The position numbers were made by a program, and so were the translations under genes. The notes beneath the pieces were generated by a model. It ran no database searches. It saw nothing but the letters and a program-made list of their open reading frames with translations, and was not told the origin of the DNA. From the NCBI GenBank assembly GCA_034189385.1, contig JAXHVD010000003.1, forward strand, positions 64,001 to 128,000: a stretch of 64,000 bases of DNA, given 5' to 3'. The first letter of the stretch is position 1. Every line of letters begins with the position of its first letter. This document shows, piece by piece, positions 1 through 64,000 of the stretch. The DNA comes from Thermodesulfobacteriota bacterium (GTDB lineage: Bacteria; Desulfobacterota; Desulfobacteria; Desulfobacterales; C00003060).

Positions 1-138
1 CGTGAAGAGCAGGATACAGATCTTCTCTATGAGCTGCAGAGAAGGAATTATCCCAGGGATGAAAAGGACCCAAAATACTTGGTCTTCTTTCACATCGATG
101 AGGTCCTTCCCCTCATTGGCTCGGGAGAGAAGAAATAG
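1..138 (+). CDS. 3' end of a gene running off the window; probable pyridoxamine 5'-phosphate oxidase-like (FMN-binding) family protein
   Basis: Frame 1 is open from base 1: REEQDTDLLYELQRRNYPRDEKDPKYLVFFHIDEVLPLIGSGEKK*, TAG at 136-138, convergent with the next gene. Family call is from recalled C-terminal similarity only. Confidence 0.55.
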   Translation, partial: REEQDTDLLYELQRRNYPRDEKDPKYLVFFHIDEVLPLIGSGEKK

Positions 139-146
139 GCGGACTG

Positions 147-1103
147 CTATACGTGATTCCGTAACTGCAACTCCAGAGGATGGGGATGAAGATAGTACTG
201 CTCCTCTAGGTAAGGCTGATCGTATTTTCGGACATAATGGTTCATGAGAGTGATGGGAACGATGAGGGGCACGTATTGTTGACGATATTGATCTATGACC
301 CCCAGTAGTTCCTGTTTTTCATCGGAAGAGAGCTCTTTTTTGAAATAGCCCATTATATGCTGCAAGACATTGGCGTTTTTCTTCACCGTGGTTTTGAGTC
401 TCAGGGCCTCCATTAGAAGCCCTTCATAGGTTTCATATACCTCCTTGAGGGGCGTCCCCTTGGCCCATGCCACGAGTCTTCCCATCATCTGGTAGTGTTT
501 CGGGCTGTGAGAAAGAATCAAGAGTTTGTGTTTTGTGTGAAAAGTTACCAGGCGTCCCCGGGCCTTTGGTTGACCCAAGAGTTCCCGCCACCTTCTAAAG
601 ACGAAGATCCTTTCGATGAAATTCTCTCTGAGTTTGGGGTCGTGAAGACGTCCCTCCTCTTCAACGGGAACCAGGGGAAAGTGTTCCATGAATGCGCGAG
701 CAAATATTCCCACCCCTTTCTTCACCGGCATCCCTTTTTCATTGTACACCCTCACCCTTTCCATACCGCTGCTGGGAGAATTGCTCTTGAAGATGAAACC
801 GCAAAGGTCTTCTGATTCCAGCTCACCTACACGCCTGTGGGCCCACATGAGCATCCGTTCCGTATGATCCTCGTTGCTCCTGGAAGTCACCAGACGGGGG
901 GCGGCGGGATCCCCTACAAGCCGTAAAGACTCTCTGGGGATACCGAATCCGCACTCCACTTCAGGACATACAGGAAAGTATTCCACGAAGCGGCCCAGGG
1001 TGTCGGTCAGGAAGCGGTCCAGTTTATGCCCGCCGTCGTACCGGACCTGTTCACCGAGCAAGCATGTACTGATTCCCAGTTTGATGGTCGACCCCATCGC
1101 CAT
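147..1103 (-). CDS. DUF523 (2-thiouracil desulfurase-like) + DUF1722/YbgA fusion protein
   Basis: Motifs STCLLGEQVRYDGGH, CPEVECGFGIPRE, KSNSPSSG, VEEEGRL; C-terminal NVLQHIMGYFK and YLEEQYYLHPHP are typical of YbgA. Confidence 0.9.
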   Translation of the reverse strand: MAMGSTIKLGISTCLLGEQVRYDGGHKLDRFLTDTLGRFVEYFPVCPEVECGFGIPRESLRLVGDPAAPRLVTSRSNEDHTERMLMWAHRRVGELESEDLCGFIFKSNSPSSGMERVRVYNEKGMPVKKGVGIFARAFMEHFPLVPVEEEGRLHDPKLRENFIERIFVFRRWRELLGQPKARGRLVTFHTKHKLLILSHSPKHYQMMGRLVAWAKGTPLKEVYETYEGLLMEALRLKTTVKKNANVLQHIMGYFKKELSSDEKQELLGVIDQYRQQYVPLIVPITLMNHYVRKYDQPYLEEQYYLHPHPLELQLRNHV

Positions 1104-1227
1104 CTGTCGCAGCCATCCTTTTCTGAATCATTTGCAGACTGATGGTCTTTATAGTATATTTATTTCCTGTAAGAGTCAAAGCAAACCTAAACCACGTCTG
1201 TACAATAGGCTGAAAAGGAGATGGAAG

Positions 1228-2205
1228 ATGCATGACATGCCCCAAAATATCCTTCTCACCGGCCCTACAGGCTTCATCGGCGGGCGCCTGTTGCATGCTC
1301 TGGACGAAGAAGGCCTGCGGGTGCGATGCCTTGTTCGTATATCAGAGGAGTTGGTGATCAAGCAACCGCTCAAAGAGGAGCCGGAAGTGGGCTATGCCGA
1401 CCTGCTCCAGCCGGAGACGCTCCCGCAGGTCATGGAAGGGATGGACGCTGCCTTCTATCTGGTCCATTCCATGGGAGGACGAAGCATAGCGGAAACCAAG
1501 GCCTTTGCAGAAAGAGACCGAAAATGCGCCAAGAACTTCTTGAAGGCAGCAGAAGAAGCCGGTGTCAAGCGGATCATTTATCTGGGAGGTCTAGGCGAGA
1601 CTGGAGACAAGCTTTCCAAACACCTTGCCAGTCGCCAGGAAGTAGCCCACATCCTCCAGTCCGGCAGTCTCCAGACCACTGCCCTGCGGGCGGCGGTCAT
1701 TATTGGGGCCGGCGGTGCCTCCTTTGAGTTGATCCGCTATCTGGCCGAACGCCTGCCCGTGATGATGTGCCCCCGGTGGATTGACACCCGTTCTCAGCCT
1801 ATCGCCGTGCAGGATGTCATTTCCTATTTGGTCCGATGCCTACGCGAGCCGGCCACCGCCGGTGAAACCCTCGATATCGGTGGGCCAGATATTGTCACCT
1901 ACCGAGAGATGGTAGAGATCTATGCCCGGGTCCGGGGCCTGCACAGATTCCTTTTTACCGTTCCTGTCCTCACGCCGCGGCTTTCTGCCTACTGGATCAA
2001 TCTCATCACGCCGGTGCCGGCGGGTATTGTCTTCCCCTTGGTGGAAGGGCTCAAGAATGAGGTCATCTGCCGGGATAACCGCATCCGGGATCTCATACCC
2101 CTGGATCTTATGACCATGGAAGAGGCGATTTGTACCGCTCTGACCGAGACGGAGAAGGGACCCGGCCAGCTTCCCTCGCAACAGGCGTGCTTTCTCCGCC
2201 AGTGA
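1228..2205 (+). CDS. NAD(P)-binding atypical SDR/epimerase (YbjT-like)
   Basis: LLTGPTGFIGG Rossmann motif, AFYLVHSM, IIYLGGLG, SKHLASR, LRAAVIIGAG; AAGGAG RBS before ATG 1228 (track start at 874 is an overextension). Confidence 0.88.
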   Translation: MHDMPQNILLTGPTGFIGGRLLHALDEEGLRVRCLVRISEELVIKQPLKEEPEVGYADLLQPETLPQVMEGMDAAFYLVHSMGGRSIAETKAFAERDRKCAKNFLKAAEEAGVKRIIYLGGLGETGDKLSKHLASRQEVAHILQSGSLQTTALRAAVIIGAGGASFELIRYLAERLPVMMCPRWIDTRSQPIAVQDVISYLVRCLREPATAGETLDIGGPDIVTYREMVEIYARVRGLHRFLFTVPVLTPRLSAYWINLITPVPAGIVFPLVEGLKNEVICRDNRIRDLIPLDLMTMEEAICTALTETEKGPGQLPSQQACFLRQ

Positions 2206-2214
2206 CGGTCATCC

Positions 2215-2904
2215 ATGACTTGCCCCAAGAGGTCATTCATAAAGATCCGTCTGGGCTTTTCCAATGCCTATCTACTTCGAGGGAAAGAGCGGACGATCCT
2301 GGTCGATGCAGGCAGTCTCCAACAGGAGGGGGCCTTTGTTCGCAATTTGGAAAGACACGGCATTTCTGCTTATGATATCGCCCTCATTGTCGTCACCCAT
2401 GCCCATTTTGATCATGTAGGAAGCCTCAAAGCCATCCAGCAGCATTGCCAGTGTCCGGTAGCCATCCATGAAGAAGAGGCCCGGTTGGTAAGGCAGGGTG
2501 CGGTGGTCTTTCCTCCAGGCACCAACCTCTTCGGTAAAGCCGCTTCCTATTTGGGTAAGCGGCTCATAAAGTCCTTCTTTAGGTTCCCTGCCATGGAGCC
2601 TGACATCATCATTTCCCAGGACTTCTCTCTTGAGCCATTTGGGATCTTGGGGAACATCATTTCCACAAAGGGCCATACCGAGGGGTCATTGTCTGTGCTT
2701 CTTGCCAGCGGAGAAGCATTTGTGGGCGATTTGGCCGCAAACTACCTTCCCTTCGGCCTCGGGCCCATCTTTCCACCCTTTGCCGAAAACGTTTCAGACC
2801 TCCTTACAAGCTGGCGAAGAGTTCTGGCCCTTGGGGCCAGAATCATCTGTCCCGGCCACGGCAAACCCTTTAAGGCGGAATGGCTCGAAAAAAGACTGGG
2901 TTAA
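2215..2904 (+). CDS. MBL-fold metallo-hydrolase
   Basis: LVDAG, THAHFDHVG (HxHxDH), GHTEGS, FVGD, PGHG motifs. Confidence 0.9.
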   Translation: MTCPKRSFIKIRLGFSNAYLLRGKERTILVDAGSLQQEGAFVRNLERHGISAYDIALIVVTHAHFDHVGSLKAIQQHCQCPVAIHEEEARLVRQGAVVFPPGTNLFGKAASYLGKRLIKSFFRFPAMEPDIIISQDFSLEPFGILGNIISTKGHTEGSLSVLLASGEAFVGDLAANYLPFGLGPIFPPFAENVSDLLTSWRRVLALGARIICPGHGKPFKAEWLEKRLG

Positions 2905-3155
2905 GGAGTAAACCGAAGGCGTGGCTCCCATCCCCCCATTTGAATGACTCCCTGTGACCAGGTTGATTTTCGCCGGAACATGCTTATTATGGTGAAAAGA
3001 AGGCGTGGCCGTAAAATAACGGTTCAACCCGTTTAAGGCAACGATCATGGCCGCGAAAGGGAAGAAGGATCACGTCCGATTATCAAACCCGGCATTTTCA
3101 TGTGAGTGGATGATGACGATTTCGCCTACTGGACCGGTGTATGGAGGTGATAACT

Positions 3156-3491
3156 ATGAGAAACAACCTGGATGAAGTACTCACCAACATTGGGGAGGAA
3201 CACAAGGAAGATATCTTGGACGGCTCCAGGTTCTACCTTGAGGTAGACATTGGAAAACGGGCTGAACAAATGGGTTATTCTGACGTAAGAGAGAAGTATC
3301 CCGATGCCGAGGCCGTGGTGCCAATAAAGGAAGCCAAAAGGGGAGTGAAAGTACGGATTGATGGAAGGACTTATGTGAACTACGCTCAGCTTGAATCGGG
3401 CATTGCGGTGCCAGGCCATGTTGCCAAGGAATCAGGGTTGCCTCACAAAACCTATAAGCCCAATCACAGTATGATACGCCATTTTAGGTGA
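3156..3491 (+). CDS. hypothetical protein (~111 aa)
   Basis: GGAGGT RBS before ATG 3156, protein-like composition, followed by an intrinsic terminator. Confidence 0.75.
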   Translation: MRNNLDEVLTNIGEEHKEDILDGSRFYLEVDIGKRAEQMGYSDVREKYPDAEAVVPIKEAKRGVKVRIDGRTYVNYAQLESGIAVPGHVAKESGLPHKTYKPNHSMIRHFR

Positions 3492-3516
3492 CGCAAAGCG
3501 CTTTTCTGAGAAAACA

Positions 3517-3549
3517 AAGGCGGGGTCTGAAACAGCCCTGCCTTTTCTT
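3517..3549 (+). terminator. Rho-independent terminator
   Basis: aaggcggggtctg-aaa-cagccctgcctt hairpin followed by ttttctt, 25 nt after the stop at 3491. Confidence 0.75.
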
Positions 3550-3558
3550 GTTACTGAG

Positions 3559-3714
3559 GTGAAGTCACGGGCAAGGATTGCTGTGAAGCGTCCTTTAAAA
3601 CCTCCACCGGTTCATCTGGGTGACATTTTGTGTGAAGACGTACCTCTCCCCCTTGATCTGTCAGTAAGTAAAGCTGCGAGGCGACTCGAAATCTCTTCCC
3701 CCTCGCCTTTTTGA
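3559..3714 (+). pseudogene. truncated HigA-family antitoxin (HTH) remnant
   Basis: Translates as ...VKRPLKPPPVHLGDILCEDVPLPLDLSVSKAARRLEIS.., matching the HigA N-terminal pattern PxHPGEIL.E.FL.PLGLS...AxxLG.S, then stops within the HTH. Confidence 0.6.
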
Positions 3715-3733
3715 GGCGGTAGCCCTTTGCCCC

Positions 3734-3946
3734 TTAATCGCCTTCGTACTTGAAGGAGACATTTATCCTGGCACGATAAGCGGCAACCTTGCCGTTTTCT
3801 ACCTTCATGTCGAGCTTGACAACCTCAGCGATACGGAGGTTACGTAGGGTCTTTCCGGCTCGCGCAACTGCTGCTGCTGCTGCTTTTTCCCAGGATTCGG
3901 TACTGGTTCCCACCAACTCAATGATCTTGTAGACACTCTCTGACAT
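3734..3946 (-). CDS. dodecin family flavin-binding protein
   Basis: MSESVYKIIELVGTSTESWEKAA...LRIAEVVKLDMKVENGKVAAYRARINVSFKYE is a typical dodecin sequence. Confidence 0.93.
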   Translation of the reverse strand: MSESVYKIIELVGTSTESWEKAAAAAVARAGKTLRNLRIAEVVKLDMKVENGKVAAYRARINVSFKYEGD

Positions 3947-4461
3947 GTCATCCCCCTTTCCGGTTTAGAAAATGCTTATTATGGCGCAAACCATGCATAA
4001 GATCTCATGAATATTCTAATGGGAAAGTGGTACCGTTTTTGGGTCTTGTGGGCTCTTAGAACCAGTAGTAAAATGAGAGCGGGGTCAGTCAGAATCCAAG
4101 TCACTGGGAAATAGGACCGTGTCCCTCAGAGCACCTCTAATAAACCCCTTTACAGGATCGTTTTTCAAAATGCAAGGGAATACTTATGTAGGCAATCTCA
4201 AGGGGAAAAGCGTGAACGAGGCCCCTTCTGCAGGTCCATGACGGTGAGGTGGGGGAAGAGAGCCTAATCCTGATACACGATGGCGCCTATAAGTAAAAAG
4301 CTCACAGGCACGCCCTTTGGTTGACGATTTTGAGTATGACTTCTCGTCAACACCGAATAGTAGAGACGAATTCGATGGGCTTTCCTTCAGCTTCAATGGT
4401 CGCAAGAAATCAAGGCGAAACGAAGTCTCCCCAAAGGCTTGCGGTATCTCACATACAAGCC

Positions 4462-5505
4462 CTAGAACAAATGGACATCGGCGGCTTTGAATGTTAAATA
4501 GACGCTACTCCCCTGCCTCAGCTTCATGTCGTCAAAAGAACAGCGCGTTAGCGCCGCCACCATCCTTAAACCCGCATCTACGGAGATCCTTACGACTGCT
4601 CCCCCATCCATGATCTTCCTGACGTGGCCTTTCAAGCAATTCTGTGCGCTCGAATCCAGCGGTTTTCGCGAGACCAGGATATGTTCAGGCCGGACCGAGG
4701 CATGGACCTGTCCCTCCTTAGCCGCGACGGACAGAATCTTTTGCCCCTCGATATCGACCATCGCTAGACCATCTTTCATCGTAGACATCCCCCTGAAAAG
4801 GTTGCCGATACCCAGAAACCGGGCCACAAAACCACAGTTCGGCCGGCTAAACACCTCCACGGGTTCGCCGGTTTGAATAACCTTTCCCGAATTCATGATG
4901 GCCATTTGGTTGCCCAGCAGGAACGCCTCTTCAAAGCTATGACTGACGTGCAAAATGGTAATGTCTGTTGAACTATGAAGGCGTTGAAGCTCTTCGCGCA
5001 GTTTGCCTTTGGTCTCGGCATCCAGAGCGCTCAGCGGTTCATCGAGCAACAACACTTCTGGTTTTACAATCAGGGCCCGAGCGATGGCAACTCTTTGTTG
5101 TTCCCCACCGCTTAAGGTCCCGGGATAGCGGTGCCTGAGGTGGTCGATCCGAAGAAATTCTGTCAGCTCAGCGACTTCTTGTCTAGCCTTTGCTCTGGGC
5201 ACCTTCCTCGTTCTGAGCCCGAATTGAATGTTTTCCTCCACATTCAGATGGGGAAAGAGCATGTAATCCTGATAGACCATGCCGATGTTTCGTTGCCGCG
5301 GGGGCAGCGCCGTAATATCTACACCTTTTAGGATAATGCTTCCTTGATCGGGAGTATAGATACCTGCAATGGTTTCGAGCAGAATCGTCTTTCCGGCGCC
5401 CGTAGGCCCCAGAACCATGAAATACTCCCCCTTCTCAATTTGGAGGGAAACATCTTTGAGAAAAAATTCGCCGAGGTCCTTAGATAGACAATCAACTCTT
5501 ATCAC
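4462..5505 (-). CDS. molybdate/tungstate ABC transporter ATP-binding protein (ModC/WtpC-like, C-terminal TOBE)
   Basis: Walker A GPTGAGKT, LSGGEQQR signature, LLLDEP, C-terminal TOBE (SAQNCLKG...VYLTFKA); GTG start at 5505 after GAGGTG. Confidence 0.9.
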   Translation of the reverse strand: MIRVDCLSKDLGEFFLKDVSLQIEKGEYFMVLGPTGAGKTILLETIAGIYTPDQGSIILKGVDITALPPRQRNIGMVYQDYMLFPHLNVEENIQFGLRTRKVPRAKARQEVAELTEFLRIDHLRHRYPGTLSGGEQQRVAIARALIVKPEVLLLDEPLSALDAETKGKLREELQRLHSSTDITILHVSHSFEEAFLLGNQMAIMNSGKVIQTGEPVEVFSRPNCGFVARFLGIGNLFRGMSTMKDGLAMVDIEGQKILSVAAKEGQVHASVRPEHILVSRKPLDSSAQNCLKGHVRKIMDGGAVVRISVDAGLRMVAALTRCSFDDMKLRQGSSVYLTFKAADVHLF

Positions 5506-5516
5506 TTGGCCCCACC

Positions 5517-6326
5517 TCAAAACACACGGGCAAATCCACTGAACTTTTCAAAGAGCAACAGGGAAATGAGCGATATAACAATCAAGATCGTCCCTGCGGC
5601 GATAGCCAGAGGGAGGTCCCCACAGGACATATTCAAGTAGAGCGAGATGGGCAAGGTCTCCGTTTTCATCCTCGTTGCTCCGGCCACCATCAGTGCAGCG
5701 CCGAATTCGCCGATACCCTTGCACCAGGTTATGATCGCCCCGGCCGCTAAACCGTTCTTCGCCATAGGGAGCGTGATCCTCCAGAAGGCCTGGACATCTG
5801 TCGCCCCCAGGGTCTGGGCCACATATTCATAGCGGGGATTAATTCCCTGGAAGGTAGACCGGAGGATTCGAAACATGAAAGGCATATTCACAAAGAACTG
5901 CGCCATCACGATGCCTGCGGGCGTAAAGACAAACGCAAGGCCTAGCTCCGCAAGCCCCTTTCCAAAAGAGGTCGTACCAAAAAAGATAAGCAGTCCAACG
6001 CCTGCTACCAGAGGGGGAAGGGCCAGGGGGGCATCCAGTATCATGTTCAACAGGCTCATTCCAAAAAAACGATATCGGGCCAGGGCATATGCCGCAGGAA
6101 CAGATACCACAATGCACATAATGGTGGATATGATCGATGTGATAAGGCTCATCCTGATGGCGAACTGGATTTCACTAGATCCGAGGCTCTCTATCAATGC
6201 CGACAGCGTCGTGTGCGTAGCAACACTCAACAGCAACAACAGGATAAAGACTCCAAGAACCAGGGCGCAACACAGGGTAATGACCTTCAGCTTTGATTTC
6301 TTGATTCGTGTGAAAACAGGAAACAT
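5517..6326 (-). CDS. molybdate/tungstate ABC transporter permease (ModB/WtpB-like)
   Basis: PLALPPLVAG, EAA-loop-like YEYVAQTLGA, GEFGA, TETLP motifs; multiple TM segments. Confidence 0.9.
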   Translation of the reverse strand: MFPVFTRIKKSKLKVITLCCALVLGVFILLLLLSVATHTTLSALIESLGSSEIQFAIRMSLITSIISTIMCIVVSVPAAYALARYRFFGMSLLNMILDAPLALPPLVAGVGLLIFFGTTSFGKGLAELGLAFVFTPAGIVMAQFFVNMPFMFRILRSTFQGINPRYEYVAQTLGATDVQAFWRITLPMAKNGLAAGAIITWCKGIGEFGAALMVAGATRMKTETLPISLYLNMSCGDLPLAIAAGTILIVISLISLLLFEKFSGFARVF

Positions 6327-6338
6327 ACAAGCATGCCT

Positions 6339-7127
6339 TTATTCATATTCGGGATTGGGATAGGTGATAAAACCGTGTTTTTCAAAAATCCCCTTGCCTT
6401 CTTCGGATGCACAGAAATCGACAAATTGCTTCGCTTTGACCGGATGCTTTGAAAACGTGGTGACTCCTATGGGAATCACCTTGATGACGTTTTTCTCCTT
6501 GGGTATCTCTATGACCTCAATTTTTCCCACAAATTTTACCGTATCCCACCAATTGATTGAGGCGTCCGCCTGTTCCATGGCAATGTATATGATCAATTCA
6601 TTCATGGTCGCCGTGGTGTCGACACCTTTGGCCCAGACCGCGTCTTTGAGGTCGTTTTTTTTGAGGATTTTGTTCCCAATCTTCCCGATTGCAGCCACTT
6701 TCGGGTCCCCGAAGACGAGCCGCACGTCCGGTCTTGCCAAATCCTTCAAACCGGAGATGTTGGCAGGATTTCCTTTTGGCACCGTAATCACAGGAATGTG
6801 ATACGCAACACCTTGCTGGTATCCGATCAGTCCCTTTTCCCGGGCGATATCAATATAAAGGGTTGCACCAGGCATGTAGGCATCTCCCTTTTTCGTAAGC
6901 TGCATCTGGCTCAACAGGGCATTCGAGCCAGCATAGTTGTAATGCACCTTGGTTCCGAATTTCTTCTGAAATAGTCCACCAATCTCATCCATGGGTTTCC
7001 TCATGCCAGCCCCGCTGTAGACCATGATCGATTCTGCCTCCTGTGCGCCCGCCGGGAGCACTGCGACTACGAAAATAAGCAGCACGGCAAGTGCGCCCAT
7101 GGTGTTTCTGACACAGGTCCTCTTCAT
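6339..7127 (-). CDS. modA: molybdate/tungstate ABC transporter substrate-binding protein
   Basis: Signal peptide, VYSGAGMRKPM, YAGSNALLSQ, VPKGNP, GDPKVAAIG, C-terminal GKGIFEKHGF; GGAGGT RBS before ATG 7127. Confidence 0.85.
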   Translation of the reverse strand: MKRTCVRNTMGALAVLLIFVVAVLPAGAQEAESIMVYSGAGMRKPMDEIGGLFQKKFGTKVHYNYAGSNALLSQMQLTKKGDAYMPGATLYIDIAREKGLIGYQQGVAYHIPVITVPKGNPANISGLKDLARPDVRLVFGDPKVAAIGKIGNKILKKNDLKDAVWAKGVDTTATMNELIIYIAMEQADASINWWDTVKFVGKIEVIEIPKEKNVIKVIPIGVTTFSKHPVKAKQFVDFCASEEGKGIFEKHGFITYPNPEYE

Positions 7128-7422
7128 TTTTACCTCCTGCAACGTGCCTGCGTTTGCCTCTATCTCCTTTGGGTTTCCCTGTCATTGACCTTTATTTTCT
7201 CAATAAGCAGTGGGATGCTTTTCTGGAATCCAAGGAGGCTTACCCCCACATATTAAGATATTGCATCAGCCCCTTATCGCAATCTCTTATTCCGTAGAGA
7301 TCATCTTCTTTCTATAAGGGAAGTCCTTTTCCCCGATATCGGCCCGCTTATGGGGATTTGGAATCGTCTTGGTCGGGTCCGCCAATCTTCCTCATTTTCG
7401 CCTCCTTTTCTCAAGTCGTTTT

Positions 7423-8829
7423 CTAAAGCCTAGCCCTCTGAAACAGTGGCGTCGAGTACTTCCACATCCACTGGAGGAATACCCAGTTTGCCTCCTCGTC
7501 AGAGGCTAGCTTCTTGGCAAATTCGTCCGGCCAGAAATGCCCGTAACCAAATTGAATCTCATGCCCTTTGGAAAAATCCAATTTGAATATGAGATCAAGC
7601 TCCCTGCCCACCTTGTCACCGGAGTTTCCGGTCTTGTCCCGGAACGCCTTGGGGTTCAGGGACCACCCATCTTCTCTCTCGGCCAACCAGAATTGGTGGT
7701 ACCCCCCTGTGAAGGAAAGCCATTTCCCAGGTTTGAGGTCAACGTTCACCTGGGCGTCCCTTAGGTTCTGCCACGCAAACAGATTCATCCGACCATACAT
7801 CTTGTCCTTGGCCCCGAAGGCACCGTCAAATGTTTCAAGGGTGCCGTCTGTGGGGTCGCTATCGCCAGAGGCATAGCTATACTCTAGAGTGACACGCGGT
7901 TTGAAAGCGATCTCTTCGAACCTGTAGCCAACCAGGCAATGATAACCGTAAGCATCAATGTCATCGCTGGCACGATCTCCTTCCTGCTTTATGAAAGTGA
8001 AGTCGAAGTCAAATCCATTGTAATTCGTCCTAAAAATCCTGGCGCCAAAGTAGTACGCGTCAAAGTCTCCGACTGGACCGTCCTCGCCCGTGTACCGGTC
8101 GTGGTCGTTCACCTTGGTCATTGAAAAGGGTTCAACCATTATACCCAGGAAGCTCTCCGGCAGCCTGAAGTGTCCGTAGAACCCTACACTCTCAAACCCA
8201 TGATTGTGGTCCCAACTCAAGTGGCTCGGGTCGTGGACCTTCGTCCCCCCATAGTATGCATCCAAGAACCCTCCCTCAAATGCATAATGGAGCAAAACGG
8301 CATCCCATTGCCACCTACCGGTGTTTCCCCATTGACCAGGACCGTAGATCCTTTTGTTACCGTAAGTGATAATCTGTCTTCCCGCTTTGATACTGAAGGG
8401 CAGGAGCTTCTTGATCTCCAGATAGGCATTGAAAGGCTCCCAATCATCCTCATAGGGATTGTGAAATCGACCGAATCTACTGTTATAAAATTCGCTCTCC
8501 TTTAGGGCCAAATCCCAGGCTTCAGAGTGCTGCATCCCCACAGAGAGATGGATCATTTCGTTGGGATAGTAATGGAATCCAAACCGGAATCTCCCGAGAA
8601 GGAATCCGTCATTTGACTTCCCGGCCCTGGGCTCATCTCCATAGAACTTACCGTTGAAATCATCCTGGTACTCATACCGAAAGCGGATATTGGTCCATGC
8701 ACAGAGTTTACTCTCCTTAGTGCCTTTCTTTCCGGCATGGCCGTAGCCCACAGGCATCAGAATAAGACTAAGTACAACTAAGACGAAGCCCCCTTTAGAC
8801 GTTGATCTCACGATGTACTCCTTTCGCAA
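7423..8829 (-). CDS. alginate export (AlgE) family outer-membrane beta-barrel protein
   Basis: Signal peptide, RFRYEY, KAGRQIITYG, YSYASGD.DP.DG, G.ELDL, QFGYGHFWP amphipathic aromatic strands; exact start uncertain. Confidence 0.8.
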   Translation of the reverse strand: MRKEYIVRSTSKGGFVLVVLSLILMPVGYGHAGKKGTKESKLCAWTNIRFRYEYQDDFNGKFYGDEPRAGKSNDGFLLGRFRFGFHYYPNEMIHLSVGMQHSEAWDLALKESEFYNSRFGRFHNPYEDDWEPFNAYLEIKKLLPFSIKAGRQIITYGNKRIYGPGQWGNTGRWQWDAVLLHYAFEGGFLDAYYGGTKVHDPSHLSWDHNHGFESVGFYGHFRLPESFLGIMVEPFSMTKVNDHDRYTGEDGPVGDFDAYYFGARIFRTNYNGFDFDFTFIKQEGDRASDDIDAYGYHCLVGYRFEEIAFKPRVTLEYSYASGDSDPTDGTLETFDGAFGAKDKMYGRMNLFAWQNLRDAQVNVDLKPGKWLSFTGGYHQFWLAEREDGWSLNPKAFRDKTGNSGDKVGRELDLIFKLDFSKGHEIQFGYGHFWPDEFAKKLASDEEANWVFLQWMWKYSTPLFQRARL

Positions 8830-9310
8830 TCTTGAAACAACTATCTCCGCAAAAGAGATATGGTCGACCCTGCAAACGGAATAGCAGTGCCGTGGAACCG
8901 ACCACTTTCCAAGCCATGGGTGAGCGTTACGATGTTGGGAGAAAAGCCTTTAGCTCACTGACAAGTGCCTGTCTTTTGCGCCACGCCTCCCCTCTTTGAC
9001 ACCCAGCCAATGCCCTCATATTCCCAGGCCAGAAGGGCTCAGGGCAACTCCACAAGCTAGAAGAGCGGTTACGGCGATGTAGCAGTCCCACCTTTTTGTA
9101 GTAAGAAAGACACCTAACGAAGGCCGCAGATAAGCATGGAACTGGAAGGTTTTCAAATAAGCAGAGCCGAGGAGTTGTTCGAGATTCTGAAGCAAGTTTT
9201 TTACCCAAGAACTATGCCAGTTTTGACATATAACATCCCAAAAAGAAAGGGGCTTCCTTTAAAAACGGCACCCCTTTTAACAGGCCTTTTCGGAGAACCT
9301 GAGGAAAGAG

Positions 9311-9339
9311 AGTTAAACACAAGCGTAAGTTCTTGTCAA
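9311..9339 (-). promoter_or_regulatory. sigma70-type promoter upstream of the porin-mod operon
   Basis: Minus strand TTGACA (9339-9334), 17 nt spacer, TTAACT (9316-9311). Confidence 0.6.
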
Positions 9340-9509
9340 TATCTTTTTAGTTACTGCTCGATGAGGAATTGTATAACCCCAAAAGGACTTAAAATAACCA
9401 AAAAGGACAACAAGTCCACCGCGTCCAAAAGCCGGACTGAAGTCTCCTCTTTCTTAAGATATCACCTCGGTAGGGCTTAAGAGGGGAAGAAAACGCCTTC
9501 GGCCTAGAT

Positions 9510-10835
9510 TCAAGAGGCAACTTGACGGGCCAGGGACGTCACCTTTTCCATGACGTCTTCAATGTCTATGGTGAGGAGCGTTCTATCTTTTACTACCACT
9601 CGGCCATCGATGATTACATCTTTCACGTCGCTTCCGCTGGCCGCATAGACAAGGTGAGAGCTGGGATCGTAGAGGGGCGTCAGATGGGGCTTGTGAGTAT
9701 CAACAATGATCACGTCAGCCCTTTTTCCCACCTCGATCGATCCGATATCCTCTCCCAGTCCTATGGCCTCAGCGCCGCCCCTGGTGGCCATAGTCAATAC
9801 CTGCCTAGCATCCATGACCGTGGGGTCGAGGAGCCTCGCCTTGTGCACCTTGGCCATGAAGTCCATTTCCTGAAACATGTCCAGGTTATTGTTGCTGGCG
9901 CAGCCATCTGTGCCGATGCCCACCGGCAAGCCGTATTTCAAAAACTCTGGAACCGGTGCCGTGCCTGATGCAAGCTTCATGTGGCTCTCTGTGGTAACTG
10001 AGACGCCCACCGGCCTCTTTGCCATGCAAGCGATGTCCTCTTGGTCCACCCATATGCCATGGACCACAAGGGTGCTGGCTTTCAGGACGCCGATCCGATC
10101 AAGGTATTGGACAGGCGACATGCCGCGTGTTTCCTGGATCTGGTCCGCCTCCTTCTTTGTCTCTGCCACATGGATCTGAAAAAGGGCGTCTGTCTCATCA
10201 GCTACCTTGCGAGCAAACCTCAAGGTCTTCTCACTGCATGTGTAGGGAGAATGACAGAAAAGTCCGGGATGAATCAAAGGGTTCTTCTTCTGCCATTTCT
10301 CAATGAATTGGCGGGCCTCATCCACGTTTTTCTCGGGCTCAGGCACACCAGGGGCCGGAAAGTCCACAATTCCCTGTGCAAGCACGGCCCGCATCCCGGA
10401 CCCCTGAACACCTCTGGCCACGCTATCTTCAAAGAAATACCCGTCACAGCATGTAGTAGTGCCCGAAAGCAGCATCTCAGCGCATGAAAGGAGCGTGGCC
10501 GTAAACACCGTCTCGGGGTTCAGCCAATGTGCTTCGGCCTCAAAAATGTGATCATTCCACCATGTCATTAGAGGAAGGTCATCTGCCAGACCTCGAAAAA
10601 GGGTCATGGGAGAATGAGTGTGGGTGTTGACCAATCCCGGCAGGATGATACCCCCACCGGCATCTACTCTCTTCCTAGCAGCGGGAAGTGGCTGATTCAA
10701 TGCCTTCTCTTCAATGCGTGCGATCTTGCCATCTTCTATGCACAGGAGGCCATCTTTGACAATGTCAAAGTCATTATTGACCGTGAGGATGGTTCCATTG
10801 TGAATCAAAATGTCATACACTGTGTCCTGCAGCAT
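9510..10835 (-). CDS. amidohydrolase, MTA/SAH deaminase (MtaD) family, copy 2
   Basis: PGLVNTHTH, RGLADDLPL, EMLLSGTT, HSPYTC, IHVAET, GTDGCASNNNLDM. Confidence 0.88.
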   Translation of the reverse strand: MLQDTVYDILIHNGTILTVNNDFDIVKDGLLCIEDGKIARIEEKALNQPLPAARKRVDAGGGIILPGLVNTHTHSPMTLFRGLADDLPLMTWWNDHIFEAEAHWLNPETVFTATLLSCAEMLLSGTTTCCDGYFFEDSVARGVQGSGMRAVLAQGIVDFPAPGVPEPEKNVDEARQFIEKWQKKNPLIHPGLFCHSPYTCSEKTLRFARKVADETDALFQIHVAETKKEADQIQETRGMSPVQYLDRIGVLKASTLVVHGIWVDQEDIACMAKRPVGVSVTTESHMKLASGTAPVPEFLKYGLPVGIGTDGCASNNNLDMFQEMDFMAKVHKARLLDPTVMDARQVLTMATRGGAEAIGLGEDIGSIEVGKRADVIIVDTHKPHLTPLYDPSSHLVYAASGSDVKDVIIDGRVVVKDRTLLTIDIEDVMEKVTSLARQVAS

Positions 10836-10884
10836 GGCGTGGGCCTTTCGAGAACAGTCAAAAAGGCTGGCCGTGAAATAGTCC

Positions 10885-10959
10885 GGCGTAAGGTGTATGG
10901 CTTGCGGCCCAAAGATGGGGGCCTTTAGCCTTATGCCTTTGCTTTCGCCTCATGCCCTT
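10885..10959. repeat. inverted arrays of degenerate 7-mers
   Basis: ggcgtaa-ggtgtat-ggcttgc-ggcccaa followed by gccttta-gccttat-gcctttg..gcctcat-gccctt. Confidence 0.6.
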
Positions 10960-10966
10960 CATTCTG

Positions 10967-12292
10967 TTATGAGCTATTCACTTTGAGAACAATATGTTCA
11001 GCGATTTGACTTACATCTTCCATGACGGTATCCACATCCAGGGTCATGAGCACCTTGTCTTCCATAACTACCTGTCCATTCACAATGGCCGTAACCACAT
11101 CATTGCCGGAAACAGCATAGACCAGGTGGGAATAGACATTGTACATGGGTGTGAGGTGGGGGCGCCTGGTGTCAATCACAATGATGTCCGCCTTCTTTCC
11201 TGGCGCAAGGGAACCGATCTGATCTTCCAGCCCCAGCACCCTGGCCCCGTCAATGGTGGCCATTCTCACCACAGTCTGGGCATCCAGGACAGTGGGGTCA
11301 AGGGTCTGGGCCTTGTGGACCTTGGCAACGGTGTCTATCTCCTGAAACATGTCCAGATTGTTGTTGCTGGCACAACCGTCTGTCCCGATGCCCACTGTGA
11401 CCCCCCGCTCCAGGAGCTGTGGCACCGGGGTTATGCCTGAGGCGAGCTTCATGGTGCTTTCCGGGTCGTGAGCCACCTTGACGTCAAAGGCTTTCAGGAG
11501 ATCCATATCTTTTTCCGTCATGACCACACAGTGCACGGCAATCAACTTGGGATCAAGGAAACCGATGTGTGCCAGGTGCTCCACAGGGGTCTTGTTGTAT
11601 TTCTCCTTCAGCTGCAGGACTTCCGCCTCTGATTCTGACACGTGCATCACCATGGGCGCACTGTGTCGATCGGCAATTGCCTTGGCTTTTTGAAGGAGAT
11701 CTGGGGCACACAGATAGGGGGAGTGCGGTTCCACGGCGATGGTGACGAGGGGATCATCCTGCCACTTTTCGATCAGATCTTCCGTGTACGTTAAGCCTTT
11801 TTCCATTGGTCCGTAATTGGGAGAAGGAAAATCGTAGAGGACTTCCCCTACTAGGGCCCGCATCCCAGCCCTCTTGGCGGCCTCGGCCACGGCATCTTCG
11901 AAGAGATACATGTCACAAAAGGTGGTGGTGCCTGAAAGTATCATTTCAGCGCAGGCAAGGAGCGTTCCCTTATAGACCATATCCTCTGTGAGCTTTGCCT
12001 CAGCAGGAAAGATGTGATCTTCAAGCCACGTCATAAGGGGCAAGTCATCTGCCAGGCCCCTGAAGCAGGTCATGGCGGCATGGGTGTGGGTGTTCACCAG
12101 CCCCGGCATAATGATGCCGCCTTGGGCGTCAATGGTTTTTTCGGCCCCATATCGGCAGACCAAGACATCTTCGAGGCCTATTTCTACAATGCGATCTCCC
12201 TTTACGGCCACAGCACCCTTTTCGATCAAGGTGCTGTCTTGATCCATGGTGAGGACCCATCCGTTTTTTACGATGATATCAACTGACTGCAT
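10967..12292 (-). CDS. mtaD: amidohydrolase, MTA/SAH deaminase (MtaD) family, copy 1
   Basis: PGLVNTHTHAAM, WLEDHIFPAE, EPHSPY, MHVSES, AVHCV, GTDGCASNNNLDM; directly downstream of PNP. Confidence 0.88.
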   Translation of the reverse strand: MQSVDIIVKNGWVLTMDQDSTLIEKGAVAVKGDRIVEIGLEDVLVCRYGAEKTIDAQGGIIMPGLVNTHTHAAMTCFRGLADDLPLMTWLEDHIFPAEAKLTEDMVYKGTLLACAEMILSGTTTFCDMYLFEDAVAEAAKRAGMRALVGEVLYDFPSPNYGPMEKGLTYTEDLIEKWQDDPLVTIAVEPHSPYLCAPDLLQKAKAIADRHSAPMVMHVSESEAEVLQLKEKYNKTPVEHLAHIGFLDPKLIAVHCVVMTEKDMDLLKAFDVKVAHDPESTMKLASGITPVPQLLERGVTVGIGTDGCASNNNLDMFQEIDTVAKVHKAQTLDPTVLDAQTVVRMATIDGARVLGLEDQIGSLAPGKKADIIVIDTRRPHLTPMYNVYSHLVYAVSGNDVVTAIVNGQVVMEDKVLMTLDVDTVMEDVSQIAEHIVLKVNSS

Positions 12293-12366
12293 CTGTTCTT
12301 GACTTCCGCCCCCTTCTCTTGCCCTTTGAATGACCTTAGGTGTTTTCAACCTGTAGATGCCGTCGG

Positions 12367-13203
12367 TTAACCGGCTTGGGCAGGCAATTTCCCGATTACC
12401 CCGTTGATGATGGCCTGCAGGCGGGGGGCCGTCCTTTCAGCATTGGCGATAATCTCATCGACCTGGCAGGGCTTGGGGTTGTCGGGCAGATTCATGTTTG
12501 TAATCACTGAAAGGCCCAAGATCGTCATGCCGGCGTGGGCGGCTGCAATGACCTCAGGGATGGTAGAAAGGCCCACGGCATCGGCACCAATGGTCTTGAG
12601 AAAACGGATTTCGGCCCTTGTCTCCAGAGACGGGCCCGGGAGTCCCACATAAACCCCTTTTTGGACGCGGATATTGTTTTCAAGGGCAGTTGTTTCTGCC
12701 ATCACCATGAGCGTCCGGTCATAGACTTGGGTCATGTCAGGAAACCGTGGTCCCCAATCATCAACGTTCGGCCCAATGAGAGGATTGCCTCCCGTCAGAT
12801 TGATATGATCCGTTATGACCATGATATCCCCTGCATCAAACAGGGGATTGATCCCTCCTGAGGCGTTGGACAAGATGAGGGTCTTCACGCCCAGCATCTG
12901 CATAAGCCTTACGGGAAAGGTCACTTCCTTCATGCTGTACCCTTCATAGTAGTGGAAGCGCCCCTGCATGGCCAGCAGGGGTTTCCCTTTAATGCGTCCA
13001 GAGATCAGTCTGCCTTTGTGAGTGGGGACGGTAGAAACAGGGAACTGTGGAATGTGATGATAGTCAATAGACACAGCCTTCTCCATGCTATCAGCACTTT
13101 CGCCCAGTCCTGTTCCCATGATCAATCCAATATAGGGCTGGTCATTAATCCTAGAACGAACAAAATCCGTAGCCTCACGGACTTTATTTTCATAAGATTC
13201 CAT
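12367..13203 (-). CDS. punA: purine-nucleoside phosphorylase (trimeric PNP I/XapA type)
   Basis: GTGLG, STVPTHKG, QGRFHYYEG, SNASGG, DHINL, GPSLET.AE, GADAVGLSTIPE, ITN. Confidence 0.92.
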   Translation of the reverse strand: MESYENKVREATDFVRSRINDQPYIGLIMGTGLGESADSMEKAVSIDYHHIPQFPVSTVPTHKGRLISGRIKGKPLLAMQGRFHYYEGYSMKEVTFPVRLMQMLGVKTLILSNASGGINPLFDAGDIMVITDHINLTGGNPLIGPNVDDWGPRFPDMTQVYDRTLMVMAETTALENNIRVQKGVYVGLPGPSLETRAEIRFLKTIGADAVGLSTIPEVIAAAHAGMTILGLSVITNMNLPDNPKPCQVDEIIANAERTAPRLQAIINGVIGKLPAQAG

Positions 13204-13353
13204 GGTAATAGTCCCTTCATCAACGGCAGATTTATGGGTACCTTAAAATAGATGAAACCTTTGCGTCAAACAGAAACTAGGCGTCAAGACACTGGCTTTG
13301 ACTGGCCACTGTTTTTCTGGCATTTTTGAGATGAGGGGTTGAGATAGGAGAAC

Positions 13354-13842
13354 ATGGGACAAGGCTTGACTAGAACGGGCGTGGTAACGGCTGTTCACGG
13401 AAAGATAGCATTAGTAGTCACCAAACAGGAACCGGAATGTGAAAGTTGCTCGGCCAAGGAGTCCTGTTCTACCCTGGGCGGCTCAGGCTCCAACAGGGAG
13501 GTGAGGGCCAGAAACACGGCAAGAGCCCAAGTCGGAGATGTGGTGAAGATAAGCATTCAAGGATCTGCCTTTCTCAAGGCCACCTTTCTCGTTTACATGG
13601 TACCCATATTGGCACTCATCGCAGGGGCTGTTTTGGGATACTTCTTGTCCAAGTTTTTGGAAGGCAACAAGGATCTTTTTGTAGGGATCTTCGGGGGGCT
13701 TGGTCTTGTCGGGTCCTTCTTGTGGGTCAGGAGAAAAGGAAAGAGGCTTTCTCCAACGAGCGAGTATCTCCCTGAGATCATATCAAGGCAATCCCCGGCA
13801 AAGGCTGTGCCGCCTAAAGATCTTAGCTGTCCCATCCACTAG
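13354..13842 (+). CDS. SoxR-reducing system RseC family membrane protein
   Basis: CESCSAKESC motif, A..GDVV.I, YMVP plus two TM helices; AGGAG RBS. Confidence 0.85.
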   Translation: MGQGLTRTGVVTAVHGKIALVVTKQEPECESCSAKESCSTLGGSGSNREVRARNTARAQVGDVVKISIQGSAFLKATFLVYMVPILALIAGAVLGYFLSKFLEGNKDLFVGIFGGLGLVGSFLWVRRKGKRLSPTSEYLPEIISRQSPAKAVPPKDLSCPIH

Positions 13843-14738
13843 TCTCGATCCACAAGGGGTCTCTTTGGGCGATCTCGGCCCTTGGCCTCTTTCAGCTTCT
13901 CCACCAGCCGATAGGATAGGCGCAGGTCCCCTCTGCCGATGCCTATTTGGACCTCTGGCTTAGCCGCCCCATGGAAATCCGTTCCTCCTGTCATCAACAA
14001 ATCCTGGCGACGTGCAAGCCTCTCGAACAGGGCCGTACGCTCAGGCCGATGCTCAGAGTAATAGACTTCCATGCCCATTAATCCTGCCTGTTTCAACTCC
14101 CTCAGACTGCTCTCTAATTCGGCCTCATCCTTTGCAGCAAGGGTATAGGGATGAGCGAGCACTGGAACCCCTCCTGCCCGCAAGATCATCTGGATCGCTT
14201 CAGCAGGTTGCAGTCTATACCTTGGAACATAGGCAGGGCCCCACTTCTTGAGATACTTCAAGAAGGCCTCACCAAAGCTTTGCACCACCCCCTTTTGCAC
14301 CAACACTTGGGCGATGTGGGGCCTTCCCACCTGTCCTCGGCCCGAGACCCCCAAGACATCTTCATGGGTGATGTCCACGCCCAGGTCTTGGAGCTTTTTG
14401 ATGATCCCCACGTTTCTGTGCGCCCGGGCCTCCTGCACCTTCTTGAGGGTCTGAGTCAAGGACGGGTCGTCCAATTCAATAAGATAACCTAGGATGTGCA
14501 TGGTCCCTGAGGGAACATCAGCACTGATTTCAATACCAGAGAGGATCTCAAGGGAGGACAGGGACTGACTTAGGGCCTCGGCCGAGCCTTCGATCGTGTC
14601 ATGATCTGTAATGGCGATAGCGCGAAGACCTAACTGCGTGGCAAGATGAATGATTTCTAAAGGTGATAAGGAGCCGTCAGAGGCTGTTGAATGGATGTGA
14701 AGGTCAACAAAACCTGGATCAGGAAAGGCCATTGCCAT
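13839..14738 (-). CDS. PHP domain protein (TrpH/YciV-like)
   Basis: DLHIHSTASDG, AITDHD, GIEIS, HILGY, GRPHIA, LAHP, GGTDFHG. Confidence 0.92.
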   Translation of the reverse strand: MAMAFPDPGFVDLHIHSTASDGSLSPLEIIHLATQLGLRAIAITDHDTIEGSAEALSQSLSSLEILSGIEISADVPSGTMHILGYLIELDDPSLTQTLKKVQEARAHRNVGIIKKLQDLGVDITHEDVLGVSGRGQVGRPHIAQVLVQKGVVQSFGEAFLKYLKKWGPAYVPRYRLQPAEAIQMILRAGGVPVLAHPYTLAAKDEAELESSLRELKQAGLMGMEVYYSEHRPERTALFERLARRQDLLMTGGTDFHGAAKPEVQIGIGRGDLRLSYRLVEKLKEAKGRDRPKRPLVDRD

Positions 14739-14760
14739 AGAGGGGTAGGGAGAAGGCTTG

Positions 14761-15123
14761 CTATATTCCCAGGGCGTTTTCCCTGGCCTCTTCCTTTGTC
14801 TTACATTCAATGCACTGAGTGGTAACCGGTCTGGCCTTTAAGCGTTTCACCGAAATATCTTCGCCACAGACCTCGCAAATACCGTATGTCCCCTTGTCGA
14901 TGCGGTCGAGGGCCTCTCGAATTTTTACAATAAGCTTGCGCTCCCTGTCTCTTATACGAAGGAGAAAGTTACGGTCCGCTTCCATGGCTGCCCGATCTGT
15001 GGGGTCAGGGAAACTGGCCTTCTCATCTGTCATGCCAGATACCGTATCACTTGCCTTGGCCAGCAGATTCTGCAAGCGTTCTGTTAGAAGCTCTCTAAAA
15101 AATTCCAAGTCCTTCTTTTTCAT
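14761..15123 (-). CDS. dksA: RNA polymerase-binding protein DksA
   Basis: FPDPTDRA (DxxDxA), RERKL, YGICEVCGE.I..RLKARP.T.QCIECK zinc finger. Confidence 0.95.
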   Translation of the reverse strand: MKKKDLEFFRELLTERLQNLLAKASDTVSGMTDEKASFPDPTDRAAMEADRNFLLRIRDRERKLIVKIREALDRIDKGTYGICEVCGEDISVKRLKARPVTTQCIECKTKEEARENALGI

Positions 15124-15542
15124 TGTGCAACCTACCCGATATGCGATATGAAGACTAACTATTGACTTTTACAGTAAAAAGTGGCTACCGCGTCGCCCGC
15201 TGGACCCCCTTGGCGTAAAAGAACCCTTTGCTGAGAAACAGAGCCCCCTTGAGTACAATTCTTACACCCTGCTGAATTCCTTTTTTTGTAAAGAGGGAAA
15301 ATTAGCACAAGCATATATGCATGTAAACAAAAAAAAGCCAGTCTTTGGACTCGCCTTGGTGACCCGAGGTCGCCCTTTCATAAGGTTGGCCATTCTAACC
15401 CGCCAATGATAGATGTGCCAACACAGTCCCAGAGATCGTCTTCTCTACTAGATGGCGTTCTTCTGCCTTGCCAAGGCATTATGAGACGGGTATGTCTTGA
15501 ACGCCAGGGGCCGAGACACTCAACTATCAGGAGAGAAACGCA

Positions 15543-17696
15543 TTGGGTTTCCCATTGTCACCTAACGGGGTTACGGGCAGACACAGATTCTGGGCCTGTC
15601 TCCTGGTCCTAGGAACTTCATCTGTCTCTGTTCAGCTTGTCATGATCCGTGAGGTCATGTCCAGCTTCAGTGGCAATGAGTTGGTCATAGGGCTACTCCT
15701 TGGTGTTTGGCTCCTTGCTACCGGTTTAGGAAGTCTTCTTGGAATCCCGGTGGCCAAACAGGTGCGGCTGGAACACGCCCTTCTGTCAGGCCACATCCTC
15801 ATGGCACTGATGCCCTTTGGGCAGGTTGCTGCTATTCGAGGCCTCCCACTTCTTTGGGTGCGAGGTGAAATGCTGGGTCTGACCTCTGCAGTGGCTTGCA
15901 GTTCTTTGATCCTCATTCCCTTCTGTCTTGTCTCCGGTGCCATGATCCCCATGGCAGGGGCCCTCCTTAAAGAAAAGGGTACCACAAGAAAGGTATATAT
16001 CGTGGATACCATAGGAGACATTTGCGGAGGGCTTCTATTCAGCCTGGTCTTTGTCTATGCCCTTTCGCACTGGGACAGCTTGGTCGTGCTCGGCGTGTTA
16101 AACCTCATTGCCGGAAGCATCATGACCTCTTACGCAGTTCTCCCCGTCCTGGCTCTTCTGGGCCTTGCAATAGTGGCAACCAGACCTTTTGATTTGGAGA
16201 CTCTCTCTTGGCGTTTTCCTGGCCAGGCCTTGATCTTGCATAAGAATACCCCCTTCGCCCAGCTCACGATTTCAAGAACTGGCAAGCAGCTCAATGTCCT
16301 TCAAGACGCTATTCCGCTCTTTTCCTCCCACGACCTCGATATGGAGGCTTTGGCCCATGTGCCCTTGTGTCAGCTTTCCCAAGGGGCCAGCATTCTTTTG
16401 ATCAGTGGAGGGGTATTTGGAACCATTAGAGAGATGGCCAAACACAAGCCCAGTCATATAGACTATATTGAACTCGATCCCGCCATCCTCAATCTGGACA
16501 GGCTTCTTGACCAACGTCTTTCTCTGCCCTTTGTTCGGGTCCATGTGGGTGACGGAAGACTTTTCATAAAGAAGAGTACCACCTCCTATGACGCTGTCAT
16601 TGTAGACCTGCCAGACCCTGAAAACACCCAACTTAATCGATTCTACACCCAAGAGTTCTTTGAGGAAACTAAATCGAGCCTTACCCCCCGAGGGGTCCTT
16701 TGCTTCACCCTGGTTGGCGCTGACAACTACGTGGAAGAAAAGGGGCTCGCCGTGAATCGGGCTGTCTATGCAGCACTCAAGAGCACGTTCAACCATGTCC
16801 TGGTCTTTCCGGGAATGACACACTATTATCTGGCCTCAAACGCTCCTTTGACCAGAAATATTGCAACTGTCTTGGCCGAACGGGGGATTCAGACCAGACG
16901 CCTTGTGGATTACGACCTCCCGTCCATGGCAGACCCCTTTCGCATAGACCTCTTACAGGGTCTCCTTGCAAGGGAGCACACCTTGCCAAACCAAGACCTC
17001 TCACCACGGGCCTTTGGCCATCTCTTGGATCTATGGCTTAAAAAATCTGGAAGTCCAAAGGGGCTTGTGTTGACCCTGTCTGTCCTGGTCCTGATCTTTG
17101 CCGCTTTGGCATGTCGCAAAGCCCCCTTGCGGTTTACGGTCCTGACCTCCGGCTATGCGGGTATGGCCTTTGAGCTTTCCCTTATCCTGTTGTTTCAGGT
17201 CATATACGGATACGTATATCTGCGGATCTGTGGGTTTATAACCCTCTTCATGATAGGCTCTGCCTTGGGGGCCCTTGTGTCTGTTTGGGCGAAGAAAAAG
17301 CCGTTGTTACAAATACTGGCCTGTGATGGAGGGCTCATCATATTGGCCGCCCTTTCCTGTGGCGGCGCTGTGGCTGGAATCCATGTAAAGAGCCAGGTCT
17401 GGCTTTTTACCATGCAATATGTCATCATCCCATCCCTCATTTTTCTCGTAGCCTTTGGAGCGGGGTGGCAGTTCTCGGTCGTCTCCCGCATGAGCAAAGG
17501 TGCCGAAACAGACATTACCGGTCGGCTCTATTTGGCAGACCTTGCTGGCGCAGCTTGCGGTACCATATTGACAGGCCTCCTGTTTCTGCCTAGACTTGGC
17601 ATTGTTGGAGTATTGGTCTCAGTGCTTGCACTAAAGTGTGTGAGCCTTGGACTGAATATGGTGTCTGGACAGTCCAAGAACACGGGCCTTGAATAG
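15543..17696 (+). CDS. membrane-embedded spermidine synthase-like / SAM-dependent transferase (fused MFS-spermidine synthase type)
   Basis: N- and C-terminal TM bundles flank a class I SAM fold (LLISGG.FG, IELDP, GDGR.F, YDAVIVDLPDP, RFYTQEFF); repeated Y..D..G motifs. Confidence 0.85.
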   Translation: MGFPLSPNGVTGRHRFWACLLVLGTSSVSVQLVMIREVMSSFSGNELVIGLLLGVWLLATGLGSLLGIPVAKQVRLEHALLSGHILMALMPFGQVAAIRGLPLLWVRGEMLGLTSAVACSSLILIPFCLVSGAMIPMAGALLKEKGTTRKVYIVDTIGDICGGLLFSLVFVYALSHWDSLVVLGVLNLIAGSIMTSYAVLPVLALLGLAIVATRPFDLETLSWRFPGQALILHKNTPFAQLTISRTGKQLNVLQDAIPLFSSHDLDMEALAHVPLCQLSQGASILLISGGVFGTIREMAKHKPSHIDYIELDPAILNLDRLLDQRLSLPFVRVHVGDGRLFIKKSTTSYDAVIVDLPDPENTQLNRFYTQEFFEETKSSLTPRGVLCFTLVGADNYVEEKGLAVNRAVYAALKSTFNHVLVFPGMTHYYLASNAPLTRNIATVLAERGIQTRRLVDYDLPSMADPFRIDLLQGLLAREHTLPNQDLSPRAFGHLLDLWLKKSGSPKGLVLTLSVLVLIFAALACRKAPLRFTVLTSGYAGMAFELSLILLFQVIYGYVYLRICGFITLFMIGSALGALVSVWAKKKPLLQILACDGGLIILAALSCGGAVAGIHVKSQVWLFTMQYVIIPSLIFLVAFGAGWQFSVVSRMSKGAETDITGRLYLADLAGAACGTILTGLLFLPRLGIVGVLVSVLALKCVSLGLNMVSGQSKNTGLE

Positions 17697-17739
17697 CTGG
17701 ACAACCTAACGACTCAACCCATCAGCGAATACCTTCCCT

Positions 17740-18861
17740 ATGGATGCATCACGCAGAGACTTTCTAAAGACGGGCCTGTGCATGGCCTGTGGCGGGCTCC
17801 TTGTCCCATGGCAAAACGCCTGGGCCAAGAAGATTGTCTCCCCCACTGACGCCCACGCAAAGGAGGCCTATTTCTACAAGAAGCTTGCTGATGGCGCAGT
17901 GCAATGCGGTAACTGCCCCCATGCATGCATCATTGCCCCTGGCAATCGAGGAAGATGCCGAACCAGGGAAAACGTGGGGGGACGGCTTTTTAGCATCTCT
18001 TACGGCAATCCGTGCGTGGTGAATGTGGACCCAGTGGAAAAAAAGCCCCTCTTGCACTTATACCCTGGCACTAAGGCCTTTTCTTTGGCCGTAGCAGGGT
18101 GTAACTTTACCTGCCTGAACTGCCAAAACTGGGAGATATCCCAAACCAGTCCGGACAAGACCCGAAATTACAATCTTCCCCCAGAAGAAGTCGTGGCCTT
18201 GGCCGAACAATACGGATGCAAGAGCATTGCCTATACCTATTCCGAGGCCACCACCTTTTATGAGTACATGGTGGACATTTCGGCAGAGGCTCAAAAACGG
18301 GGAATCAAGAATATCTGGGTGAGCAATGCCTATATCAGTCAACCCGCCTTGCATCGCCTCTGCGATGTCATCGATGCCGCCAGCGTTAACCTGAAGAGTT
18401 TTTCAGACAAGATCTATTGGGATCTGAACGGCGGACACCTTCAGCCGGTCCTTGACACCTTCAAGACCCTTCATCGGCGAGGGGTATGGATGGAAATCAT
18501 CAACTTGGTCATCCCCACCTACACCGATGACATGGAAATGATCAAGAGGATGTGTGGGTGGATCTTGGAGAACCTAGGCCCTGAATATCCCCTCCATTTC
18601 TCCCGCTTTTCCCCCCTGTACAAGCTGATCCACCTCCCTCCAACGCCCGTTGAGGTACTGAAACAGGCTGAAGCCGTGGCCTTGAAAGAGGGGCTTCACT
18701 ACGTCTATGTCGGCAACGTCCCCGGCCTGGGTGACAAGACCGTGTGTCCTGGCTGCAAGGAGACGGTGATTCAAAGAAGGGGGTATGGGCTTCTTTGGAA
18801 TCATGTTAAGGATGGAAAATGCAGCTTGTGCGGGACCTCTATAAGCGGCAGGTGGGAATGA
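17740..18861 (+). CDS. amrS: AmmeMemoRadiSam system radical SAM enzyme with Tat signal peptide
   Basis: SRRDFLK twin-arginine motif and AWA cleavage site; DPVEKKPL; CNFTCLNCQNWEIS (CxxxCxxC); AYTYSE; PLHFSRF.P.YKL; YVYVGNV; C-terminal CxxC pairs. Confidence 0.92.
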   Translation: MDASRRDFLKTGLCMACGGLLVPWQNAWAKKIVSPTDAHAKEAYFYKKLADGAVQCGNCPHACIIAPGNRGRCRTRENVGGRLFSISYGNPCVVNVDPVEKKPLLHLYPGTKAFSLAVAGCNFTCLNCQNWEISQTSPDKTRNYNLPPEEVVALAEQYGCKSIAYTYSEATTFYEYMVDISAEAQKRGIKNIWVSNAYISQPALHRLCDVIDAASVNLKSFSDKIYWDLNGGHLQPVLDTFKTLHRRGVWMEIINLVIPTYTDDMEMIKRMCGWILENLGPEYPLHFSRFSPLYKLIHLPPTPVEVLKQAEAVALKEGLHYVYVGNVPGLGDKTVCPGCKETVIQRRGYGLLWNHVKDGKCSLCGTSISGRWE

Positions 18862-20321
18862 TGACCATGCGCATCACGGTCCTCTCAATTTGTCTCGTAC
18901 TCACTTTGCCCATAGCTTCGTCGTACGCCGACACCGAGACCGGGTCAAGCGTGAGACCGGCGATAGTGGCAGGTCTCTTCTATCCCAGCCAGCCCGAAGC
19001 CCTTCGAGACATGGTTGCCAAGCAGTTGAAAGAGGCTGGCGGCGCCAACGTTGCCGGAAGAATCAGGGGGTTGGTCTCCCCCCATGCGGGATATGTCTAT
19101 TCTGGAATTGTGGCTGCCGCTGGATACAGACAAGTGGATCCATCTTTCAAAACCGTCATCCTCCTTGGACCGAGTCATCGATTTCCCCTAAAAGGCGCCT
19201 CTATCCCTGACCTCAAGGCCTACCGAACCCCGCTGGGAGATGTACCACTGGCCAGATTGGCTTTCACGCTTCAAGACGAGCCCCTGGTTGAATCTGTCCC
19301 TCAGGCCCACAGCAGAGAACATTCCCTTGAGGTCCAACTTCCCTTCTTGCAGATCATACTCAAAGATTTCCAGATTGTCCCCATACTGAGCAACAATGCA
19401 GACCCAGAGGCCCTCGCTGCCATCCTGGCCCCTCATATAGGGGAAGACACCCTGGTGGTGGCAAGCTCGGACCTTTCCCACTATCACTCCTATGAAAAGG
19501 CCGTTAGCCTGGACCGCCTTTTCACGGCAGCAGTACCTGCCCTGAAGTTCTCCGACCTATCACAGTGCGAGGCCTGCGGCAAACAGGCTGTCTTGACCTT
19601 GATGCATATTGCCAAGATAAAGGGCTGGGATGGCCTGTTCATCGACTACAAGAACTCTGGCGACACCGCAGGAAGGAAGGACCAGGTTGTAGGATATGCA
19701 AGTATCGCCTTTGTTGACAGAAAGGAGGCATCGAAGAGAATGAACGAAACCCTGCCCACCAAGGATAGAAAAGCCCTCCTTCAGCTTGCCCGCTCTGCCA
19801 TTGAGGCAAAGCTTGTCAAAGGCGCCAGGGTGGAAAGGCCTGCCCCCCTTTCTCCTGCCCTGAAAGAGGTGTGCGGCTGCTTCGTAACACTCCATAAACA
19901 CGGCCAGCTTCGAGGCTGCATCGGGTCTATTGAACCCGTGTCACCCCTTGTTGAATGCGTGGAGAGCAACGCCAAGAACGCTGCCTTTCGTGACCCGAGA
20001 TTTCCCCCCTTGAGTCGAGAGGAACTGGCCGACATAGACATCGAGGTGAGCGTCCTGTCCGTGCCGCAAAGACTAGATTTCACAGATGGAGAAGACCTTA
20101 AGCGTCAGCTTCAACCTCTGGTTCATGGGGTAATCTTGTCTCGTGGTTTCAACCGCTCCACCTTCCTTCCCCAGGTGTGGAAACAGTTGCCAGACAAGGA
20201 GCAGTTCCTGGGACACCTTTGTCAGAAGGGCGGCATGCCTCAAAAGGCGTGGCAGGACCCTGCTGACACCAAGGTGGAAGTATACCAGGCCGCGGTCTTT
20301 GGCGAAAAGGATTTCAGATGA
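18858..20321 (+). CDS. AmmeMemoRadiSam protein B (Memo) - protein A (AMMECR1) fusion with N-terminal signal peptide
   Basis: VRPAIVAGLFYP, PHAGYVYSG, EHSLEVQLPF, SSDLSHY, SGD, VVGY; then FVTL...LRGCIG, AAFRDPRF, STFLPQVW, LCQKGG; ATGA overlap with amrS. Confidence 0.92.
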   Translation: MMTMRITVLSICLVLTLPIASSYADTETGSSVRPAIVAGLFYPSQPEALRDMVAKQLKEAGGANVAGRIRGLVSPHAGYVYSGIVAAAGYRQVDPSFKTVILLGPSHRFPLKGASIPDLKAYRTPLGDVPLARLAFTLQDEPLVESVPQAHSREHSLEVQLPFLQIILKDFQIVPILSNNADPEALAAILAPHIGEDTLVVASSDLSHYHSYEKAVSLDRLFTAAVPALKFSDLSQCEACGKQAVLTLMHIAKIKGWDGLFIDYKNSGDTAGRKDQVVGYASIAFVDRKEASKRMNETLPTKDRKALLQLARSAIEAKLVKGARVERPAPLSPALKEVCGCFVTLHKHGQLRGCIGSIEPVSPLVECVESNAKNAAFRDPRFPPLSREELADIDIEVSVLSVPQRLDFTDGEDLKRQLQPLVHGVILSRGFNRSTFLPQVWKQLPDKEQFLGHLCQKGGMPQKAWQDPADTKVEVYQAAVFGEKDFR

Positions 20322-20430
20322 ACTAGGTCTGCCCACCTGTCCTCCACAGCCCTCTTACTTGATTTTCACCCATGCCAACCGCTGAACTTTCAAAGCAGGA
20401 TCCCCCAACATATGCTTCAACATCCAAGGC

Positions 20431-20457
20431 TCAAGGTTTTCGTCCTTGTGCCGATAA
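20431..20457 (+). promoter_or_regulatory. sigma28 (FliA)-type promoter
   Basis: TCAA(G)-N15-GCCGATAA; the -10 octamer is a perfect match to the FliA consensus TAAA-N15-GCCGATAA. Confidence 0.75.
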
Positions 20458-20623
20458 ATAAGTAGAGGGAATCGGCACTTGGATGACTCCGTCTCAAGGG
20501 GGTTAACACCGGAATCGGCACCCCATGAGGTGGAATGTGCGTTTGAATCCCCCTTTCTATAGCAATAGATACGTTCATAGTTGAAGGACCAAGAGAGAAA
20601 CCGAGGATACCACAGGAACGGTC

Positions 20624-22804
20624 ATGCCAGAAGCCGCCGGACATGAAGGTGCTGCCTCCAATAGCCTGAATCAGGACGACATCTCGAAGCTCTTTGGAGA
20701 CACCGGGCAAAACGAAAAAGAGGGGGGGAGTCAGAATCGGGAAGCCGAACCGAGCCAAGACCTAGACCATGGCCCTGTTACCCCTGTCAAGTATCCAGCC
20801 GATGCTGAGGGGCTGGGCGGTGAAGATCACATGGGACAGGGAGAGAGTTTTTCAGGCGTGGACGGATCAGAAAACATTGAAGACGATGAGGTTGAAATCC
20901 AAGAGACTGAAGAACTCCTGGCCCAATTGGAGATCTTAGAAGATGAACCGGTAGACGACAACAGTCATAACGACGCAGAAGAAAATGTACCGGACAGAGA
21001 TGATGTATCTACCAGAACCGATTCTCACGAGAACCCATCATCCGAAAAAGGAGACACAACGGCCGATAAGAAGGAAAAAGGGAATAGCGAGACTGTAAAT
21101 GGCCCTGAAGTGGGGGATCAAGACGCAGAAGAACCAGAGGGCGTGACCGAGGAAGATGAGATCGACGATGACAGGGACCACGAAGGGAGCGTTGAAGAAC
21201 ACGGGGTTGATGCCGAAAGCGATAAAGCGTCTATCACCGAAGCTGGCGATCCTGAGGGTCAAGAGGCGGCTGACCATAAGAAAGACCGGACATCAGCAGA
21301 GAATCCGTTGCAAGAGCAGAAAGATAATGAGTTGTCAGAACCTAATTCCGATCAAGAGCCGTTATCCACAAAAGGGGAGAGGGAGGAAGATGAAAACCTG
21401 GAAGCGGACACCGAGAACCATGACAAAAAGGCCGAAGAGGAGGAAGACCGGGACGTCCCCGAAGTGGTGAACGAGGGAAGGCAGAACGAAGACGACATCC
21501 CCTTGAAAGAGGACGATGAGCACGTGGAAGACGAGCATCGACCAAAGAGGGGAAAAAGGTCTTTGATGCTTCTTATCGGCCTTCTCTCCTGCGTGATAGT
21601 GATGGCCGGGATGGCTGGATGGGTCCTTTATAGAAAAAGATACGTCCCTGAATCTACAAAGAAAAAAGTCCTTGCCCCTGTTCAACAAAGAAACGTCTCA
21701 GTTGGCGAGATGGAGACAGGACTGCCACAGCCCCGCCCATCCCACGTTGCCCGTGGTCCGGCCACCTTGGTGGCCAGGCTCGAGTCCAGGCTTCAGGAAG
21801 CGGCAGACCTGAGGGATGAACTGCTTATCAAGGCAGGGGAGATTGATCAACTCAAGGGCCATTTTTCTGAAAGCATCGCCAAGACAGAAAAGGAAATCCT
21901 TCAAGAGAAAAAAGCGCGTGAAATAAACTCTTACCTGCAAGCCATGAATAACAAGAAAGTCGAATTGGGGTTGCGGACCATCCAGCGCAGAGAGGCCTAT
22001 ATTCGACAACTCGATCAACCCTCGGAGTGGTTGGAAGGGGGGAGCCAAGAGCTACTTTATGTGAGGCGGAAAACCATGATTGAAATGGAGGCGAGCAAGA
22101 TTGCAGGTGACATAGACCTTGAGAGACTGATCGCCGATCTAGGGGGGGTCATCCAAAAGAACCGCCATGGTATGAACAGTCTCACCGTCGACATGGGAAA
22201 GGCCAAGCTGCATTGCCTTGAAACCATATGGACAAGACTGACTGAAGCGGACAACGGGAAGGGCAATGGCGAAACCAATACTAAAAAAAGGGTACCCAAC
22301 GGCCCACCCTTTATAACGGGCAATAGAGATAATGAAATATGGCAAGAGCTCTGCGGTGGAAATTATGCGCGAAAAGGGGAGCTGACCGAGCTTTCAGTGC
22401 CAGCGGCCAAATGTCTCTCCAGAATTGAGGTCTCGGATCTTTTCCTCAATGGGCTGATCCGACTGTCCCCAGAGGCGGCCAAACACCTGATGAAATGGAA
22501 GGGTGACTGGCTTTGCCTAAATGGCCTGAAGCAGGTTTTACCAGAGACGGGAAAAAGTCTGTTTCAATGGCCCGGCAAAGTGATTTCCCTCAATGGTCTG
22601 TCCAGATTTCCTCCCGAACTCGCTCCCCTGCTCCTGAAATGGCAGGGAACCCAGCTTGAGCTCATGGGCCTTGAACCATTAGATGATATCGGCCAACTGG
22701 CAGGGATAAAGGCCTTGGCCCAGTGGGAAGAATCGGGCGGTAAGCTTTATGTTCCTGGTAACATCAGAAAACAGATTGAAGACATCATGGGAAGGAGTGG
22801 ATGA
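20624..22804 (+). CDS. hypothetical bitopic membrane protein: acidic disordered N-terminus, TM helix, helical domain, C-terminal LRR-like repeats
   Basis: ~300 aa D/E-rich region; TM LMLLIGLLSCVIVMAGMAGWVLY; ~24-aa repeats L.LNGL..L.PE.A..L..W.G. Confidence 0.8.
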   Translation: MPEAAGHEGAASNSLNQDDISKLFGDTGQNEKEGGSQNREAEPSQDLDHGPVTPVKYPADAEGLGGEDHMGQGESFSGVDGSENIEDDEVEIQETEELLAQLEILEDEPVDDNSHNDAEENVPDRDDVSTRTDSHENPSSEKGDTTADKKEKGNSETVNGPEVGDQDAEEPEGVTEEDEIDDDRDHEGSVEEHGVDAESDKASITEAGDPEGQEAADHKKDRTSAENPLQEQKDNELSEPNSDQEPLSTKGEREEDENLEADTENHDKKAEEEEDRDVPEVVNEGRQNEDDIPLKEDDEHVEDEHRPKRGKRSLMLLIGLLSCVIVMAGMAGWVLYRKRYVPESTKKKVLAPVQQRNVSVGEMETGLPQPRPSHVARGPATLVARLESRLQEAADLRDELLIKAGEIDQLKGHFSESIAKTEKEILQEKKAREINSYLQAMNNKKVELGLRTIQRREAYIRQLDQPSEWLEGGSQELLYVRRKTMIEMEASKIAGDIDLERLIADLGGVIQKNRHGMNSLTVDMGKAKLHCLETIWTRLTEADNGKGNGETNTKKRVPNGPPFITGNRDNEIWQELCGGNYARKGELTELSVPAAKCLSRIEVSDLFLNGLIRLSPEAAKHLMKWKGDWLCLNGLKQVLPETGKSLFQWPGKVISLNGLSRFPPELAPLLLKWQGTQLELMGLEPLDDIGQLAGIKALAQWEESGGKLYVPGNIRKQIEDIMGRSG

Positions 22805-23391
22805 TGAAACAAGTTATGGGCAGCACCCGTAGAGTCTACCTCTGGGCGTTGTGCTGCTTGTTCACCATCCTGTCTTCAGATCTTGCACTGGCGGTCCATC
22901 CAACGATTTTCACCCTGCAACAAAAGATGGAACAAATCGCGTCCCTGCGTGCAAGCATTGCTGAAAAGGCTGAACAGGGGAGAAGCATTCGTCAACAGTT
23001 CAAAGAACAGATGGAGGCCATAGCCCAAGAGATCAAAGATGAGCAAGAGTGGATGGAAACGAAATCCTATGAAGAGGCCATCCAGTGCCCCCGTATTGAC
23101 TATGATCTCAGACTCCTTCAGCGGTATGATGGCTACCTGTCTGAAATCGATCGAAGGCTCAACTATTATCAGACTTTGGATGTACAGCTGGCCTACCTTT
23201 TTCAGCGGGCCGAGGATGACATGAAGATCATTGAGACATTAAATGACATGGACATAGCCGCTTTGATGATCCGGATCGACAGGGTCCTTAATGAATATCT
23301 TCCTGAAGCTGAAAAGCCGTTGATCCGTGCAAAACACCTTCGGCTGCCTCAGCACGAAGATGTGTGGAATGAAATCGTGAAGCGTTACTAA
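22801..23391 (+). CDS. hypothetical exported alpha-helical protein
   Basis: Sec-like signal ending ALA; ATGA overlap with the upstream gene; homologous to its central domain. Confidence 0.8.
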   Translation: MMKQVMGSTRRVYLWALCCLFTILSSDLALAVHPTIFTLQQKMEQIASLRASIAEKAEQGRSIRQQFKEQMEAIAQEIKDEQEWMETKSYEEAIQCPRIDYDLRLLQRYDGYLSEIDRRLNYYQTLDVQLAYLFQRAEDDMKIIETLNDMDIAALMIRIDRVLNEYLPEAEKPLIRAKHLRLPQHEDVWNEIVKRY

Positions 23392-23627
23392 TAGTGGCTT
23401 CAACGCACCTGCAGTGCTGCTACTTGCTTCGGCCGCTCAACACTTGCTTTTTTTCCTGCCAACCCAGATGCACCCTGTGGCCCGGAGTCCTCTTTTCTCC
23501 CAATCTCCTTAGAACGAGGTGGACGAGCCCTCCTTTCCGCAAGTCAATTAAGATGAAATTGCAGAAAGCCTTTTGCGAAACCATCAAGTAAGCAAGGTCA
23601 AGATGATAGGTTGAACAAACAGGGCCC

Positions 23628-23642
23628 CTGTCAATCTGACAG
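23628..23642. promoter_or_regulatory. palindromic candidate upstream activator site for a sigma54 enhancer-binding protein
   Basis: Perfect inverted repeat CTGTCA-atc-TGACAG about 75 nt upstream of a -24/-12 promoter. Confidence 0.5.
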
Positions 23643-23713
23643 CGCCTTGTTCTTTTATAGTGCTCTACAACCAATTCTTGAATAAAAACAGCCGGGTATT
23701 GGCCCACCCACCA

Positions 23714-23730
23714 TTGGCATGCCAATTGCT
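23714..23730 (+). promoter_or_regulatory. sigma54 (-24/-12) promoter
   Basis: TTGGCATGCCAATTGCT: GG-N10-GC with TGGCA and TTGC blocks. Confidence 0.72.
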
Positions 23731-23830
23731 TCAAGTGCTAGTAGTGATCTCCTTAAGTATAGGTCACCAAGAAGCCTACGGTCTTCAATGAGTCCCTTTT
23801 ATGACAGCGCAGGAACAAGGAGGATGAAAA

Positions 23831-24007
23831 GTGAAAAATCTGATCTTCGGCGTTCAGCATACGCTAAACCCCTTGCATGTGTATTGTCGTCTTGTGGGTA
23901 TTGGGCTGGACACAGAGATCTCTTTTCAACTCAGCAGATATTATGAGGGAGCAGTCTATAGCAAGCTTTTTAGATTTACGAATTACCTGTATCGCTGTTT
24001 GTCTTAA
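23831..24007 (+). CDS. small protein, 58 aa (QHTLNPLHVYCRL motif); not in ORF track
   Basis: AAGGAGG RBS then GTG; MKNLIFGVQHTLNPLHVYCRLVGIGLDTEISFQLSRYYEGAVYSKLFRFTNYLYRCLS*; first ORF with a strong RBS after the sigma54 promoter. Confidence 0.75.
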   Translation: MKNLIFGVQHTLNPLHVYCRLVGIGLDTEISFQLSRYYEGAVYSKLFRFTNYLYRCLS

Positions 24008-24136
24008 CGGCCTTTTGCCCAAAGCAAGAGACCTTTCATCGATTTGTCCACACGCGTTGGCCACACATTGGTGAAACAGAAGGTGGGAAAAAAGTCCGCG
24101 GGATTGGCCACAAAGAGGGGTAAGTATCGCCGCCCT

Positions 24137-24310
24137 ATGGGGAGACAGGATATCGACGACGTGCTCTATTCCATCAAAGGGGCCATTGACAACCAGGAGC
24201 TTACACCAGAGATGGAACTTTTAAGGAAGCTTCTGGGCGAGCGGGCGTTGCTTTACGACCTAGTCGGAAATCGGCGGGAGATCAAGAAGCTTGTCAGCAT
24301 TTTTGTGTGA
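24137..24310 (+). CDS. small hypothetical protein (57 aa, amphipathic helices)
   Basis: MGRQDIDDVLYSIKGAIDNQELTPEMELLRKLL...; protein-like, co-oriented between the 58-aa ORF and the TusA gene; start uncertain. Confidence 0.5.
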   Translation: MGRQDIDDVLYSIKGAIDNQELTPEMELLRKLLGERALLYDLVGNRREIKKLVSIFV

Positions 24311-24482
24311 CCAGGCCAGAGAGGTTTCCAATGCCTGTTACCTCAAATGGCCTTGCTGGCAGGTGGCGGCCGGCAAGCATGCCTCCAATGGGAGGGGCCT
24401 GAAAGGAAAAATGCCATGTGCCCCTGTAGCCATCTACAGGGAATAGGCCTGGGTAAGAAAGGATCTGGTAGAGGAGAAAGTT

Positions 24483-24707
24483 ATGGCAATACAAGTGTTA
24501 GACACCCTTGGCATGAGGAGTCCCGAACCAATCCTCAAGATAGCTGTTCAGTCCCCGGACATGAGGACCGGTGACATCCTGCAAGTGTTAGGAGACTGCC
24601 CAACCTTTGAAAAAGATGTGCGTGCGTGGTGTAAGCGGCTCGGCAAAGCGCATCTTTCCACAAAGGCCTTGGGGTTGGACAAGAAGCAGATTCAGATACA
24701 GTTCTAG
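24483..24707 (+). CDS. TusA/SirA family sulfur-carrier-like protein (CPxP Cys replaced by Ser)
   Basis: LDTLGMRSPEP...GDILQVLGDCPTFEKDVRAWC...G; 74 aa; GAGGAG RBS. Confidence 0.85.
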   Translation: MAIQVLDTLGMRSPEPILKIAVQSPDMRTGDILQVLGDCPTFEKDVRAWCKRLGKAHLSTKALGLDKKQIQIQF

Positions 24708-24819
24708 AGGGCATATCATAAGAAAGGGCGGACATGCCTTGCAGCAGGCTAAGAGGTTGCTGTTGCGGCAGAAGGGCCCAAGAGAGAAGTTCGAGCCTTT
24801 CCATCTCCCAAATCAAAAT

Positions 24820-26829
24820 TCAATACAAGACGTCACTTCGAAACATCTTTTCTACAAGGCTTCTGTGATAGGACAAGTCAAAGACGCCTCTTTGATCCAT
24901 GAGCGCATAGTACTGATCCAGGGAAATACCTGTCTCAAATGACTTCAGCGTCATGCAGTAGGTCTCGTAAGGCATACTGATGATGTCGTCCAAAAGGAAA
25001 ATGGTGACCGTTTTTTCAGGCGTGAGGTCACCAGATCCTTCTGTTGCAAGCCTTTTCAAAAAGCATGAAAGGTTCAGATAATCGTGCTCGTGCATGGAAA
25101 GGAAGGCGCGATTCAACCGAGGTCGGCTGGTCTGATAAGAGCTCCTTATTCTTTGGGATCTGTCACGAAAAAGGGCCTTTTGGGTCTGCAGGGTGATCAG
25201 GTCTTCAATGAAGGGGATCCTGGAGAGCATAGAGTCATCTTGCGTGAGCTTCTTTTTCAGTTCATGGAGGAGCGCACAGTGACCTAGGGCTCTGAAAAGG
25301 TTCCCAGCTCTGGCAGTGGACATATTTGCCGCCACTTTCTCAAGGAGACCGATGACGTCTTCGCCTAGACATGCAAAAAGGATGTGAAAGAGCTCGTGGG
25401 ACTCTTCTTCCAGGCTCTTAAGCATGCCTACCAACATCTCGCATCTAAAGATGTCTTCTTCAGACAGGGCCTTGGGGGTGTATATGCAGAGATTGTCAAC
25501 TGAGAAGCTATAGTGCTCCTGGCCCCTGAGCCTTCTTGTCCAAGAGATGAGCGTATCGATGTCCCGGGGATTTTCCACATGGCTTTCCCAGTAGCCGCTT
25601 CCCACATCTGTGGACAGATGGTCGTAGTATACTCTTACGTTTGTGAGTCCACCTACAAACAGATTATGTTTCAGTCGAAAAATGTTTACAATCTCTTCCC
25701 TTAGGGCAACGTTTTTGGGGGTGGTTTCATGATATCGGCTAAAGAACAGGTATGTCTTCACCCCATGGTCGAGCCTTTTGTTGACGAGATCCAGGTTCTT
25801 TTTCAGGTCTTCAATAGAATAGGTCTTTTGATGCTTCACCTTCTGACGGCTCTCATCGTCAAAGACCTCTGGTGACATCTCAAAGAGCGGCCGGTCTTGC
25901 CTATTGAGGACGAAGAGTTCTTTGTACAGATCCAGAAACTCGGCGTCGAACAATTGCCAAGCACCGTAGTTCAGCTGAAAGGTCTTGACCAGGTCCTCTT
26001 CCCCCTTCATGGCCTCGAACAGGGCCTTTACGTAACTTCGGTCTATCTCATAACAGATGTATATTTTTCTAGTATACTCTTTTAGTTGCTTAAGGTCTGA
26101 CACAATTGCAGCAATCGATCTCGTCACCGGCTTTGTTCTGCCGCTGTGAAGCTTGAAAGCCTCACGGCTTCCTCCACAATAACGGCACCCGTACGTGCAT
26201 CCCCTGCCAATGAAGAGAGGAAATCCAAGCTTTCTTTCCAGGAACATAGTGTACAACTGGTAATCAAACAGATACCTGAGATTGGAAAAGGAAATGCTGG
26301 AAATGGTTGCCTTGTCTATGAAATAGGAGGCTTCATTGACGCCAACACCCCTTTTGTTTCTATATATAAGATTAGGGATATCGCGTACATCGGCATGGGA
26401 AAGGAGGAGCTCTAAAGGCCTTTCGGGGTCGCCCTTTACAACATAATCGACAAAGGGCCATTTCCTGATGAGCTCCTCTGCAAAATAGCTGCCTGTGAAA
26501 CCGCCGCACACGATTTTAGCCTTATGGGTCATCGCCTTTATGCGCTCACCTACCCAGTGCACTCCTTCTGCGGTTTCTTGCCAATGAAAAACCAAACCGA
26601 TATGGGTTGGGCGGAATTCTTGCAGATGATGGCCCAGGACCTCTTCCATCTCCGCCTCTTTGTAAAGGGCCAGGTTCAGGATTCTGGCCTGTCTCTTCCT
26701 GTGGTGCAGGTAGTCGCACAACCCAAAGGTCCCCATAGGAATATGGGTAAAGTGGACACTGGGACAGTTTATGATAAGCAGTCTTGGTGGCATATCCATT
26801 TTAGGGCTCAGGAATCTTTCTTCGGTCAT
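24820..26829 (-). CDS. B12-binding domain radical SAM protein
   Basis: N-terminal cobalamin-binding-like region (PMG, KIVCGGFT, VDYVVKGDPE.PL), GRGCTYGCRYCGG; start about 26829 or slightly downstream (track start overlaps the aro promoter). Confidence 0.82.
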   Translation of the reverse strand: MTEERFLSPKMDMPPRLLIINCPSVHFTHIPMGTFGLCDYLHHRKRQARILNLALYKEAEMEEVLGHHLQEFRPTHIGLVFHWQETAEGVHWVGERIKAMTHKAKIVCGGFTGSYFAEELIRKWPFVDYVVKGDPERPLELLLSHADVRDIPNLIYRNKRGVGVNEASYFIDKATISSISFSNLRYLFDYQLYTMFLERKLGFPLFIGRGCTYGCRYCGGSREAFKLHSGRTKPVTRSIAAIVSDLKQLKEYTRKIYICYEIDRSYVKALFEAMKGEEDLVKTFQLNYGAWQLFDAEFLDLYKELFVLNRQDRPLFEMSPEVFDDESRQKVKHQKTYSIEDLKKNLDLVNKRLDHGVKTYLFFSRYHETTPKNVALREEIVNIFRLKHNLFVGGLTNVRVYYDHLSTDVGSGYWESHVENPRDIDTLISWTRRLRGQEHYSFSVDNLCIYTPKALSEEDIFRCEMLVGMLKSLEEESHELFHILFACLGEDVIGLLEKVAANMSTARAGNLFRALGHCALLHELKKKLTQDDSMLSRIPFIEDLITLQTQKALFRDRSQRIRSSYQTSRPRLNRAFLSMHEHDYLNLSCFLKRLATEGSGDLTPEKTVTIFLLDDIISMPYETYCMTLKSFETGISLDQYYALMDQRGVFDLSYHRSLVEKMFRSDVLY

Positions 26830-26898
26830 TATCAAATCCAAATGCAAAAATAAATCCCCATGGGTTGGTCGGCGGGGTTGAGGACTGGCTTTTTTGCC

Positions 26899-26927
26899 TT
26901 GACATCCCAATAGCACCATGAGAATAT
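26899..26927 (+). promoter_or_regulatory. probable sigma70 promoter of the aro leader/operon
   Basis: TTGACA at 26899-26904, 17 nt spacer ending TGn, weak -10 GAATAT in AT-rich context. Confidence 0.45.
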
Positions 26928-26968
26928 ATAAATGGTGTAAGACACGAATATCGGGATTGAAAAAGGGC

Positions 26969-27046
26969 ATGGAAATGAAGGGATACTATTTTAGCTACTA
27001 TTATTACCTTGGTCCGGTCGGCCCATGGCTGAAAGGAGGACACTAG
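26969..27046 (+). CDS. Tyr/Phe-rich attenuator leader peptide of the aro operon; not in ORF track
   Basis: MEMKGYYFSYYYYLGPVGPWLKGGH* (alternative ATG at 26975): 6 Tyr + 1 Phe in 8 consecutive codons, directly before terminators and DAHP synthase. Confidence 0.88.
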   Translation: MEMKGYYFSYYYYLGPVGPWLKGGH

Positions 27047-27072
27047 GCAGTAGCTAGTCCATAGAAAACCTT

Positions 27073-27111
27073 AAGCCGTGGGTAGGCCGGTCAGCCTGCC
27101 CACGGCTTTTT
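27073..27111 (+). terminator. attenuator terminator 1
   Basis: aagccgtgggtaggc-cggtca-gcctgcccacggctt stem followed by a T run. Confidence 0.85.
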
Positions 27112-27122
27112 GGTTTATAGAC

Positions 27123-27161
27123 AAAGGGTCGGGGCAAAGAGCCGCGGCCCTTTTTTATTTT
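27123..27161 (+). terminator. attenuator terminator 2
   Basis: aaagggtcggggc-aaaga-gccgcggcccttt stem followed by tttatttt. Confidence 0.8.
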
Positions 27162-27182
27162 CGAGAAAAAGGGGGGGACAAA

Positions 27183-28205
27183 ATGATTATTGTCATGAAG
27201 CACAAGGCCAAGGAAGAACAGATCGAAAAAGTGATTCAATGGGTTGAATCGGTTGGATATCGTGCGCACGTATCCAAAGGGGTGGAACGTACCATTATTG
27301 GTGCCGTTGGAGACGAGCGGGAAAAGGTCCGCCTGAAAGCTGCAGAAGAGATGTCTGGTGTTGAGAAGGTCATGCCTATCCTTCAGCCCTACAAGCTGGC
27401 AAGCAGGGAGACCAAAGACGGTGACACGGTCATTAAAGTGGGCGACGTGGAGATAGGAGGGCCCAAGTGTGTCATCATTGCCGGGCCATGTGCCGTGGAG
27501 AGTGAAGAGCAACTCATGGAATCGGCGGATGCGGTGAAGAAGGCTGGGGCTTCTATGTTGAGAGGCGGGGCCTTTAAGCCGAGGACCTCCCCCTACAGTT
27601 TTCAAGGTTTGGGCGAAGAGGGTCTGAAAATCCTGTCCCGTGCGCGGGAGAAGACCGGATTGCCCATCGTAACCGAGGTCATGACCGACTCGGACGTGAA
27701 GCTTATTGAGAGTTATGCAGATGTGCTTCAAATAGGGACCAGAAACGTACAGAACTTCGCTCTCTTGAAGGCCGTGGGCCATGCAAAAAAGCCTGTGCTC
27801 TTAAAAAGGGGCATGATGACCACTCTGGAAGAGCTGCTGATGTCTGCCGAGTACATCATGGCCTCTGGAAATGACGACGTGATTTTGTGTGAGAGAGGCA
27901 TTCGAACCTTTGAAACGGCCATGCGCAACACTCTCGATATCAGCGCCGTGCCTGTGTTAAAGGAGAAGACCCATCTGCCGGTCGTGGTGGACCCGAGCCA
28001 CGCCATCGGAAAATGGCGGTTTGTTCTACCCCTGGCAAAGGCGGCCGTGGCAGTGGGGGCCGACGGCCTGATTATAGAAGTCCACCCGCATCCAGAGCAG
28101 GCCCTGTCCGATGGACCTCAATCTCTGAAACCTGAAAAGTTCCATGCACTCATGGACGAGATTGAATCCATTGCTAAGATCGTTAGAAAGGGATATGGAC
28201 AGTAG
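27183..28205 (+). CDS. aroF: DAHP synthase type I-beta with N-terminal ACT/ferredoxin-like regulatory domain
   Basis: MIIVMK...SKGVERTIIGAVGD, IAGPCAVES, LRGGAFKPRTSPYSFQG, KPVLLKRG, LCERGIRTFE, VDPSHA. Confidence 0.95.
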   Translation: MIIVMKHKAKEEQIEKVIQWVESVGYRAHVSKGVERTIIGAVGDEREKVRLKAAEEMSGVEKVMPILQPYKLASRETKDGDTVIKVGDVEIGGPKCVIIAGPCAVESEEQLMESADAVKKAGASMLRGGAFKPRTSPYSFQGLGEEGLKILSRAREKTGLPIVTEVMTDSDVKLIESYADVLQIGTRNVQNFALLKAVGHAKKPVLLKRGMMTTLEELLMSAEYIMASGNDDVILCERGIRTFETAMRNTLDISAVPVLKEKTHLPVVVDPSHAIGKWRFVLPLAKAAVAVGADGLIIEVHPHPEQALSDGPQSLKPEKFHALMDEIESIAKIVRKGYGQ

Positions 28206-29301
28206 GATGGAGCAAATAAGGGTCCATTTGGAAAAGAAGACAGATGACTCCTATGACATCTTTGTTGGTGAAGGTATCATGGATAGCCTAGGGGCAATGA
28301 TTCAAGCCCAAGAGCCTGCCGATCAATGCATCGTCATTACAGACTCAAATGTGAATCGACTTTATGGAAAAATGGTCGAAGAAAGGCTCAGGCAAGGAGC
28401 GCTGTCCCCAGAGATTATTGAGATTCCGGCAGGCGAAGCGTCAAAATCGATGGGGGTTGTTCTTGATGTAGCCACACAACTCGTTGAGCTGAAGGCCAGC
28501 CGCAAATGTCTCCTCATTGCCTTTGGGGGTGGGGTGGTGGGAGACCTTGCCGGATTTGTGGCATCCATCTACAAACGCTCTGTGCCCTATGTCCAAATAG
28601 CGACCACCCTTGTGGCCCAAGTGGACAGCAGTGTTGGAGGCAAGACCGGTATTGATCTTCAACAAGGCAAGAATCTCCTCGGTACCTTCTATCAGCCAAA
28701 AGCGGTCTTTATCGACCTGTCATTTTTAAAGACCCTGTCTGACAGGGACTTTAAGAACGGATTGGCTGAAATCATCAAATACGGCATTATCAGAGATGGA
28801 GAGATGTTTGGCCTCCTAGAGGCTGATAAGGACCGTGTTATGGAGCGGCAACCCATGCTGATGAAAAACCTGGTGGTGCGTTCTTGCAAGACAAAGGCCC
28901 ATGTCGTGGAACGAGACGAGAAGGAGGGGGACCTGAGACGCATACTCAATTTTGGCCATACCCTCGGACACGCCCTGGAAGCCGCATCAGACTATCGGCT
29001 TTCTCACGGTGAAGCCGTGGCCATAGGAACCGTGGGGGCCTCGAAAATTTCCCGAAAACTCGATTTCCTAGATGAAGAGAGTCATGGAAGGATCGTTCAC
29101 TTAATCAAGCAGTACGGACTTCCAACCAAGATCCCACGAGGATTCAATACAGACGAACTCCTTGATTTCATGGCCAGTGACAAGAAAGTAGTAGGGACAA
29201 AGATCTACTTCGTGCTCATAAAGCGGATAGGAAACCCTTTTGTCACAGCCGAAGTGCCCACAAGCACGATCAGAGACGTGATTGAAGAGATGAAGTCATG
29301 A
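28195..29301 (+). CDS. aroB: 3-dehydroquinate synthase
   Basis: GEASK, GGGVVGDLAGF, TTLVAQVDSSVGGKTG, KNLLGTFYQP, LNFGHTLGHALE, HGEAVAIG, DKK. Confidence 0.95.
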   Translation: MDSRMEQIRVHLEKKTDDSYDIFVGEGIMDSLGAMIQAQEPADQCIVITDSNVNRLYGKMVEERLRQGALSPEIIEIPAGEASKSMGVVLDVATQLVELKASRKCLLIAFGGGVVGDLAGFVASIYKRSVPYVQIATTLVAQVDSSVGGKTGIDLQQGKNLLGTFYQPKAVFIDLSFLKTLSDRDFKNGLAEIIKYGIIRDGEMFGLLEADKDRVMERQPMLMKNLVVRSCKTKAHVVERDEKEGDLRRILNFGHTLGHALEAASDYRLSHGEAVAIGTVGASKISRKLDFLDEESHGRIVHLIKQYGLPTKIPRGFNTDELLDFMASDKKVVGTKIYFVLIKRIGNPFVTAEVPTSTIRDVIEEMKS

Positions 29302-30434
29302 ACAAAGATAGCCTTAACACATATAGGGACAAGATTGATGCCCTAGACCTTGAACTCTTGAAGCTCTTAAACGACAGGGCCTCGGTGTGTCTTGACATCG
29401 CAAAGCTGAAGGCCGAAAAGGGCCTTGAGATCCATGATCCCTTGAGAGAACAAGCCGTTTTCACGTACCTGGCTCAGCACAACAAGGGGCCTTTAAAGGC
29501 TGGCGATATCGAGGAGATTTTCAAAAAGATCGTCTCCATATCAAGAAGGCTCCAATCTGCGGCTTCTGCAAACGGCCTTGGCGCCCGGGCCGAATCCGGT
29601 GAAATGGGTGCACCTTTCACGCCAACCGGCAGCACGGCTCTCTATGGGATACTGGGAAATCCTGTGGCGCAAAGCATGAGTCCCCTGATGCACAATACGG
29701 CCTTCAGACTTCTGGGTATTGATGCCCTGTACCTCCCTTTTGAGGTGAACGATCTATCCCTTGCCTTTTCCGGTATGAAGGCCCTGAACATTCAAGGTGC
29801 CAGTGTGACCCATCCCTTCAAAGAAAAGATCATCGGGCTCATTGACGAGGTCGATGATACAGCCAAGAAGATAGGAGCGGTGAACACCCTGGTTTTTGGA
29901 CAAGGGCGCGTTCGCGGTACGAACACAGATTGGGTGGGCGCTGTCAGGTGTCTTGAGGCCCTGCTTCCCGTAAAAGGACACACTTTTGTGGTTCTTGGTG
30001 CAGGCGGAGCGGCCCGGGCCGCAGTCTTTGGCATTACGAGCCATGGAGGCAAGGCCATTGTAGTAAACAGGTCCGAAGCAAAAGGACGGGCCTTGGCCGA
30101 GGAGTTCGATTCCCTGTTCGTTCCCCTTTCTGAGATCCAGGGTGTTTCCGGTGACTGTCTGGTCAATACGACCCCTGTGGGCATGTATCCGAAAACAGAC
30201 GCGCTGCCTGTGCCAAGAGAAGTCTTGGGCCGGTACAAGGCTGTGGCTGATGTCGTCTATAATCCTCTAATGACCATGCTCTTGAAGGAGGCCGAAAAAG
30301 CAGGATGCCTGGTGGCCAGCGGCTTTGAGATGTTCCTCTATCAGGGTGTTGAACAGTTTACTACCTGGACAGGGAAAAAGGCTCCTGTAAAGGAGATGAG
30401 AGATGTGGTCTACGGGAGGTTGTCGACGTCATGA
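29298..30434 (+). CDS. aroE: chorismate mutase (AroQ/CM_2) - shikimate dehydrogenase fusion
   Basis: N-terminal ~86 aa YRDKIDALD..LL.LLNDR...K...DPLRE...SRRLQ; then GNPVAQSMSP.MHN, SVTHPFKE, GAVNT, NTD, GAGGAARA, NTTPVGM, DVVYNP. Confidence 0.92.
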   Translation: MNKDSLNTYRDKIDALDLELLKLLNDRASVCLDIAKLKAEKGLEIHDPLREQAVFTYLAQHNKGPLKAGDIEEIFKKIVSISRRLQSAASANGLGARAESGEMGAPFTPTGSTALYGILGNPVAQSMSPLMHNTAFRLLGIDALYLPFEVNDLSLAFSGMKALNIQGASVTHPFKEKIIGLIDEVDDTAKKIGAVNTLVFGQGRVRGTNTDWVGAVRCLEALLPVKGHTFVVLGAGGAARAAVFGITSHGGKAIVVNRSEAKGRALAEEFDSLFVPLSEIQGVSGDCLVNTTPVGMYPKTDALPVPREVLGRYKAVADVVYNPLMTMLLKEAEKAGCLVASGFEMFLYQGVEQFTTWTGKKAPVKEMRDVVYGRLSTS

Positions 30435-31693
30435 GGCCAATTCAACCGACGAGAGATATCCGTGCCAGCATCCGTGTGCCAGGGTCGAAAAGCTATACCC
30501 AAAGGGCCCTGATTGTGGCTGCCCTGGCAAGAGGCCACTCTTTGATTACAGGCCCCCTGTTTTCCGAAGACACAGAGCACCTGATAAAGGCCCTCGGCTC
30601 CTTGGGCGCCCAGGTCAGGCCCCAAGGCCCTGACCTGACCGTGGTGGGGACAGGAGGAAATGTAAGGCGCCCCTCTGGGCCGATCTATATGGGAAATAAC
30701 GGCACGGGTCTGAGACTCCTGACCGGCACGGTCACTCTTGGACAGGGAACCTTTGTCCTTGACGGCAACGATCGCATGCGCCAGAGGCCGATCCAACCCC
30801 TGGTCGACGCCTTAAATGAGCTGGGGGGCGAGGTCTCGTGCAGAAAGAAGAACGGCTGCCCCCCTGTGGAGGTCGTAGCAAAAGGGCTCGGGGGTGGAAA
30901 GACTACCCTAGCAGGAGGGCTTAGCAGCCAGTATCTCTCCTCTCTTCTTCTGGCCGCTCCCTGTGCCAGAGGGGACGTTCGGATCGAGGTCCTGGGCTCC
31001 CTTCCGTCACGGCCCTACATTGACATGACCCTGGATGTGATGGAGCACTTTGGCGCAGAGGTGTCCCTGTTGGATGAGAGGTCTTTCCTGGTCAGGGCGC
31101 CTCGGGCGTATCGGGCCAGTGAGTACGCCGTAGAAGGTGATGCCTCCAGCGCCACCTATTTCATGGCCGCTGCTGCCATCTGTGGGGGCACTGTAAGGAT
31201 AGACAATGTCAGCCCCGATTCTGTCCAGGGGGACCTGCGGTTCACCCATATTCTTGAGACCATGGGATGCCGGCTGGGGAGATCAGACAAGGGATTGGAA
31301 ATCACAGGCCCATTGTCTTATCACGGAGATCTTTCTTTCGACCTTCATGATGTACCTGATATGGTCCCGGCCCTTGCCGTGGTTTGCGCCTTCAGGAAGG
31401 GGAAAACCGACCTTGAGAACATCGGGCACCTTCGTATCAAGGAATCGGACAGGATCGCCGCCCTGACTCAGGAGCTCAGAAAGATCGGGGCCACAGTGGA
31501 AGAGAAGGAAGAGGCCATGGTAATCCAGGGCCTGGCCACCCGAGGAGGCGAGATAGACTCTTATGACGATCACCGTATTGCCATGAGTTTTGCTATAGCG
31601 GGCCTGGCTATTGAGGGCGTCGTTATCAAGGCTCCTGATTGTGTGAAGAAATCCTTTCCCGATTTCTGGGATAAGCTGGAGTCTCTTGGTTGA
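30431..31693 (+). CDS. aroA: 3-phosphoshikimate 1-carboxyvinyltransferase (EPSP synthase)
   Basis: PGSKSYTQR, GNNGTGLR, RP, SSQYLS, EGDASSA, RIKESDR, DDHRIAM, KSFPDF. Confidence 0.96.
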   Translation: MRPIQPTRDIRASIRVPGSKSYTQRALIVAALARGHSLITGPLFSEDTEHLIKALGSLGAQVRPQGPDLTVVGTGGNVRRPSGPIYMGNNGTGLRLLTGTVTLGQGTFVLDGNDRMRQRPIQPLVDALNELGGEVSCRKKNGCPPVEVVAKGLGGGKTTLAGGLSSQYLSSLLLAAPCARGDVRIEVLGSLPSRPYIDMTLDVMEHFGAEVSLLDERSFLVRAPRAYRASEYAVEGDASSATYFMAAAAICGGTVRIDNVSPDSVQGDLRFTHILETMGCRLGRSDKGLEITGPLSYHGDLSFDLHDVPDMVPALAVVCAFRKGKTDLENIGHLRIKESDRIAALTQELRKIGATVEEKEEAMVIQGLATRGGEIDSYDDHRIAMSFAIAGLAIEGVVIKAPDCVKKSFPDFWDKLESLG

Positions 31694-31702
31694 AAGGAAG
31701 CC

Positions 31703-32161
31703 ATGAAAAAGAAACCTACGATCCTGGTCATTCACGGCCCGAACCTGAATATGCTGGGGCGGCGCGAGCCGACCTGGTATGGCCGTGCCACGCTGGAGGA
31801 GATCGATGCTTCGATCAAGGAGGCCGCCCAAGAGGTCGGTATGACAGCAGAGACGTTCCAGTCCAACTATGAGGGGGCCATCGTCGAGAAGATCCACCAA
31901 GCCATTGAGACATGCGACGGGGTGATCATTAACCCGGCAGCCTATACCCACACCAGTGTGGCCATAAGAGACGCCCTCTTGATGCTGGATATTCCGATTA
32001 TCGAGGTCCATCTTTCCAATATCTACCAGCGAGAGACCTTCAGGCACCGATCCTTTGTTTCAGATGTGGCCACGGCCCGGGTGGCGGGTTTTGGTAAAGA
32101 GGGCTATATGATGGCCGTACGGGCTTTGTCGGATATGGTGAAAGAAGGATCAGGGCATTAG
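31703..32161 (+). CDS. aroQ: type II 3-dehydroquinate dehydratase
   Basis: HGPNLNMLGRREP..YG, QSNYEG, INPAAYTHTS, EVHLSN...RE.FR..S. Confidence 0.96.
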   Translation: MKKKPTILVIHGPNLNMLGRREPTWYGRATLEEIDASIKEAAQEVGMTAETFQSNYEGAIVEKIHQAIETCDGVIINPAAYTHTSVAIRDALLMLDIPIIEVHLSNIYQRETFRHRSFVSDVATARVAGFGKEGYMMAVRALSDMVKEGSGH

Positions 32162-32164
32162 GAG

Positions 32165-32677
32165 ATGAACATCATTCTGATCGGATACAGGGGAACGGGC
32201 AAGACGGTTGTAGGGAGGGCCCTTTCCAAAAGGCTTGGCAGGCCCTTTTTTGACGCAGATGACTATGTTGAAGAAAAGGCCGGCAGGACGATCAGCGACC
32301 TGGTGGCAAAGGAAGGGTGGCCCTTTTTTCGGGCAAGAGAAAAGGAAGCCATCCGGCAGCTCTCTGACATGGACGACTGCGTGATCGCTCCGGGCGGGGG
32401 GGCCATCATGGACAAAGAGAATGTGGCCTTTCTTGGTAATAAGGGGTGGTTTGTCCTCCTTGAGGCCGACATTGACACCATGATTCAGAGGATTCAGGGC
32501 GATGAGGCAAGCTCAGAGCAGCGGCCCGATCTGTTGGGGGGCGACATATATGAAGAAACCCAGACGGTGCTAAAAGAGCGGATGCCTGTCTACGAAGATG
32601 TTGCGGACATCTCCGTGGATACGTCACAGTTGTCCATCGATGAAGTGGTGGAAAAGATCGTTCAGCAGTTGCAGTGA
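32165..32677 (+). CDS. aroK: shikimate kinase
   Basis: LIGYRGTGKT P-loop, D.D, FRARE, GGG, RP.L, ER...Y. Confidence 0.94.
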   Translation: MNIILIGYRGTGKTVVGRALSKRLGRPFFDADDYVEEKAGRTISDLVAKEGWPFFRAREKEAIRQLSDMDDCVIAPGGGAIMDKENVAFLGNKGWFVLLEADIDTMIQRIQGDEASSEQRPDLLGGDIYEETQTVLKERMPVYEDVADISVDTSQLSIDEVVEKIVQQLQ

Positions 32678-32696
32678 AGAATGGATGGGAGGTCTT

Positions 32697-33749
32697 ATGG
32701 CAGGTAACACCTTTGGCAAAGCCTTTGCGGTAACGACCTGGGGTGAATCCCATGGAAGAGCCCTGGGGGTCGTCATTGACGGCTGTCCCCCCCAATTTCC
32801 CCTCACAGAATCGGACATTCAAGACGCTCTGGACAAAAGACGGCCCGGAAGGGGGCCCTCAAGTACCCCAAGGCGGGAGCCGGACAGGGTGGAGATCCTC
32901 TCCGGCGTCTTCGAGGGAAAGACCACGGGAACGCCCATCTTGCTTATCATCTACAACAAGGATGCAGACAGCAGGTCTTACAGCGCCATCAAGGACTTGT
33001 TCAGGCCTGGTCACGGAGACCTTACCTACCAGAAGAAATACGGAATACGTGACTACCGGGGAGGCGGCAGGGCCTCTGGTAGAGAGACCGTGGCCAGGGT
33101 GGCAGCCGGGGCTGTGGCAGGCGTGGTCCTCCGTGAAGAGGGCATTGACGTGCAGGCCTACACCTTGGAACTTGCAGGGATCAGGGCCGAGGGCGTAGAC
33201 CCAGGGGCGGTGAGTAGGAACGTCTTCTTTGCCCCGGACCTGGAAGCGGCGGACCGAATGGCAGAGAGGATAAAAGAGATCAAGGCCGCAGGCAATTCGG
33301 CCGGCGGAGTGGTGGAAGTGCGGGTCAGGGGGTGTCCGGCCGGACTGGGGGAACCTGTCTTTGACAAACTGGATGCAGAGCTGGCAAAGGCCCTCATGAG
33401 CATCGGGGCGGTGAAGGCCGTTGAAGTGGGGGTGGGCCTAGAGGCAGCCAGGCTGCTCGGTTCTGAATGCAATGACGAGATCACGCCCCAAGGATTCGTC
33501 ACCAACCGTTCTGGAGGAATACTGGCAGGGATCTCAAATGGCGATGAGATTGTGGCAAGGGCTGCCGTGAAACCCATATCCTCCATTGAGATTGAACAGA
33601 AGACCATTGATATCCGTTCAAGACCCACTACCATCTCTGTGAAGGGGCGCCATGACGTCTCCGCCATCCCCAGGATCGTGCCTGTGTGCGAGGCCATGGT
33701 CAGGCTGGTCATTGCGGATCATCTCTTAAGGCAGAGACAGGTGAGGTGA
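32697..33749 (+). CDS. aroC: chorismate synthase
   Basis: MAGNTFG, TWGESHG, RRPG, RPGH.D, RDYRGGGRASGRET, GEPVFDKL, GGILAGISNG, GRHD; GGAGG RBS. Confidence 0.96.
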   Translation: MAGNTFGKAFAVTTWGESHGRALGVVIDGCPPQFPLTESDIQDALDKRRPGRGPSSTPRREPDRVEILSGVFEGKTTGTPILLIIYNKDADSRSYSAIKDLFRPGHGDLTYQKKYGIRDYRGGGRASGRETVARVAAGAVAGVVLREEGIDVQAYTLELAGIRAEGVDPGAVSRNVFFAPDLEAADRMAERIKEIKAAGNSAGGVVEVRVRGCPAGLGEPVFDKLDAELAKALMSIGAVKAVEVGVGLEAARLLGSECNDEITPQGFVTNRSGGILAGISNGDEIVARAAVKPISSIEIEQKTIDIRSRPTTISVKGRHDVSAIPRIVPVCEAMVRLVIADHLLRQRQVR

Positions 33750-33855
33750 GAAAGGCCATGACCATATATGAATGGCCTAGTCTGTGGGCTTGTACTTGCC
33801 GATGGCATCGCAAAACCAGCGCGCCTCAGGCTATTCTTCTGCACGAAGAGCCGCT

Positions 33856-34788
33856 TCAGGGGTGATTTTTATGGGCCGGCGGCTCTTCGCCGCCCGAGAG
33901 GTATTTGCGGGCGGCATTTGAGATTGCCGTAACGGCAGGGTGCTTGATAATGCGCTCAAAAGTAATGGCATAGAAACGTTCACGCACCTTGTTAGCACGT
34001 CCCACTACCTGCACATCATGCTGGCGCTCCACTTCCTTTTCGATAACAGACGGAACGGCAAAGGCGCCGTCACCATGTTGACCGAATGCTTTCAGCAGGG
34101 CACTGTCTTCGAATTCACCCACAATCATCGGTTTAAGTCCATGAGAGGCAAACCACCTCTCCAGTTCTTCTCTCAAGGCCGACATGGGCAGTGGAAGAAG
34201 CATGGGTGCTCCGTCAAGTGATTCTGGGAACCGGGGCCGAAGCCGTTTTGCCAGCTTCTTTATCGCGAAGAACGTCACGCCGCATTCTCCCAGATAATGA
34301 TTGTACACTTTGATGCTCATGCCCTTTTGTGTGGGGGAGTCACTTAAGACAATGTCCAGATGGTGCATGGCCAGGTCGGCAAGCAACCTCTCCAGCTTGT
34401 TCTCATAACAGACCAGATGCACAGGCTCCGAAAGAGACAACGCGGGCTCCAAAATTCTGCGGGCGATCAACTTCGGGAAGGCATCTACCACCCCCGCCTT
34501 CAATGACAGAGGGCCGACCATGGGGCGGCCCTGAACGGTGTCCATCATCTCTCGGCCCAGAGAAAAGATTTCATCGGCATAGCGGAAAACCAGGTGCCCC
34601 AGGTCAGTAGGTTCGAGACGCCGTCCTGTGCGACGGAAGAGTTTGCCCCCCAGGGTCTCTTCCAGCTTTCCAACTTGCGCACTGACAGTCGACGGCGATA
34701 GACGGAGCTTTTCACAAGCAGCTGTCACGCTCCCTTCCCGCATGACCGCCCAGAAGTATAGGAGATGATGATAGTTGAGCCATTCCAT
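33856..34788 (-). CDS. nhaR: LysR-family transcriptional activator, NhaR-like
   Basis: MEWLNYHHLLYFW.V.REGS HTH, YADEIFSLG.E, FP.SL.GAP.LLP, EFEDSALLKAFG, ER.IKHPAV. Confidence 0.9.
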   Translation of the reverse strand: MEWLNYHHLLYFWAVMREGSVTAACEKLRLSPSTVSAQVGKLEETLGGKLFRRTGRRLEPTDLGHLVFRYADEIFSLGREMMDTVQGRPMVGPLSLKAGVVDAFPKLIARRILEPALSLSEPVHLVCYENKLERLLADLAMHHLDIVLSDSPTQKGMSIKVYNHYLGECGVTFFAIKKLAKRLRPRFPESLDGAPMLLPLPMSALREELERWFASHGLKPMIVGEFEDSALLKAFGQHGDGAFAVPSVIEKEVERQHDVQVVGRANKVRERFYAITFERIIKHPAVTAISNAARKYLSGGEEPPAHKNHP

Positions 34789-34804
34789 AAGGAGACCCCC
34801 TTCA

Positions 34805-34819
34805 TTCGATTTTTACGAA
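34805..34819. promoter_or_regulatory. candidate LysR (NhaR) recognition site
   Basis: TTCG-N7-CGAA dyad (contains T-N11-A) just upstream of the nhaR start in the divergent intergenic region. Confidence 0.6.
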
Positions 34820-35017
34820 AGAATATGCCACAATTTTCTAATAGATAAAACTATTTTTTTTCTTTATAGTTCCACTGCTTGGCCGCGAACAGCAGGAATG
34901 AGCATGGTGTTGCTAACCTTTACGGACGCTTGGGTAAATGGAACAGCTACCATGACTTGCCACGTGTTAGCAGCTAGCAACATATTGGCTTCAAATTTTG
35001 AAGGGAGGTGACACGAG

Positions 35018-35128
35018 ATGGAACTTCCATTGGCAGGATGGATTGAATGGGCAGTAACCGGCGGGGCTACGGCTATTGGTGTTGTCGCTTTACAGATCAT
35101 TGGCCGTATCCAAAACCGTAAGGAATAG
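35018..35128 (+). CDS. 36-aa single-TM small protein divergent from nhaR; not in ORF track
   Basis: GGGAGGTGA RBS upstream of ATG; MELPLAGWIEWAVTGGATAIGVVALQIIGRIQNRKE*, hydrophobic core with basic tail. Confidence 0.65.
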   Translation: MELPLAGWIEWAVTGGATAIGVVALQIIGRIQNRKE

Positions 35129-35360
35129 AGAGGGTGCGAACCTGAATCCTGGAGTGCTTCCACCCATGCTGAGAAAATAGAGCTTCGGGGGAAGCACTGT
35201 TCATGTTGTGCGAAAACTCGAAATCGCTTAAGACGCAGGCGTGTGGTTTTGTGCGTAGAGAGACGCATCCATTTCTCTTCGCTCCACTCAATGAGTGGGC
35301 GCGCACCTGTTGCCCCAGCCATTCGCAACGTTGAACGCTGCGAACTGTGCATATTCTCAA

Positions 35361-35430
35361 CCTTCCGCCCTACGCCTGATGCCTCTTTCCTCATCTCCTC
35401 CACCTAAAACATGGAACCTAACACCTAAAA
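35361..35430. repeat. degenerate 7-mer tandem array
   Basis: ccttccg ccctacg cctgatg cctcttt cctcatc ... cacctaa aacatgg aacctaa cacctaa. Confidence 0.5.
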
Positions 35431-35625
35431 CGGTTGCCATCATCCCCTCCGCCCACCGAAAAACATAATCATGGTTGTTCCTAGCCCCCATTAAAAGAGT
35501 TTTGACTTTTTCGCAAAAAACAATTTCAAAAATTTGGGAAGGTAGATATATAAAAGCAGAGATCAAATACACCCGCGAACGGCGGGGGCCACCTAGGGCC
35601 GTCTCCAAATCCCCAAAAAAATATG

Positions 35626-35653
35626 TTGTCATTTTCCACAAAAGCTGTATGAT
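35626..35653 (+). promoter_or_regulatory. probable sigma70 promoter of the DEAD helicase-typA operon
   Basis: TTGTCA-16nt-TATGAT followed by GC-rich GCGCC; A-tract upstream. Confidence 0.5.
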
Positions 35654-36027
35654 GCGCCTTCGACTGCTTAACAACCCCATGGCAGGGCTTTACTGGACAC
35701 AGGTTTATAACAGATCCTGCCATTGAGTTCTCATCGATCACTGCCCCCCTTGCTCTCAGCAATCCCCTGAAATTGCGGTAGAACGACTGGTTGGCGACGA
35801 CGATGTGCTTTTGCCAGTCTTATCAGTGCGGCTGCCGTAAATCCAAATCAGGACATAGGGTTGTCCTGCGGCTTGTCCCCTAACCACGTTTTTGTCTCGG
35901 AATGGCTACCCGGTTTCGACTTGAACCACGTTGAGGGATGGGGCTTTTCGTCCTTTCACCATGGTTGTTGTTGCCCTGGCCAAGCCACCCGCTTCAGAAC
36001 AGGAAATTGTAAGGAGAATATTATATT

Positions 36028-37377
36028 ATGTCTTTTGAGGATTTGAAGTTGGCTTTCCCTATCCTGAGAGCCCTTAAGGAATGCGGTTATACCACTCCCA
36101 CACCCGTCCAGGCCCGCTCTATCCCAAAGGTCCTGGCCGGACGGGACCTGATTGCCTCTGCCCAGACCGGCACGGGCAAGACCGCAGCCTTTGTATTGCC
36201 CGGCCTCCAGCGCCTGAGCGCTCCCACTGGGGACCGAAAACGCGGTCCCCGAGCGCTGGTGCTGACTCCTACCCGCGAGTTGGCTGAGCAGATCACGCAG
36301 TCAGCCCGCGTCTACGGCAAATACCTGCGTGTTACAAGCACTTCCATTGTGGGTGGCATGCCTTATCCCAAGCAACTCAGGGCATTGTCCAAGTCGCCCG
36401 ACCTGGTCATCGCAACCCCTGGGCGCCTCCTTGACCACCTGGAGCGCAGACGGATCAATCTCTCTAGTCTGGAACTACTGGTGCTGGACGAGGCCGATCG
36501 TATGCTCGATATGGGATTTATCGAGGACGTGGAGAGAATTGTTGCCAGTGCGCCAGCCCGACGCCAGACGCTCTTATTTGCGGCCACACTGAACAGCACC
36601 ATCGTCAAATTGGCTGGGCGAATCCTAGACAATCCAGAACGCGTTCAGATTGCGGCCATAAAGATCACCCATGAACGTATCGAACAGCGTCTGCACGTGG
36701 CCGATAACCTTGAGCATAAGCACCGCATGCTGAAGCACCTCATCTCTGACCCCGCCATGAAAAAGGCCATTATCTTCTCAGCCACCAAAAGGGACGCGGA
36801 TAATTTGGCCCGCGATCTTCACGCCCAGGGCCACGCCGCTTCTGCACTCCACGGCGACATGACCCAGAGTGCTAGAAATCGCACCATGAGCAACATGCGG
36901 CGGGGAAAAATCAGGCTGCTGGTGGCAACGGATGTGGCCGCACGGGGTATCGACGTGGCTGGTATCAGCCATATCATTAACTTTGATCTGCCAAAATGTG
37001 CTGAAGATTACGTCCACCGCATAGGCCGCACCGGCAGGGCCGGAGCCTCAGGTATCGCTATCTCCTTTGCATCCTCCAGGGAACTCAATGAGCTCTGCCG
37101 GATTGAACGCTATGTAGGCGAGACCCTGCCAGAGCACGTGGTCCCGGGGCTTGAACCCAGGCGTTCACTGCGGCACATGACGGTAAAAAGGAATGGAGGC
37201 TGGCAGCCGCGGGTTCAACGAAACGGGCGAAGGGCACGAACCTTTGGCAAAAAGGGCAGTGCCGTGACTGCCGGGTTCGCCAGAGACAAGAAAAGGGGAT
37301 TTCCAAAAAAGGAAAAGGAAGTGATCATAGAGTACCGTGACAGGAAAGAAAGTAGGCGGCAGAGGAGGGCGGGCTGA
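36028..37377 (+). CDS. DEAD-box RNA helicase (RhlE-like)
   Basis: Q motif, AQTGTGKT, PTRELA, TPGRLLD, LDEADRMLDMGF, ATDVAARGID, YVHRIGRTGRAG; basic C-terminal tail. Confidence 0.95.
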   Translation: MSFEDLKLAFPILRALKECGYTTPTPVQARSIPKVLAGRDLIASAQTGTGKTAAFVLPGLQRLSAPTGDRKRGPRALVLTPTRELAEQITQSARVYGKYLRVTSTSIVGGMPYPKQLRALSKSPDLVIATPGRLLDHLERRRINLSSLELLVLDEADRMLDMGFIEDVERIVASAPARRQTLLFAATLNSTIVKLAGRILDNPERVQIAAIKITHERIEQRLHVADNLEHKHRMLKHLISDPAMKKAIIFSATKRDADNLARDLHAQGHAASALHGDMTQSARNRTMSNMRRGKIRLLVATDVAARGIDVAGISHIINFDLPKCAEDYVHRIGRTGRAGASGIAISFASSRELNELCRIERYVGETLPEHVVPGLEPRRSLRHMTVKRNGGWQPRVQRNGRRARTFGKKGSAVTAGFARDKKRGFPKKEKEVIIEYRDRKESRRQRRAG

Positions 37378-37380
37378 GCC

Positions 37381-39189
37381 ATGGACCAGAAGTTGATTAG
37401 AAACATAGCCATAATAGCCCATGTAGATCACGGCAAGACTACCCTTGTGGACCAGTTCTTTAAGCAGAGCGGCATGTTTCGGGACAACCAAGCCATGACC
37501 GAACGGCTCATGGATTCCATGGACCTGGAGAGGGAACGGGGAATCACCATAGCCGCCAAGAACGGCTCTTTCCGGCACAGGGATTATGTGATCAATATTA
37601 TCGACACCCCGGGGCACGCCGATTTCGGCGGCCAGGTTGAGCGGGTGCTCCGCATGGCAGACGGCTGCCTGCTCCTAGTCGATGCCCAGGAAGGCCCCAT
37701 GCCGCAAACCTATTTCGTGCTGAAAAAGGCCCTGGCCATCTCCCTTCCAGTGCTGGTGGTGATCAACAAGATCGACAAGGCCGCGGCCCGGCCGCACTGG
37801 GCCATGGACCAGGTATTTGATCTCTTTGTCAAGCTGGAGGCACCGGATGAGCTGCTGGACTTCCCAGTGGTCTTTGCCTCAGCCAAGGCGGGGTATGCCC
37901 TAAACGATCCTGACGAGGCCATTGACGGTGCCTCCATGGTGCCGCTTTTTGAAAAGATCATCGCCCACATCCCGCCGCCCGCCGGGGACCCTCTGGACGT
38001 GCTCCAGCTCCAGGTGAATACCATTGATTACTCCCCTTATCTGGGCAAGCTCGGCATCGGCAAGGTGGCAAACGGCTCCATGAATATCAATCAGGATGTT
38101 GCGGTGGCAAAGCGGGACGGCAGCCTGGCACCGGCCCGCATCACCAAGATATTTCGCTTTGAGCGAGACCGGAAAGTACCCATCGACACAGCCAGGGCAG
38201 GGGAGATTGTGGCCGTGGCCGGCATGGACGACATCACCGTGGGCGTTACCTTTACCGACCCGGAGGACCCCAGGCCCCTGCCCCTTATCCATATCGACCC
38301 CCCCACCGTAGGGATGCATTTCATCCCCAACGATTCTCCCTTTGCCGGCCAGGAGAGCGAATTTGTCACCTCCCGCCACCTGGAAGAACGTCTCTTCCGG
38401 GAGACCCTGGCCGACGTGGCCCTCACCGTGGAATCCCTGGGAGCCGGGGCCGGTTTCAAGGTTTCCGGCCGCGGAGAGTTGCACCTTTCCATCCTCATCG
38501 AAAAGATGCGGCGAGAAGGGTACGAGTTCCAGGTGACCAGGCCCCAAGTCATCATGAAGGAAGAAGGGGGCCAGCTTCAGGAGCCTTTTGAGGAGCTCAC
38601 CATTGACGTGGACGAAGAGTACCAGGGTGCAGTCATTGAAAAGCTTGGCAGACTGAAAGGGCAGATGCTGGAGATGCACTGCCGCAACCACATCGTCCGG
38701 GTAGTCTACAAGGTTCCCACCCGCGGACTTATCGGCTTTCGGAGCGAATTTCTCACAGACACCAGGGGTACGGGCGTGATGAATTATGTCTTTGCCGGCT
38801 ACGGCCCCTTTGCGGGCGAGATCATAAACCGGAGCAGCGGCGTCCTTGTGGTCAAGGAGGCCTGCACCACCGTGGCCTATGCGCTCTTTAACCTCCAGGA
38901 GCGGGGGCGTCTTTTCCTGGGCCCAGGGGTCAAGGTCTACGGTGGCCAGATCATCGGTGAGCACTGCCGGACCGGCGATCTAGTGGTGAACCCCGCCAAA
39001 GGGAAGAAGCTCACGAACATGCGTGCGGCAGGATCTGATGAAAACGTCATCCTCACACCACCCCACCGCCTCAGCCTTGAGGACTGTCTTGCCTTTATCA
39101 ACGATGATGAACTGGTGGAGGTAACCCCAGCCGCCATTCGGCTGCGCGAGCGAAACGCATTCGTTCGGGAAAACGGCCCACGAAGCTGA
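37381..39189 (+). CDS. typA: translational GTPase TypA/BipA
   Basis: [71 protein letters not shown]. Confidence 0.97.
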
Positions 39190-39344
39190 CTATGTTAAAC
39201 CGCAGCGACCCCCATGCCCGCTTCTCTCCATACCGCGCGGGGTCGAGGTTCTTCTTCTTAGCGGCTGCAACGTAGACGTGAAAGTTAACGAGATTCTGGA
39301 CCGGGGCCTCAAGGAACGAGTAGCAAGAAAGGGAAGACGGCTTC

Positions 39345-39803
39345 TTACGAAACCGTCAAAACTGTAATCGCCTCAACTGCCTGGTCTGGCGTGGTGACAT
39401 ATTGGATCCCTTTCATATCAGGCCATGTGTGGAGTCCAATGACCGGCTTTCCCAGTTTCAGCCCAATACTGATCTCAGACAGGGTGCCATAGCCCCCTGA
39501 GACGGCGACCAGGATATCTGCCGTTCTTACGATCAATATGTTTCGGGCATGACCCAGGTCTGTCACGATGGGGATCATGACATAGGGATTAGCCTCACCC
39601 CTGTCAGCCCCTGGAAGGATGCCCACGGTCTGTCCGCCTGCCTCATAGGCCCCCTGGCAAGCCCCTTCCATGACGCCGCCCAAGCCGCCACAGACCAGAG
39701 TGGCACCGGTCTCTGCGATGCCGGCCCCGACCCTTCTTGCCTGCTCATAAACCGTCTCATCGCAGTGGCCTGCCCCGATCACGCCGATCATTCTCATGGC
39801 CAT
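39345..39803 (-). CDS. TIGR00725 family protein (LOG/Rossmann-like)
   Basis: IGVIGA, VCGGLGGVME, GILPG, ARN, GGYGTLSEI. Confidence 0.9.
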   Translation of the reverse strand: MAMRMIGVIGAGHCDETVYEQARRVGAGIAETGATLVCGGLGGVMEGACQGAYEAGGQTVGILPGADRGEANPYVMIPIVTDLGHARNILIVRTADILVAVSGGYGTLSEISIGLKLGKPVIGLHTWPDMKGIQYVTTPDQAVEAITVLTVS

Positions 39804-39890
39804 CTCCTTTCCTTTCTTCTCCTTGACGGAGTGGTAGCGGCCTGGGTACCTTAGCCCGAGGGTGGCCCCTTAGCACCGCCGAGCCAAGAC

Positions 39891-41228
39891 ATGGAGAAAG
39901 ACGCCCCTCACATCCTTTTGATCAATCCCTGGATTCATGATTTCGCGGCCTATGATTTCTGGGCCAAACCGCTGGGGCTGCTGACGATTGCGGCCATCCT
40001 GCACACCCAGGGCTACAGCATCACCTACATTGACTGTCTGGATCGCTTTCATCCAGAGTTGCCTCCATCCCAGAAGACGGGCGCGTTCGGCAAGGGACAT
40101 TACCTTAAAAGCCCCATCCCCAAACCTGACACCCTGCCCGACGTTGCTCGCACCTACAGCCGTTACGGTATTCCAGAGGCCCCTTTTCGAAAAAGCTTGG
40201 AGCAGGGACCCAAGCCTGATGTGGTCTTGGTGACCTCTCTCATGACGTACTGGTATCCAGGTGTCTTTGCCGTCATCAAGATCGTCCGTGAAATGATGCC
40301 CGAAGTCCCCGTGCTGCTCGGAGGCATCTATGCCACCTTGTGCCACGACCATGCGGTCAAATATGCCGGTGCCGACCAGGTCCTTGCCGGCGCCGATGAG
40401 GGCGCCCTTTTGGATCTCCTTGACCGCATGACCGGCTATAGGACCAGACGTCAGTTTGTCCCTAACGACCTGGATACCTATCCCTATCCGGCCTTTGATC
40501 TGCAACACGCGATCTCCTATATTCCCATCCTCACGAGCCGCGGCTGCCCCTTTCGTTGTGCCTACTGTGCCTCAGGATTTCTGAACAGCCGATTCACCCG
40601 AAGGTCCCCTGACCATGTGATAGAGGAGATTGTATACTGGCACGAAAAGCATTCTGTCAAAGATTTTGCCTTCTATGATGACGCCCTTCTCATTGACGGG
40701 GACCATCACATCATGCCAATCTTGGAAGGGGTCATAAGGCGCGGAATCTCCGTGCGGTTTCACACGCCCAATGCCTTGCACATCAGGCCCATCACGAAAG
40801 AGATCGCAGATTTACTCTTTCGTGCAGGATTCGAAACGATCCGCCTCGGCCTGGAAACCGCCTTTTTTGACCATAGAGAAACCCTGGACAGCAAGGTGGG
40901 GCCCAGGGAATTTGAGCGGGCAGTGCGTTTATTGAAGAAGGCAGGCTTTCAAGAAGGGCAGATGGGCGCCTATCTCCTGTTCGGCCTACCAGGACAGGAC
41001 CTTGAAGAACTGAAGGCATCCATAAAGATCGTAAAAGGCTATGGGGTAAGGCCGGTGCTGGCCCAGTATTCGCCCATTCCCCACACGACGCTCTGGAAAG
41101 ATGCTGTCACCGCATCGCGCTATGACCTGGCCTCAGATCCCCTGTTTCACAACAATTCCATCTTCCCTTGTCAGAAAGAACCCTTCTCCTGGGAAAAGGT
41201 GGCCTTGCTGAAAAGGCTGACACAGTAA
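39891..41228 (+). CDS. B12-binding domain radical SAM protein
   Basis: LLINPWIHDFAAYDFW.KPLGLL, TSLMTYWYPG, LGGIYATL, TSRGCPFRCAYC, FYDDALL, FHTPNALH. Confidence 0.9.
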   Translation: MEKDAPHILLINPWIHDFAAYDFWAKPLGLLTIAAILHTQGYSITYIDCLDRFHPELPPSQKTGAFGKGHYLKSPIPKPDTLPDVARTYSRYGIPEAPFRKSLEQGPKPDVVLVTSLMTYWYPGVFAVIKIVREMMPEVPVLLGGIYATLCHDHAVKYAGADQVLAGADEGALLDLLDRMTGYRTRRQFVPNDLDTYPYPAFDLQHAISYIPILTSRGCPFRCAYCASGFLNSRFTRRSPDHVIEEIVYWHEKHSVKDFAFYDDALLIDGDHHIMPILEGVIRRGISVRFHTPNALHIRPITKEIADLLFRAGFETIRLGLETAFFDHRETLDSKVGPREFERAVRLLKKAGFQEGQMGAYLLFGLPGQDLEELKASIKIVKGYGVRPVLAQYSPIPHTTLWKDAVTASRYDLASDPLFHNNSIFPCQKEPFSWEKVALLKRLTQ

Positions 41229-41253
41229 CTGAACGAAAGGCCTCACTGAAAGA

Positions 41254-41490
41254 TCAAGTCTCGCACCCATATCAACCATTTGAAATAAAAGCTAAAAGCA
41301 TACCGAGGTTTCTAGGAAAAGGCAGGGTATTCTATGCAACAGAAGCCTCGGGATGGGGGAAATCCGCTTCGCTTCGGCCTCCAATGCCTTTTGGTAGCCG
41401 TGAGGAGATTGTGGGTGGCAGGTGTTGCCAAATCCGGGGGCGCAAGTCCTGATCGGCCTGCAGTTAGAGGAAACGAGAGGTGCGACTTGA
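41254..41490. mobile_element. possible MITE-like non-coding element
   Basis: Imperfect terminal inverted repeats tcaagtc(tc)gcacc ... ggtgcgacttga and an IHF-consensus TATCAACCATTTG inside the left end; lies between convergent genes. Confidence 0.3.
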
Positions 41491-41559
41491 GTTTCTTATT
41501 TTGTTCAGAGCCGCTGTAAGGAGTTTTGATTTGGGCTAGAGCTCGATGAGCCGAAGGGC

Positions 41560-42546
41560 TTAACGAAAGACCTCCTTTACAGCCCGGAGGACCTGGTCGT
41601 GCAGCCCACCGTTCGTCACCACAATACCCCTATTGCTGGTCAGCCTTCTTCCCAAAGAAAAATCCAGGGGCTTTCCCTCCATGTCCGTCACCGTGCCCCC
41701 TGCCTCTTCCACAATGATGGAGCCGGCGGCATGATCCCAAACGGTTTCCATGTAAAATTGCCTAGTGGGAAGACGAAGGTAGATGGCGGCGTCTCCCCTG
41801 GCCACAATACCGTATTTACACTGGCTGTCCATACGCACAGGGGGCTTGGTGATTCCCAGGCGTTCTGCTATCTGGGCGCTTTCTTGGTGTGCGGAGTGGG
41901 CAGATTCAACGGATTCGCAGAACTGGACGTCAGCGGACCGATTGGCCTTAACCACTTCAATCTTTTGTTCCACAGGATCTTTAAACCGTCGCATGGCCGC
42001 GCCCTCTCCCCTAACCGCAACAAAGAGGCAGCCTTTTTCATCCTCTCTTTCACCGCCATGAAGGGGCAGGTTTGGACATCCCAGCACGCCGACAACGACC
42101 TCGCCGTCTTCGACCAGGGCCAGGGCCACCGCATATTGGCCACCCCTTAGGAAGCCCTTGGTCCCGTCTATGGGATCAAGGGCCCAGAACCGTCCCTTGG
42201 CTCCTCCCTTGCCGGCACCGCGATCTATGGCGGCTAACGCCTCAGTGTCAGACAGCTTGGGGATGATGCGTCGGACATGATCAGTCACCAGGTCTCTCAG
42301 CCCAGCATTCTCTTTCTCTCGCAGCATGCCGGAGGCCTCTTCAGCCATCAAAGGATCCTTTGGAAAGGAAAGGGCCAGATAGTGGCTAATTACTGCCTGG
42401 GCACCAAAATCGGCAATCGTCACAGGTGATCGGTCCTTCTTCTCCAACACCTTATGGGGATCAAAAGTAGCGCGCACGGCCTCGCAGAGCGTGCAGGCAC
42501 GAATAACCGATGCAATGGCGACCTTGCGTTCTAATTCGTAGGGCAT
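41560..42546 (-). CDS. 3'(2'),5'-bisphosphate nucleotidase (HAL2/MET22-like)
   Basis: KKDRSPVTIADFGAQA, AEE, WALDPIDGTKGFLRG.QYAVALA, GCPNL, ESVESAHS, DSQCKY, WDHAAG. Confidence 0.92.
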   Translation of the reverse strand: MPYELERKVAIASVIRACTLCEAVRATFDPHKVLEKKDRSPVTIADFGAQAVISHYLALSFPKDPLMAEEASGMLREKENAGLRDLVTDHVRRIIPKLSDTEALAAIDRGAGKGGAKGRFWALDPIDGTKGFLRGGQYAVALALVEDGEVVVGVLGCPNLPLHGGEREDEKGCLFVAVRGEGAAMRRFKDPVEQKIEVVKANRSADVQFCESVESAHSAHQESAQIAERLGITKPPVRMDSQCKYGIVARGDAAIYLRLPTRQFYMETVWDHAAGSIIVEEAGGTVTDMEGKPLDFSLGRRLTSNRGIVVTNGGLHDQVLRAVKEVFR

Positions 42547-42571
42547 GTAACCTCACTCCTTTTTTTGCCCA

Positions 42572-43375
42572 TTAGACCTTGGCGTGGGCCTCCACATAAG
42601 ATCGAACAGTGGAATAGACCCTTGACACCTTTTCACAGGCAGGCAGGGCATCTCGGATCATCTCCAAGTATCCTCTTTCGAGGATGATTTGAAATGTGCG
42701 AGGGAAGTTCACGTCATAGACCCAGGCCATTTGCAGGACCTTAAAGTCGTTTACCGTTCTAAGGGATTCGAGCCGCACAATCCGACCGGCCAGGAGATCT
42801 TCGCATACTTCGTCCGAAATTTCAGGCCTGTGGGGCAGACCAAGGTCTATGGCGCCGTTTTGCTCTTCCTCCTTTTGGCCATAATGCTCAGTGACCACCC
42901 GCCAGATGTCAACCTTGTCGGCATCCCGGAGCAGTTTGGTGAAAAAGAGACACTCCTCGGTCTCCCTTTTCGGAAGGCCCAAACGGTTATGATAGGAAAT
43001 AACCCTTAAGATCAGGTTACGGGTTGGCCGATCAACATCCTTTAACACGCTGTACTTGTGCAAGATCCTCATACCAAGCATGGCATGGTCTTCAGAATCC
43101 TTGTCCGAAAAGGTCCTGTAACGAGCATACTGTTCAAATCGACCCACATCATGAAAAAGGGCCATCACTTCTGCCAGGCAAAGGCTTTCAGCCCCGAGTG
43201 ACAGGCTCTTTCCGATGTCCAGGATTGCCGCGCAAACCCGCCTGGTGTGCTCGTCTTTGAGGTCTATGTTCCGTGTCTGTTCACGATCTCCAGCTCGAAA
43301 AGTCTGCACATATTCTGAAAACCATTTCCTCAATGCCACAATGTCCAACCCATCCATAATGAGCCTCGTACCCAT
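42572..43375 (-). CDS. HD domain protein
   Basis: LKDEHT.RV, FHDVGRFEQY..Y.TF.D..S.DHA, HN, RDADKVDI. Confidence 0.88.
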   Translation of the reverse strand: MGTRLIMDGLDIVALRKWFSEYVQTFRAGDREQTRNIDLKDEHTRRVCAAILDIGKSLSLGAESLCLAEVMALFHDVGRFEQYARYRTFSDKDSEDHAMLGMRILHKYSVLKDVDRPTRNLILRVISYHNRLGLPKRETEECLFFTKLLRDADKVDIWRVVTEHYGQKEEEQNGAIDLGLPHRPEISDEVCEDLLAGRIVRLESLRTVNDFKVLQMAWVYDVNFPRTFQIILERGYLEMIRDALPACEKVSRVYSTVRSYVEAHAKV

Positions 43376-43584
43376 GTCCGCCTATTCCTATCTCCAGCCA
43401 ACCGTCCATTGCCAACGACATGGCACCTTACCCTATGGCGGAGCATCTGTTCAAATCTTTTCTAGGGCTGCGGACGGGAAAGCTATCTTTCAGCACTCTT
43501 TTGACGATAAAGGGTTCGCCCGTGTTGACAGCCAACTGCTATCCCGCTATTCTGCATTTATATAGACGTCTTGGGAGGTGAGGA

Positions 43585-45159
43585 ATGAAGGTAAGTAGGG
43601 TCTCAGAGATGAGAGAACTGGACCGGACCGCCATTGAAAAATACGGCATCATCGAAGAACTGCTGATGGAAAATGCCGGAGAGGCGCTCTATTTTGTCAT
43701 GCTCAAGGAATTCGGCATAAGGGGCAAGAAGTTTGTCGTCTTTTGCGGTATCGGCAACAACGGTGGCGACGGATTCGTCATTGCCAGGAAGATCCATTCC
43801 AGTGGCGGATCGGTCAAGGTCTTCATCCTGGGCGATCCTGCCAAATATAAAGGTGCGGCCAAACGGAACCTGGAGATCGTCTCCGGGCTGCCCATTGATG
43901 TGCAGGGCCTGGAGTCGGCAGAATCGATCAGACCAGAGGTTTTCCATTGCCAAGGGGTCGTGGACGCCATCTTTGGCACTGGTCTCACACGGGATGTAGG
44001 AGGACTTTACGCCGATGTGATTGAACTGATCAATCAAAGCAAGAAGACGGTCTTTAGCGCCGATATCCCCTCCGGTGTACATGGTGACACAGGCCAAGTG
44101 ATGGGTGTTTCCGTAAAGGCCCATTACACCGTGACTTTTGGACTGCCCAAGATAGGCAATCTGCTTTTCCCGGGATATGGGCTCGGCGGCAAGCTCTACG
44201 TGACGAACATATCCTTTCCTCCCTCCATGTACAACACAGACGCCATGAAAATCGAGACAAGCCTTCCGGCAAAGCCTCCCCCCCGGAATAGAAGCGGTCA
44301 TAAAGGAACATTTGGAGACGTCTTGTTCATTGCCGGCGCTTCCACCTATTTTGGGGCGCCCTATTTTGCGGCCCTCTCTTTTCTAAAGGCCGGCGGCGGG
44401 TACTCTCGCCTTGCCGCTCCGGCGTCTATGACCCCTTTCATCGCCAACAAGGCAAGTGAAATTGTTTTTGTGCCCCAGAAAGAAACAGCAACAGGAACGA
44501 TCTCCCTTGAGAACAAGGCCGCCTTGCTGGAACTGGCAGATAAAGTGGACATGGTGGTTCTAGGGCCTGGTTTGTCCTTAGAGGAAGAGACCCTAGAGCT
44601 GGTAAGGACGCTTGCAAAGGACATCAACAAGCCCTTGCTGGTAGACGGAGACGGCATTACAGCTTTGTGCAGAGATCTTAAGATTATAAAAGAAAGAAAG
44701 GCCGAGACCGTTCTCACCCCTCATCTAGGTGAGATGGCCAGGATCACGAACATGACGGTGCCCGACGTTGACCTTGGGAAAATAGATGTCCTGCAGCGTA
44801 CTGCCAGGGATTTGAACGCCATGATCGTCTTAAAGGGTGCCCACTCTCTCATAGGATCTCCTAATGAAAGGGTCTTCATCAACATGAGCGGGAACTCTGG
44901 GATGGCAACAGCAGGTTCAGGCGACGTCTTGACAGGGACCATTGCTGCCATGTTCGGCCTGGGGCTGCCCCTTGAGGATGCTGTAAGAAAGGCGGTGTTC
45001 CTCCACGGCCTTTCAGGGGATCTGGCAGCAGAAGACGAGGGCGAAGACGGCATCACGGCCCAGGACATTTTGCAATACTTGCCCCTTGCCGTGAAGATAG
45101 ACCGGGAGGGCCTGGATAAAAACCTCCAGGACCGCTATGTGGGGGCGCGCGTCATATAG
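43585..45159 (+). CDS. nnr: bifunctional NAD(P)HX epimerase / dehydratase
   Basis: LMENAG, GNNGGDG, DAIFGTG, DIPSG; HKGTFG, GPGL, LTPHLGEM, LKGA, ATAGSGDVLTG. Confidence 0.95.
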   Translation: MKVSRVSEMRELDRTAIEKYGIIEELLMENAGEALYFVMLKEFGIRGKKFVVFCGIGNNGGDGFVIARKIHSSGGSVKVFILGDPAKYKGAAKRNLEIVSGLPIDVQGLESAESIRPEVFHCQGVVDAIFGTGLTRDVGGLYADVIELINQSKKTVFSADIPSGVHGDTGQVMGVSVKAHYTVTFGLPKIGNLLFPGYGLGGKLYVTNISFPPSMYNTDAMKIETSLPAKPPPRNRSGHKGTFGDVLFIAGASTYFGAPYFAALSFLKAGGGYSRLAAPASMTPFIANKASEIVFVPQKETATGTISLENKAALLELADKVDMVVLGPGLSLEEETLELVRTLAKDINKPLLVDGDGITALCRDLKIIKERKAETVLTPHLGEMARITNMTVPDVDLGKIDVLQRTARDLNAMIVLKGAHSLIGSPNERVFINMSGNSGMATAGSGDVLTGTIAAMFGLGLPLEDAVRKAVFLHGLSGDLAAEDEGEDGITAQDILQYLPLAVKIDREGLDKNLQDRYVGARVI

Positions 45160-45292
45160 GTGTGGGCGGACCGGGGAATCCAGACAAGGAAATGGATGCC
45201 AGATCAAGCCCGGCATGATCCATCCTACGAGGGTACTTGCTGGAGACATCTGTCATGACAAAAAGCCGGACGCTACGGTGGGGATAACATCC

Positions 45293-46180
45293 ATGCCCGA
45301 GCCTACCTCTTCAATTCCTACCAAAGAGATCTTCAGGGCAGCCGAAAAACTGCCTCCTTTTCCGGGAGTCATCTGGAAAGTCATGTCCTTGCTGCGCAAC
45401 AAAGCGCCCGTGAAGGAAATTGAGGAGATCATCAAGGTCGATCAGGCCATTGCAGCCAAGGTACTGGCCATGAGTCGGTCTGCGTTTTATGCGAGGAAAT
45501 ATCCGACAACTTCTCTCAAGGACGCCATAGTCGCTCTGGGAGAGCAAGAGCTGACACGCCTTGTCATGGCAGCTTGTGCGGCCCGCTATTTTGAGACAGA
45601 GCTTTCGGGATACGAGCTAAGAGAAGGAGAGCTTTGGCAACATGCCGTGGCCACCGCCATGATCTCTGAAACGGTGGCAAGGGGCTTTGAAAAGAGAAGG
45701 GCCCTCACCGTGTACACGGCGGCATTGCTCCACGACATTGGCAAGGCGGTCCTGAGTCTCTACGTGAAAACGTACATGGATGCCATGGTGATCCTGATGA
45801 GCAGAAAGCGGGTCGGGATGCTCGAGGCCGAGCGCAAGATCTTTGGCGTGGATCACGAACAACTGGGAGAAATAATCGCCAAAGGCTGGCGATTTCCCGA
45901 AGAAGTGGTCGTTGGCATCGGCTATCATCATCGTCCCAAAGAGGCGACAGCACATCAGGACATCGCAGCCGCCGTCTATGTGGCCAACAGGGCTGCCACC
46001 GCTTTGGGCTATGGGTGCGGAATGGAAAGGCTTGTGGAGTCCTATGACCACGAGATCTACGGAACCCTTGGGATTACCTCCCAGTCAGTGGACCGGTTCT
46101 GTACGGAGATAGCTGGTGCCACAGGGGGGATGAAAGATCTCTTTAGGGACAAGGAGTCCATGGGCCCCTCGACTCCTTAA
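45293..46180 (+). CDS. HDOD domain protein
   Basis: LPPFP, DQAIAAKVL...SAFY, AIVALG, LWQHAV, ALLHDIGK, GVDH..LG...W.FP, YHH.P. Confidence 0.9.
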   Translation: MPEPTSSIPTKEIFRAAEKLPPFPGVIWKVMSLLRNKAPVKEIEEIIKVDQAIAAKVLAMSRSAFYARKYPTTSLKDAIVALGEQELTRLVMAACAARYFETELSGYELREGELWQHAVATAMISETVARGFEKRRALTVYTAALLHDIGKAVLSLYVKTYMDAMVILMSRKRVGMLEAERKIFGVDHEQLGEIIAKGWRFPEEVVVGIGYHHRPKEATAHQDIAAAVYVANRAATALGYGCGMERLVESYDHEIYGTLGITSQSVDRFCTEIAGATGGMKDLFRDKESMGPSTP

Positions 46181-46194
46181 ACCCTGTTCTCCAA

Positions 46195-47046
46195 CTAGAC
46201 GGGGGAAGAACCGTATTTGATCACCGTATCTCCCACCTCAACGCCAATGTCCTTGGCAATCACCGGGCACTTGGCCTTCAAGAGATAGAAGAGGGGACCT
46301 TTTTCTGTTGAAAGCGTCTCATAATTGCCCTGGCCCTTGCTGATAATCAGATCAGCTTCCCTGAAAAGATCCCGGAAGTGATCTGAACAGCCTTCAAGGA
46401 CGGTACCTGGTGCATCAGATCCTGAGGAGATCACCGTGGCCACTTCGCCCAAACCGCTCCTTGTGGCATCTTCTTCGGTGGCATCATTGATGATGGGCCT
46501 TTCTCTGGCGGCAAATGTCACAGGCCTGCCCATGGTTTCGATAAGGAGTTTGTCAAAGACCGTCTCTCCAGCATTGTCTCCCACGTAGAGGATGTTTCGG
46601 GCTGTTGCAAGCTTGTCTTTGAAAGCCTGGTAATGATTGATGGCAGGGTCCTGGTGGAGGACGGCCTGAACGTCTTTTTCCAGTTCAAAATCAGGATTGG
46701 CCCCAAAGTCTATGACGTTTCCCGCTATGGCGAGCCTAACAGCCGTCTCTAGAGGGTCCTTTGCCTTTCTCACTATCTCTTCCAGAGAAGGATAGAGGCC
46801 CAAGGCCTTGTCGATGTTTTCCTCTTTTAAGCTTTTAAAGGGATCATCCACGCCCGTAATCTCCCGCACCGCTCTGTATACTTCCCTGCCGGTCTCGGGC
46901 GGTGAACTCTCTAACGGAATCTTGGAGACGAGCATTCCTACCCTGTCAAGTACCGCCTTAATCTTCTCTTCATCGTCAACGGCCTTTCGTGCAGCAAAAA
47001 GGGCCTGCTTAAAAAAACAAGGGATGCAATCCAGATAAGTCTTCAT
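46195..47046 (-). CDS. DUF89/ARMT1-like damage-control phosphatase
   Basis: CIPC, DPF..LK, AIAGNVIDFG, DNAGE.VFD, PIINDAT, SKGQGNYE, KAKCPVIA. Confidence 0.92.
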   Translation of the reverse strand: MKTYLDCIPCFFKQALFAARKAVDDEEKIKAVLDRVGMLVSKIPLESSPPETGREVYRAVREITGVDDPFKSLKEENIDKALGLYPSLEEIVRKAKDPLETAVRLAIAGNVIDFGANPDFELEKDVQAVLHQDPAINHYQAFKDKLATARNILYVGDNAGETVFDKLLIETMGRPVTFAARERPIINDATEEDATRSGLGEVATVISSGSDAPGTVLEGCSDHFRDLFREADLIISKGQGNYETLSTEKGPLFYLLKAKCPVIAKDIGVEVGDTVIKYGSSPV

Positions 47047-47121
47047 AGAGTCCTAATATCCTCTAACGGTCATCCTAAACTCTCAGACCCGGGCAAATCT
47101 ATGAGAAAAGCAGATCCGGGA

Positions 47122-48543
47122 CTACTTGCTCTTATAGAAAGCCCTGTAGGCCTTATAGGTCATGTAGATGTCCGCCTTGCTGGTTATCTCAAAGGGAGAG
47201 TGCATGGAAAGGATGGGTGTGCCGCAGTCCAAGACCTCCATGCCGTAGATAGCCAAAAACTTGGCAATGGTGCCGCCACCCCCCTCATCCACCCTGCCAA
47301 TCTCTCCGGTTTGCCAGACCACATTGTTTTCATTAAAGAGCCTTCGGATGTGGCCCAGATATTCTGCGTTGGCATCACTGGAACCGTACTTTCCCCCTGA
47401 TCCAGTGAACTTGGTAATGCATACCCCGTATCCGATCTTAGCTGCATTGCGCTTTTCATGGACCTCTTGATAGTCCGGATCCAAGGCAGCATTGGCATCT
47501 GCTGAAAGGGCCTTGGAGTTCATCAAGCACGTCCTGAGGGCTTTGCCACTGGCTTCCTGTCCTGTTGCCTCAAGAAGATCTCCTATAAAGTCTTCCAGAA
47601 ACCGCGATTTTGCCCCCGTGCTTCCGTCGCTGCCGATTTCTTCCTTGTCTGTAAAAAGGGCCACAGCCGTCACTTCAGGGGCCTTCACTTCCCCAATGGC
47701 CTCAAGGGAGGTGAAGGCACATACACGATCATCTTGGCCGTAAGCACCCACCAAGCCTCTGTCCCATCCCACGTCACGGGCCTTGCCAGCAGGCACGATT
47801 TCTATTTCCGCGCTCATGAGATCTTCTTCGATAAGCCCATACTGGGAAAAAAGGCGCTCCAGCACAGCCAGCTTAAACCGTTCCTTTGTGTCATCATCTC
47901 CAATAGGGAGGCTTCCCACCAAGACATTCAACTTTTCCCCTTCAAAGGCCTCGGACACTTTCTTGTCAGCCTGAATCTTTCGGGAAAGATGGGGAAGAAG
48001 ATCAGCGATGGTGAACACAGGATCCTCTTCAGACTCCCCTACGCGCAAGTCGATGGCACTCCCGTCTTTTTTCAGAATAGTCCCGTGAACAGCCAAGGGC
48101 CTTGCAAGCCACTGGTATTTCTTAATACCCCCATAGTAGTGGGTCTTTAAAAGGGCAATATCTACCTCTTCATAAAGGGGGTTTTGTTTCAGATCAAGGC
48201 GAGGAGAATCAATGTGGGAGGCTATCATGTGAACACCTGATAAAAGGGGCCTCTTGCCCAGCACCGCCAGGGCAATACTCTTGTTCTTATTGATCTTGAA
48301 GAATCTCTTCTTCCCTTCCCCCTTTTCGATATCCTGGAAGCCTTTCTCCTTGGCAAAGGCCTCTATAGTACGAACACCCTCTCGCTCTGTCTTGACACTG
48401 TCAAGAAAAGATTTGTACCTTTCAGCAAAAGGAAAGACTTTCTTCTGCCCTCTGGCGCCAACTGAATCCCATACCAATTGGGGTTTTCGGACAAGTCGTT
48501 TTCTAAGCTCCTCCAACTGCTTTTTGCTCACCTTGCTTTTCAT
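47122..48543 (-). CDS. M18 family aminopeptidase (ApeA-like)
   Basis: SHIDSPRLDLK, THYYGGIKKYQW, YGQDDRVC, DKEEIGS, SAD, GGGGTIA, SMHSP. Confidence 0.93.
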   Translation of the reverse strand: MKSKVSKKQLEELRKRLVRKPQLVWDSVGARGQKKVFPFAERYKSFLDSVKTEREGVRTIEAFAKEKGFQDIEKGEGKKRFFKINKNKSIALAVLGKRPLLSGVHMIASHIDSPRLDLKQNPLYEEVDIALLKTHYYGGIKKYQWLARPLAVHGTILKKDGSAIDLRVGESEEDPVFTIADLLPHLSRKIQADKKVSEAFEGEKLNVLVGSLPIGDDDTKERFKLAVLERLFSQYGLIEEDLMSAEIEIVPAGKARDVGWDRGLVGAYGQDDRVCAFTSLEAIGEVKAPEVTAVALFTDKEEIGSDGSTGAKSRFLEDFIGDLLEATGQEASGKALRTCLMNSKALSADANAALDPDYQEVHEKRNAAKIGYGVCITKFTGSGGKYGSSDANAEYLGHIRRLFNENNVVWQTGEIGRVDEGGGGTIAKFLAIYGMEVLDCGTPILSMHSPFEITSKADIYMTYKAYRAFYKSK

Positions 48544-49617
48544 CTATTCTTCTGACTCCTTTTCTGAGTAATCGCCCAGGTGCTCTTGGATAACGCTGGC
48601 CACCCTTGTCACTCCCTCTTCGTAAAGCTTTCTCTCCCTCAAGCTCGCCGCCCTCATGTAAAGATCCCTGGCCCTATTCAGGCTTTCCATGTCCCCCACA
48701 CCTTCATGGGCCACACCCAGATTGTAGTATGCTGCGGCACTATCGGGATCGTCACGGATCACCTGTTCCCACGCCTCAATAGCCTCCCGCCATCTGCCCC
48801 TTTTGGCCAAGGCCACCCCCCGTTTCACCATACTGTTCTTCCCTTTGTCCAATTTCACTAAGCTCATAAGCCTCATGCGGGAGATCTCTGTCACGATGGT
48901 ATCTGCGATCCTTTCTGAGAGTTGCTCTGAGGTATGGCTCGAGGTCGGCAGGTCGCTCAACTTTCGACCGAAATCCCTATGTTGCTCCTCACCTCCAAAC
49001 TTCTCCTCATAAGCCTCCTGCAACTCTCTGTGAACAATGCCCCCTCTGGCCTCAAGATCAAAGACCTTGTAATGCCCAGAGAAAGAGGCCTTGCGGATAA
49101 CAAAAGGGACGTCCTTAATCATCGTGCGTTTGATTTCCTCATCAACCCACTGACCATAAGCGTCTTTTGCCTTCTTGTAGTAACCTGTTCCCTCCTTCAC
49201 CTGAAGGTGATCAAACCCATGGATATCATGGATCTTAGCAGTCACATGGCCTGTTATCACTGCATCGGCTTTCAGGTTTTCAACCGCTTGCAGGAACTCA
49301 ACCTCCTCCAGTGTGTTGCTGGGGAGCTTATCGCCGGCATAAACCTGAACGGCATCCGTCGGGCTGAAATGTTGGATCTCAGAGAGTCTGTTGTAGATAT
49401 GGCTGCGGACCATATCGCCGTAATGCCCGTCAAAGCCCCTAACAGCCAAGTTATGGATACTCTCCCAGCGAACCTTCCCGGGCTTGATAAGACGGACCCT
49501 CCCCCTTGGAGCGCAGGCTAAACAAGTCACGACGAGAATGAGAGAGAAGCCTATCCAAAGCCTGGCTGCCTTGTTCAGCTTGTCCTTGGCTTTTTGCTCT
49601 TCTCGCATAGCAAACAC
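48544..49617 (-). CDS. TPR-containing putative lipoprotein
   Basis: Hydrophobic stretch ending LAC (lipobox-like); C-terminal TPR W.EAI..W......P....AYYNLGVA.E..G; start uncertain. Confidence 0.75.
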   Translation of the reverse strand: MFAMREEQKAKDKLNKAARLWIGFSLILVVTCLACAPRGRVRLIKPGKVRWESIHNLAVRGFDGHYGDMVRSHIYNRLSEIQHFSPTDAVQVYAGDKLPSNTLEEVEFLQAVENLKADAVITGHVTAKIHDIHGFDHLQVKEGTGYYKKAKDAYGQWVDEEIKRTMIKDVPFVIRKASFSGHYKVFDLEARGGIVHRELQEAYEEKFGGEEQHRDFGRKLSDLPTSSHTSEQLSERIADTIVTEISRMRLMSLVKLDKGKNSMVKRGVALAKRGRWREAIEAWEQVIRDDPDSAAAYYNLGVAHEGVGDMESLNRARDLYMRAASLRERKLYEEGVTRVASVIQEHLGDYSEKESEE

Positions 49618-49686
49618 AGTTCCCTTGGCTCACAGCGCGGTAGCGAAGCCCGTTACCGGGCCCATGAGAATAATCCTGAGGCAAGA

Positions 49687-50235
49687 TTACTTCAGGGATT
49701 TCTCCTCAAGGTAATACCTCTTATTGTTAAGAAACAGAGCATACCGCCCTCCTCCAGGTTCCTCCTGAACGTGCTCTGCAAGCTGGTAGTACCCAGGCCG
49801 GGAAAAGCGGGCCGGAAACCGTCCTCCGCGGATTTTGCAATATAGGACGTGAGAGGCTCCAATGTAAAGCGTCTCAGGGTCCAGCTCCTCTTTGGTGTCG
49901 TCTGTAAGGTGAAGGATGAAACGGTCTCTCTTTTCATTCCCTTTAGCTGCAGCATACTCAGTCCGGACAATCACAAACGGCGTGTCTTCAACGTCCAGCC
50001 GGCAGACCTGATCCTTGAACTTGATGATGTAACGCCCTTGCGCGTCAAGAAATAAGGATTGGTAGAAAAGGAGAAGAAGTTCACGATGAATGATAGGCGC
50101 CCCCTTATGAAACCAGGTTCCTTCCTTATCCACATAGATCATACATGGTGGAGGCCCTTCTTGATCGTTGGCATTTATCATTCGTCGCAACTTCCTAAAT
50201 CCGCCAGTCTCCATCGAAAAGAAGGAACTCTTCAC
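49687..50235 (-). CDS. DUF1285 family protein
   Basis: IYVDKEGTWFH.G..I, VEDTPFV, LYC, ARFSRP.YYQL. Confidence 0.85.
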   Translation of the reverse strand: MKSSFFSMETGGFRKLRRMINANDQEGPPPCMIYVDKEGTWFHKGAPIIHRELLLLFYQSLFLDAQGRYIIKFKDQVCRLDVEDTPFVIVRTEYAAAKGNEKRDRFILHLTDDTKEELDPETLYIGASHVLYCKIRGGRFPARFSRPGYYQLAEHVQEEPGGGRYALFLNNKRYYLEEKSLK

Positions 50236-50244
50236 GCCCTCCTG

Positions 50245-50685
50245 TTACCTGCTCTCGAGAATCAGCGTGACGGGTCCGTCATTGGTCAAGGAAACATCCA
50301 TCTTTGCCTGAAACCGACCTGTAGCCACGGCAATTCCTTTCAGCCTCAATTGATTCACGAAGTACTCGTAAAGCTCCTCTGCCCTCTCCGGGGGGGCTGC
50401 CTCTACAAATGACGGCCGACGGCCCTTCCGGCAGTTGCCCAGGAGTGTAAATTGAGAGACAACCATTATCTCACCGCCGGTCTCCATGAGGGAACGGTTC
50501 ATCTTGCGTTCTTCATCTTCGAAGATACGAAGGTGGACGACCTTGTCTGAGAGAAAATCCGCGTCTTTCTCCTCATCAGAACGCGAAATCCCAAGGAGCA
50601 CCAAAAGGCCAGGACCGATCTTACCGATAACGCCGTCTCCCACCTGAACTTTAGAGGCACTCACCCGCTGAATCACGGCCCTCAT
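50245..50685 (-). CDS. dtd: D-aminoacyl-tRNA deacylase
   Basis: [14 protein letters not shown]...MNRS, VSQFTL, KGRRPSF, NDGPVT. Confidence 0.96.
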
Positions 50686-51108
50686 GGACCCTTCCTTTCA
50701 CTGAACAGGCCCTTTATCGGCCTGTCTGACGGAGACTCTGGACACATGAAACCGCCTATTTTTCTGAAACCCACTCTCTTTCACCCCCAGAAACAGAAAT
50801 CCTGAGACGGGGGCTTGCATTTCCCCCTTCTTGCCCACCAGCAAATGTTGCCTCATGCCTATCTTACCCGTAAAAACCCCGTGCCCTGCCCTAGGTCCTC
50901 GGAACATGCCATGGCACACTTTCTATCCACCTATCATTCATTAGTCAACAGGCTCTTCTCGATCCACCGGGGGCGGTTTTCTTTTTTCAGGAATCATGTT
51001 ATTCACACCTGGCAGCTCTGTCTTCTGGACCCCAGGGTTCACGGCCCCATAAGAAGTGGTTTCCACAGACAACCCCTTGGTCCTTTTCCCACGTCATGAG
51101 AATGGTCA

Positions 51109-51786
51109 TTGAAAACCGATAAGATTGTCATAGCAAAGGATCTGTCACGCCGCTTCCTTTTGGGCGGCCAGCCTGTGAAGGCCATTGACAAGGTGAGCCT
51201 GGAGGTGGGGGCCGGGGAGTTTCTGGTACTGAAAGGAAAGAGCGGTTCCGGCAAAAGCACGCTTCTTTCCCTCATAGGGGGGCTGGATCGCCCCAGCGCC
51301 GGCACCTTGGAGGTGTCAGGCATTGATCTGTCGGGGCTGGGCCCCACCCAATTGGCCCGATTCAGAAGAGAACACATGGGGTTCGTCTTCCAAACATTCA
51401 ACCTGCTGCCCACCCTGTCCGTGCTGGAGAATGTGGCCCTCCCAGCCCTCCTTGCCGATACCCATCCAGAAAATGCCTTTGAAAAGGCATGGCAGCTCCT
51501 CCGATTGGCCGAGCTGGAGGAAAGGGCCTCTCACAAACCCTCTGAGATTTCAGGCGGGGAAATGCAGCGTACGGCCATTGCCAGGGCCCTCATCAACGAT
51601 CCCACCTTGATTATTGCCGATGAGCCTACAGGGAACCTGGACAGCAAGACCGGAGGCCGAATCCTGGGTTTCATCAAAGACCTGAACCGATCTATGGGAC
51701 GCACTGTGGTTATGGCCACGCACAGCTCCGATGCAGACGCCATGGCCCACAGGATCCTCCGTCTTCAAGACGGACGGTTTACGTAG
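51109..51786 (+). CDS. ABC transporter ATP-binding protein (LolD/MacB/AttE-like)
   Basis: GKSGSGKST, GFVFQ.FNLLP, SGGEMQR, ADEPTGNLD, ATH. Confidence 0.92.
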   Translation: MKTDKIVIAKDLSRRFLLGGQPVKAIDKVSLEVGAGEFLVLKGKSGSGKSTLLSLIGGLDRPSAGTLEVSGIDLSGLGPTQLARFRREHMGFVFQTFNLLPTLSVLENVALPALLADTHPENAFEKAWQLLRLAELEERASHKPSEISGGEMQRTAIARALINDPTLIIADEPTGNLDSKTGGRILGFIKDLNRSMGRTVVMATHSSDADAMAHRILRLQDGRFT

Positions 51787-51791
51787 ACATT

Positions 51792-54365
51792 ATGCAGAGA
51801 ATAGCCCGCCTCCTTCGATATTTTTCCCTGCGGCACCTCCTCCAGGACCCCTGGCGAACGGCCATTGTCATATTCGGGGTCGCTGTAGGCGCGTCGGTAT
51901 TCTTAAGCGTGAGGCTGGCGGTGGATGCATCGGTGGATGCCTTCACCCGGAGCATGGATCACCTCATCGGAAAGGCGGACTATGCTGTGCGGGCCGAGGG
52001 GACCGGCGTCCCCGATGGCCTCTTTGCAGTGCTTTCTTCCCATCCGGCTGTTGCCCATGCAGCTCCTGTGCTGTCTGCCTATGTGCGGTTCCAAGATCTG
52101 GATCAGGAGCCCTTTCTCCTTTTGGGCATAGACCCCATAGCCGAAAGGGCCTTCCGGGAGACCCGCTGGGTGGCCAAGGACCGCGCTGAGGCCTGGGAGA
52201 CCCTTGTGGGTCTTCTTACCCGGCCTTTTACCCTGATCACCACCCAAGGGCTGGCCCGTTCATGGGGGCTTAAAAGAGGAGATGAAGTCCTGGTCATGCA
52301 CGGCCATAACATCGCCAGGTTTGAGCTCCTGGGCCTGCTGGATGAAGAGGGTGCAGCCCTGTCAGAGGGCGGAAACGTGGCTGTCTGCGACATCGCCACG
52401 GCCCAAGAATTCTTGAAACGCCCAGGGATGTTGGAGCGCATTGACTTGATGCTCTGGCCCCGAGCCGGTGCGGCTGATACTGCATCCATTCAGAAAATAC
52501 TCCCGCCCAGTTGTAAGCTTGTCCGGCCCCATGAAGGCAAGGAAGCGAGTCTCTCACTGATCAGAGCCTATCGCATGAACCTCTCCGTTCTGAGTTTTGT
52601 TTCTCTTTTCGTGGGGATGTTCCTTGTCTTTAGTGTCGTCTCCATCAATGCAGCCCGGCGCAGGCAAGAGACGGCCATTCTCCTGTCCCTAGGGACCGAA
52701 CCGACACAGGCCTTCCTCCTCTTCTTGGGCGAAGGGCTTGTCTTCGGACTTGCAGGGTGGGTGATAGGGTTTCCCTTAAGCCTCTTTCTTGCCGACCGGT
52801 TCCTTAGGATCGTATGCGCAACCATCACCACCCTCTTTGTGAGGGTGAATGTGGAGGCGATCATCCTATCGCCTCAGGAGATCATCGCTTCCTTTGTCAT
52901 CACCTTGTCGGTATCTGTGATGGCGGCCTTTGTGCCGGCCCGGGAGACGGCCCGCATCCCTCCCCAAGAGGCCTTGTCTTCTGAAACCTTTGAGCGCAGC
53001 CGCAGGCTCAAGGCACCCACCCTGGCCTTGGCGGGCGCGGCCTTGATCGGCCTTTCTTTTCCAGTGTCTTGGCTCCCCCCTGTCTTTGACATGCCGGCAG
53101 GGGGATATACGGCCATCTTTATGATATTTGTGGGCTTTTCCATGCTGGCCCCCGGCGTGCTTATCCTCTTTGGAAGATACCTTCCGGGCATCGTGGCCAA
53201 GATCTTTGGCCAACCGGGTCGCTTGGCCGCCGGCTACCTGGGCGGGGCCGTGTCACGGACGGCCGTGGCCGTGGGGGCACTTATTACGGCCATTGCCTTG
53301 TTCATTGGCGTTTCCATCATGGTCTCCAGTTTCAGGAACACCATGAACACGTGGCTGGAGCAAAACGTGGTAGGGGATCTCTTTGTAAGGCCAGATGCCT
53401 GTGATATCAACCAGTACCGGGATTGGCTGGCCCCTGAAGTCGCCCATTACCTTCTTCATCACGACCTCATAGAAGACGCCTATGTCTACAATCGAACCAT
53501 CATGGAAAAAGATAAAGGCCCTTTCCTGCTAGAGGCGGGCCGAATAGAAAGCCTGTGGCGTCACGGCCGGTTCCTGCTCATGGGGGGAGACGAAACGGAC
53601 ATCATGGAAAAACTCATACAAGGAAAAGGGGTCGGCATTTCTGAGGTGTATGCCTCCCGAACAGGTCTCGGCCCTGGAGACCGCCTCGATCTGTCCCTTG
53701 GCGGTGTTCACAGGGGGTGGGAGATCCTGGGCGTCTTTCGGGACTACCGAACCGGTGGCGGGGTGGTGTTCATGGACCTGCGCACCTTTCAGGAAATCTA
53801 TAAAAAACCCCATGTAGAAGGAGCCAATCTCTTTGTCAAGGCCGGGGCGTCCCCTCACACAATGAGGGCCGATCTCATGAAACTTTTTGGTGACAAGTAT
53901 GCCCTTTCTATTACTATTGGAGACGACCTGCGTCGAGACATCATGAAGGTCTTTGATGACACCTTTTCCATCACCTACGTGCTCATGGGGATAGCCCTTC
54001 TGGTGGCGGCCCTGGGCGTGGCCACCACGCTTTCGCTACTTATCAGGGAACGCCGCCGGCAGCTCGGGCTCATGATGGCCGTGGGAGCCACCGTGGGGCA
54101 GATTAGGCGCATGGTCGTGCTGGAGGCCCTTTTCATGGGCATGGCTGGGCACATAGTCGGCATTTGGTGCGGGCTCGTCCTTTCCTATTTTCTCATCTTT
54201 GTCATCAACAAGCAGTCCTTTGGATGGACCTTTGTCTACCAGATGCCCCCGTGGACCGTGGTCGCCTCTTTTGTGCTCATTCTGCTGGCGGCCGCACTGG
54301 CAGCCATCCCTCCTGCAAGGGCGGCGGCAAGGGTGAACCTGGCCGAGCTTTTGAAGGGAGAGTAA
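51792..54365 (+). CDS. FtsX/MacB-like ABC permease with duplicated domains (AttF/G-like)
   Basis: Two MacB-type halves; DIATAQ, NLSVLSFVSLFVG.FL, MVSSFR...WL, VFD.TF.IT, VIN.QSFGW. Confidence 0.9.
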   Translation: MQRIARLLRYFSLRHLLQDPWRTAIVIFGVAVGASVFLSVRLAVDASVDAFTRSMDHLIGKADYAVRAEGTGVPDGLFAVLSSHPAVAHAAPVLSAYVRFQDLDQEPFLLLGIDPIAERAFRETRWVAKDRAEAWETLVGLLTRPFTLITTQGLARSWGLKRGDEVLVMHGHNIARFELLGLLDEEGAALSEGGNVAVCDIATAQEFLKRPGMLERIDLMLWPRAGAADTASIQKILPPSCKLVRPHEGKEASLSLIRAYRMNLSVLSFVSLFVGMFLVFSVVSINAARRRQETAILLSLGTEPTQAFLLFLGEGLVFGLAGWVIGFPLSLFLADRFLRIVCATITTLFVRVNVEAIILSPQEIIASFVITLSVSVMAAFVPARETARIPPQEALSSETFERSRRLKAPTLALAGAALIGLSFPVSWLPPVFDMPAGGYTAIFMIFVGFSMLAPGVLILFGRYLPGIVAKIFGQPGRLAAGYLGGAVSRTAVAVGALITAIALFIGVSIMVSSFRNTMNTWLEQNVVGDLFVRPDACDINQYRDWLAPEVAHYLLHHDLIEDAYVYNRTIMEKDKGPFLLEAGRIESLWRHGRFLLMGGDETDIMEKLIQGKGVGISEVYASRTGLGPGDRLDLSLGGVHRGWEILGVFRDYRTGGGVVFMDLRTFQEIYKKPHVEGANLFVKAGASPHTMRADLMKLFGDKYALSITIGDDLRRDIMKVFDDTFSITYVLMGIALLVAALGVATTLSLLIRERRRQLGLMMAVGATVGQIRRMVVLEALFMGMAGHIVGIWCGLVLSYFLIFVINKQSFGWTFVYQMPPWTVVASFVLILLAAALAAIPPARAAARVNLAELLKGE

Positions 54366-54490
54366 AAATGCCTCGCACAGAGTGGTTATTGTTTGTCCCC
54401 TAAAATGGCTTGTTCTGCTAAGCTGAAAAATGCCTAAAGCGAAGAAATGCGCTTAGCTGGACGACCATTTTCATAATGATAGAATACCAT

Positions 54491-54535
54491 AACTTTAGTT
54501 CACTCTAGAGCACTTTAGCTCACTTTAGTCACTTC
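54491..54535. repeat. 10-bp tandem repeat (~4.5 units)
   Basis: aactttagtt cactctagag cactttagct cactttagtc actt. Confidence 0.65.
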
Positions 54536-54599
54536 TTCGTTGGCCGACAGAAGCTATTTTTTTGGACCCAATGCAAAACACGGAGTGTCGTTGCAGACG

Positions 54600-55730
54600 A
54601 TGAAAAGCAAGAATAGACTAACCTTGGTCTCTTTTCTTGGTATCTTGGCAGTGGTCCTCTTGGCCCCGCCGACCTGCCCAGGGGCAGAGGGTTTTCTGCA
54701 GGCCATTGAGCCCAGGGACTGGACCTTTCCGGGGGATCACGGGGACCATCCCGGCTTTCAAACGGAGTGGTGGTATTACACGGGAAACGTGGCCAGTGGG
54801 AAGCAAAGACCATTTGGGTTTCAACTGACCTTCTTCAGGGTCCAGCTCCAACCAGCGCCTGTTGTCTCAAGCTCCAGGTGGCGTACCAACCAACTCTACT
54901 TTGCCCACGTGACCATCAGCGACATAGAGGCCCAGGAGTTCCTGGTGGCCGAAAGGGCAGGCCGGGGAGCGGCAGGTATCGGCGGTGTGTCGCAGGAGCA
55001 AAAAAGGGTGCAGGTCTTCTTGCACGGATGGGAGACAGCCATACAAGGAAAAAGGCACCACCTGCGGGCTGAGGCCGATCGTTTGGGCATGGATCTCACA
55101 CTGATTTCGGAAAAGCCCCCCGTCTTTCATGGCGAAAGGGGCCTTAGCCGAAAGGGGGCTGGAAAGGGCAAGGCCTCGTATTACTACTCCCTTACCCGCA
55201 TGGAAACCAAGGGCACCTTGCGGGTGGACGGGAAAAGCTACAAGGTCTCCGGCTGGAGTTGGATGGACCATGAGTTCAGCTCCAATGTGTTATCAGAGGA
55301 CCAGGTGGGATGGGATTGGATGGGGCTCCAGCTGTCTGATGGCCGAGAACTCATGCTCTATGTACTGCGCCACAAGGATGGCTCTCTGGACTCTTTTTCG
55401 AGTGGCACAATGGTTAAGAAGGACGGCACGTCCGTCCATCTGCCAAAGGAGACTTTTGCGATCGAGCCCGTAGACTACTGGAAGAGCCCCAAGAGCAACG
55501 GCCGTTATCCCTCGGCATGGCAGGTGGAGGTCTATCCTCACGACATAAGCCTCAAGGTCCTTCCAAATATGACAGATCAGGAACTCATGACCGAGGAGAG
55601 CACCCAAGTCACCTATTGGGAGGGGAGTGTAGGGGTCGCCGGGGCTGTCTCCGAACAGCCGGTGACCGGCTCAGGATATGTGGAGTTGACCGGCTATGCC
55701 GGGGATTTCAAGGGCGGCTTATTGTGGTAG
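54600..55730 (+). CDS. AttH-like secreted lipocalin-like / CrtC-domain protein
   Basis: Signal peptide; FP.DHG.HP.FQTEWWYYTG, GFQLTFFR, SYYYS, WMDHEFSS, GWDW, DQEL, YWEG, GYVELTGY. Confidence 0.9.
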   Translation: MKSKNRLTLVSFLGILAVVLLAPPTCPGAEGFLQAIEPRDWTFPGDHGDHPGFQTEWWYYTGNVASGKQRPFGFQLTFFRVQLQPAPVVSSSRWRTNQLYFAHVTISDIEAQEFLVAERAGRGAAGIGGVSQEQKRVQVFLHGWETAIQGKRHHLRAEADRLGMDLTLISEKPPVFHGERGLSRKGAGKGKASYYYSLTRMETKGTLRVDGKSYKVSGWSWMDHEFSSNVLSEDQVGWDWMGLQLSDGRELMLYVLRHKDGSLDSFSSGTMVKKDGTSVHLPKETFAIEPVDYWKSPKSNGRYPSAWQVEVYPHDISLKVLPNMTDQELMTEESTQVTYWEGSVGVAGAVSEQPVTGSGYVELTGYAGDFKGGLLW

Positions 55731-56089
55731 TATTGATTGATGCCCATTTGGGCTTGCTTGAGAAGGTCAGCATTTAGGCCAGCAGGCGGCCCACCTTGAA
55801 AATGGCTAACTGTTTGAGCGCACTAGTGAGCGTTGAGAAAAAGGCGATAGCTTCCTGATCGTTCTGGGCACATGACTTCTAAGTCCAAGAACCGGCCCTT
55901 TTACGTCATCAAACTCTTTTTTCTCTGGGCTCACTTTTAAGCGAGTTTCAGACGGTTTCAAATTGAACCCTCCCCGTGGCAAGCCACGGGGAATGCGCTA
56001 GCTTGTTCGCTTCAATTGCCTGTGGGCCGACTCAATGTCGTTTACAGAAGACTCCCTACGAGGCTATCAAACATCATTGGCGACGAGAA

Positions 56090-58819
56090 TTGAAAGACTT
56101 TCGACCTAGAAAACCCAAGCGGGGCAAGTTTGTCCCACGACCGAGGCCTCGGGGCCCCAGGAAAGAAATACCCAGGATCAAACCGAGCGCCGACGGCCGC
56201 CTGAAAAAGGTCTTTGCCAAGATCGGTGCGCCCCCTAAGTCACCCTTTAGGCCAGACCCCTTTCAAACGGAGGCCCTGGCGGCCATCAGAAAGTCCGACT
56301 GCCTGGTTTCAGCCCCCACCGGTTCTGGAAAGACCTGGATCGCCCAGGAAGCCATCCGTCGCGTCCAAAAGAAAGGAGGCAAGGCGTGGTACGCCTCGCC
56401 CCTGAAGGCCCTTTCCAACTCAAAGCTCCTCGAATTCAGCATGGAATTCGGTCCCGACCATGTTGGCATATTGACAGGAGACCGCAAAGAAAACCCCGAT
56501 GCCCCCATTATCGTGGGGACCACGGAGATCCTGCGGAACCAACTCTATGATGCCATGCATGAGGGCGTGGACCTGGCCGCAGACCTGGTGATCCTGGATG
56601 AGGCTCACTTCCTGGGAGACCAGGATCGGGGGGTGGTCTGGGAAGAGATCATGATCTACCTGCCCGTGCGGGTCCACCTGTTGCTCCTGTCGGCCACCAT
56701 AGGAAATGCCCGTCAGATCGCCGATTGGCTGGAATCCATCCGGTCCAAGTCCTGCGTGCTGGTTGAAGAAAAGGGCCGGCCGGTACCCCTTTTTCCCCTC
56801 TTCTTTCACCCCTCCGGCAAGCTGCTGCCCCTTCTCGATTCCAAGGGCCTGGACAAGAAGGTAAGGACCTACGTAAGCAGCGCCAACCCTCCGGTCCTTT
56901 CCTCTCCCAGGGCTCTTCCCCCCTTTAAGGAGGTCTTGAGGGTCTTGAGAAAGTACGATCTTCTTCCCGCCATATTCTTCATGAAATCAAGGGCAGACTG
57001 TGACGGGGCCCTTGATCGCGCCGTGGACACTACGGGGGGCAACCGACGCGAGGGGGGCGAGTTAGGCGCCCATATTGATCGACTCATCATGGAGCATGTC
57101 CACGTGGCAACGCACCGGCAGCTTTGGCATCTTAGAAGCGGGGCCGTGGGGGCCCATCACAGCGGCCAGCTCCCGGTGTGGAAACTCGTTATAGAAGACC
57201 TCATGACCAAAGGTCTCCTTGATGCCGTCTTTGCCACGTCAACAGTGGCTGCAGGCGTAAACTTTCCGGCCAGAAGCGTAGTGTTCCTCAATTCAGACAG
57301 ATACAACGGCCATGAGTTTGTTCCCCTAAACGGCACAGAGTTTCATCAGACAACGGGCAGGGCCGGCAGGCGGGGCAAAGACCGTATCGGTTTTGCACTG
57401 GTCGTACCAGGAAAATTTATGGATGTGCGGCTCATGGCAGAGCTTTGCACCACACCGCCCGAGGATGTTCTCAGCCAGATAAGGGTGGATTTTTCCATGG
57501 TCCTGAACCTGCTCTTGTCTCACAGTCCGGATCAGATCAGGGAGATCTTTCAAAGGTCTTTTGCCACCTACCTGAACGTGATGAACCAGGAACCGGGGTT
57601 GGAGCAGAAGCTCAACAAATCCGGCCGCGAGCTGATCAGCCTTCTTCCTGATGCCCTGTGTGCCGGCCCTGAGTTTGTCCTTGATCTTATCAGGAGGCAG
57701 CGTAACTTGATTCGTGAAACCAAAGAGCTCGGCCGGAGACTGAAAAAGCTCGAGCTCCATCTTTCCAAGCTGGCAAGCCTTGTGCCAGGCCGGCTTTTTC
57801 TGGATCGCCATGGCCGGACATACTGCGCCATGAAAGGCCACGTGAGAAGGGGCGAAGAGGGTGTCCTGGCCTGCCGGGTAAGGGGCGGTATCTCTTTGCG
57901 GGGAAAGTATTTGAAAATGAGGTGGTTTCGTCCGCAAAAGGTCGCACAGATCCTGGACAAGGTCGTGGACTTGCCGTCTCTGGACCATCCTTTAGAAGTC
58001 AGGGCTCTACTGGCGCAAACGGCACAGGACGGGTTGCCGCCGCCACTGGCGTCACTGTCTCTTGGGGAAAAGGAGCTTGCGACCCTGCGCCCCCTTAAAA
58101 CGCGGGCCTTTCTTCTAGAAGAGGAACTTGACGGACTGATTTGCAGACAGTGTGGGCACTTCAAAACATGTCATGGAAAGCGCCGGGGCGGATTCAGTCG
58201 GGTCCTTGACGGGTTCGCCTTGACCTGGGACAGGGCTCATGCCGTGCGTATGGGATTGTGGAATGATTTCTCCCACCACCTTGCCTTTCTGAAGGAGGAG
58301 GGCTTTGTTGCAGAAGCGAATACGCTTACCCATGACGGCATATGGGCCTCTCGGCTCAGGCTCGACCAGCCCCTTATGATTGCCGAAGGCCTGAGAAAGG
58401 GGGTCTTCCCAGATTCCGACCCGGCCTTGTTGGCGGCCCTGGTGGCCCCCTTTGTCCATGATCGGGACGTGGAGCTGAAGCTGGACGAAAGGACAGTGCC
58501 CAAGCGTTTGCTAAAATCCTTTGAAGGGATGAAAAAGTCCCTTGCTCCCTTGGTGGAGCGCAAAGTCGTGAGAGGTTTTGAGGTAAGACCCATCTCCCTG
58601 TGGCCTGCTGCCACCATTTATGGATGGGCCAATGGCCAGCCGTGGGAAAAGGTGTTGGAGATTGCCGGCATGGCAGAGGGAGACCTGGCCATGCTGGTCA
58701 CCAGGACGGCGGACAACCTAAGACAGGTTGCCTCGCTGACAGAGGCACATCCGGCCGTGGCTCAGACGGCCTTTCAAGCTATCGCGATCATTCTAAGAGA
58801 GCCCGTGGTTGTGGATTAG
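56090..58819 (+). CDS. Ski2/HelY-like DExH-box RNA helicase
   Basis: DPFQ, APTGSGKT, PLKALSN, GILTGD, LDEAH, LSAT, AHHSG, FATST.A.GVN.PA, Q..GRAGRRG; DSHCT-like C-terminus (EGD...R); start uncertain (55976 or 56090). Confidence 0.9.
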   Translation: MKDFRPRKPKRGKFVPRPRPRGPRKEIPRIKPSADGRLKKVFAKIGAPPKSPFRPDPFQTEALAAIRKSDCLVSAPTGSGKTWIAQEAIRRVQKKGGKAWYASPLKALSNSKLLEFSMEFGPDHVGILTGDRKENPDAPIIVGTTEILRNQLYDAMHEGVDLAADLVILDEAHFLGDQDRGVVWEEIMIYLPVRVHLLLLSATIGNARQIADWLESIRSKSCVLVEEKGRPVPLFPLFFHPSGKLLPLLDSKGLDKKVRTYVSSANPPVLSSPRALPPFKEVLRVLRKYDLLPAIFFMKSRADCDGALDRAVDTTGGNRREGGELGAHIDRLIMEHVHVATHRQLWHLRSGAVGAHHSGQLPVWKLVIEDLMTKGLLDAVFATSTVAAGVNFPARSVVFLNSDRYNGHEFVPLNGTEFHQTTGRAGRRGKDRIGFALVVPGKFMDVRLMAELCTTPPEDVLSQIRVDFSMVLNLLLSHSPDQIREIFQRSFATYLNVMNQEPGLEQKLNKSGRELISLLPDALCAGPEFVLDLIRRQRNLIRETKELGRRLKKLELHLSKLASLVPGRLFLDRHGRTYCAMKGHVRRGEEGVLACRVRGGISLRGKYLKMRWFRPQKVAQILDKVVDLPSLDHPLEVRALLAQTAQDGLPPPLASLSLGEKELATLRPLKTRAFLLEEELDGLICRQCGHFKTCHGKRRGGFSRVLDGFALTWDRAHAVRMGLWNDFSHHLAFLKEEGFVAEANTLTHDGIWASRLRLDQPLMIAEGLRKGVFPDSDPALLAALVAPFVHDRDVELKLDERTVPKRLLKSFEGMKKSLAPLVERKVVRGFEVRPISLWPAATIYGWANGQPWEKVLEIAGMAEGDLAMLVTRTADNLRQVASLTEAHPAVAQTAFQAIAIILREPVVVD

Positions 58820-58834
58820 GTTGTTCGATGGCCA

Positions 58835-60037
58835 ATGAATCCGGAGGACTTCATGAGAGAAGATAGGAGCAAAGAGAAGAAAGAGGTTGTTGTGAAGGCC
58901 CTTCGCCCCTTTGGCACCACCGTTTTCACTGAGATGACGGCCCTGGCCAAGGCCCACAACGCGGTCAATCTGTCCCAGGGATTTCCTGATTTTGATGGGC
59001 CCGAGGAGATCAAGAAAAGGGCCGCAGAGGCCATCCTGAAGGGCCCCAACCAGTATATATCCTCCACGGGGATAGACCCGTTGCGTCAGGCCGTAGCCCG
59101 CAAGATGAAACGCTTTTATGGGCTGGATGTCAATCCACAGGATGAGGTGACCGTCACAGCCGGTGCCACAGAGGGGGTGTGCGCCACCTTTTTGGGCCTC
59201 GTGGAGCCGGGCGATGAAGTCATATTGCTGGACCCTGCCTACGACGCCTACGGGCCAGTGGCGGCCCTGACGGGGGCAAAGGTCCGGCATGTGTCTCTAA
59301 AAGGTCACGAATTCGGTCTCCCTAGAAAAGAGCTGGCCGAGGCCTTTGGGCCCAAGACCAAAGCCATAGTAATCAATACCCCTCAAAACCCCTCTTGCAA
59401 GGTCTTTTCTCGCGAAGATCTCTCATTTATCGGGATCCTCTGTAAAAAACACGATGCCTATGTCATCAGCGACGAAGTCTACGAACATATCGTATACGAT
59501 GGCCGCAAACATGAGACGCTTTTGAGCATAGCCCATCTTCGCCACCGGGCCTTGGTGATCTCTTCCACAGCCAAGACCTTCTCCATGACTGGCTGGAAGG
59601 TCGGGTATGTTATTGCGGCCCCGGAGCTCTCTCGAGCGGTCCGCATGAGCCACCAGTTCATCACTTTCTGCGGCCAGTCCGCCTTACAAAAGGCCATGGC
59701 CTTTGCCATAGACTTCCCAGATTCCTATTATGAAGCCCTGCTTGCCGATTATACCCGTAGAAGGGACTGGCTCTGCGATGCATTGAAAGACATCGGTTTC
59801 CGCGTCTTTACTCCGGAAGGCACGTATTACGTTATGGCAGACATCAGACCCTTGGGGTTTGATGACGACGTGGCCTTCTGCCGCATGCTTCCCCGGGAGG
59901 CAGGCGTGGCGGCTATCCCATGCTCCTCGTTCTGGAAGGACCGTCAACAGGGCAGGGAGTTGGTCCGCTTCTGTTTCTGTAAAAGGGATGAGACCTTGCA
60001 GGAGGCCGTGACACGCCTTAAGAGATGGTTGGGATAG
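58835..60037 (+). CDS. PLP-dependent class I/II aminotransferase (YbdL/kynurenine aminotransferase-like)
   Basis: AVNLSQGFPDF, NQY, TAGATE, NTPQNP, SDEVYEH, SSTAKTFSMTGWKVG, VRFCFCK. Confidence 0.92.
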   Translation: MNPEDFMREDRSKEKKEVVVKALRPFGTTVFTEMTALAKAHNAVNLSQGFPDFDGPEEIKKRAAEAILKGPNQYISSTGIDPLRQAVARKMKRFYGLDVNPQDEVTVTAGATEGVCATFLGLVEPGDEVILLDPAYDAYGPVAALTGAKVRHVSLKGHEFGLPRKELAEAFGPKTKAIVINTPQNPSCKVFSREDLSFIGILCKKHDAYVISDEVYEHIVYDGRKHETLLSIAHLRHRALVISSTAKTFSMTGWKVGYVIAAPELSRAVRMSHQFITFCGQSALQKAMAFAIDFPDSYYEALLADYTRRRDWLCDALKDIGFRVFTPEGTYYVMADIRPLGFDDDVAFCRMLPREAGVAAIPCSSFWKDRQQGRELVRFCFCKRDETLQEAVTRLKRWLG

Positions 60038-60273
60038 GACCTCCTCTATCGAGTCAGAGTCATTCCTAGGTTCTCTCTACCCCCCTTGGGCACCGTGAAA
60101 AGTCCAGCTTTTGCCCCGCAAATCGAGCGCCAACCAATAAACCGAACTTCTTGGCAGTTACCGTTCATGGGATGGTTGACAAAGTCGCATCAAGGATTTA
60201 CCAACAAGGAACTTGCAAGGCCAAGTGGAAAGGACCACCAGACCAGAAACATTTGCCACACAAAACAGACACC

Positions 60274-61344
60274 ATGAACAAGAAAGAACCAAAAGATATT
60301 GGTAGAATGATTCTCTCGTGGTATGCCCACCACCAGCGTGATCTGCCATGGAGGAAGACCCGCGACCCTTACCATATTTGGGTCTCTGAGGTCATGCTTC
60401 AGCAGACTCAGGTGGAAACCGTCATCCCCTATTACAACCGGTTTCTAAGCCAGTTTCCAACGGTCGTTGCCCTTGCCGAGGCACCGCTGGATGATGTGCT
60501 CAAGGCATGGGAGAATATGGGCTACTATGCTAGGGCCCGGAATCTCCACGCTGCGGCAAAAAGGGTCCTGAATCGCTTCAAAGGAGAGATACCACAAACC
60601 CGGGAAGGACTGATGAGTCTCCCGGGTATTGGCCCATACACAGCTTCCGCCATACTCAGTATCGCCTTTGACAATCCCCTACCGGCTGTTGATGCCAACG
60701 CAAGAAGGGTCATTGCCAGGCTCTTTGTTGTCGACGAGCCCTTGGGTCGGGGTGTGACCACTGGGTTCGTGTGGGACCTGGCAAAGCAACTCATGCCTAG
60801 GGAAAGGGCCGGGGATTTCAACCAAGGTCTCATGGACCTGGGCGCCACCCTGTGTACCTTCCAGAAACCCAAGTGCACGCGTTGTCCTGTCCGGACGTTG
60901 TGTAAGGCCTACAGAAACGGTTTGCAGGAAGTCCTCCCCCTCACAAAGAAGCGCGGCCCTATCCCCCACCATCATTGGACAGCAGGGATAATTACTGACC
61001 AAGACGGCCGTGTCCTTATCACGCAGCGTCCGAATAAAGGGCTGTTGGGAGGGCTCTGGAAATTTCCGGGGGGCAGACAACTACCAGGAGAAGGCCTCAA
61101 AACATGTGTCAAAAGAGAGATTCAAGCAGAGGTCGATATCGCCGTTCGGGTTGGCAAAGGCGTAGCCCAGATCAAACATGTGTACACCCACTTCCGCATT
61201 ACCCTCCACGCCTTCCACTGTGTGCACCGTGACGGTACCCCCTCGGCCCTGGGATGCAGAGACTGGCGTTGGACTGCGACAACTGGTTTTGACGATTTTG
61301 CCTTTTCAAAGGCAGATCGTAAGATTATCCAGGCCTTGAGATAA
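60274..61344 (+). CDS. mutY: A/G-specific adenine glycosylase
   Basis: RDLPWR, WVSEVMLQQT, GYYARARNL, LPGIGPYTA (HhH), NQGLMDLGA..C....P.C..CP....C Fe-S motif, C-terminal NUDIX-like domain. Confidence 0.96.
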   Translation: MNKKEPKDIGRMILSWYAHHQRDLPWRKTRDPYHIWVSEVMLQQTQVETVIPYYNRFLSQFPTVVALAEAPLDDVLKAWENMGYYARARNLHAAAKRVLNRFKGEIPQTREGLMSLPGIGPYTASAILSIAFDNPLPAVDANARRVIARLFVVDEPLGRGVTTGFVWDLAKQLMPRERAGDFNQGLMDLGATLCTFQKPKCTRCPVRTLCKAYRNGLQEVLPLTKKRGPIPHHHWTAGIITDQDGRVLITQRPNKGLLGGLWKFPGGRQLPGEGLKTCVKREIQAEVDIAVRVGKGVAQIKHVYTHFRITLHAFHCVHRDGTPSALGCRDWRWTATTGFDDFAFSKADRKIIQALR

Positions 61345-61715
61345 GAAAGTCGGGTTCTCCCCAGACCTACAAGAACGGGCAGGGCGCCCCTGCCCTTGCC
61401 TTCAGAGAGGCTCTAGGACCCCATTGACAGGCCCTTTCTCCAAAGAGGAATTGGAACAAAGGGTCAGGGCGTTAGAGAGGGATGCCAAGGTCTTCTGCCT
61501 GTCCTATGTCCAGCCAGAAATCCATACAGCTGTTGCATAAGAGGTTGACTTTTCATACGTTTTGCCTTATAAATACGTGGAATAAACGGATAAGAATCGC
61601 AAGAAGTCTTTGACCAAAATTTGAGCCCTCTGGAAAAAACGGCTTTTTGCGAGACTGTCAAGATACGAGCCTGTCTTATTCGCTTTTTTTACTTATCCCT
61701 TTACGTGAGGTTGTC

Positions 61716-62834
61716 ATGGCAAAAGTGCTTCTGGTAGAGGATGAAGAACAGACTCGGAGTACCTACGAAAAGCTTATCTCTCGCATGGGACACGAAGTCT
61801 TTACAGCGGGAGATGCTAAAGAAGCAAAAGTCATTGTTCAGTCTGAAGAGGATCTCGACGTTGCCCTCGTAGATCGCATTCTTCCTGGAGAAGAAGATGG
61901 CTTAGCCGTCCTGAGATTCATCCAAGACCACGCACCCCTTTGCCAGACTGTTCTAGTGACCGGATATCCCAACTTTGACTCCGCATCAGAAGCTCTTCGT
62001 GCCTGTGCCTTTGACTACCTGACCAAACCGGTCGAAACAGCGCGGTTGGCCCAAGTCATCGACGCCGCTTTTGCAGAAAAGGCTCTTCAGAAGGAGAAGA
62101 TTCTGGAGGCCGAAAGAAATAAGGAAGGATACGAGGAATTACGATCAAAACAGGAGATCTTGCGACATGATATGCGGTCGCTTCTTGTGGGGATCGTCGG
62201 CTTTTCCAACCTGCTCATGGATAAGACAACTTTGGATGACACGCAGTTGGAATACTGTAAACAGATTCGGCAATACGGTATTCAACTTGAAAACATGGTA
62301 AATACCTATCTGAATATATCTGACCTGGAGCAGAAGACCTCTCAGTGCCCCAAAGCCATGTTTAATCTCTTCGATGTTATTAGACAATCAAGGAATACAC
62401 TGCACTTCCTGGCTGATGAGAAGAATGTTGACATCTCCGTCATCAACAATAAGAGGATGCATTCCATAGACGACGTTCTTCCTTTTGAGGGAAATCGGAT
62501 GTACCTTCAAAACGCCATTGACAACCTCGTGAAAAACGCCATCGAGGCATCCCCCCCAGACAAACGGGTAAAAATCAGGGTTAAAGGACGGCCGGAATGG
62601 CTTTCCATTTCCATTCATAACTGGGGAGCTGTCCCCCAAGATGTGCTACCCACATTCTTTGAAAAATATGCCACCTCGGGCAAGCAGAACGGATTTGGCT
62701 TGGGTACCTATGTAGCAAGATTAGTAACCGAAGAACATGGCGGAAAGATACATTTTACTTCATCGGAAGACGAAGGCACGGAGGTCTTAATGGCACTTCC
62801 GTTTTCGCAGTTTGACACAGAATTGAAAGTCTGA
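61716..62834 (+). CDS. hybrid response regulator / histidine kinase (REC-HisKA-HATPase)
   Basis: VLLVEDE, ALVDRILP, VTGY, DYLTKP; RHDMRS H-box, NLVKNAIEA, FFEKY, GFGLG. Confidence 0.92.
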   Translation: MAKVLLVEDEEQTRSTYEKLISRMGHEVFTAGDAKEAKVIVQSEEDLDVALVDRILPGEEDGLAVLRFIQDHAPLCQTVLVTGYPNFDSASEALRACAFDYLTKPVETARLAQVIDAAFAEKALQKEKILEAERNKEGYEELRSKQEILRHDMRSLLVGIVGFSNLLMDKTTLDDTQLEYCKQIRQYGIQLENMVNTYLNISDLEQKTSQCPKAMFNLFDVIRQSRNTLHFLADEKNVDISVINNKRMHSIDDVLPFEGNRMYLQNAIDNLVKNAIEASPPDKRVKIRVKGRPEWLSISIHNWGAVPQDVLPTFFEKYATSGKQNGFGLGTYVARLVTEEHGGKIHFTSSEDEGTEVLMALPFSQFDTELKV

Positions 62835-62955
62835 TTACAAAACCCTGTCCAAGGGCCTCCCGAATTCACTTTTTGAGTCCTCACGTTCTCCTTGCCGATC
62901 CCTGCCATCAGGCCAACCCACCTCGGGGCCTTCAGGACATCTTTGCACTACCAGT

Positions 62956-63150
62956 CTAAGGCTTTCGTCTCCCGATCCATCGCCCCCTAATGAAGTACGG
63001 ACCTGCTCTTTCCTCATAGGATGGCCAAGGGGTATGGTGACGGTAGAGCGCCCTTCGTCTTTTTCTCCTGTAGGTGGATTCCCAGAGACCTACAAAGAGA
63101 AAACGAAAAAGCCTATTAAACAGGCCCTGTTTCTGTCTGCCACGTTCCAT
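62956..63150 (-). CDS. small basic hypothetical protein (64 aa)
   Basis: GGAGAGG upstream of ATG 63150; MERGRQKQGLFNRLFRFLFVGLWESTYRRKRRR...; no recognisable family. Confidence 0.35.
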   Translation of the reverse strand: MERGRQKQGLFNRLFRFLFVGLWESTYRRKRRRALYRHHTPWPSYEERAGPYFIRGRWIGRRKP

Positions 63151-63490
63151 TATCCTCTCCACTGCCTTGCCTTTCGGCCTCTTTCCAAGCCGTTGGCATT
63201 CTTCATATCCTCTTAATATAAGACATGCTGAGCCCAGCTTCCAGGCTAAGCTTGAGTTGAAGACAAGGATAGGGGCTTTGCCCGGTAACCATATAGCACC
63301 CCCCATTTACTTTCGTAAGGCGTTGTGCTATTGGCTGGTAAAAGAGAAACGTAGATATTTTAAGGTCTTAGCCCCGAGAGTACGCGAGGGGGTGAAGGGC
63401 ATTTTGTGGTTTATAGGCGGCAGACTGTGCTGGTTTGAACACATTACAAACGTTAACCAAAAGAAAATAAGAGGATGGAAAAAAGGGGGC

Positions 63491-63689
63491 AAGGACATCA
63501 TGTCCCAGGTTCATCCCGTATTAAAGGAGGACGATCAGATGAACCTGACTATATACATTTGAGCAAGGAGTTCGGCAGCAGTTGGTGGAATGGGATGGCA
63601 AGATTGTCGGCGTCATAAACCTCATGGTGTTGCTCCACGAATTCCTGGAAACCGTCGGCCCAGAATGCCACGTAGAACGGGAGAAGTGA
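63491..63689 (+). pseudogene. frameshifted CBS-domain gene remnant
   Basis: KDIMSQVHPVLKEDDQMNLTIYI in one frame continues as FEQGVRQQLVEWDGKIVGVINLMVLLHEFLETVGPECHVEREK* after a frameshift near 63558. Confidence 0.6.
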
Positions 63690-64000
63690 TGTTAGGCAAG
63701 GTGTGTGGCAACACCCTGCAAATGGATCCCTACCCGATGTGACATTCTTGCGCAGTGTGCATGAATCAGTCCTCAATGGAGGCTCTGAGGACCGTGGTGT
63801 AATGGAACAGCTATGGCAGAGCCTTTTCAGTCTTATGAATCAGATTTATGAAGGGACCAGCAAGGAAGTGGACTCACCACCCCCTTCCCTCCGGGGTATG
63901 CTGGTCGCACCTTATCGGAGTGAGCATGCTAGGCGGTATCGCTTTCACCCTGTCTCTGTTCATATCCGGCTTGTCTTTCCCCACAGGTGATTTTACGGAC

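Follow-up and report, generated by a model that had tools for sequence, protein, structure and literature searches.

Genes A and B, which overlap within a 64,000-nucleotide stretch of DNA from a member of the Desulfobacteria (the window, meaning the whole stretch analysed), form a real conserved pair that regulation and co-occurrence tie strongly to one flagellar system. They make up a sigma28-type operon of the Desulfobacteria FlaF/FlbT-type flagellum; the mechanism that we propose for them is conditional, in that, with a probability of about 0.45, they would build an inner-membrane-anchored periplasmic accessory of the motor. A preliminary description of the locus had presented the pair as uncharacterised, and indeed neither protein scores above the cut-off of any Pfam or NCBIfam family, although A belongs to a family of about 100 full-domain homologues. 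The gene layout given there also holds, namely a 726-residue bitopic protein with an acidic N-terminus, one transmembrane helix, a helical domain and leucine-rich repeats (LRR), coupled to a 196-residue protein through an ATGA overlap, which we place at 22801 with GGAAGGAG just 5' of gene B. The signal peptide of B, predicted by eye and hydropathy to be of the Sec type, covers about residues 1–31. The features are collected in Table 1.

Table 1. Features of the A/B locus, in window coordinates.
Feature	Position	Strand	Description and basis
Sigma28 (FliA)-type promoter	20431..20457	+	-35 TCAAG, 14-nt spacer, -10 GCCGATAA at 20450-20457; read from sequence
Displaced ancestral start region	20581..20623	+	Alignment with relative L122; N-termini of P0009-P0012
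Gene A	20624..22804	+	726 aa, predicted N-in/C-out bitopic inner-membrane protein
Candidate CheY-binding FliM-N-like amphipathic peptide, residues 15-24, LNQDDISKLF	20666..20695	+	Likeness to FliM of relatives
Single TM helix, residues 314-335	21563..21628	+	Hydropathy scan; basic residues on N-terminal side
Periplasmic helical hairpin domain, about residues 382-543	21767..22252	+	AlphaFold2 model; paralogous to B, predicted B binder
LRR solenoid of 24-residue repeats	22319..22789	+	Conserved Cys pair in cap (Cys577/Cys597)
Gene B	22801..23391	+	196 aa; predicted Sec signal peptide and hairpin like that of A
Unused conserved faces			A Lys29/Arg81/Arg82; B Asp108/Asp109 (alignment numbering)

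Upstream of gene A, the -35 core TCAA begins at 20431 and is followed after 15 nt by the octamer GCCGATAA, which we take to be the -10 element of FliA, in agreement with the preliminary description. The lone octamer was rejected as evidence of a promoter because it is too common, occurring 6 times in the window, where 1.04 copies are expected, and 130 times genome-wide; the bipartite pattern T[ACT]AAG-N14-GCCGA[TA]A has just 9 sites per 4.13 Mb genome. Among 30 loci of about 12 kb, comprising 29 orthologues and the window, 12 of the 13 strict bipartite sites fall at most 300 nt 5' of gene A. When one deviation is allowed, the motif is found at 19 of the 28 loci having upstream DNA (window included), versus 10 of 1970 background windows. 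This pattern was defined only once these loci had been inspected, and a separate held-out test was therefore made on loci of family f16, for which 40 of 41 additional loci were fetched and 38 had upstream DNA. The motif with at most one deviation is present at 27 of these 38 loci versus 8 of 986 background windows, and with at most two deviations at 35 of the 38 versus 120 of 986. The clear misses of the first set are four A genes fused to CheX, all of which sit 3' of a same-strand HDOD kinase gene, and the loci of genomes G210 and G074. As a positive control, the flagellar regions of relatives (260 kb) hold only two strict sites, both of them before flgM (G074 and G079), and this control supports the FliA identity of the -10 element. 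The promoter stands out as a conserved island within diverged flanking DNA when compared with a 79%-identical relative. A scan for sigma70 promoters and terminators gave nothing above chance.

The distribution of the genes points to the same system. Gene A is present in 29 of 250 other genomes of the class; FliA occurs in all 29 of these carriers versus 147 of the 250 class genomes overall, FlbT occurs in 23 of them, and A is found in 23 of 31 FlbT-positive genomes versus 6 of 116 genomes with FliA and without FlbT, figures which, like all co-occurrence and profile counts given here, overstate the association because kin genomes are not independent. Within family f16, where A occurs in 52 and FliG in 49 of 56 genomes, every FliG-positive genome (49/49) carries A, all four A-less genomes lack FliG, and three genomes have A without FliG. 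The tandem-CheX part of a CheX-CheX-FliN gene finds a match in 27 of the 29 carriers and in 16 other genomes, and the carriers possess a divergent flagellin adjoining flbT and flaF. Judged by these sequence comparisons, the A/B operon is a marker of the FlaF/FlbT-type flagellar system. On the other hand, eight FlbT-positive genomes stay A-negative even by profile search and 118 of the 147 FliA-positive genomes are without gene A; the operon is dispensable for flagella in general.

The two genes travel together. B follows A in 27 of 29 genomes, the exceptions being one contig end and G079, which is without B, and it does so at all 40 additional f16 loci. In a sample of 250 genomes of the phylum, matches besides G000 were obtained only in G004, which is of the same class, and in G520, where a 163-residue B-like piece on a 1.7-kb contig is the sole piece from outside the class. 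The neighbours of A/B vary among genomes and the loci lie mostly outside flagellar clusters; in the window, an AmmeMemoRadiSam-type gene pair on the 5' side and a radical SAM gene with aro genes on the 3' side are none of them flagellar. In G210, A/B stands at the end of the flagellar cluster, 5 kb away from the CheX-CheX-FliN gene, and is oriented divergently to motA-motB-slt. Promoter conservation, the flgM control, the presence of FliA in every other carrier and the position in G210 together uphold the earlier assignment to the late-flagellar (sigma28) regulon. At the level of the family, we regard membership of A/B in this regulon as very probable.

Sigma28 regulons include non-motor genes, and A/B could therefore be under sigma28 control and serve motile cells outside the motor, for instance in adhesion to surfaces, in remodelling of the envelope where the flagellum exits or in defence against phages. 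This would fit the absence of homology to known motor parts in our sequence and structure searches; the near-perfect co-retention of A with fliG in f16 and the C-ring- and CheY-type modules borne by the tail of A argue against it, and we consider it rather improbable.

Residues 1–313 of protein A contain 33.5% Asp and Glu and are followed by residues rich in Lys and Arg. Across 127 members of the family, the flanks of the transmembrane helix carry on average 3.6 Lys and Arg before and 1.8 after it. This charge bias, together with the conserved Cys pair of the LRR cap, fits an N-in/C-out topology, with an acidic region that would be cytoplasmic and whose length varies from 24 to 480 residues in the family. 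The AlphaFold2 model of residues 375–726 (pLDDT 91.4) consists of a helical hairpin and an LRR solenoid: the hairpin, of 50 residues, is accompanied by two short helices and followed by the repeats, and the LRR ectodomain has invariant Trp, Asn and Gly positions. Foldseek returned no match at E≤0.001 for the models of A or B; its top rows for A are LRR proteins, all weaker than E 0.001 and indicative of a generic LRR only. The profile of A yielded only short coiled-coil matches among PDB sequences (E≥0.1), and an ESM Atlas search gave leads only, every score being below 0.9. The term trans-envelope, previously applied to the module, is too strong, as nothing indicates that it touches the wall or outer membrane.

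The model of B (pLDDT 91.8) is an A-type hairpin alone. A VIA search with it gave generic helical bundles (best Z 11.1), and for hairpin polymers of the ESCRT-III/PspA kind the best Foldseek row has E 0.084 and TM 0.43. Comparison of B with the hairpin of A by hhalign gives 99.3% probability, E 1.7e-20, over 165 columns. In a tree of 56 rows, with database B rows left out and a midpoint root used for drawing only, A and B separate once (support 100/99) and each follows the family groups. By alignment and tree, B is an ancient paralogue of the periplasmic hairpin of A, derived from one old duplication.

Secreted B is moreover predicted to bind the hairpin to which it is related. The complex of the A hairpin and B modelled with ESMFold2 scores 0.77, the best control scoring 0.01 (the mark used is reached by 116 of 157 solved pairs versus 2 of 215 mismatched pairs), although the paralogy of A and B and the use of alignments built in this analysis may have raised this score. 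Contacts agree 100% between runs and the pLDDT of the partners is at least 87. The predicted interface is asymmetric: the distal half of the second helix of A packs against the tip half of B, with A Arg108 and B Tyr70, Leu74 and Tyr81 among the residues predicted to take part. The equivalent faces left unused in A and B are also conserved and are of opposite charge, with A Arg81 and B Asp108 invariant, which suggests that A and B may alternate as a polymer. These residues may instead pair inside each single chain.

The acidic tail carries three kinds of module among the 127 members, a FliM-N-like peptide in 23, a related amphipathic helix repeat in 15 and an N-terminal CheX domain in 7, which are never found together in one protein; 82 members have none. 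These counts include near-duplicates and rest on patterns composed after looking at the sequences. The FliM-N-like motif is expected only 0.2 times from shuffles. FliM of G074 and G079 starts LSQEEIDALL, and the strict form of the motif occurs in only two ORFs of the source genome, gene A being one. In Caulobacter FliM, mutation of an Ile-Asp pair abolished Cle binding according to PMC5677366; the window peptide has Ser at the Asp position of this pair. Protein A of the window contains no CheX domain. Where CheX domains are fused to A, they are recognized by Pfam CheX and are nearest, in the comparison made, to the CheX-CheX-FliN gene (E down to 2.5e-35), and their ExxN motif is intact in one of seven and missing in six. 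Given the Ser of the window peptide and the mostly degenerate ExxN, CheY binding is no more than plausible.

These modules could also be read as the output of a chemoreceptor-independent sensor, in which the LRR would bind a periplasmic ligand with B as soluble co-receptor, and clustering of A would alter the capture or dephosphorylation of CheY-P by the tail. The invariant Trp, Asn and Gly of the ectodomain, the CheX fusion in seven members (one with ExxN intact) and the predicted A–B binding would all be accommodated. However, a disordered linker of 100–450 residues lies between the transmembrane helix and the output modules, which would suit a tether better than signal transfer, and most members are without an output module; we hold this sensor to be quite improbable.

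If A and B do build a motor accessory, they would be expressed late, under sigma28, in the FlaF/FlbT-type flagellar system, and B would assemble with the A hairpin in the periplasm, where the unused conserved faces would allow an arc or ring of alternating A and B to form close to the stators and the LRR would contact another component of the motor or the wall. The long disordered acidic tail would hold CheY-interacting modules, either FliM-N-like peptides or a CheX-like domain, near the C-ring, and these modules might buffer or tune local CheY-P. Promoter recurrence, co-occurrence with FliA, FlbT and FliG, the motA-motB context of G210, the tail modules and the predicted complex speak for an accessory of this kind; against it, the link to the stators comes from one genome of 29, the location at the motor is one that we infer, and 82 of the 127 members are without tail modules. 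The most specific version, an alternating A/B periplasmic ring whose A tails present decoy FliM peptides or CheX at the C-ring and so couple the scaffold to CheY-P, seems unlikely. If true, one undescribed module would join motor scaffold and local CheY-P control in an alphaproteobacteria-like (FlaF/FlbT) flagellum of sulfate reducers.

It is useful to compare the pair with known systems. For the Campylobacterota motor scaffold PflB/PflA, PMC11392913 describes PflB as a bitopic N-in protein that has a linker and, in the periplasm, a solenoid of repeats, and its partner as a periplasmic protein with a signal peptide, so that PflB/PflA and A/B have in common the layout of a bitopic N-in protein and a secreted periplasmic partner. 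PflB and PflA use TPR solenoids, whereas A has a hairpin and LRR and B is a paralogue of the A hairpin, and the cytoplasmic part of PflB is 61 residues long, against the 313-residue acidic tail of A with its CheY-type modules. Neither a TPR nor a Pfl family match was found in A or B with Pfam and NCBIfam, nor any PDB sequence match under E 0.1. FliL is an N-in bitopic flagellar accessory, as A is predicted to be; the NCBIfam FliL match to A is weak, covers nothing but the transmembrane region and reaches 14 bits (E 0.03), the cut-off being 179, the FliL domain is absent from A, and carriers keep separate fliL genes. As for FliM, CheX and FliY, the tail motif of A matches the CheY-binding N-terminal peptide of FliM in relatives, but in A these modules are attached to a membrane protein, are optional, being present in 45 of 127 members, and are mostly degenerate.

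The preliminary description had compared A with polar landmark proteins such as HubP/FimV. According to PMC12918733, these share with A a single transmembrane helix, a long acidic cytoplasmic region and a link to motility, but the order is reversed in A, the acidic region being N-terminal and the folded part (LRR) C-terminal, and A/B, unlike HubP/FimV, is preceded by a sigma28-type promoter and couples A to a secreted paralogue. Searches with Pfam and NCBIfam at E≤1 detected no LysM, FimV or C-terminal cytoplasmic FimV/TPR domain in A, whose model contains only the hairpin and LRR; membership in this group is thus not borne out. PflB/PflA would be the closer analogue, without homology. A functional resemblance without kinship is a separate matter: A/B might be a sigma28-controlled polar landmark that places chemoreceptor arrays or CheY/CheX off the motor body. 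The disordered acidic cytoplasmic region of such variable length, the CheX and FliM-N-like modules of the tail and the position of most loci outside flagellar clusters would agree with this. The lack of a detectable LysM or other wall-binding domain, a domain order opposite to that of FimV as described in the text cited, the pairing of one locus with motA-motB (G210) and a sigma28 timing that would be more natural for a part added last than for a landmark already in place weigh on the other side, and we judge a landmark unlikely.

An accessory of the motor would be in keeping with what is seen elsewhere. Lineage-specific motor accessories (MotX/Y, FlbB, PflA/B) account for much of the diversity of flagellar motors. 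Class-specific scaffold parts are a known pattern according to PMC7990780. Among the papers reached by our literature search, none described a motor accessory for Desulfobacteria or the A/B pair. A/B is a concrete candidate for such an accessory, being nearly universal in the flagellated members of f16 (49/49) and offering a predicted interface open to mutation. The CheY-type modules of its tail, which can be swapped, suggest a tuning of the switch that is absent from known scaffolds, and the operon flags a FlaF/FlbT-type flagellar system in sulfate reducers.

The source genome itself requires a separate reading. The preliminary description had named orthologues in genomes without fliA or flagella as evidence against the flagellar link: all other carriers have FliA, and the exception is the source assembly, in which no fliA, flhA, flagellin, cheA or flbT was found and in which tblastn with the flagellar clusters of relatives detected no core flagellar gene. 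The absence of fliA is indecisive because the essential rpoD was not found either, which means that the assembly, 90.4% complete, has real gaps. Since in G079 the genes from fliF to flgL, fliA and cheA all lie on one 72-kb contig, a single gap could remove most flagellar genes. Satellites are kept in the assembly, namely the CheX-CheX-FliN gene, cheW, MCPs and a TPR gene that has a sigma28-like site and whose homologue adjoins flagellin in G169. A search with FlbT homologues tied no flagellar gene to close relatives. Among 36 congeners, FliG occurs in 22, and FlbT and full-length A in none; the congeners therefore have a different flagellar system.

The start of gene A is displaced relative to that of close relatives, which lies 14 codons (about 15 residues) 5' of the ATG used here; the equivalent TTG at 20581 is 2 nt out of frame with gene A, and an in-frame TGA stands 14 codons 5' of the ATG. 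Among the indel rows listed from the Logan contigs, for which run X1 may be the source, none falls in the start region. The paralogy of B and the A hairpin, this displaced start and the absence of fliA from the assembly had all escaped the preliminary description.

The operon of the source genome thus either serves a flagellar cluster that is unassembled or remains as a relict from a cluster that was lost. If the flagellar cluster and fliA have gone and the operon stays behind as a non-functional relict, a view compatible with any reading at the family level, this would explain why core flagellar genes, fliA and cheA were not found, and signs of decay are present: the start codon that A had ancestrally no longer lies in frame, an MCP fragment precedes cheW on contig C56, and the block that matches the position of the flagellar cluster of G085 lies mid-contig on C18 with non-flagellar neighbours. 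The gaps of the assembly and the single-contig arrangement in G079 count against it, as do the intact ORFs of A and B, the promoter conserved in the 79%-identical relative and the sigma28-like sites retained by other satellites. We consider a relict possible, at somewhat less than even odds.

Contamination of contig C23 was also considered and rejected, because AroC encoded in the window is 78–80% identical to that of three congeners versus 48–64% for two other families; the contig is native to the genus.

In genomes without A, the acidic-tailed bitopic membrane protein of the two-gene A/B operon, the genes lying directly 3' of fliA at four loci encode products with long acidic N-termini in which 'SQDDIDALL'-like motifs are repeated. 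These N-termini apparently precede a FliL-like end, and the genes would apparently represent A's tail module, the FliM-N-like, candidate CheY-binding peptide, on a different membrane protein. A Pfam search with one partial ORF of this set gave no match.

The FliY-like CheX-CheX-FliN fusion has matches in 44 of the 251 class genomes, most of those genomes also carrying A/B. Its gene in the window's own assembly (G000) sits apart from any flagellar cluster.

The placing of flagellin beside flbT, flaF and TPR-rich genes is an arrangement known from alphaproteobacteria; it is found here in sulfate reducers, and FlbT is present in 31/251 class genomes. A homologue (51-52%) of the TPR protein encoded on contig C4 of G000 adjoins flagellin in genome G169, with a strict sigma28 site. 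The ORF behind the minus-strand sigma28-like site on contig C56 presumably belongs to the isopropylmalate-synthase-like family. Only three sigma factors, all ECF-type, were found in G000, and none of RpoD or RpoH type was found in the whole assembly (completeness 90.4%).

Within the window, a gene for a spermidine-synthase-like membrane protein precedes the AmmeMemoRadiSam pair.

Features in the window, elsewhere in G000 (C, contigs) and at fetched loci (L)
Feature	Location	Strand	Remark
Gene directly 3' of fliA	L048:1-1367; L050:2184-3088; L051:1-1469; L043:2203-2642		genomes without A
CheX-CheX-FliN fusion, stand-alone, FliY-like	G000:C7:97613-98986 (= L009:814-2184)		both ExxN motifs intact
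Divergent flagellin adjoining flbT and flaF, with TPR-rich genes	L088:11917-14387; L142:18445-19278; L143:469-1300		sulfate-reducer genomes
Tandem array, ~8 near-identical 593-aa ORFs	L143:3904-19849 (G169)		immediately beyond flagellin locus
TPR protein gene	G000:C4:5452-6678		sigma28-like site upstream
Sigma28-like site, spacer closely resembling the window's	G000:C56:72356	minus	precedes isopropylmalate-synthase-like ORF
Sigma28-like site	G000:C56:113017		precedes gene for OmpA-domain-like protein
Radical SAM gene, then Memo-AMMECR1 fusion (AmmeMemoRadiSam system)	window 17740-20321

Follow-up and report, generated by a model that had tools for sequence, protein, structure and literature searches.

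The best-known leader-peptide attenuators, trpL, pheL and hisL, combine a set of regulatory codons with mutually exclusive antiterminator and terminator helices and control terminal biosynthetic branches. The his leader passes its signal along a relay of alternating helices, in which A:B, C:D and E:F are set against B:C and D:E. A leader of this kind has also been placed in front of a gene of the common aromatic pathway, as Neshat et al. reportedly described in 2014 an aroR leader in Corynebacterium glutamicum that precedes the aroF (DAHP synthase) operon. The sections of a review that treat this leader state that aroR contains a Phe-Tyr-Phe motif and that read-through into the aroF operon rises under Phe limitation and not under Tyr limitation (PMC11802643). 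A second candidate is the uORFC-13-1 motif, found before aroF in Acholeplasma; the pages that present it describe a predicted uORF adjoining an intrinsic terminator, proposed to sense the speed of amino acid incorporation, and refer to an older proposal that E. coli aroF is controlled by attenuation (PMC8632094). The three DAHP synthases of E. coli, AroF (Tyr), AroG (Phe) and AroH (Trp), are placed under the TyrR and TrpR repressors in the passages that deal with them (PMC11802643).

The locus considered here lies in a stretch of 64,000 nucleotides (hereafter the window) from a Thermodesulfobacteriota bacterium of the Desulfobacterales. Upstream of aroF the window carries what we are fairly confident is a leader-peptide (ribosome-mediated) transcription attenuator, predicted from the sequence to raise read-through into aroF-aroC when a ribosome stalls at a Tyr-dominated codon run. 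The logic is that of trpL, pheL and hisL, and the his leader is likewise a chain of alternating helices; in the window, however, two of the alternating helices are full terminators with T-runs, and the common pathway is controlled rather than a terminal branch. The likeness to aroR, taken from the sections that treat it, is a functional analogy only: a short leader ORF of aromatic codons precedes a DAHP synthase gene, and stalling raises transcription of the operon. The window differs in having 6 Tyr codons and 1 Phe codon, seven common-pathway steps, two interlocked terminators and a host from another phylum. The uORFC-13-1 motif is also a functional analogue only, with a predicted uORF beside an intrinsic terminator before aroF; as described on the pages that present it, the motif is Phe-based (a U-rich run), has one terminator and occurs in Acholeplasma and environmental sequences only.

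The preliminary description of this DNA, made from its letters alone, knew of no Tyr-sensing attenuator described for a full aro operon in this lineage. As a claim to novelty this stands for the Desulfobacterales, for which none was found in the literature searched, but leader-peptide control of aroF had already been described in other lineages. The principle of attenuation at aroF is therefore known and the double-terminator wiring is a variant of it. A literature search with most subscription journals outside its scope returned neither a tandem-terminator leader-peptide attenuator nor any leader-peptide attenuator in the delta-proteobacteria or Desulfobacterales. Within the same scope, interlocked terminators opened by one stall and combined with isozyme-specific leaders were not found as a design.

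Leader ORF, predicted promoter and downstream operon

The leader peptide ORF occupies positions 26969-27046 of the plus strand, where an ATG at 26969 opens 25 codons (MEMKGYYFSYYYYLGPVGPWLKGGH) that are closed by a TAG at 27044-27046. The regulatory codon run YYFSYYYY (26984-27007, plus strand), with 6 Tyr and 1 Phe in 8 codons, is the predicted stall site, and the single Trp codon of the ORF lies at 27026-27028. The preliminary description had reported a 25-codon Tyr-rich ORF of just this composition, and it is present in the sequence. An alternative in-frame ATG at 26975 (23 codons) has the better Shine-Dalgarno spacing, with AAGGG followed by 7 nt; the leader of the relative L006 begins ATG GAA ATG and so matches the start at 26969. 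Contigs from two DNA runs represent strain variants with four substitutions here (27042, 27043, 27047 and 27048), by which the last leader codon is altered and the TAG stop is kept.

A sigma-70-type promoter is predicted by eye on the plus strand upstream of the ORF. It consists of TTGACA at 26899-26904, a 17-nt spacer and a TG-extended GAATAT at 26922-26927, and would place the start of the leader transcript near 26935. The consensus promoter scan does not list 26899-26927, the -10 element having only 3 of 6 matches. TTGACA is found at a similar distance 5' of the leader in the relatives L002, L016, L012, L013 and L017. A 716-aa minus-strand ORF that extends to 26970 is most likely an over-extension of a divergent radical-SAM/B12 gene that starts near 26799.

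Short ORFs with such a density of aromatic codons are uncommon next to terminator-like structures in this genome. A search of all six frames of the 4.13-Mb assembly (90% complete) yielded 47 short ORFs in which a stretch of 10 residues includes 6 or more aromatic ones. A hairpin and T-run follow within 160 nt in seven cases, and two strong hairpins in only two of those seven, namely the aroF leader and a Phe-rich leader on contig C34.

The predicted controlled operon covers 27183-33749 on the plus strand, as read from its ORFs and their Pfam domains. It begins with aroF (27183-28205), which encodes a DAHP synthase with a ferredoxin-like (regulatory) domain, and continues with aroB (to 29301), a chorismate mutase::aroE fusion (29298-30434), aroA (30431-31693), aroQ (31703-32161), aroK (32165-32677) and aroC (to 33749), all in the same orientation. 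The operon thus contains all seven common-pathway steps as well as a chorismate mutase domain. The aroF ATG lies 21 nt past the second T-run of the downstream terminator described below, a gap too short for a separate promoter in the window. Four sequencing runs were examined, and the single metatranscriptome contig among them (run X4, 229 nt, depth 2.4) lies inside aroF.

Terminators and alternative helices

The 5' strand of the antiterminator (segment 2) is located at 27011-27030 (plus strand) within the leader ORF, in the codons for GPVGPWL. Terminator 1 (T1; 27073-27111, plus strand) comprises segment 3 (27073-27093, the 5' arm and loop), segment 4 (27094-27108) and a T-run at 27107-27111. 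Its hairpin (27073-27108) has 15 pairs, 10 of which are G-C, with a folding energy of -28.1 kcal/mol, and starts 27 nt 3' of the leader stop. Segment 2 is complementary to positions 27074-27093 at 17 of 20 positions when G-U pairs are counted. Both the strong terminator at this distance from the leader stop and the complementarity of 27011-27030 to its 5' arm and loop had been pointed out in the preliminary description, and both are borne out.

That description overlooked a second terminator (T2; 27123-27161, plus strand) between T1 and aroF. T2 is built from segment 5 (27123-27135), segment 6 (27141-27153) and T-runs at 27151-27156 and 27158-27161; it has a folding energy of -18.4 kcal/mol, with one G.G mismatch in the window genome. 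It is not listed by the consensus terminator scan and was read directly from the sequence. Segment 4 and segment 5 are in turn predicted to form a relay helix (4:5) between 27098-27112 and 27122-27135 of the plus strand, with 14 pairs and one bulged A, at -19.1 kcal/mol and z = -2.3 against shuffles of segment 5. For 26935-27183 as a whole, folding gives z = -5.2 relative to 200 shuffled sequences.

These elements suggest how the leader may operate. When aromatic amino acids are plentiful, the ribosome would pass segment 2 and reach the stop codon, T1 (3:4) and T2 (5:6) would both form, and transcription would end at 27111 or at about 27156-27161. When Tyr-tRNA is scarce (or, to a lesser degree, Phe-tRNA or Trp-tRNA), the ribosome would stall at 26984-27007 and segment 2 would pair with the emerging segment 3 (2:3). 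The freed segment 4 would then capture segment 5, segment 6 would be left without a partner, and polymerase would read past both terminators. If attenuation is granted, this relay via two terminators is the better-supported wiring, and we lean towards it. The preliminary description had proposed that the stall frees the antiterminator and thereby lets all seven common-pathway genes respond. The first step is supported by 2:3, which is conserved and forms in masked folds; the second does not follow from it, since T2 comes next. With a conserved T2 before aroF, 2:3 alone would give no read-through, which would need either 4:5 or a leaky T2.

Folding with a ribosome footprint masked, which the preliminary description had recommended, gives an MFE containing 2:3 when the RNA extends to 27093 and the ribosome sits on Tyr codon 7, 11 or 13. 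With the RNA end at 27113, T1 beats 2:3 at equilibrium. With the end at 27140 and a stalled ribosome, the MFE consists of 2:3 and 4:5, and once the entire leader RNA is out T1 is back. Since T1 is favoured at equilibrium once segment 4 emerges, antitermination must be kinetic, as is also the behaviour of classical attenuators. The masked folds fit a relay in which 2:3 would release segment 4, segment 4 would take segment 5 and segment 6 would stay unpaired. A ribosome at the stop codon spans only about 27027-27056 and scarcely touches segment 2, so that the blocking of 2:3 in times of plenty would rest on timing or sterics and not on direct masking.

One further pairing was rejected as a conserved mechanism. 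Positions 26951-26968, in the region of the leader RBS, pair with 27152-27169, the T2 3' arm and T-run, at 17 of 18 positions (z = -4.5 in the window), and this helix dominates the full-length MFE. It is significant in 0 of 12 relatives and is probably due to chance or lineage-specific.

Conservation of the structures was assessed in alignment A2, which holds 26 distinct sequences (two sets, 14 and 12) from Desulfobacterales and Syntrophales-type MAGs; its counts refer to sequences and not to evolutionary events. T1 and T2 together have 94.3% of cells paired, against 32-58% in slid controls, and 12 pairs with compensatory change; T1 accounts for six of these (92.8% of cells paired) and T2 for the other six (96.0%). 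The antiterminator 2:3 has 76.1% of cells paired (slid controls 21-40%) and 4 pairs with compensatory change. For helix 4:5 the values are 92.5% of cells paired (slid controls 45-63%) and 2 pairs (15 cells) with compensatory change. Those two pairs change from G-C/C-G to A-U/U-A between clades, and both may go back to one event, a single split between the clades. The core of both T1 and T2 is CCGCGG in Desulfobacterales and CCATGG in Syntrophales-type sequences, and because the same difference occurs in both terminators, 4:5 stays intact.

How much weight 4:5 can bear decides between the relay and its closest competitor, a single-switch attenuator (leader, 2:3 and T1) followed by an unlinked back-up T2 that is leaky or lowers expression, in which 4:5 is incidental. 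A palindromic core common to both hairpins provides cross-pairing for free, and on the sequence evidence helix 4:5 is partly a by-product of that core. Yet 4:5 is conserved as well as the terminators themselves and above its slid controls, and the core dinucleotide is clade-specific but identical in T1 and T2 within each clade. The z-scores of 4:5 against shuffles, taken species by species, range from +0.4 to -3.8, and the values near 0 (+0.4 to -0.07), which belong to the three relatives L005, L018 and L016, suit an incidental helix. On the other hand, three more leader-linked tandem pairs of unrelated sequence in the same genome have a strong 4:5 too. An unlinked T2 would also agree with those leader-bearing loci that lack it (L057 and L063, and probably also L020 and L021) and with the T-run of T2 being broken in several relatives, for example CCCATTTCATTT. 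Where T2 is present, however, its folding energy of -18 to -23 kcal/mol would, without a relay, cancel antitermination at T1. An attenuator with a separate back-up terminator is thus considered unlikely here, if a reading to keep in view.

Conservation of the leader among relatives

The relay depends on a translated leader, and the leader is widely kept. An aromatic-rich uORF is found 5' of aroF in 14 of the 18 same-genus loci (the window's own included). The wider comparison used the 41 aroF loci with enough upstream DNA, which by record name come from Desulfobacterales, Syntrophaceae, Smithellaceae and other MAGs. An aromatic-rich uORF no more than 500 nt 5' of aroF was present in 27 of them, compared with 0 of 41 reverse complements and 1 of 41 shuffled sequences. 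The closest aroF loci carry the record titles of uncultured Desulfobacterales, Desulfobacteria or 'Deltaproteobacteria' MAGs. The 27 uORF-bearing loci include records named Syntrophaceae, Smithellaceae, Syntrophobacterales, candidate-phyla-radiation lineages and Clostridium oceanicum, and among these 27 the structure comparison covered the Desulfobacterales and Syntrophales-type loci only.

Counted by eye, a typical leader of the same-genus loci contains 4-7 Tyr, 1-4 Phe and 1-2 Trp. Within the ORF columns of alignment A1, gap lengths are 3, 6 or 12 nt, with the exception of one 1-nt gap in one divergent row, and the uORF frame and aromatic run are kept across two orders. The preliminary description had called for a search of relatives for Tyr-rich uORFs and covarying stems; these counts supply the former, and as to the latter, compensatory changes accompany the conservation of each of the two alternative helices. 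Its reading of the locus as attenuation geometry, with an antiterminator opposed to the terminator's 5' arm and the whole of aroF-aroC under control, is supported by this conservation of leader and helices.

Four same-genus loci (L009, L017, L015 and L014) are without a leader. No leader elements were seen within the 288 nt of upstream sequence available for L009. L017 retains the aromatic run and both hairpins and carries a deletion of the beginning of the leader ORF, its promoter TTGACA lying almost immediately before the Tyr codons. In L015 and L014 the leader ORF is missing; a same-strand upstream gene stops only a few bases short of T1-T2, and the distance from T2 to aroF is about 100 nt. 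This arrangement looks like a derived state in which T1-T2 serve as an ordinary double terminator. The spacer between T2 and aroF is also long, about 190-270 nt, in L012, L010 and L036, where its length makes another promoter after T2 possible.

Such loci are the best argument for an alternative in which the hairpins end a short non-coding transcript or insulate the operon, the uORF is untranslated, and aroF is governed by another promoter or by an RNA-binding protein or ligand. In L015 and L014 the T1-T2 pair does stand behind an ordinary gene without a leader, and the long post-T2 spacers of some relatives could accommodate the promoter that this alternative requires. In the window, however, the gap of 21 nt between T2 and aroF and the divergent orientation of the upstream gene speak against it, as does the maintenance of the uORF frame and aromatic run across two orders. 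An Rfam search of window positions 24000-30000 returned, apart from two chance-level matches, no family at E <= 1, whether T-box, riboswitch or leader family (Trp_leader RF00513, Phe_leader RF01859, His_leader, Thr_leader and so on), and the lack of a T-box or riboswitch likewise tells against a ligand-binding RNA. Insulation or termination of a non-coding transcript is accordingly considered very improbable. Nascent-peptide arrest of the TnaC/SecM type, which would respond to the free amino acid instead of to how much charged tRNA is available, is the least credible of the alternatives. Conservation of the peptide tail G-(P/Q/R)-V-(C/G)-P-(W) from clade to clade speaks for it, but the codons of this tail are segment 2, whose conserved GGTC(T/G)GCCC pairs with the T1 5' arm so that RNA constraint alone explains the conservation, and the aromatic run is variable in both length and residue order, which is what hungry-codon sensing predicts.

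Leaders on paralogous genes and amino acid specificity

The genome encodes three DAHP synthases with the ferredoxin-like domain, and their leaders are Tyr-, Phe- and Trp-rich, respectively. The Phe-rich leader (six Phe) is followed by two interlocked terminators on contig C34 (about 165911-168100, minus strand; L067:112-2300) and lies 5' of a 625-aa DAHP synthase-prephenate dehydratase-ACT fusion. Divergent from it, a WWWW leader with two terminators precedes trpE (contig C34, about 168200-169872, plus strand; L067:2400-4073). The 4:5 helix of this trpE leader is the strongest relay hairpin of the genome, at -25.9 kcal/mol and z = -8.5. On contig C56 (about 41802-43030, minus strand; L068), a Trp-rich leader with four Trp and one Phe, together with a terminator, lies 5' of the gene for the third DAHP synthase (335 aa). 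One more Phe-rich leader (eight Phe) with tandem terminators is found on contig C17 (about 38030-39940, plus strand; L069), about 390 nt before a gene for a PaaK-like AMP-binding ligase, and may place an aryl-acid route to or from phenylalanine under attenuation control. The genome contains 44 tandem terminator-like pairs under a loose definition that admits many inside genes, and the leader-linked pairs rank 1, 4, 5 and 6 of these by 4:5 z-score (-8.5, -3.6, -2.7 and -2.1). An Rfam search of the paralogous leaders gave only a Thr_leader match of 23 bits, against a gathering score of 55.

Across the genus, a Phe leader stands in front of the fusion-type gene at 5 of 5 loci, and 3 of 3 further operon-type loci have a Tyr-dominated one. 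Of the 11 loci of the third DAHP synthase type, only 2 have a Trp leader, which means that the three-leader set is not genus-wide. A prephenate dehydrogenase gene (tyrA; Pfam PDH_N) was not found in the 90%-complete genome.

A response mainly to Tyr, as the codon run would predict, is plausible for the aroF-aroC operon. It gains indirect support from the other two DAHP synthase paralogues, which carry Phe- and Trp-rich leaders; if three isozymes are addressed by Tyr-, Phe- and Trp-rich leaders, the aroF-aroC copy would be the Tyr-responsive one. A purely Tyr-specific response is not established, because the leaders of relatives also hold Phe and Trp codons. Nor need codon content predict the amino acid that is sensed, since C. 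glutamicum aroR, in the sections that treat it, responds to Phe and not to Tyr (PMC11802643).

Taken more broadly, the leaders may belong to a 'domino' type of attenuator in Desulfobacterales and Syntrophales, in which one stall is relayed from 2:3 to 4:5 and disarms two serial terminators, and which in this genome would act on all three DAHP synthases and on trpE. We consider this generalization evenly balanced between true and false. If true, it would imply a tighter off-state than that of classical attenuators, and a design principle whereby one stall opens two interlocked terminators while each isozyme is addressed by its own amino-acid-specific leader. It would also mean that attenuation alone takes the place here that the TyrR/TrpR isozyme regulon has in E. 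coli. The two organisms are alike in having three DAHP synthase paralogues with one aromatic amino acid each; they differ in that control is predicted here to run through three leader peptides and attenuation, not through DNA-binding repressors. A low-leak amino-acid-responsive switch is a possible use of the arrangement. We know of no regulator of aromatic amino acid synthesis in these uncultured sulfate-reducer and syntroph lineages, for which the leaders provide a probable means of control. They also add unannotated small ORFs and an RNA element absent from Rfam to the annotation.

Short ORFs resembling leaders occur elsewhere in the genome. On the minus strand of contig C1 (leader stop near plus-strand position 218643), a Trp-rich short ORF (WCWWW) and one terminator lie directly before genes for LivH/LivM-like ABC permeases and may constitute a Trp-sensing attenuator on an amino acid importer. 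A Thr-rich short ORF (TT..TTTT) on the minus strand of contig C6 (reverse-complement index about 55325) is followed by a strong hairpin and a T-run and is a candidate thr leader. An Ile/Val-rich short ORF on the minus strand of contig C10 (reverse-complement index about 14951) is likewise followed by a strong hairpin and a T-run, making it a candidate ilv leader.
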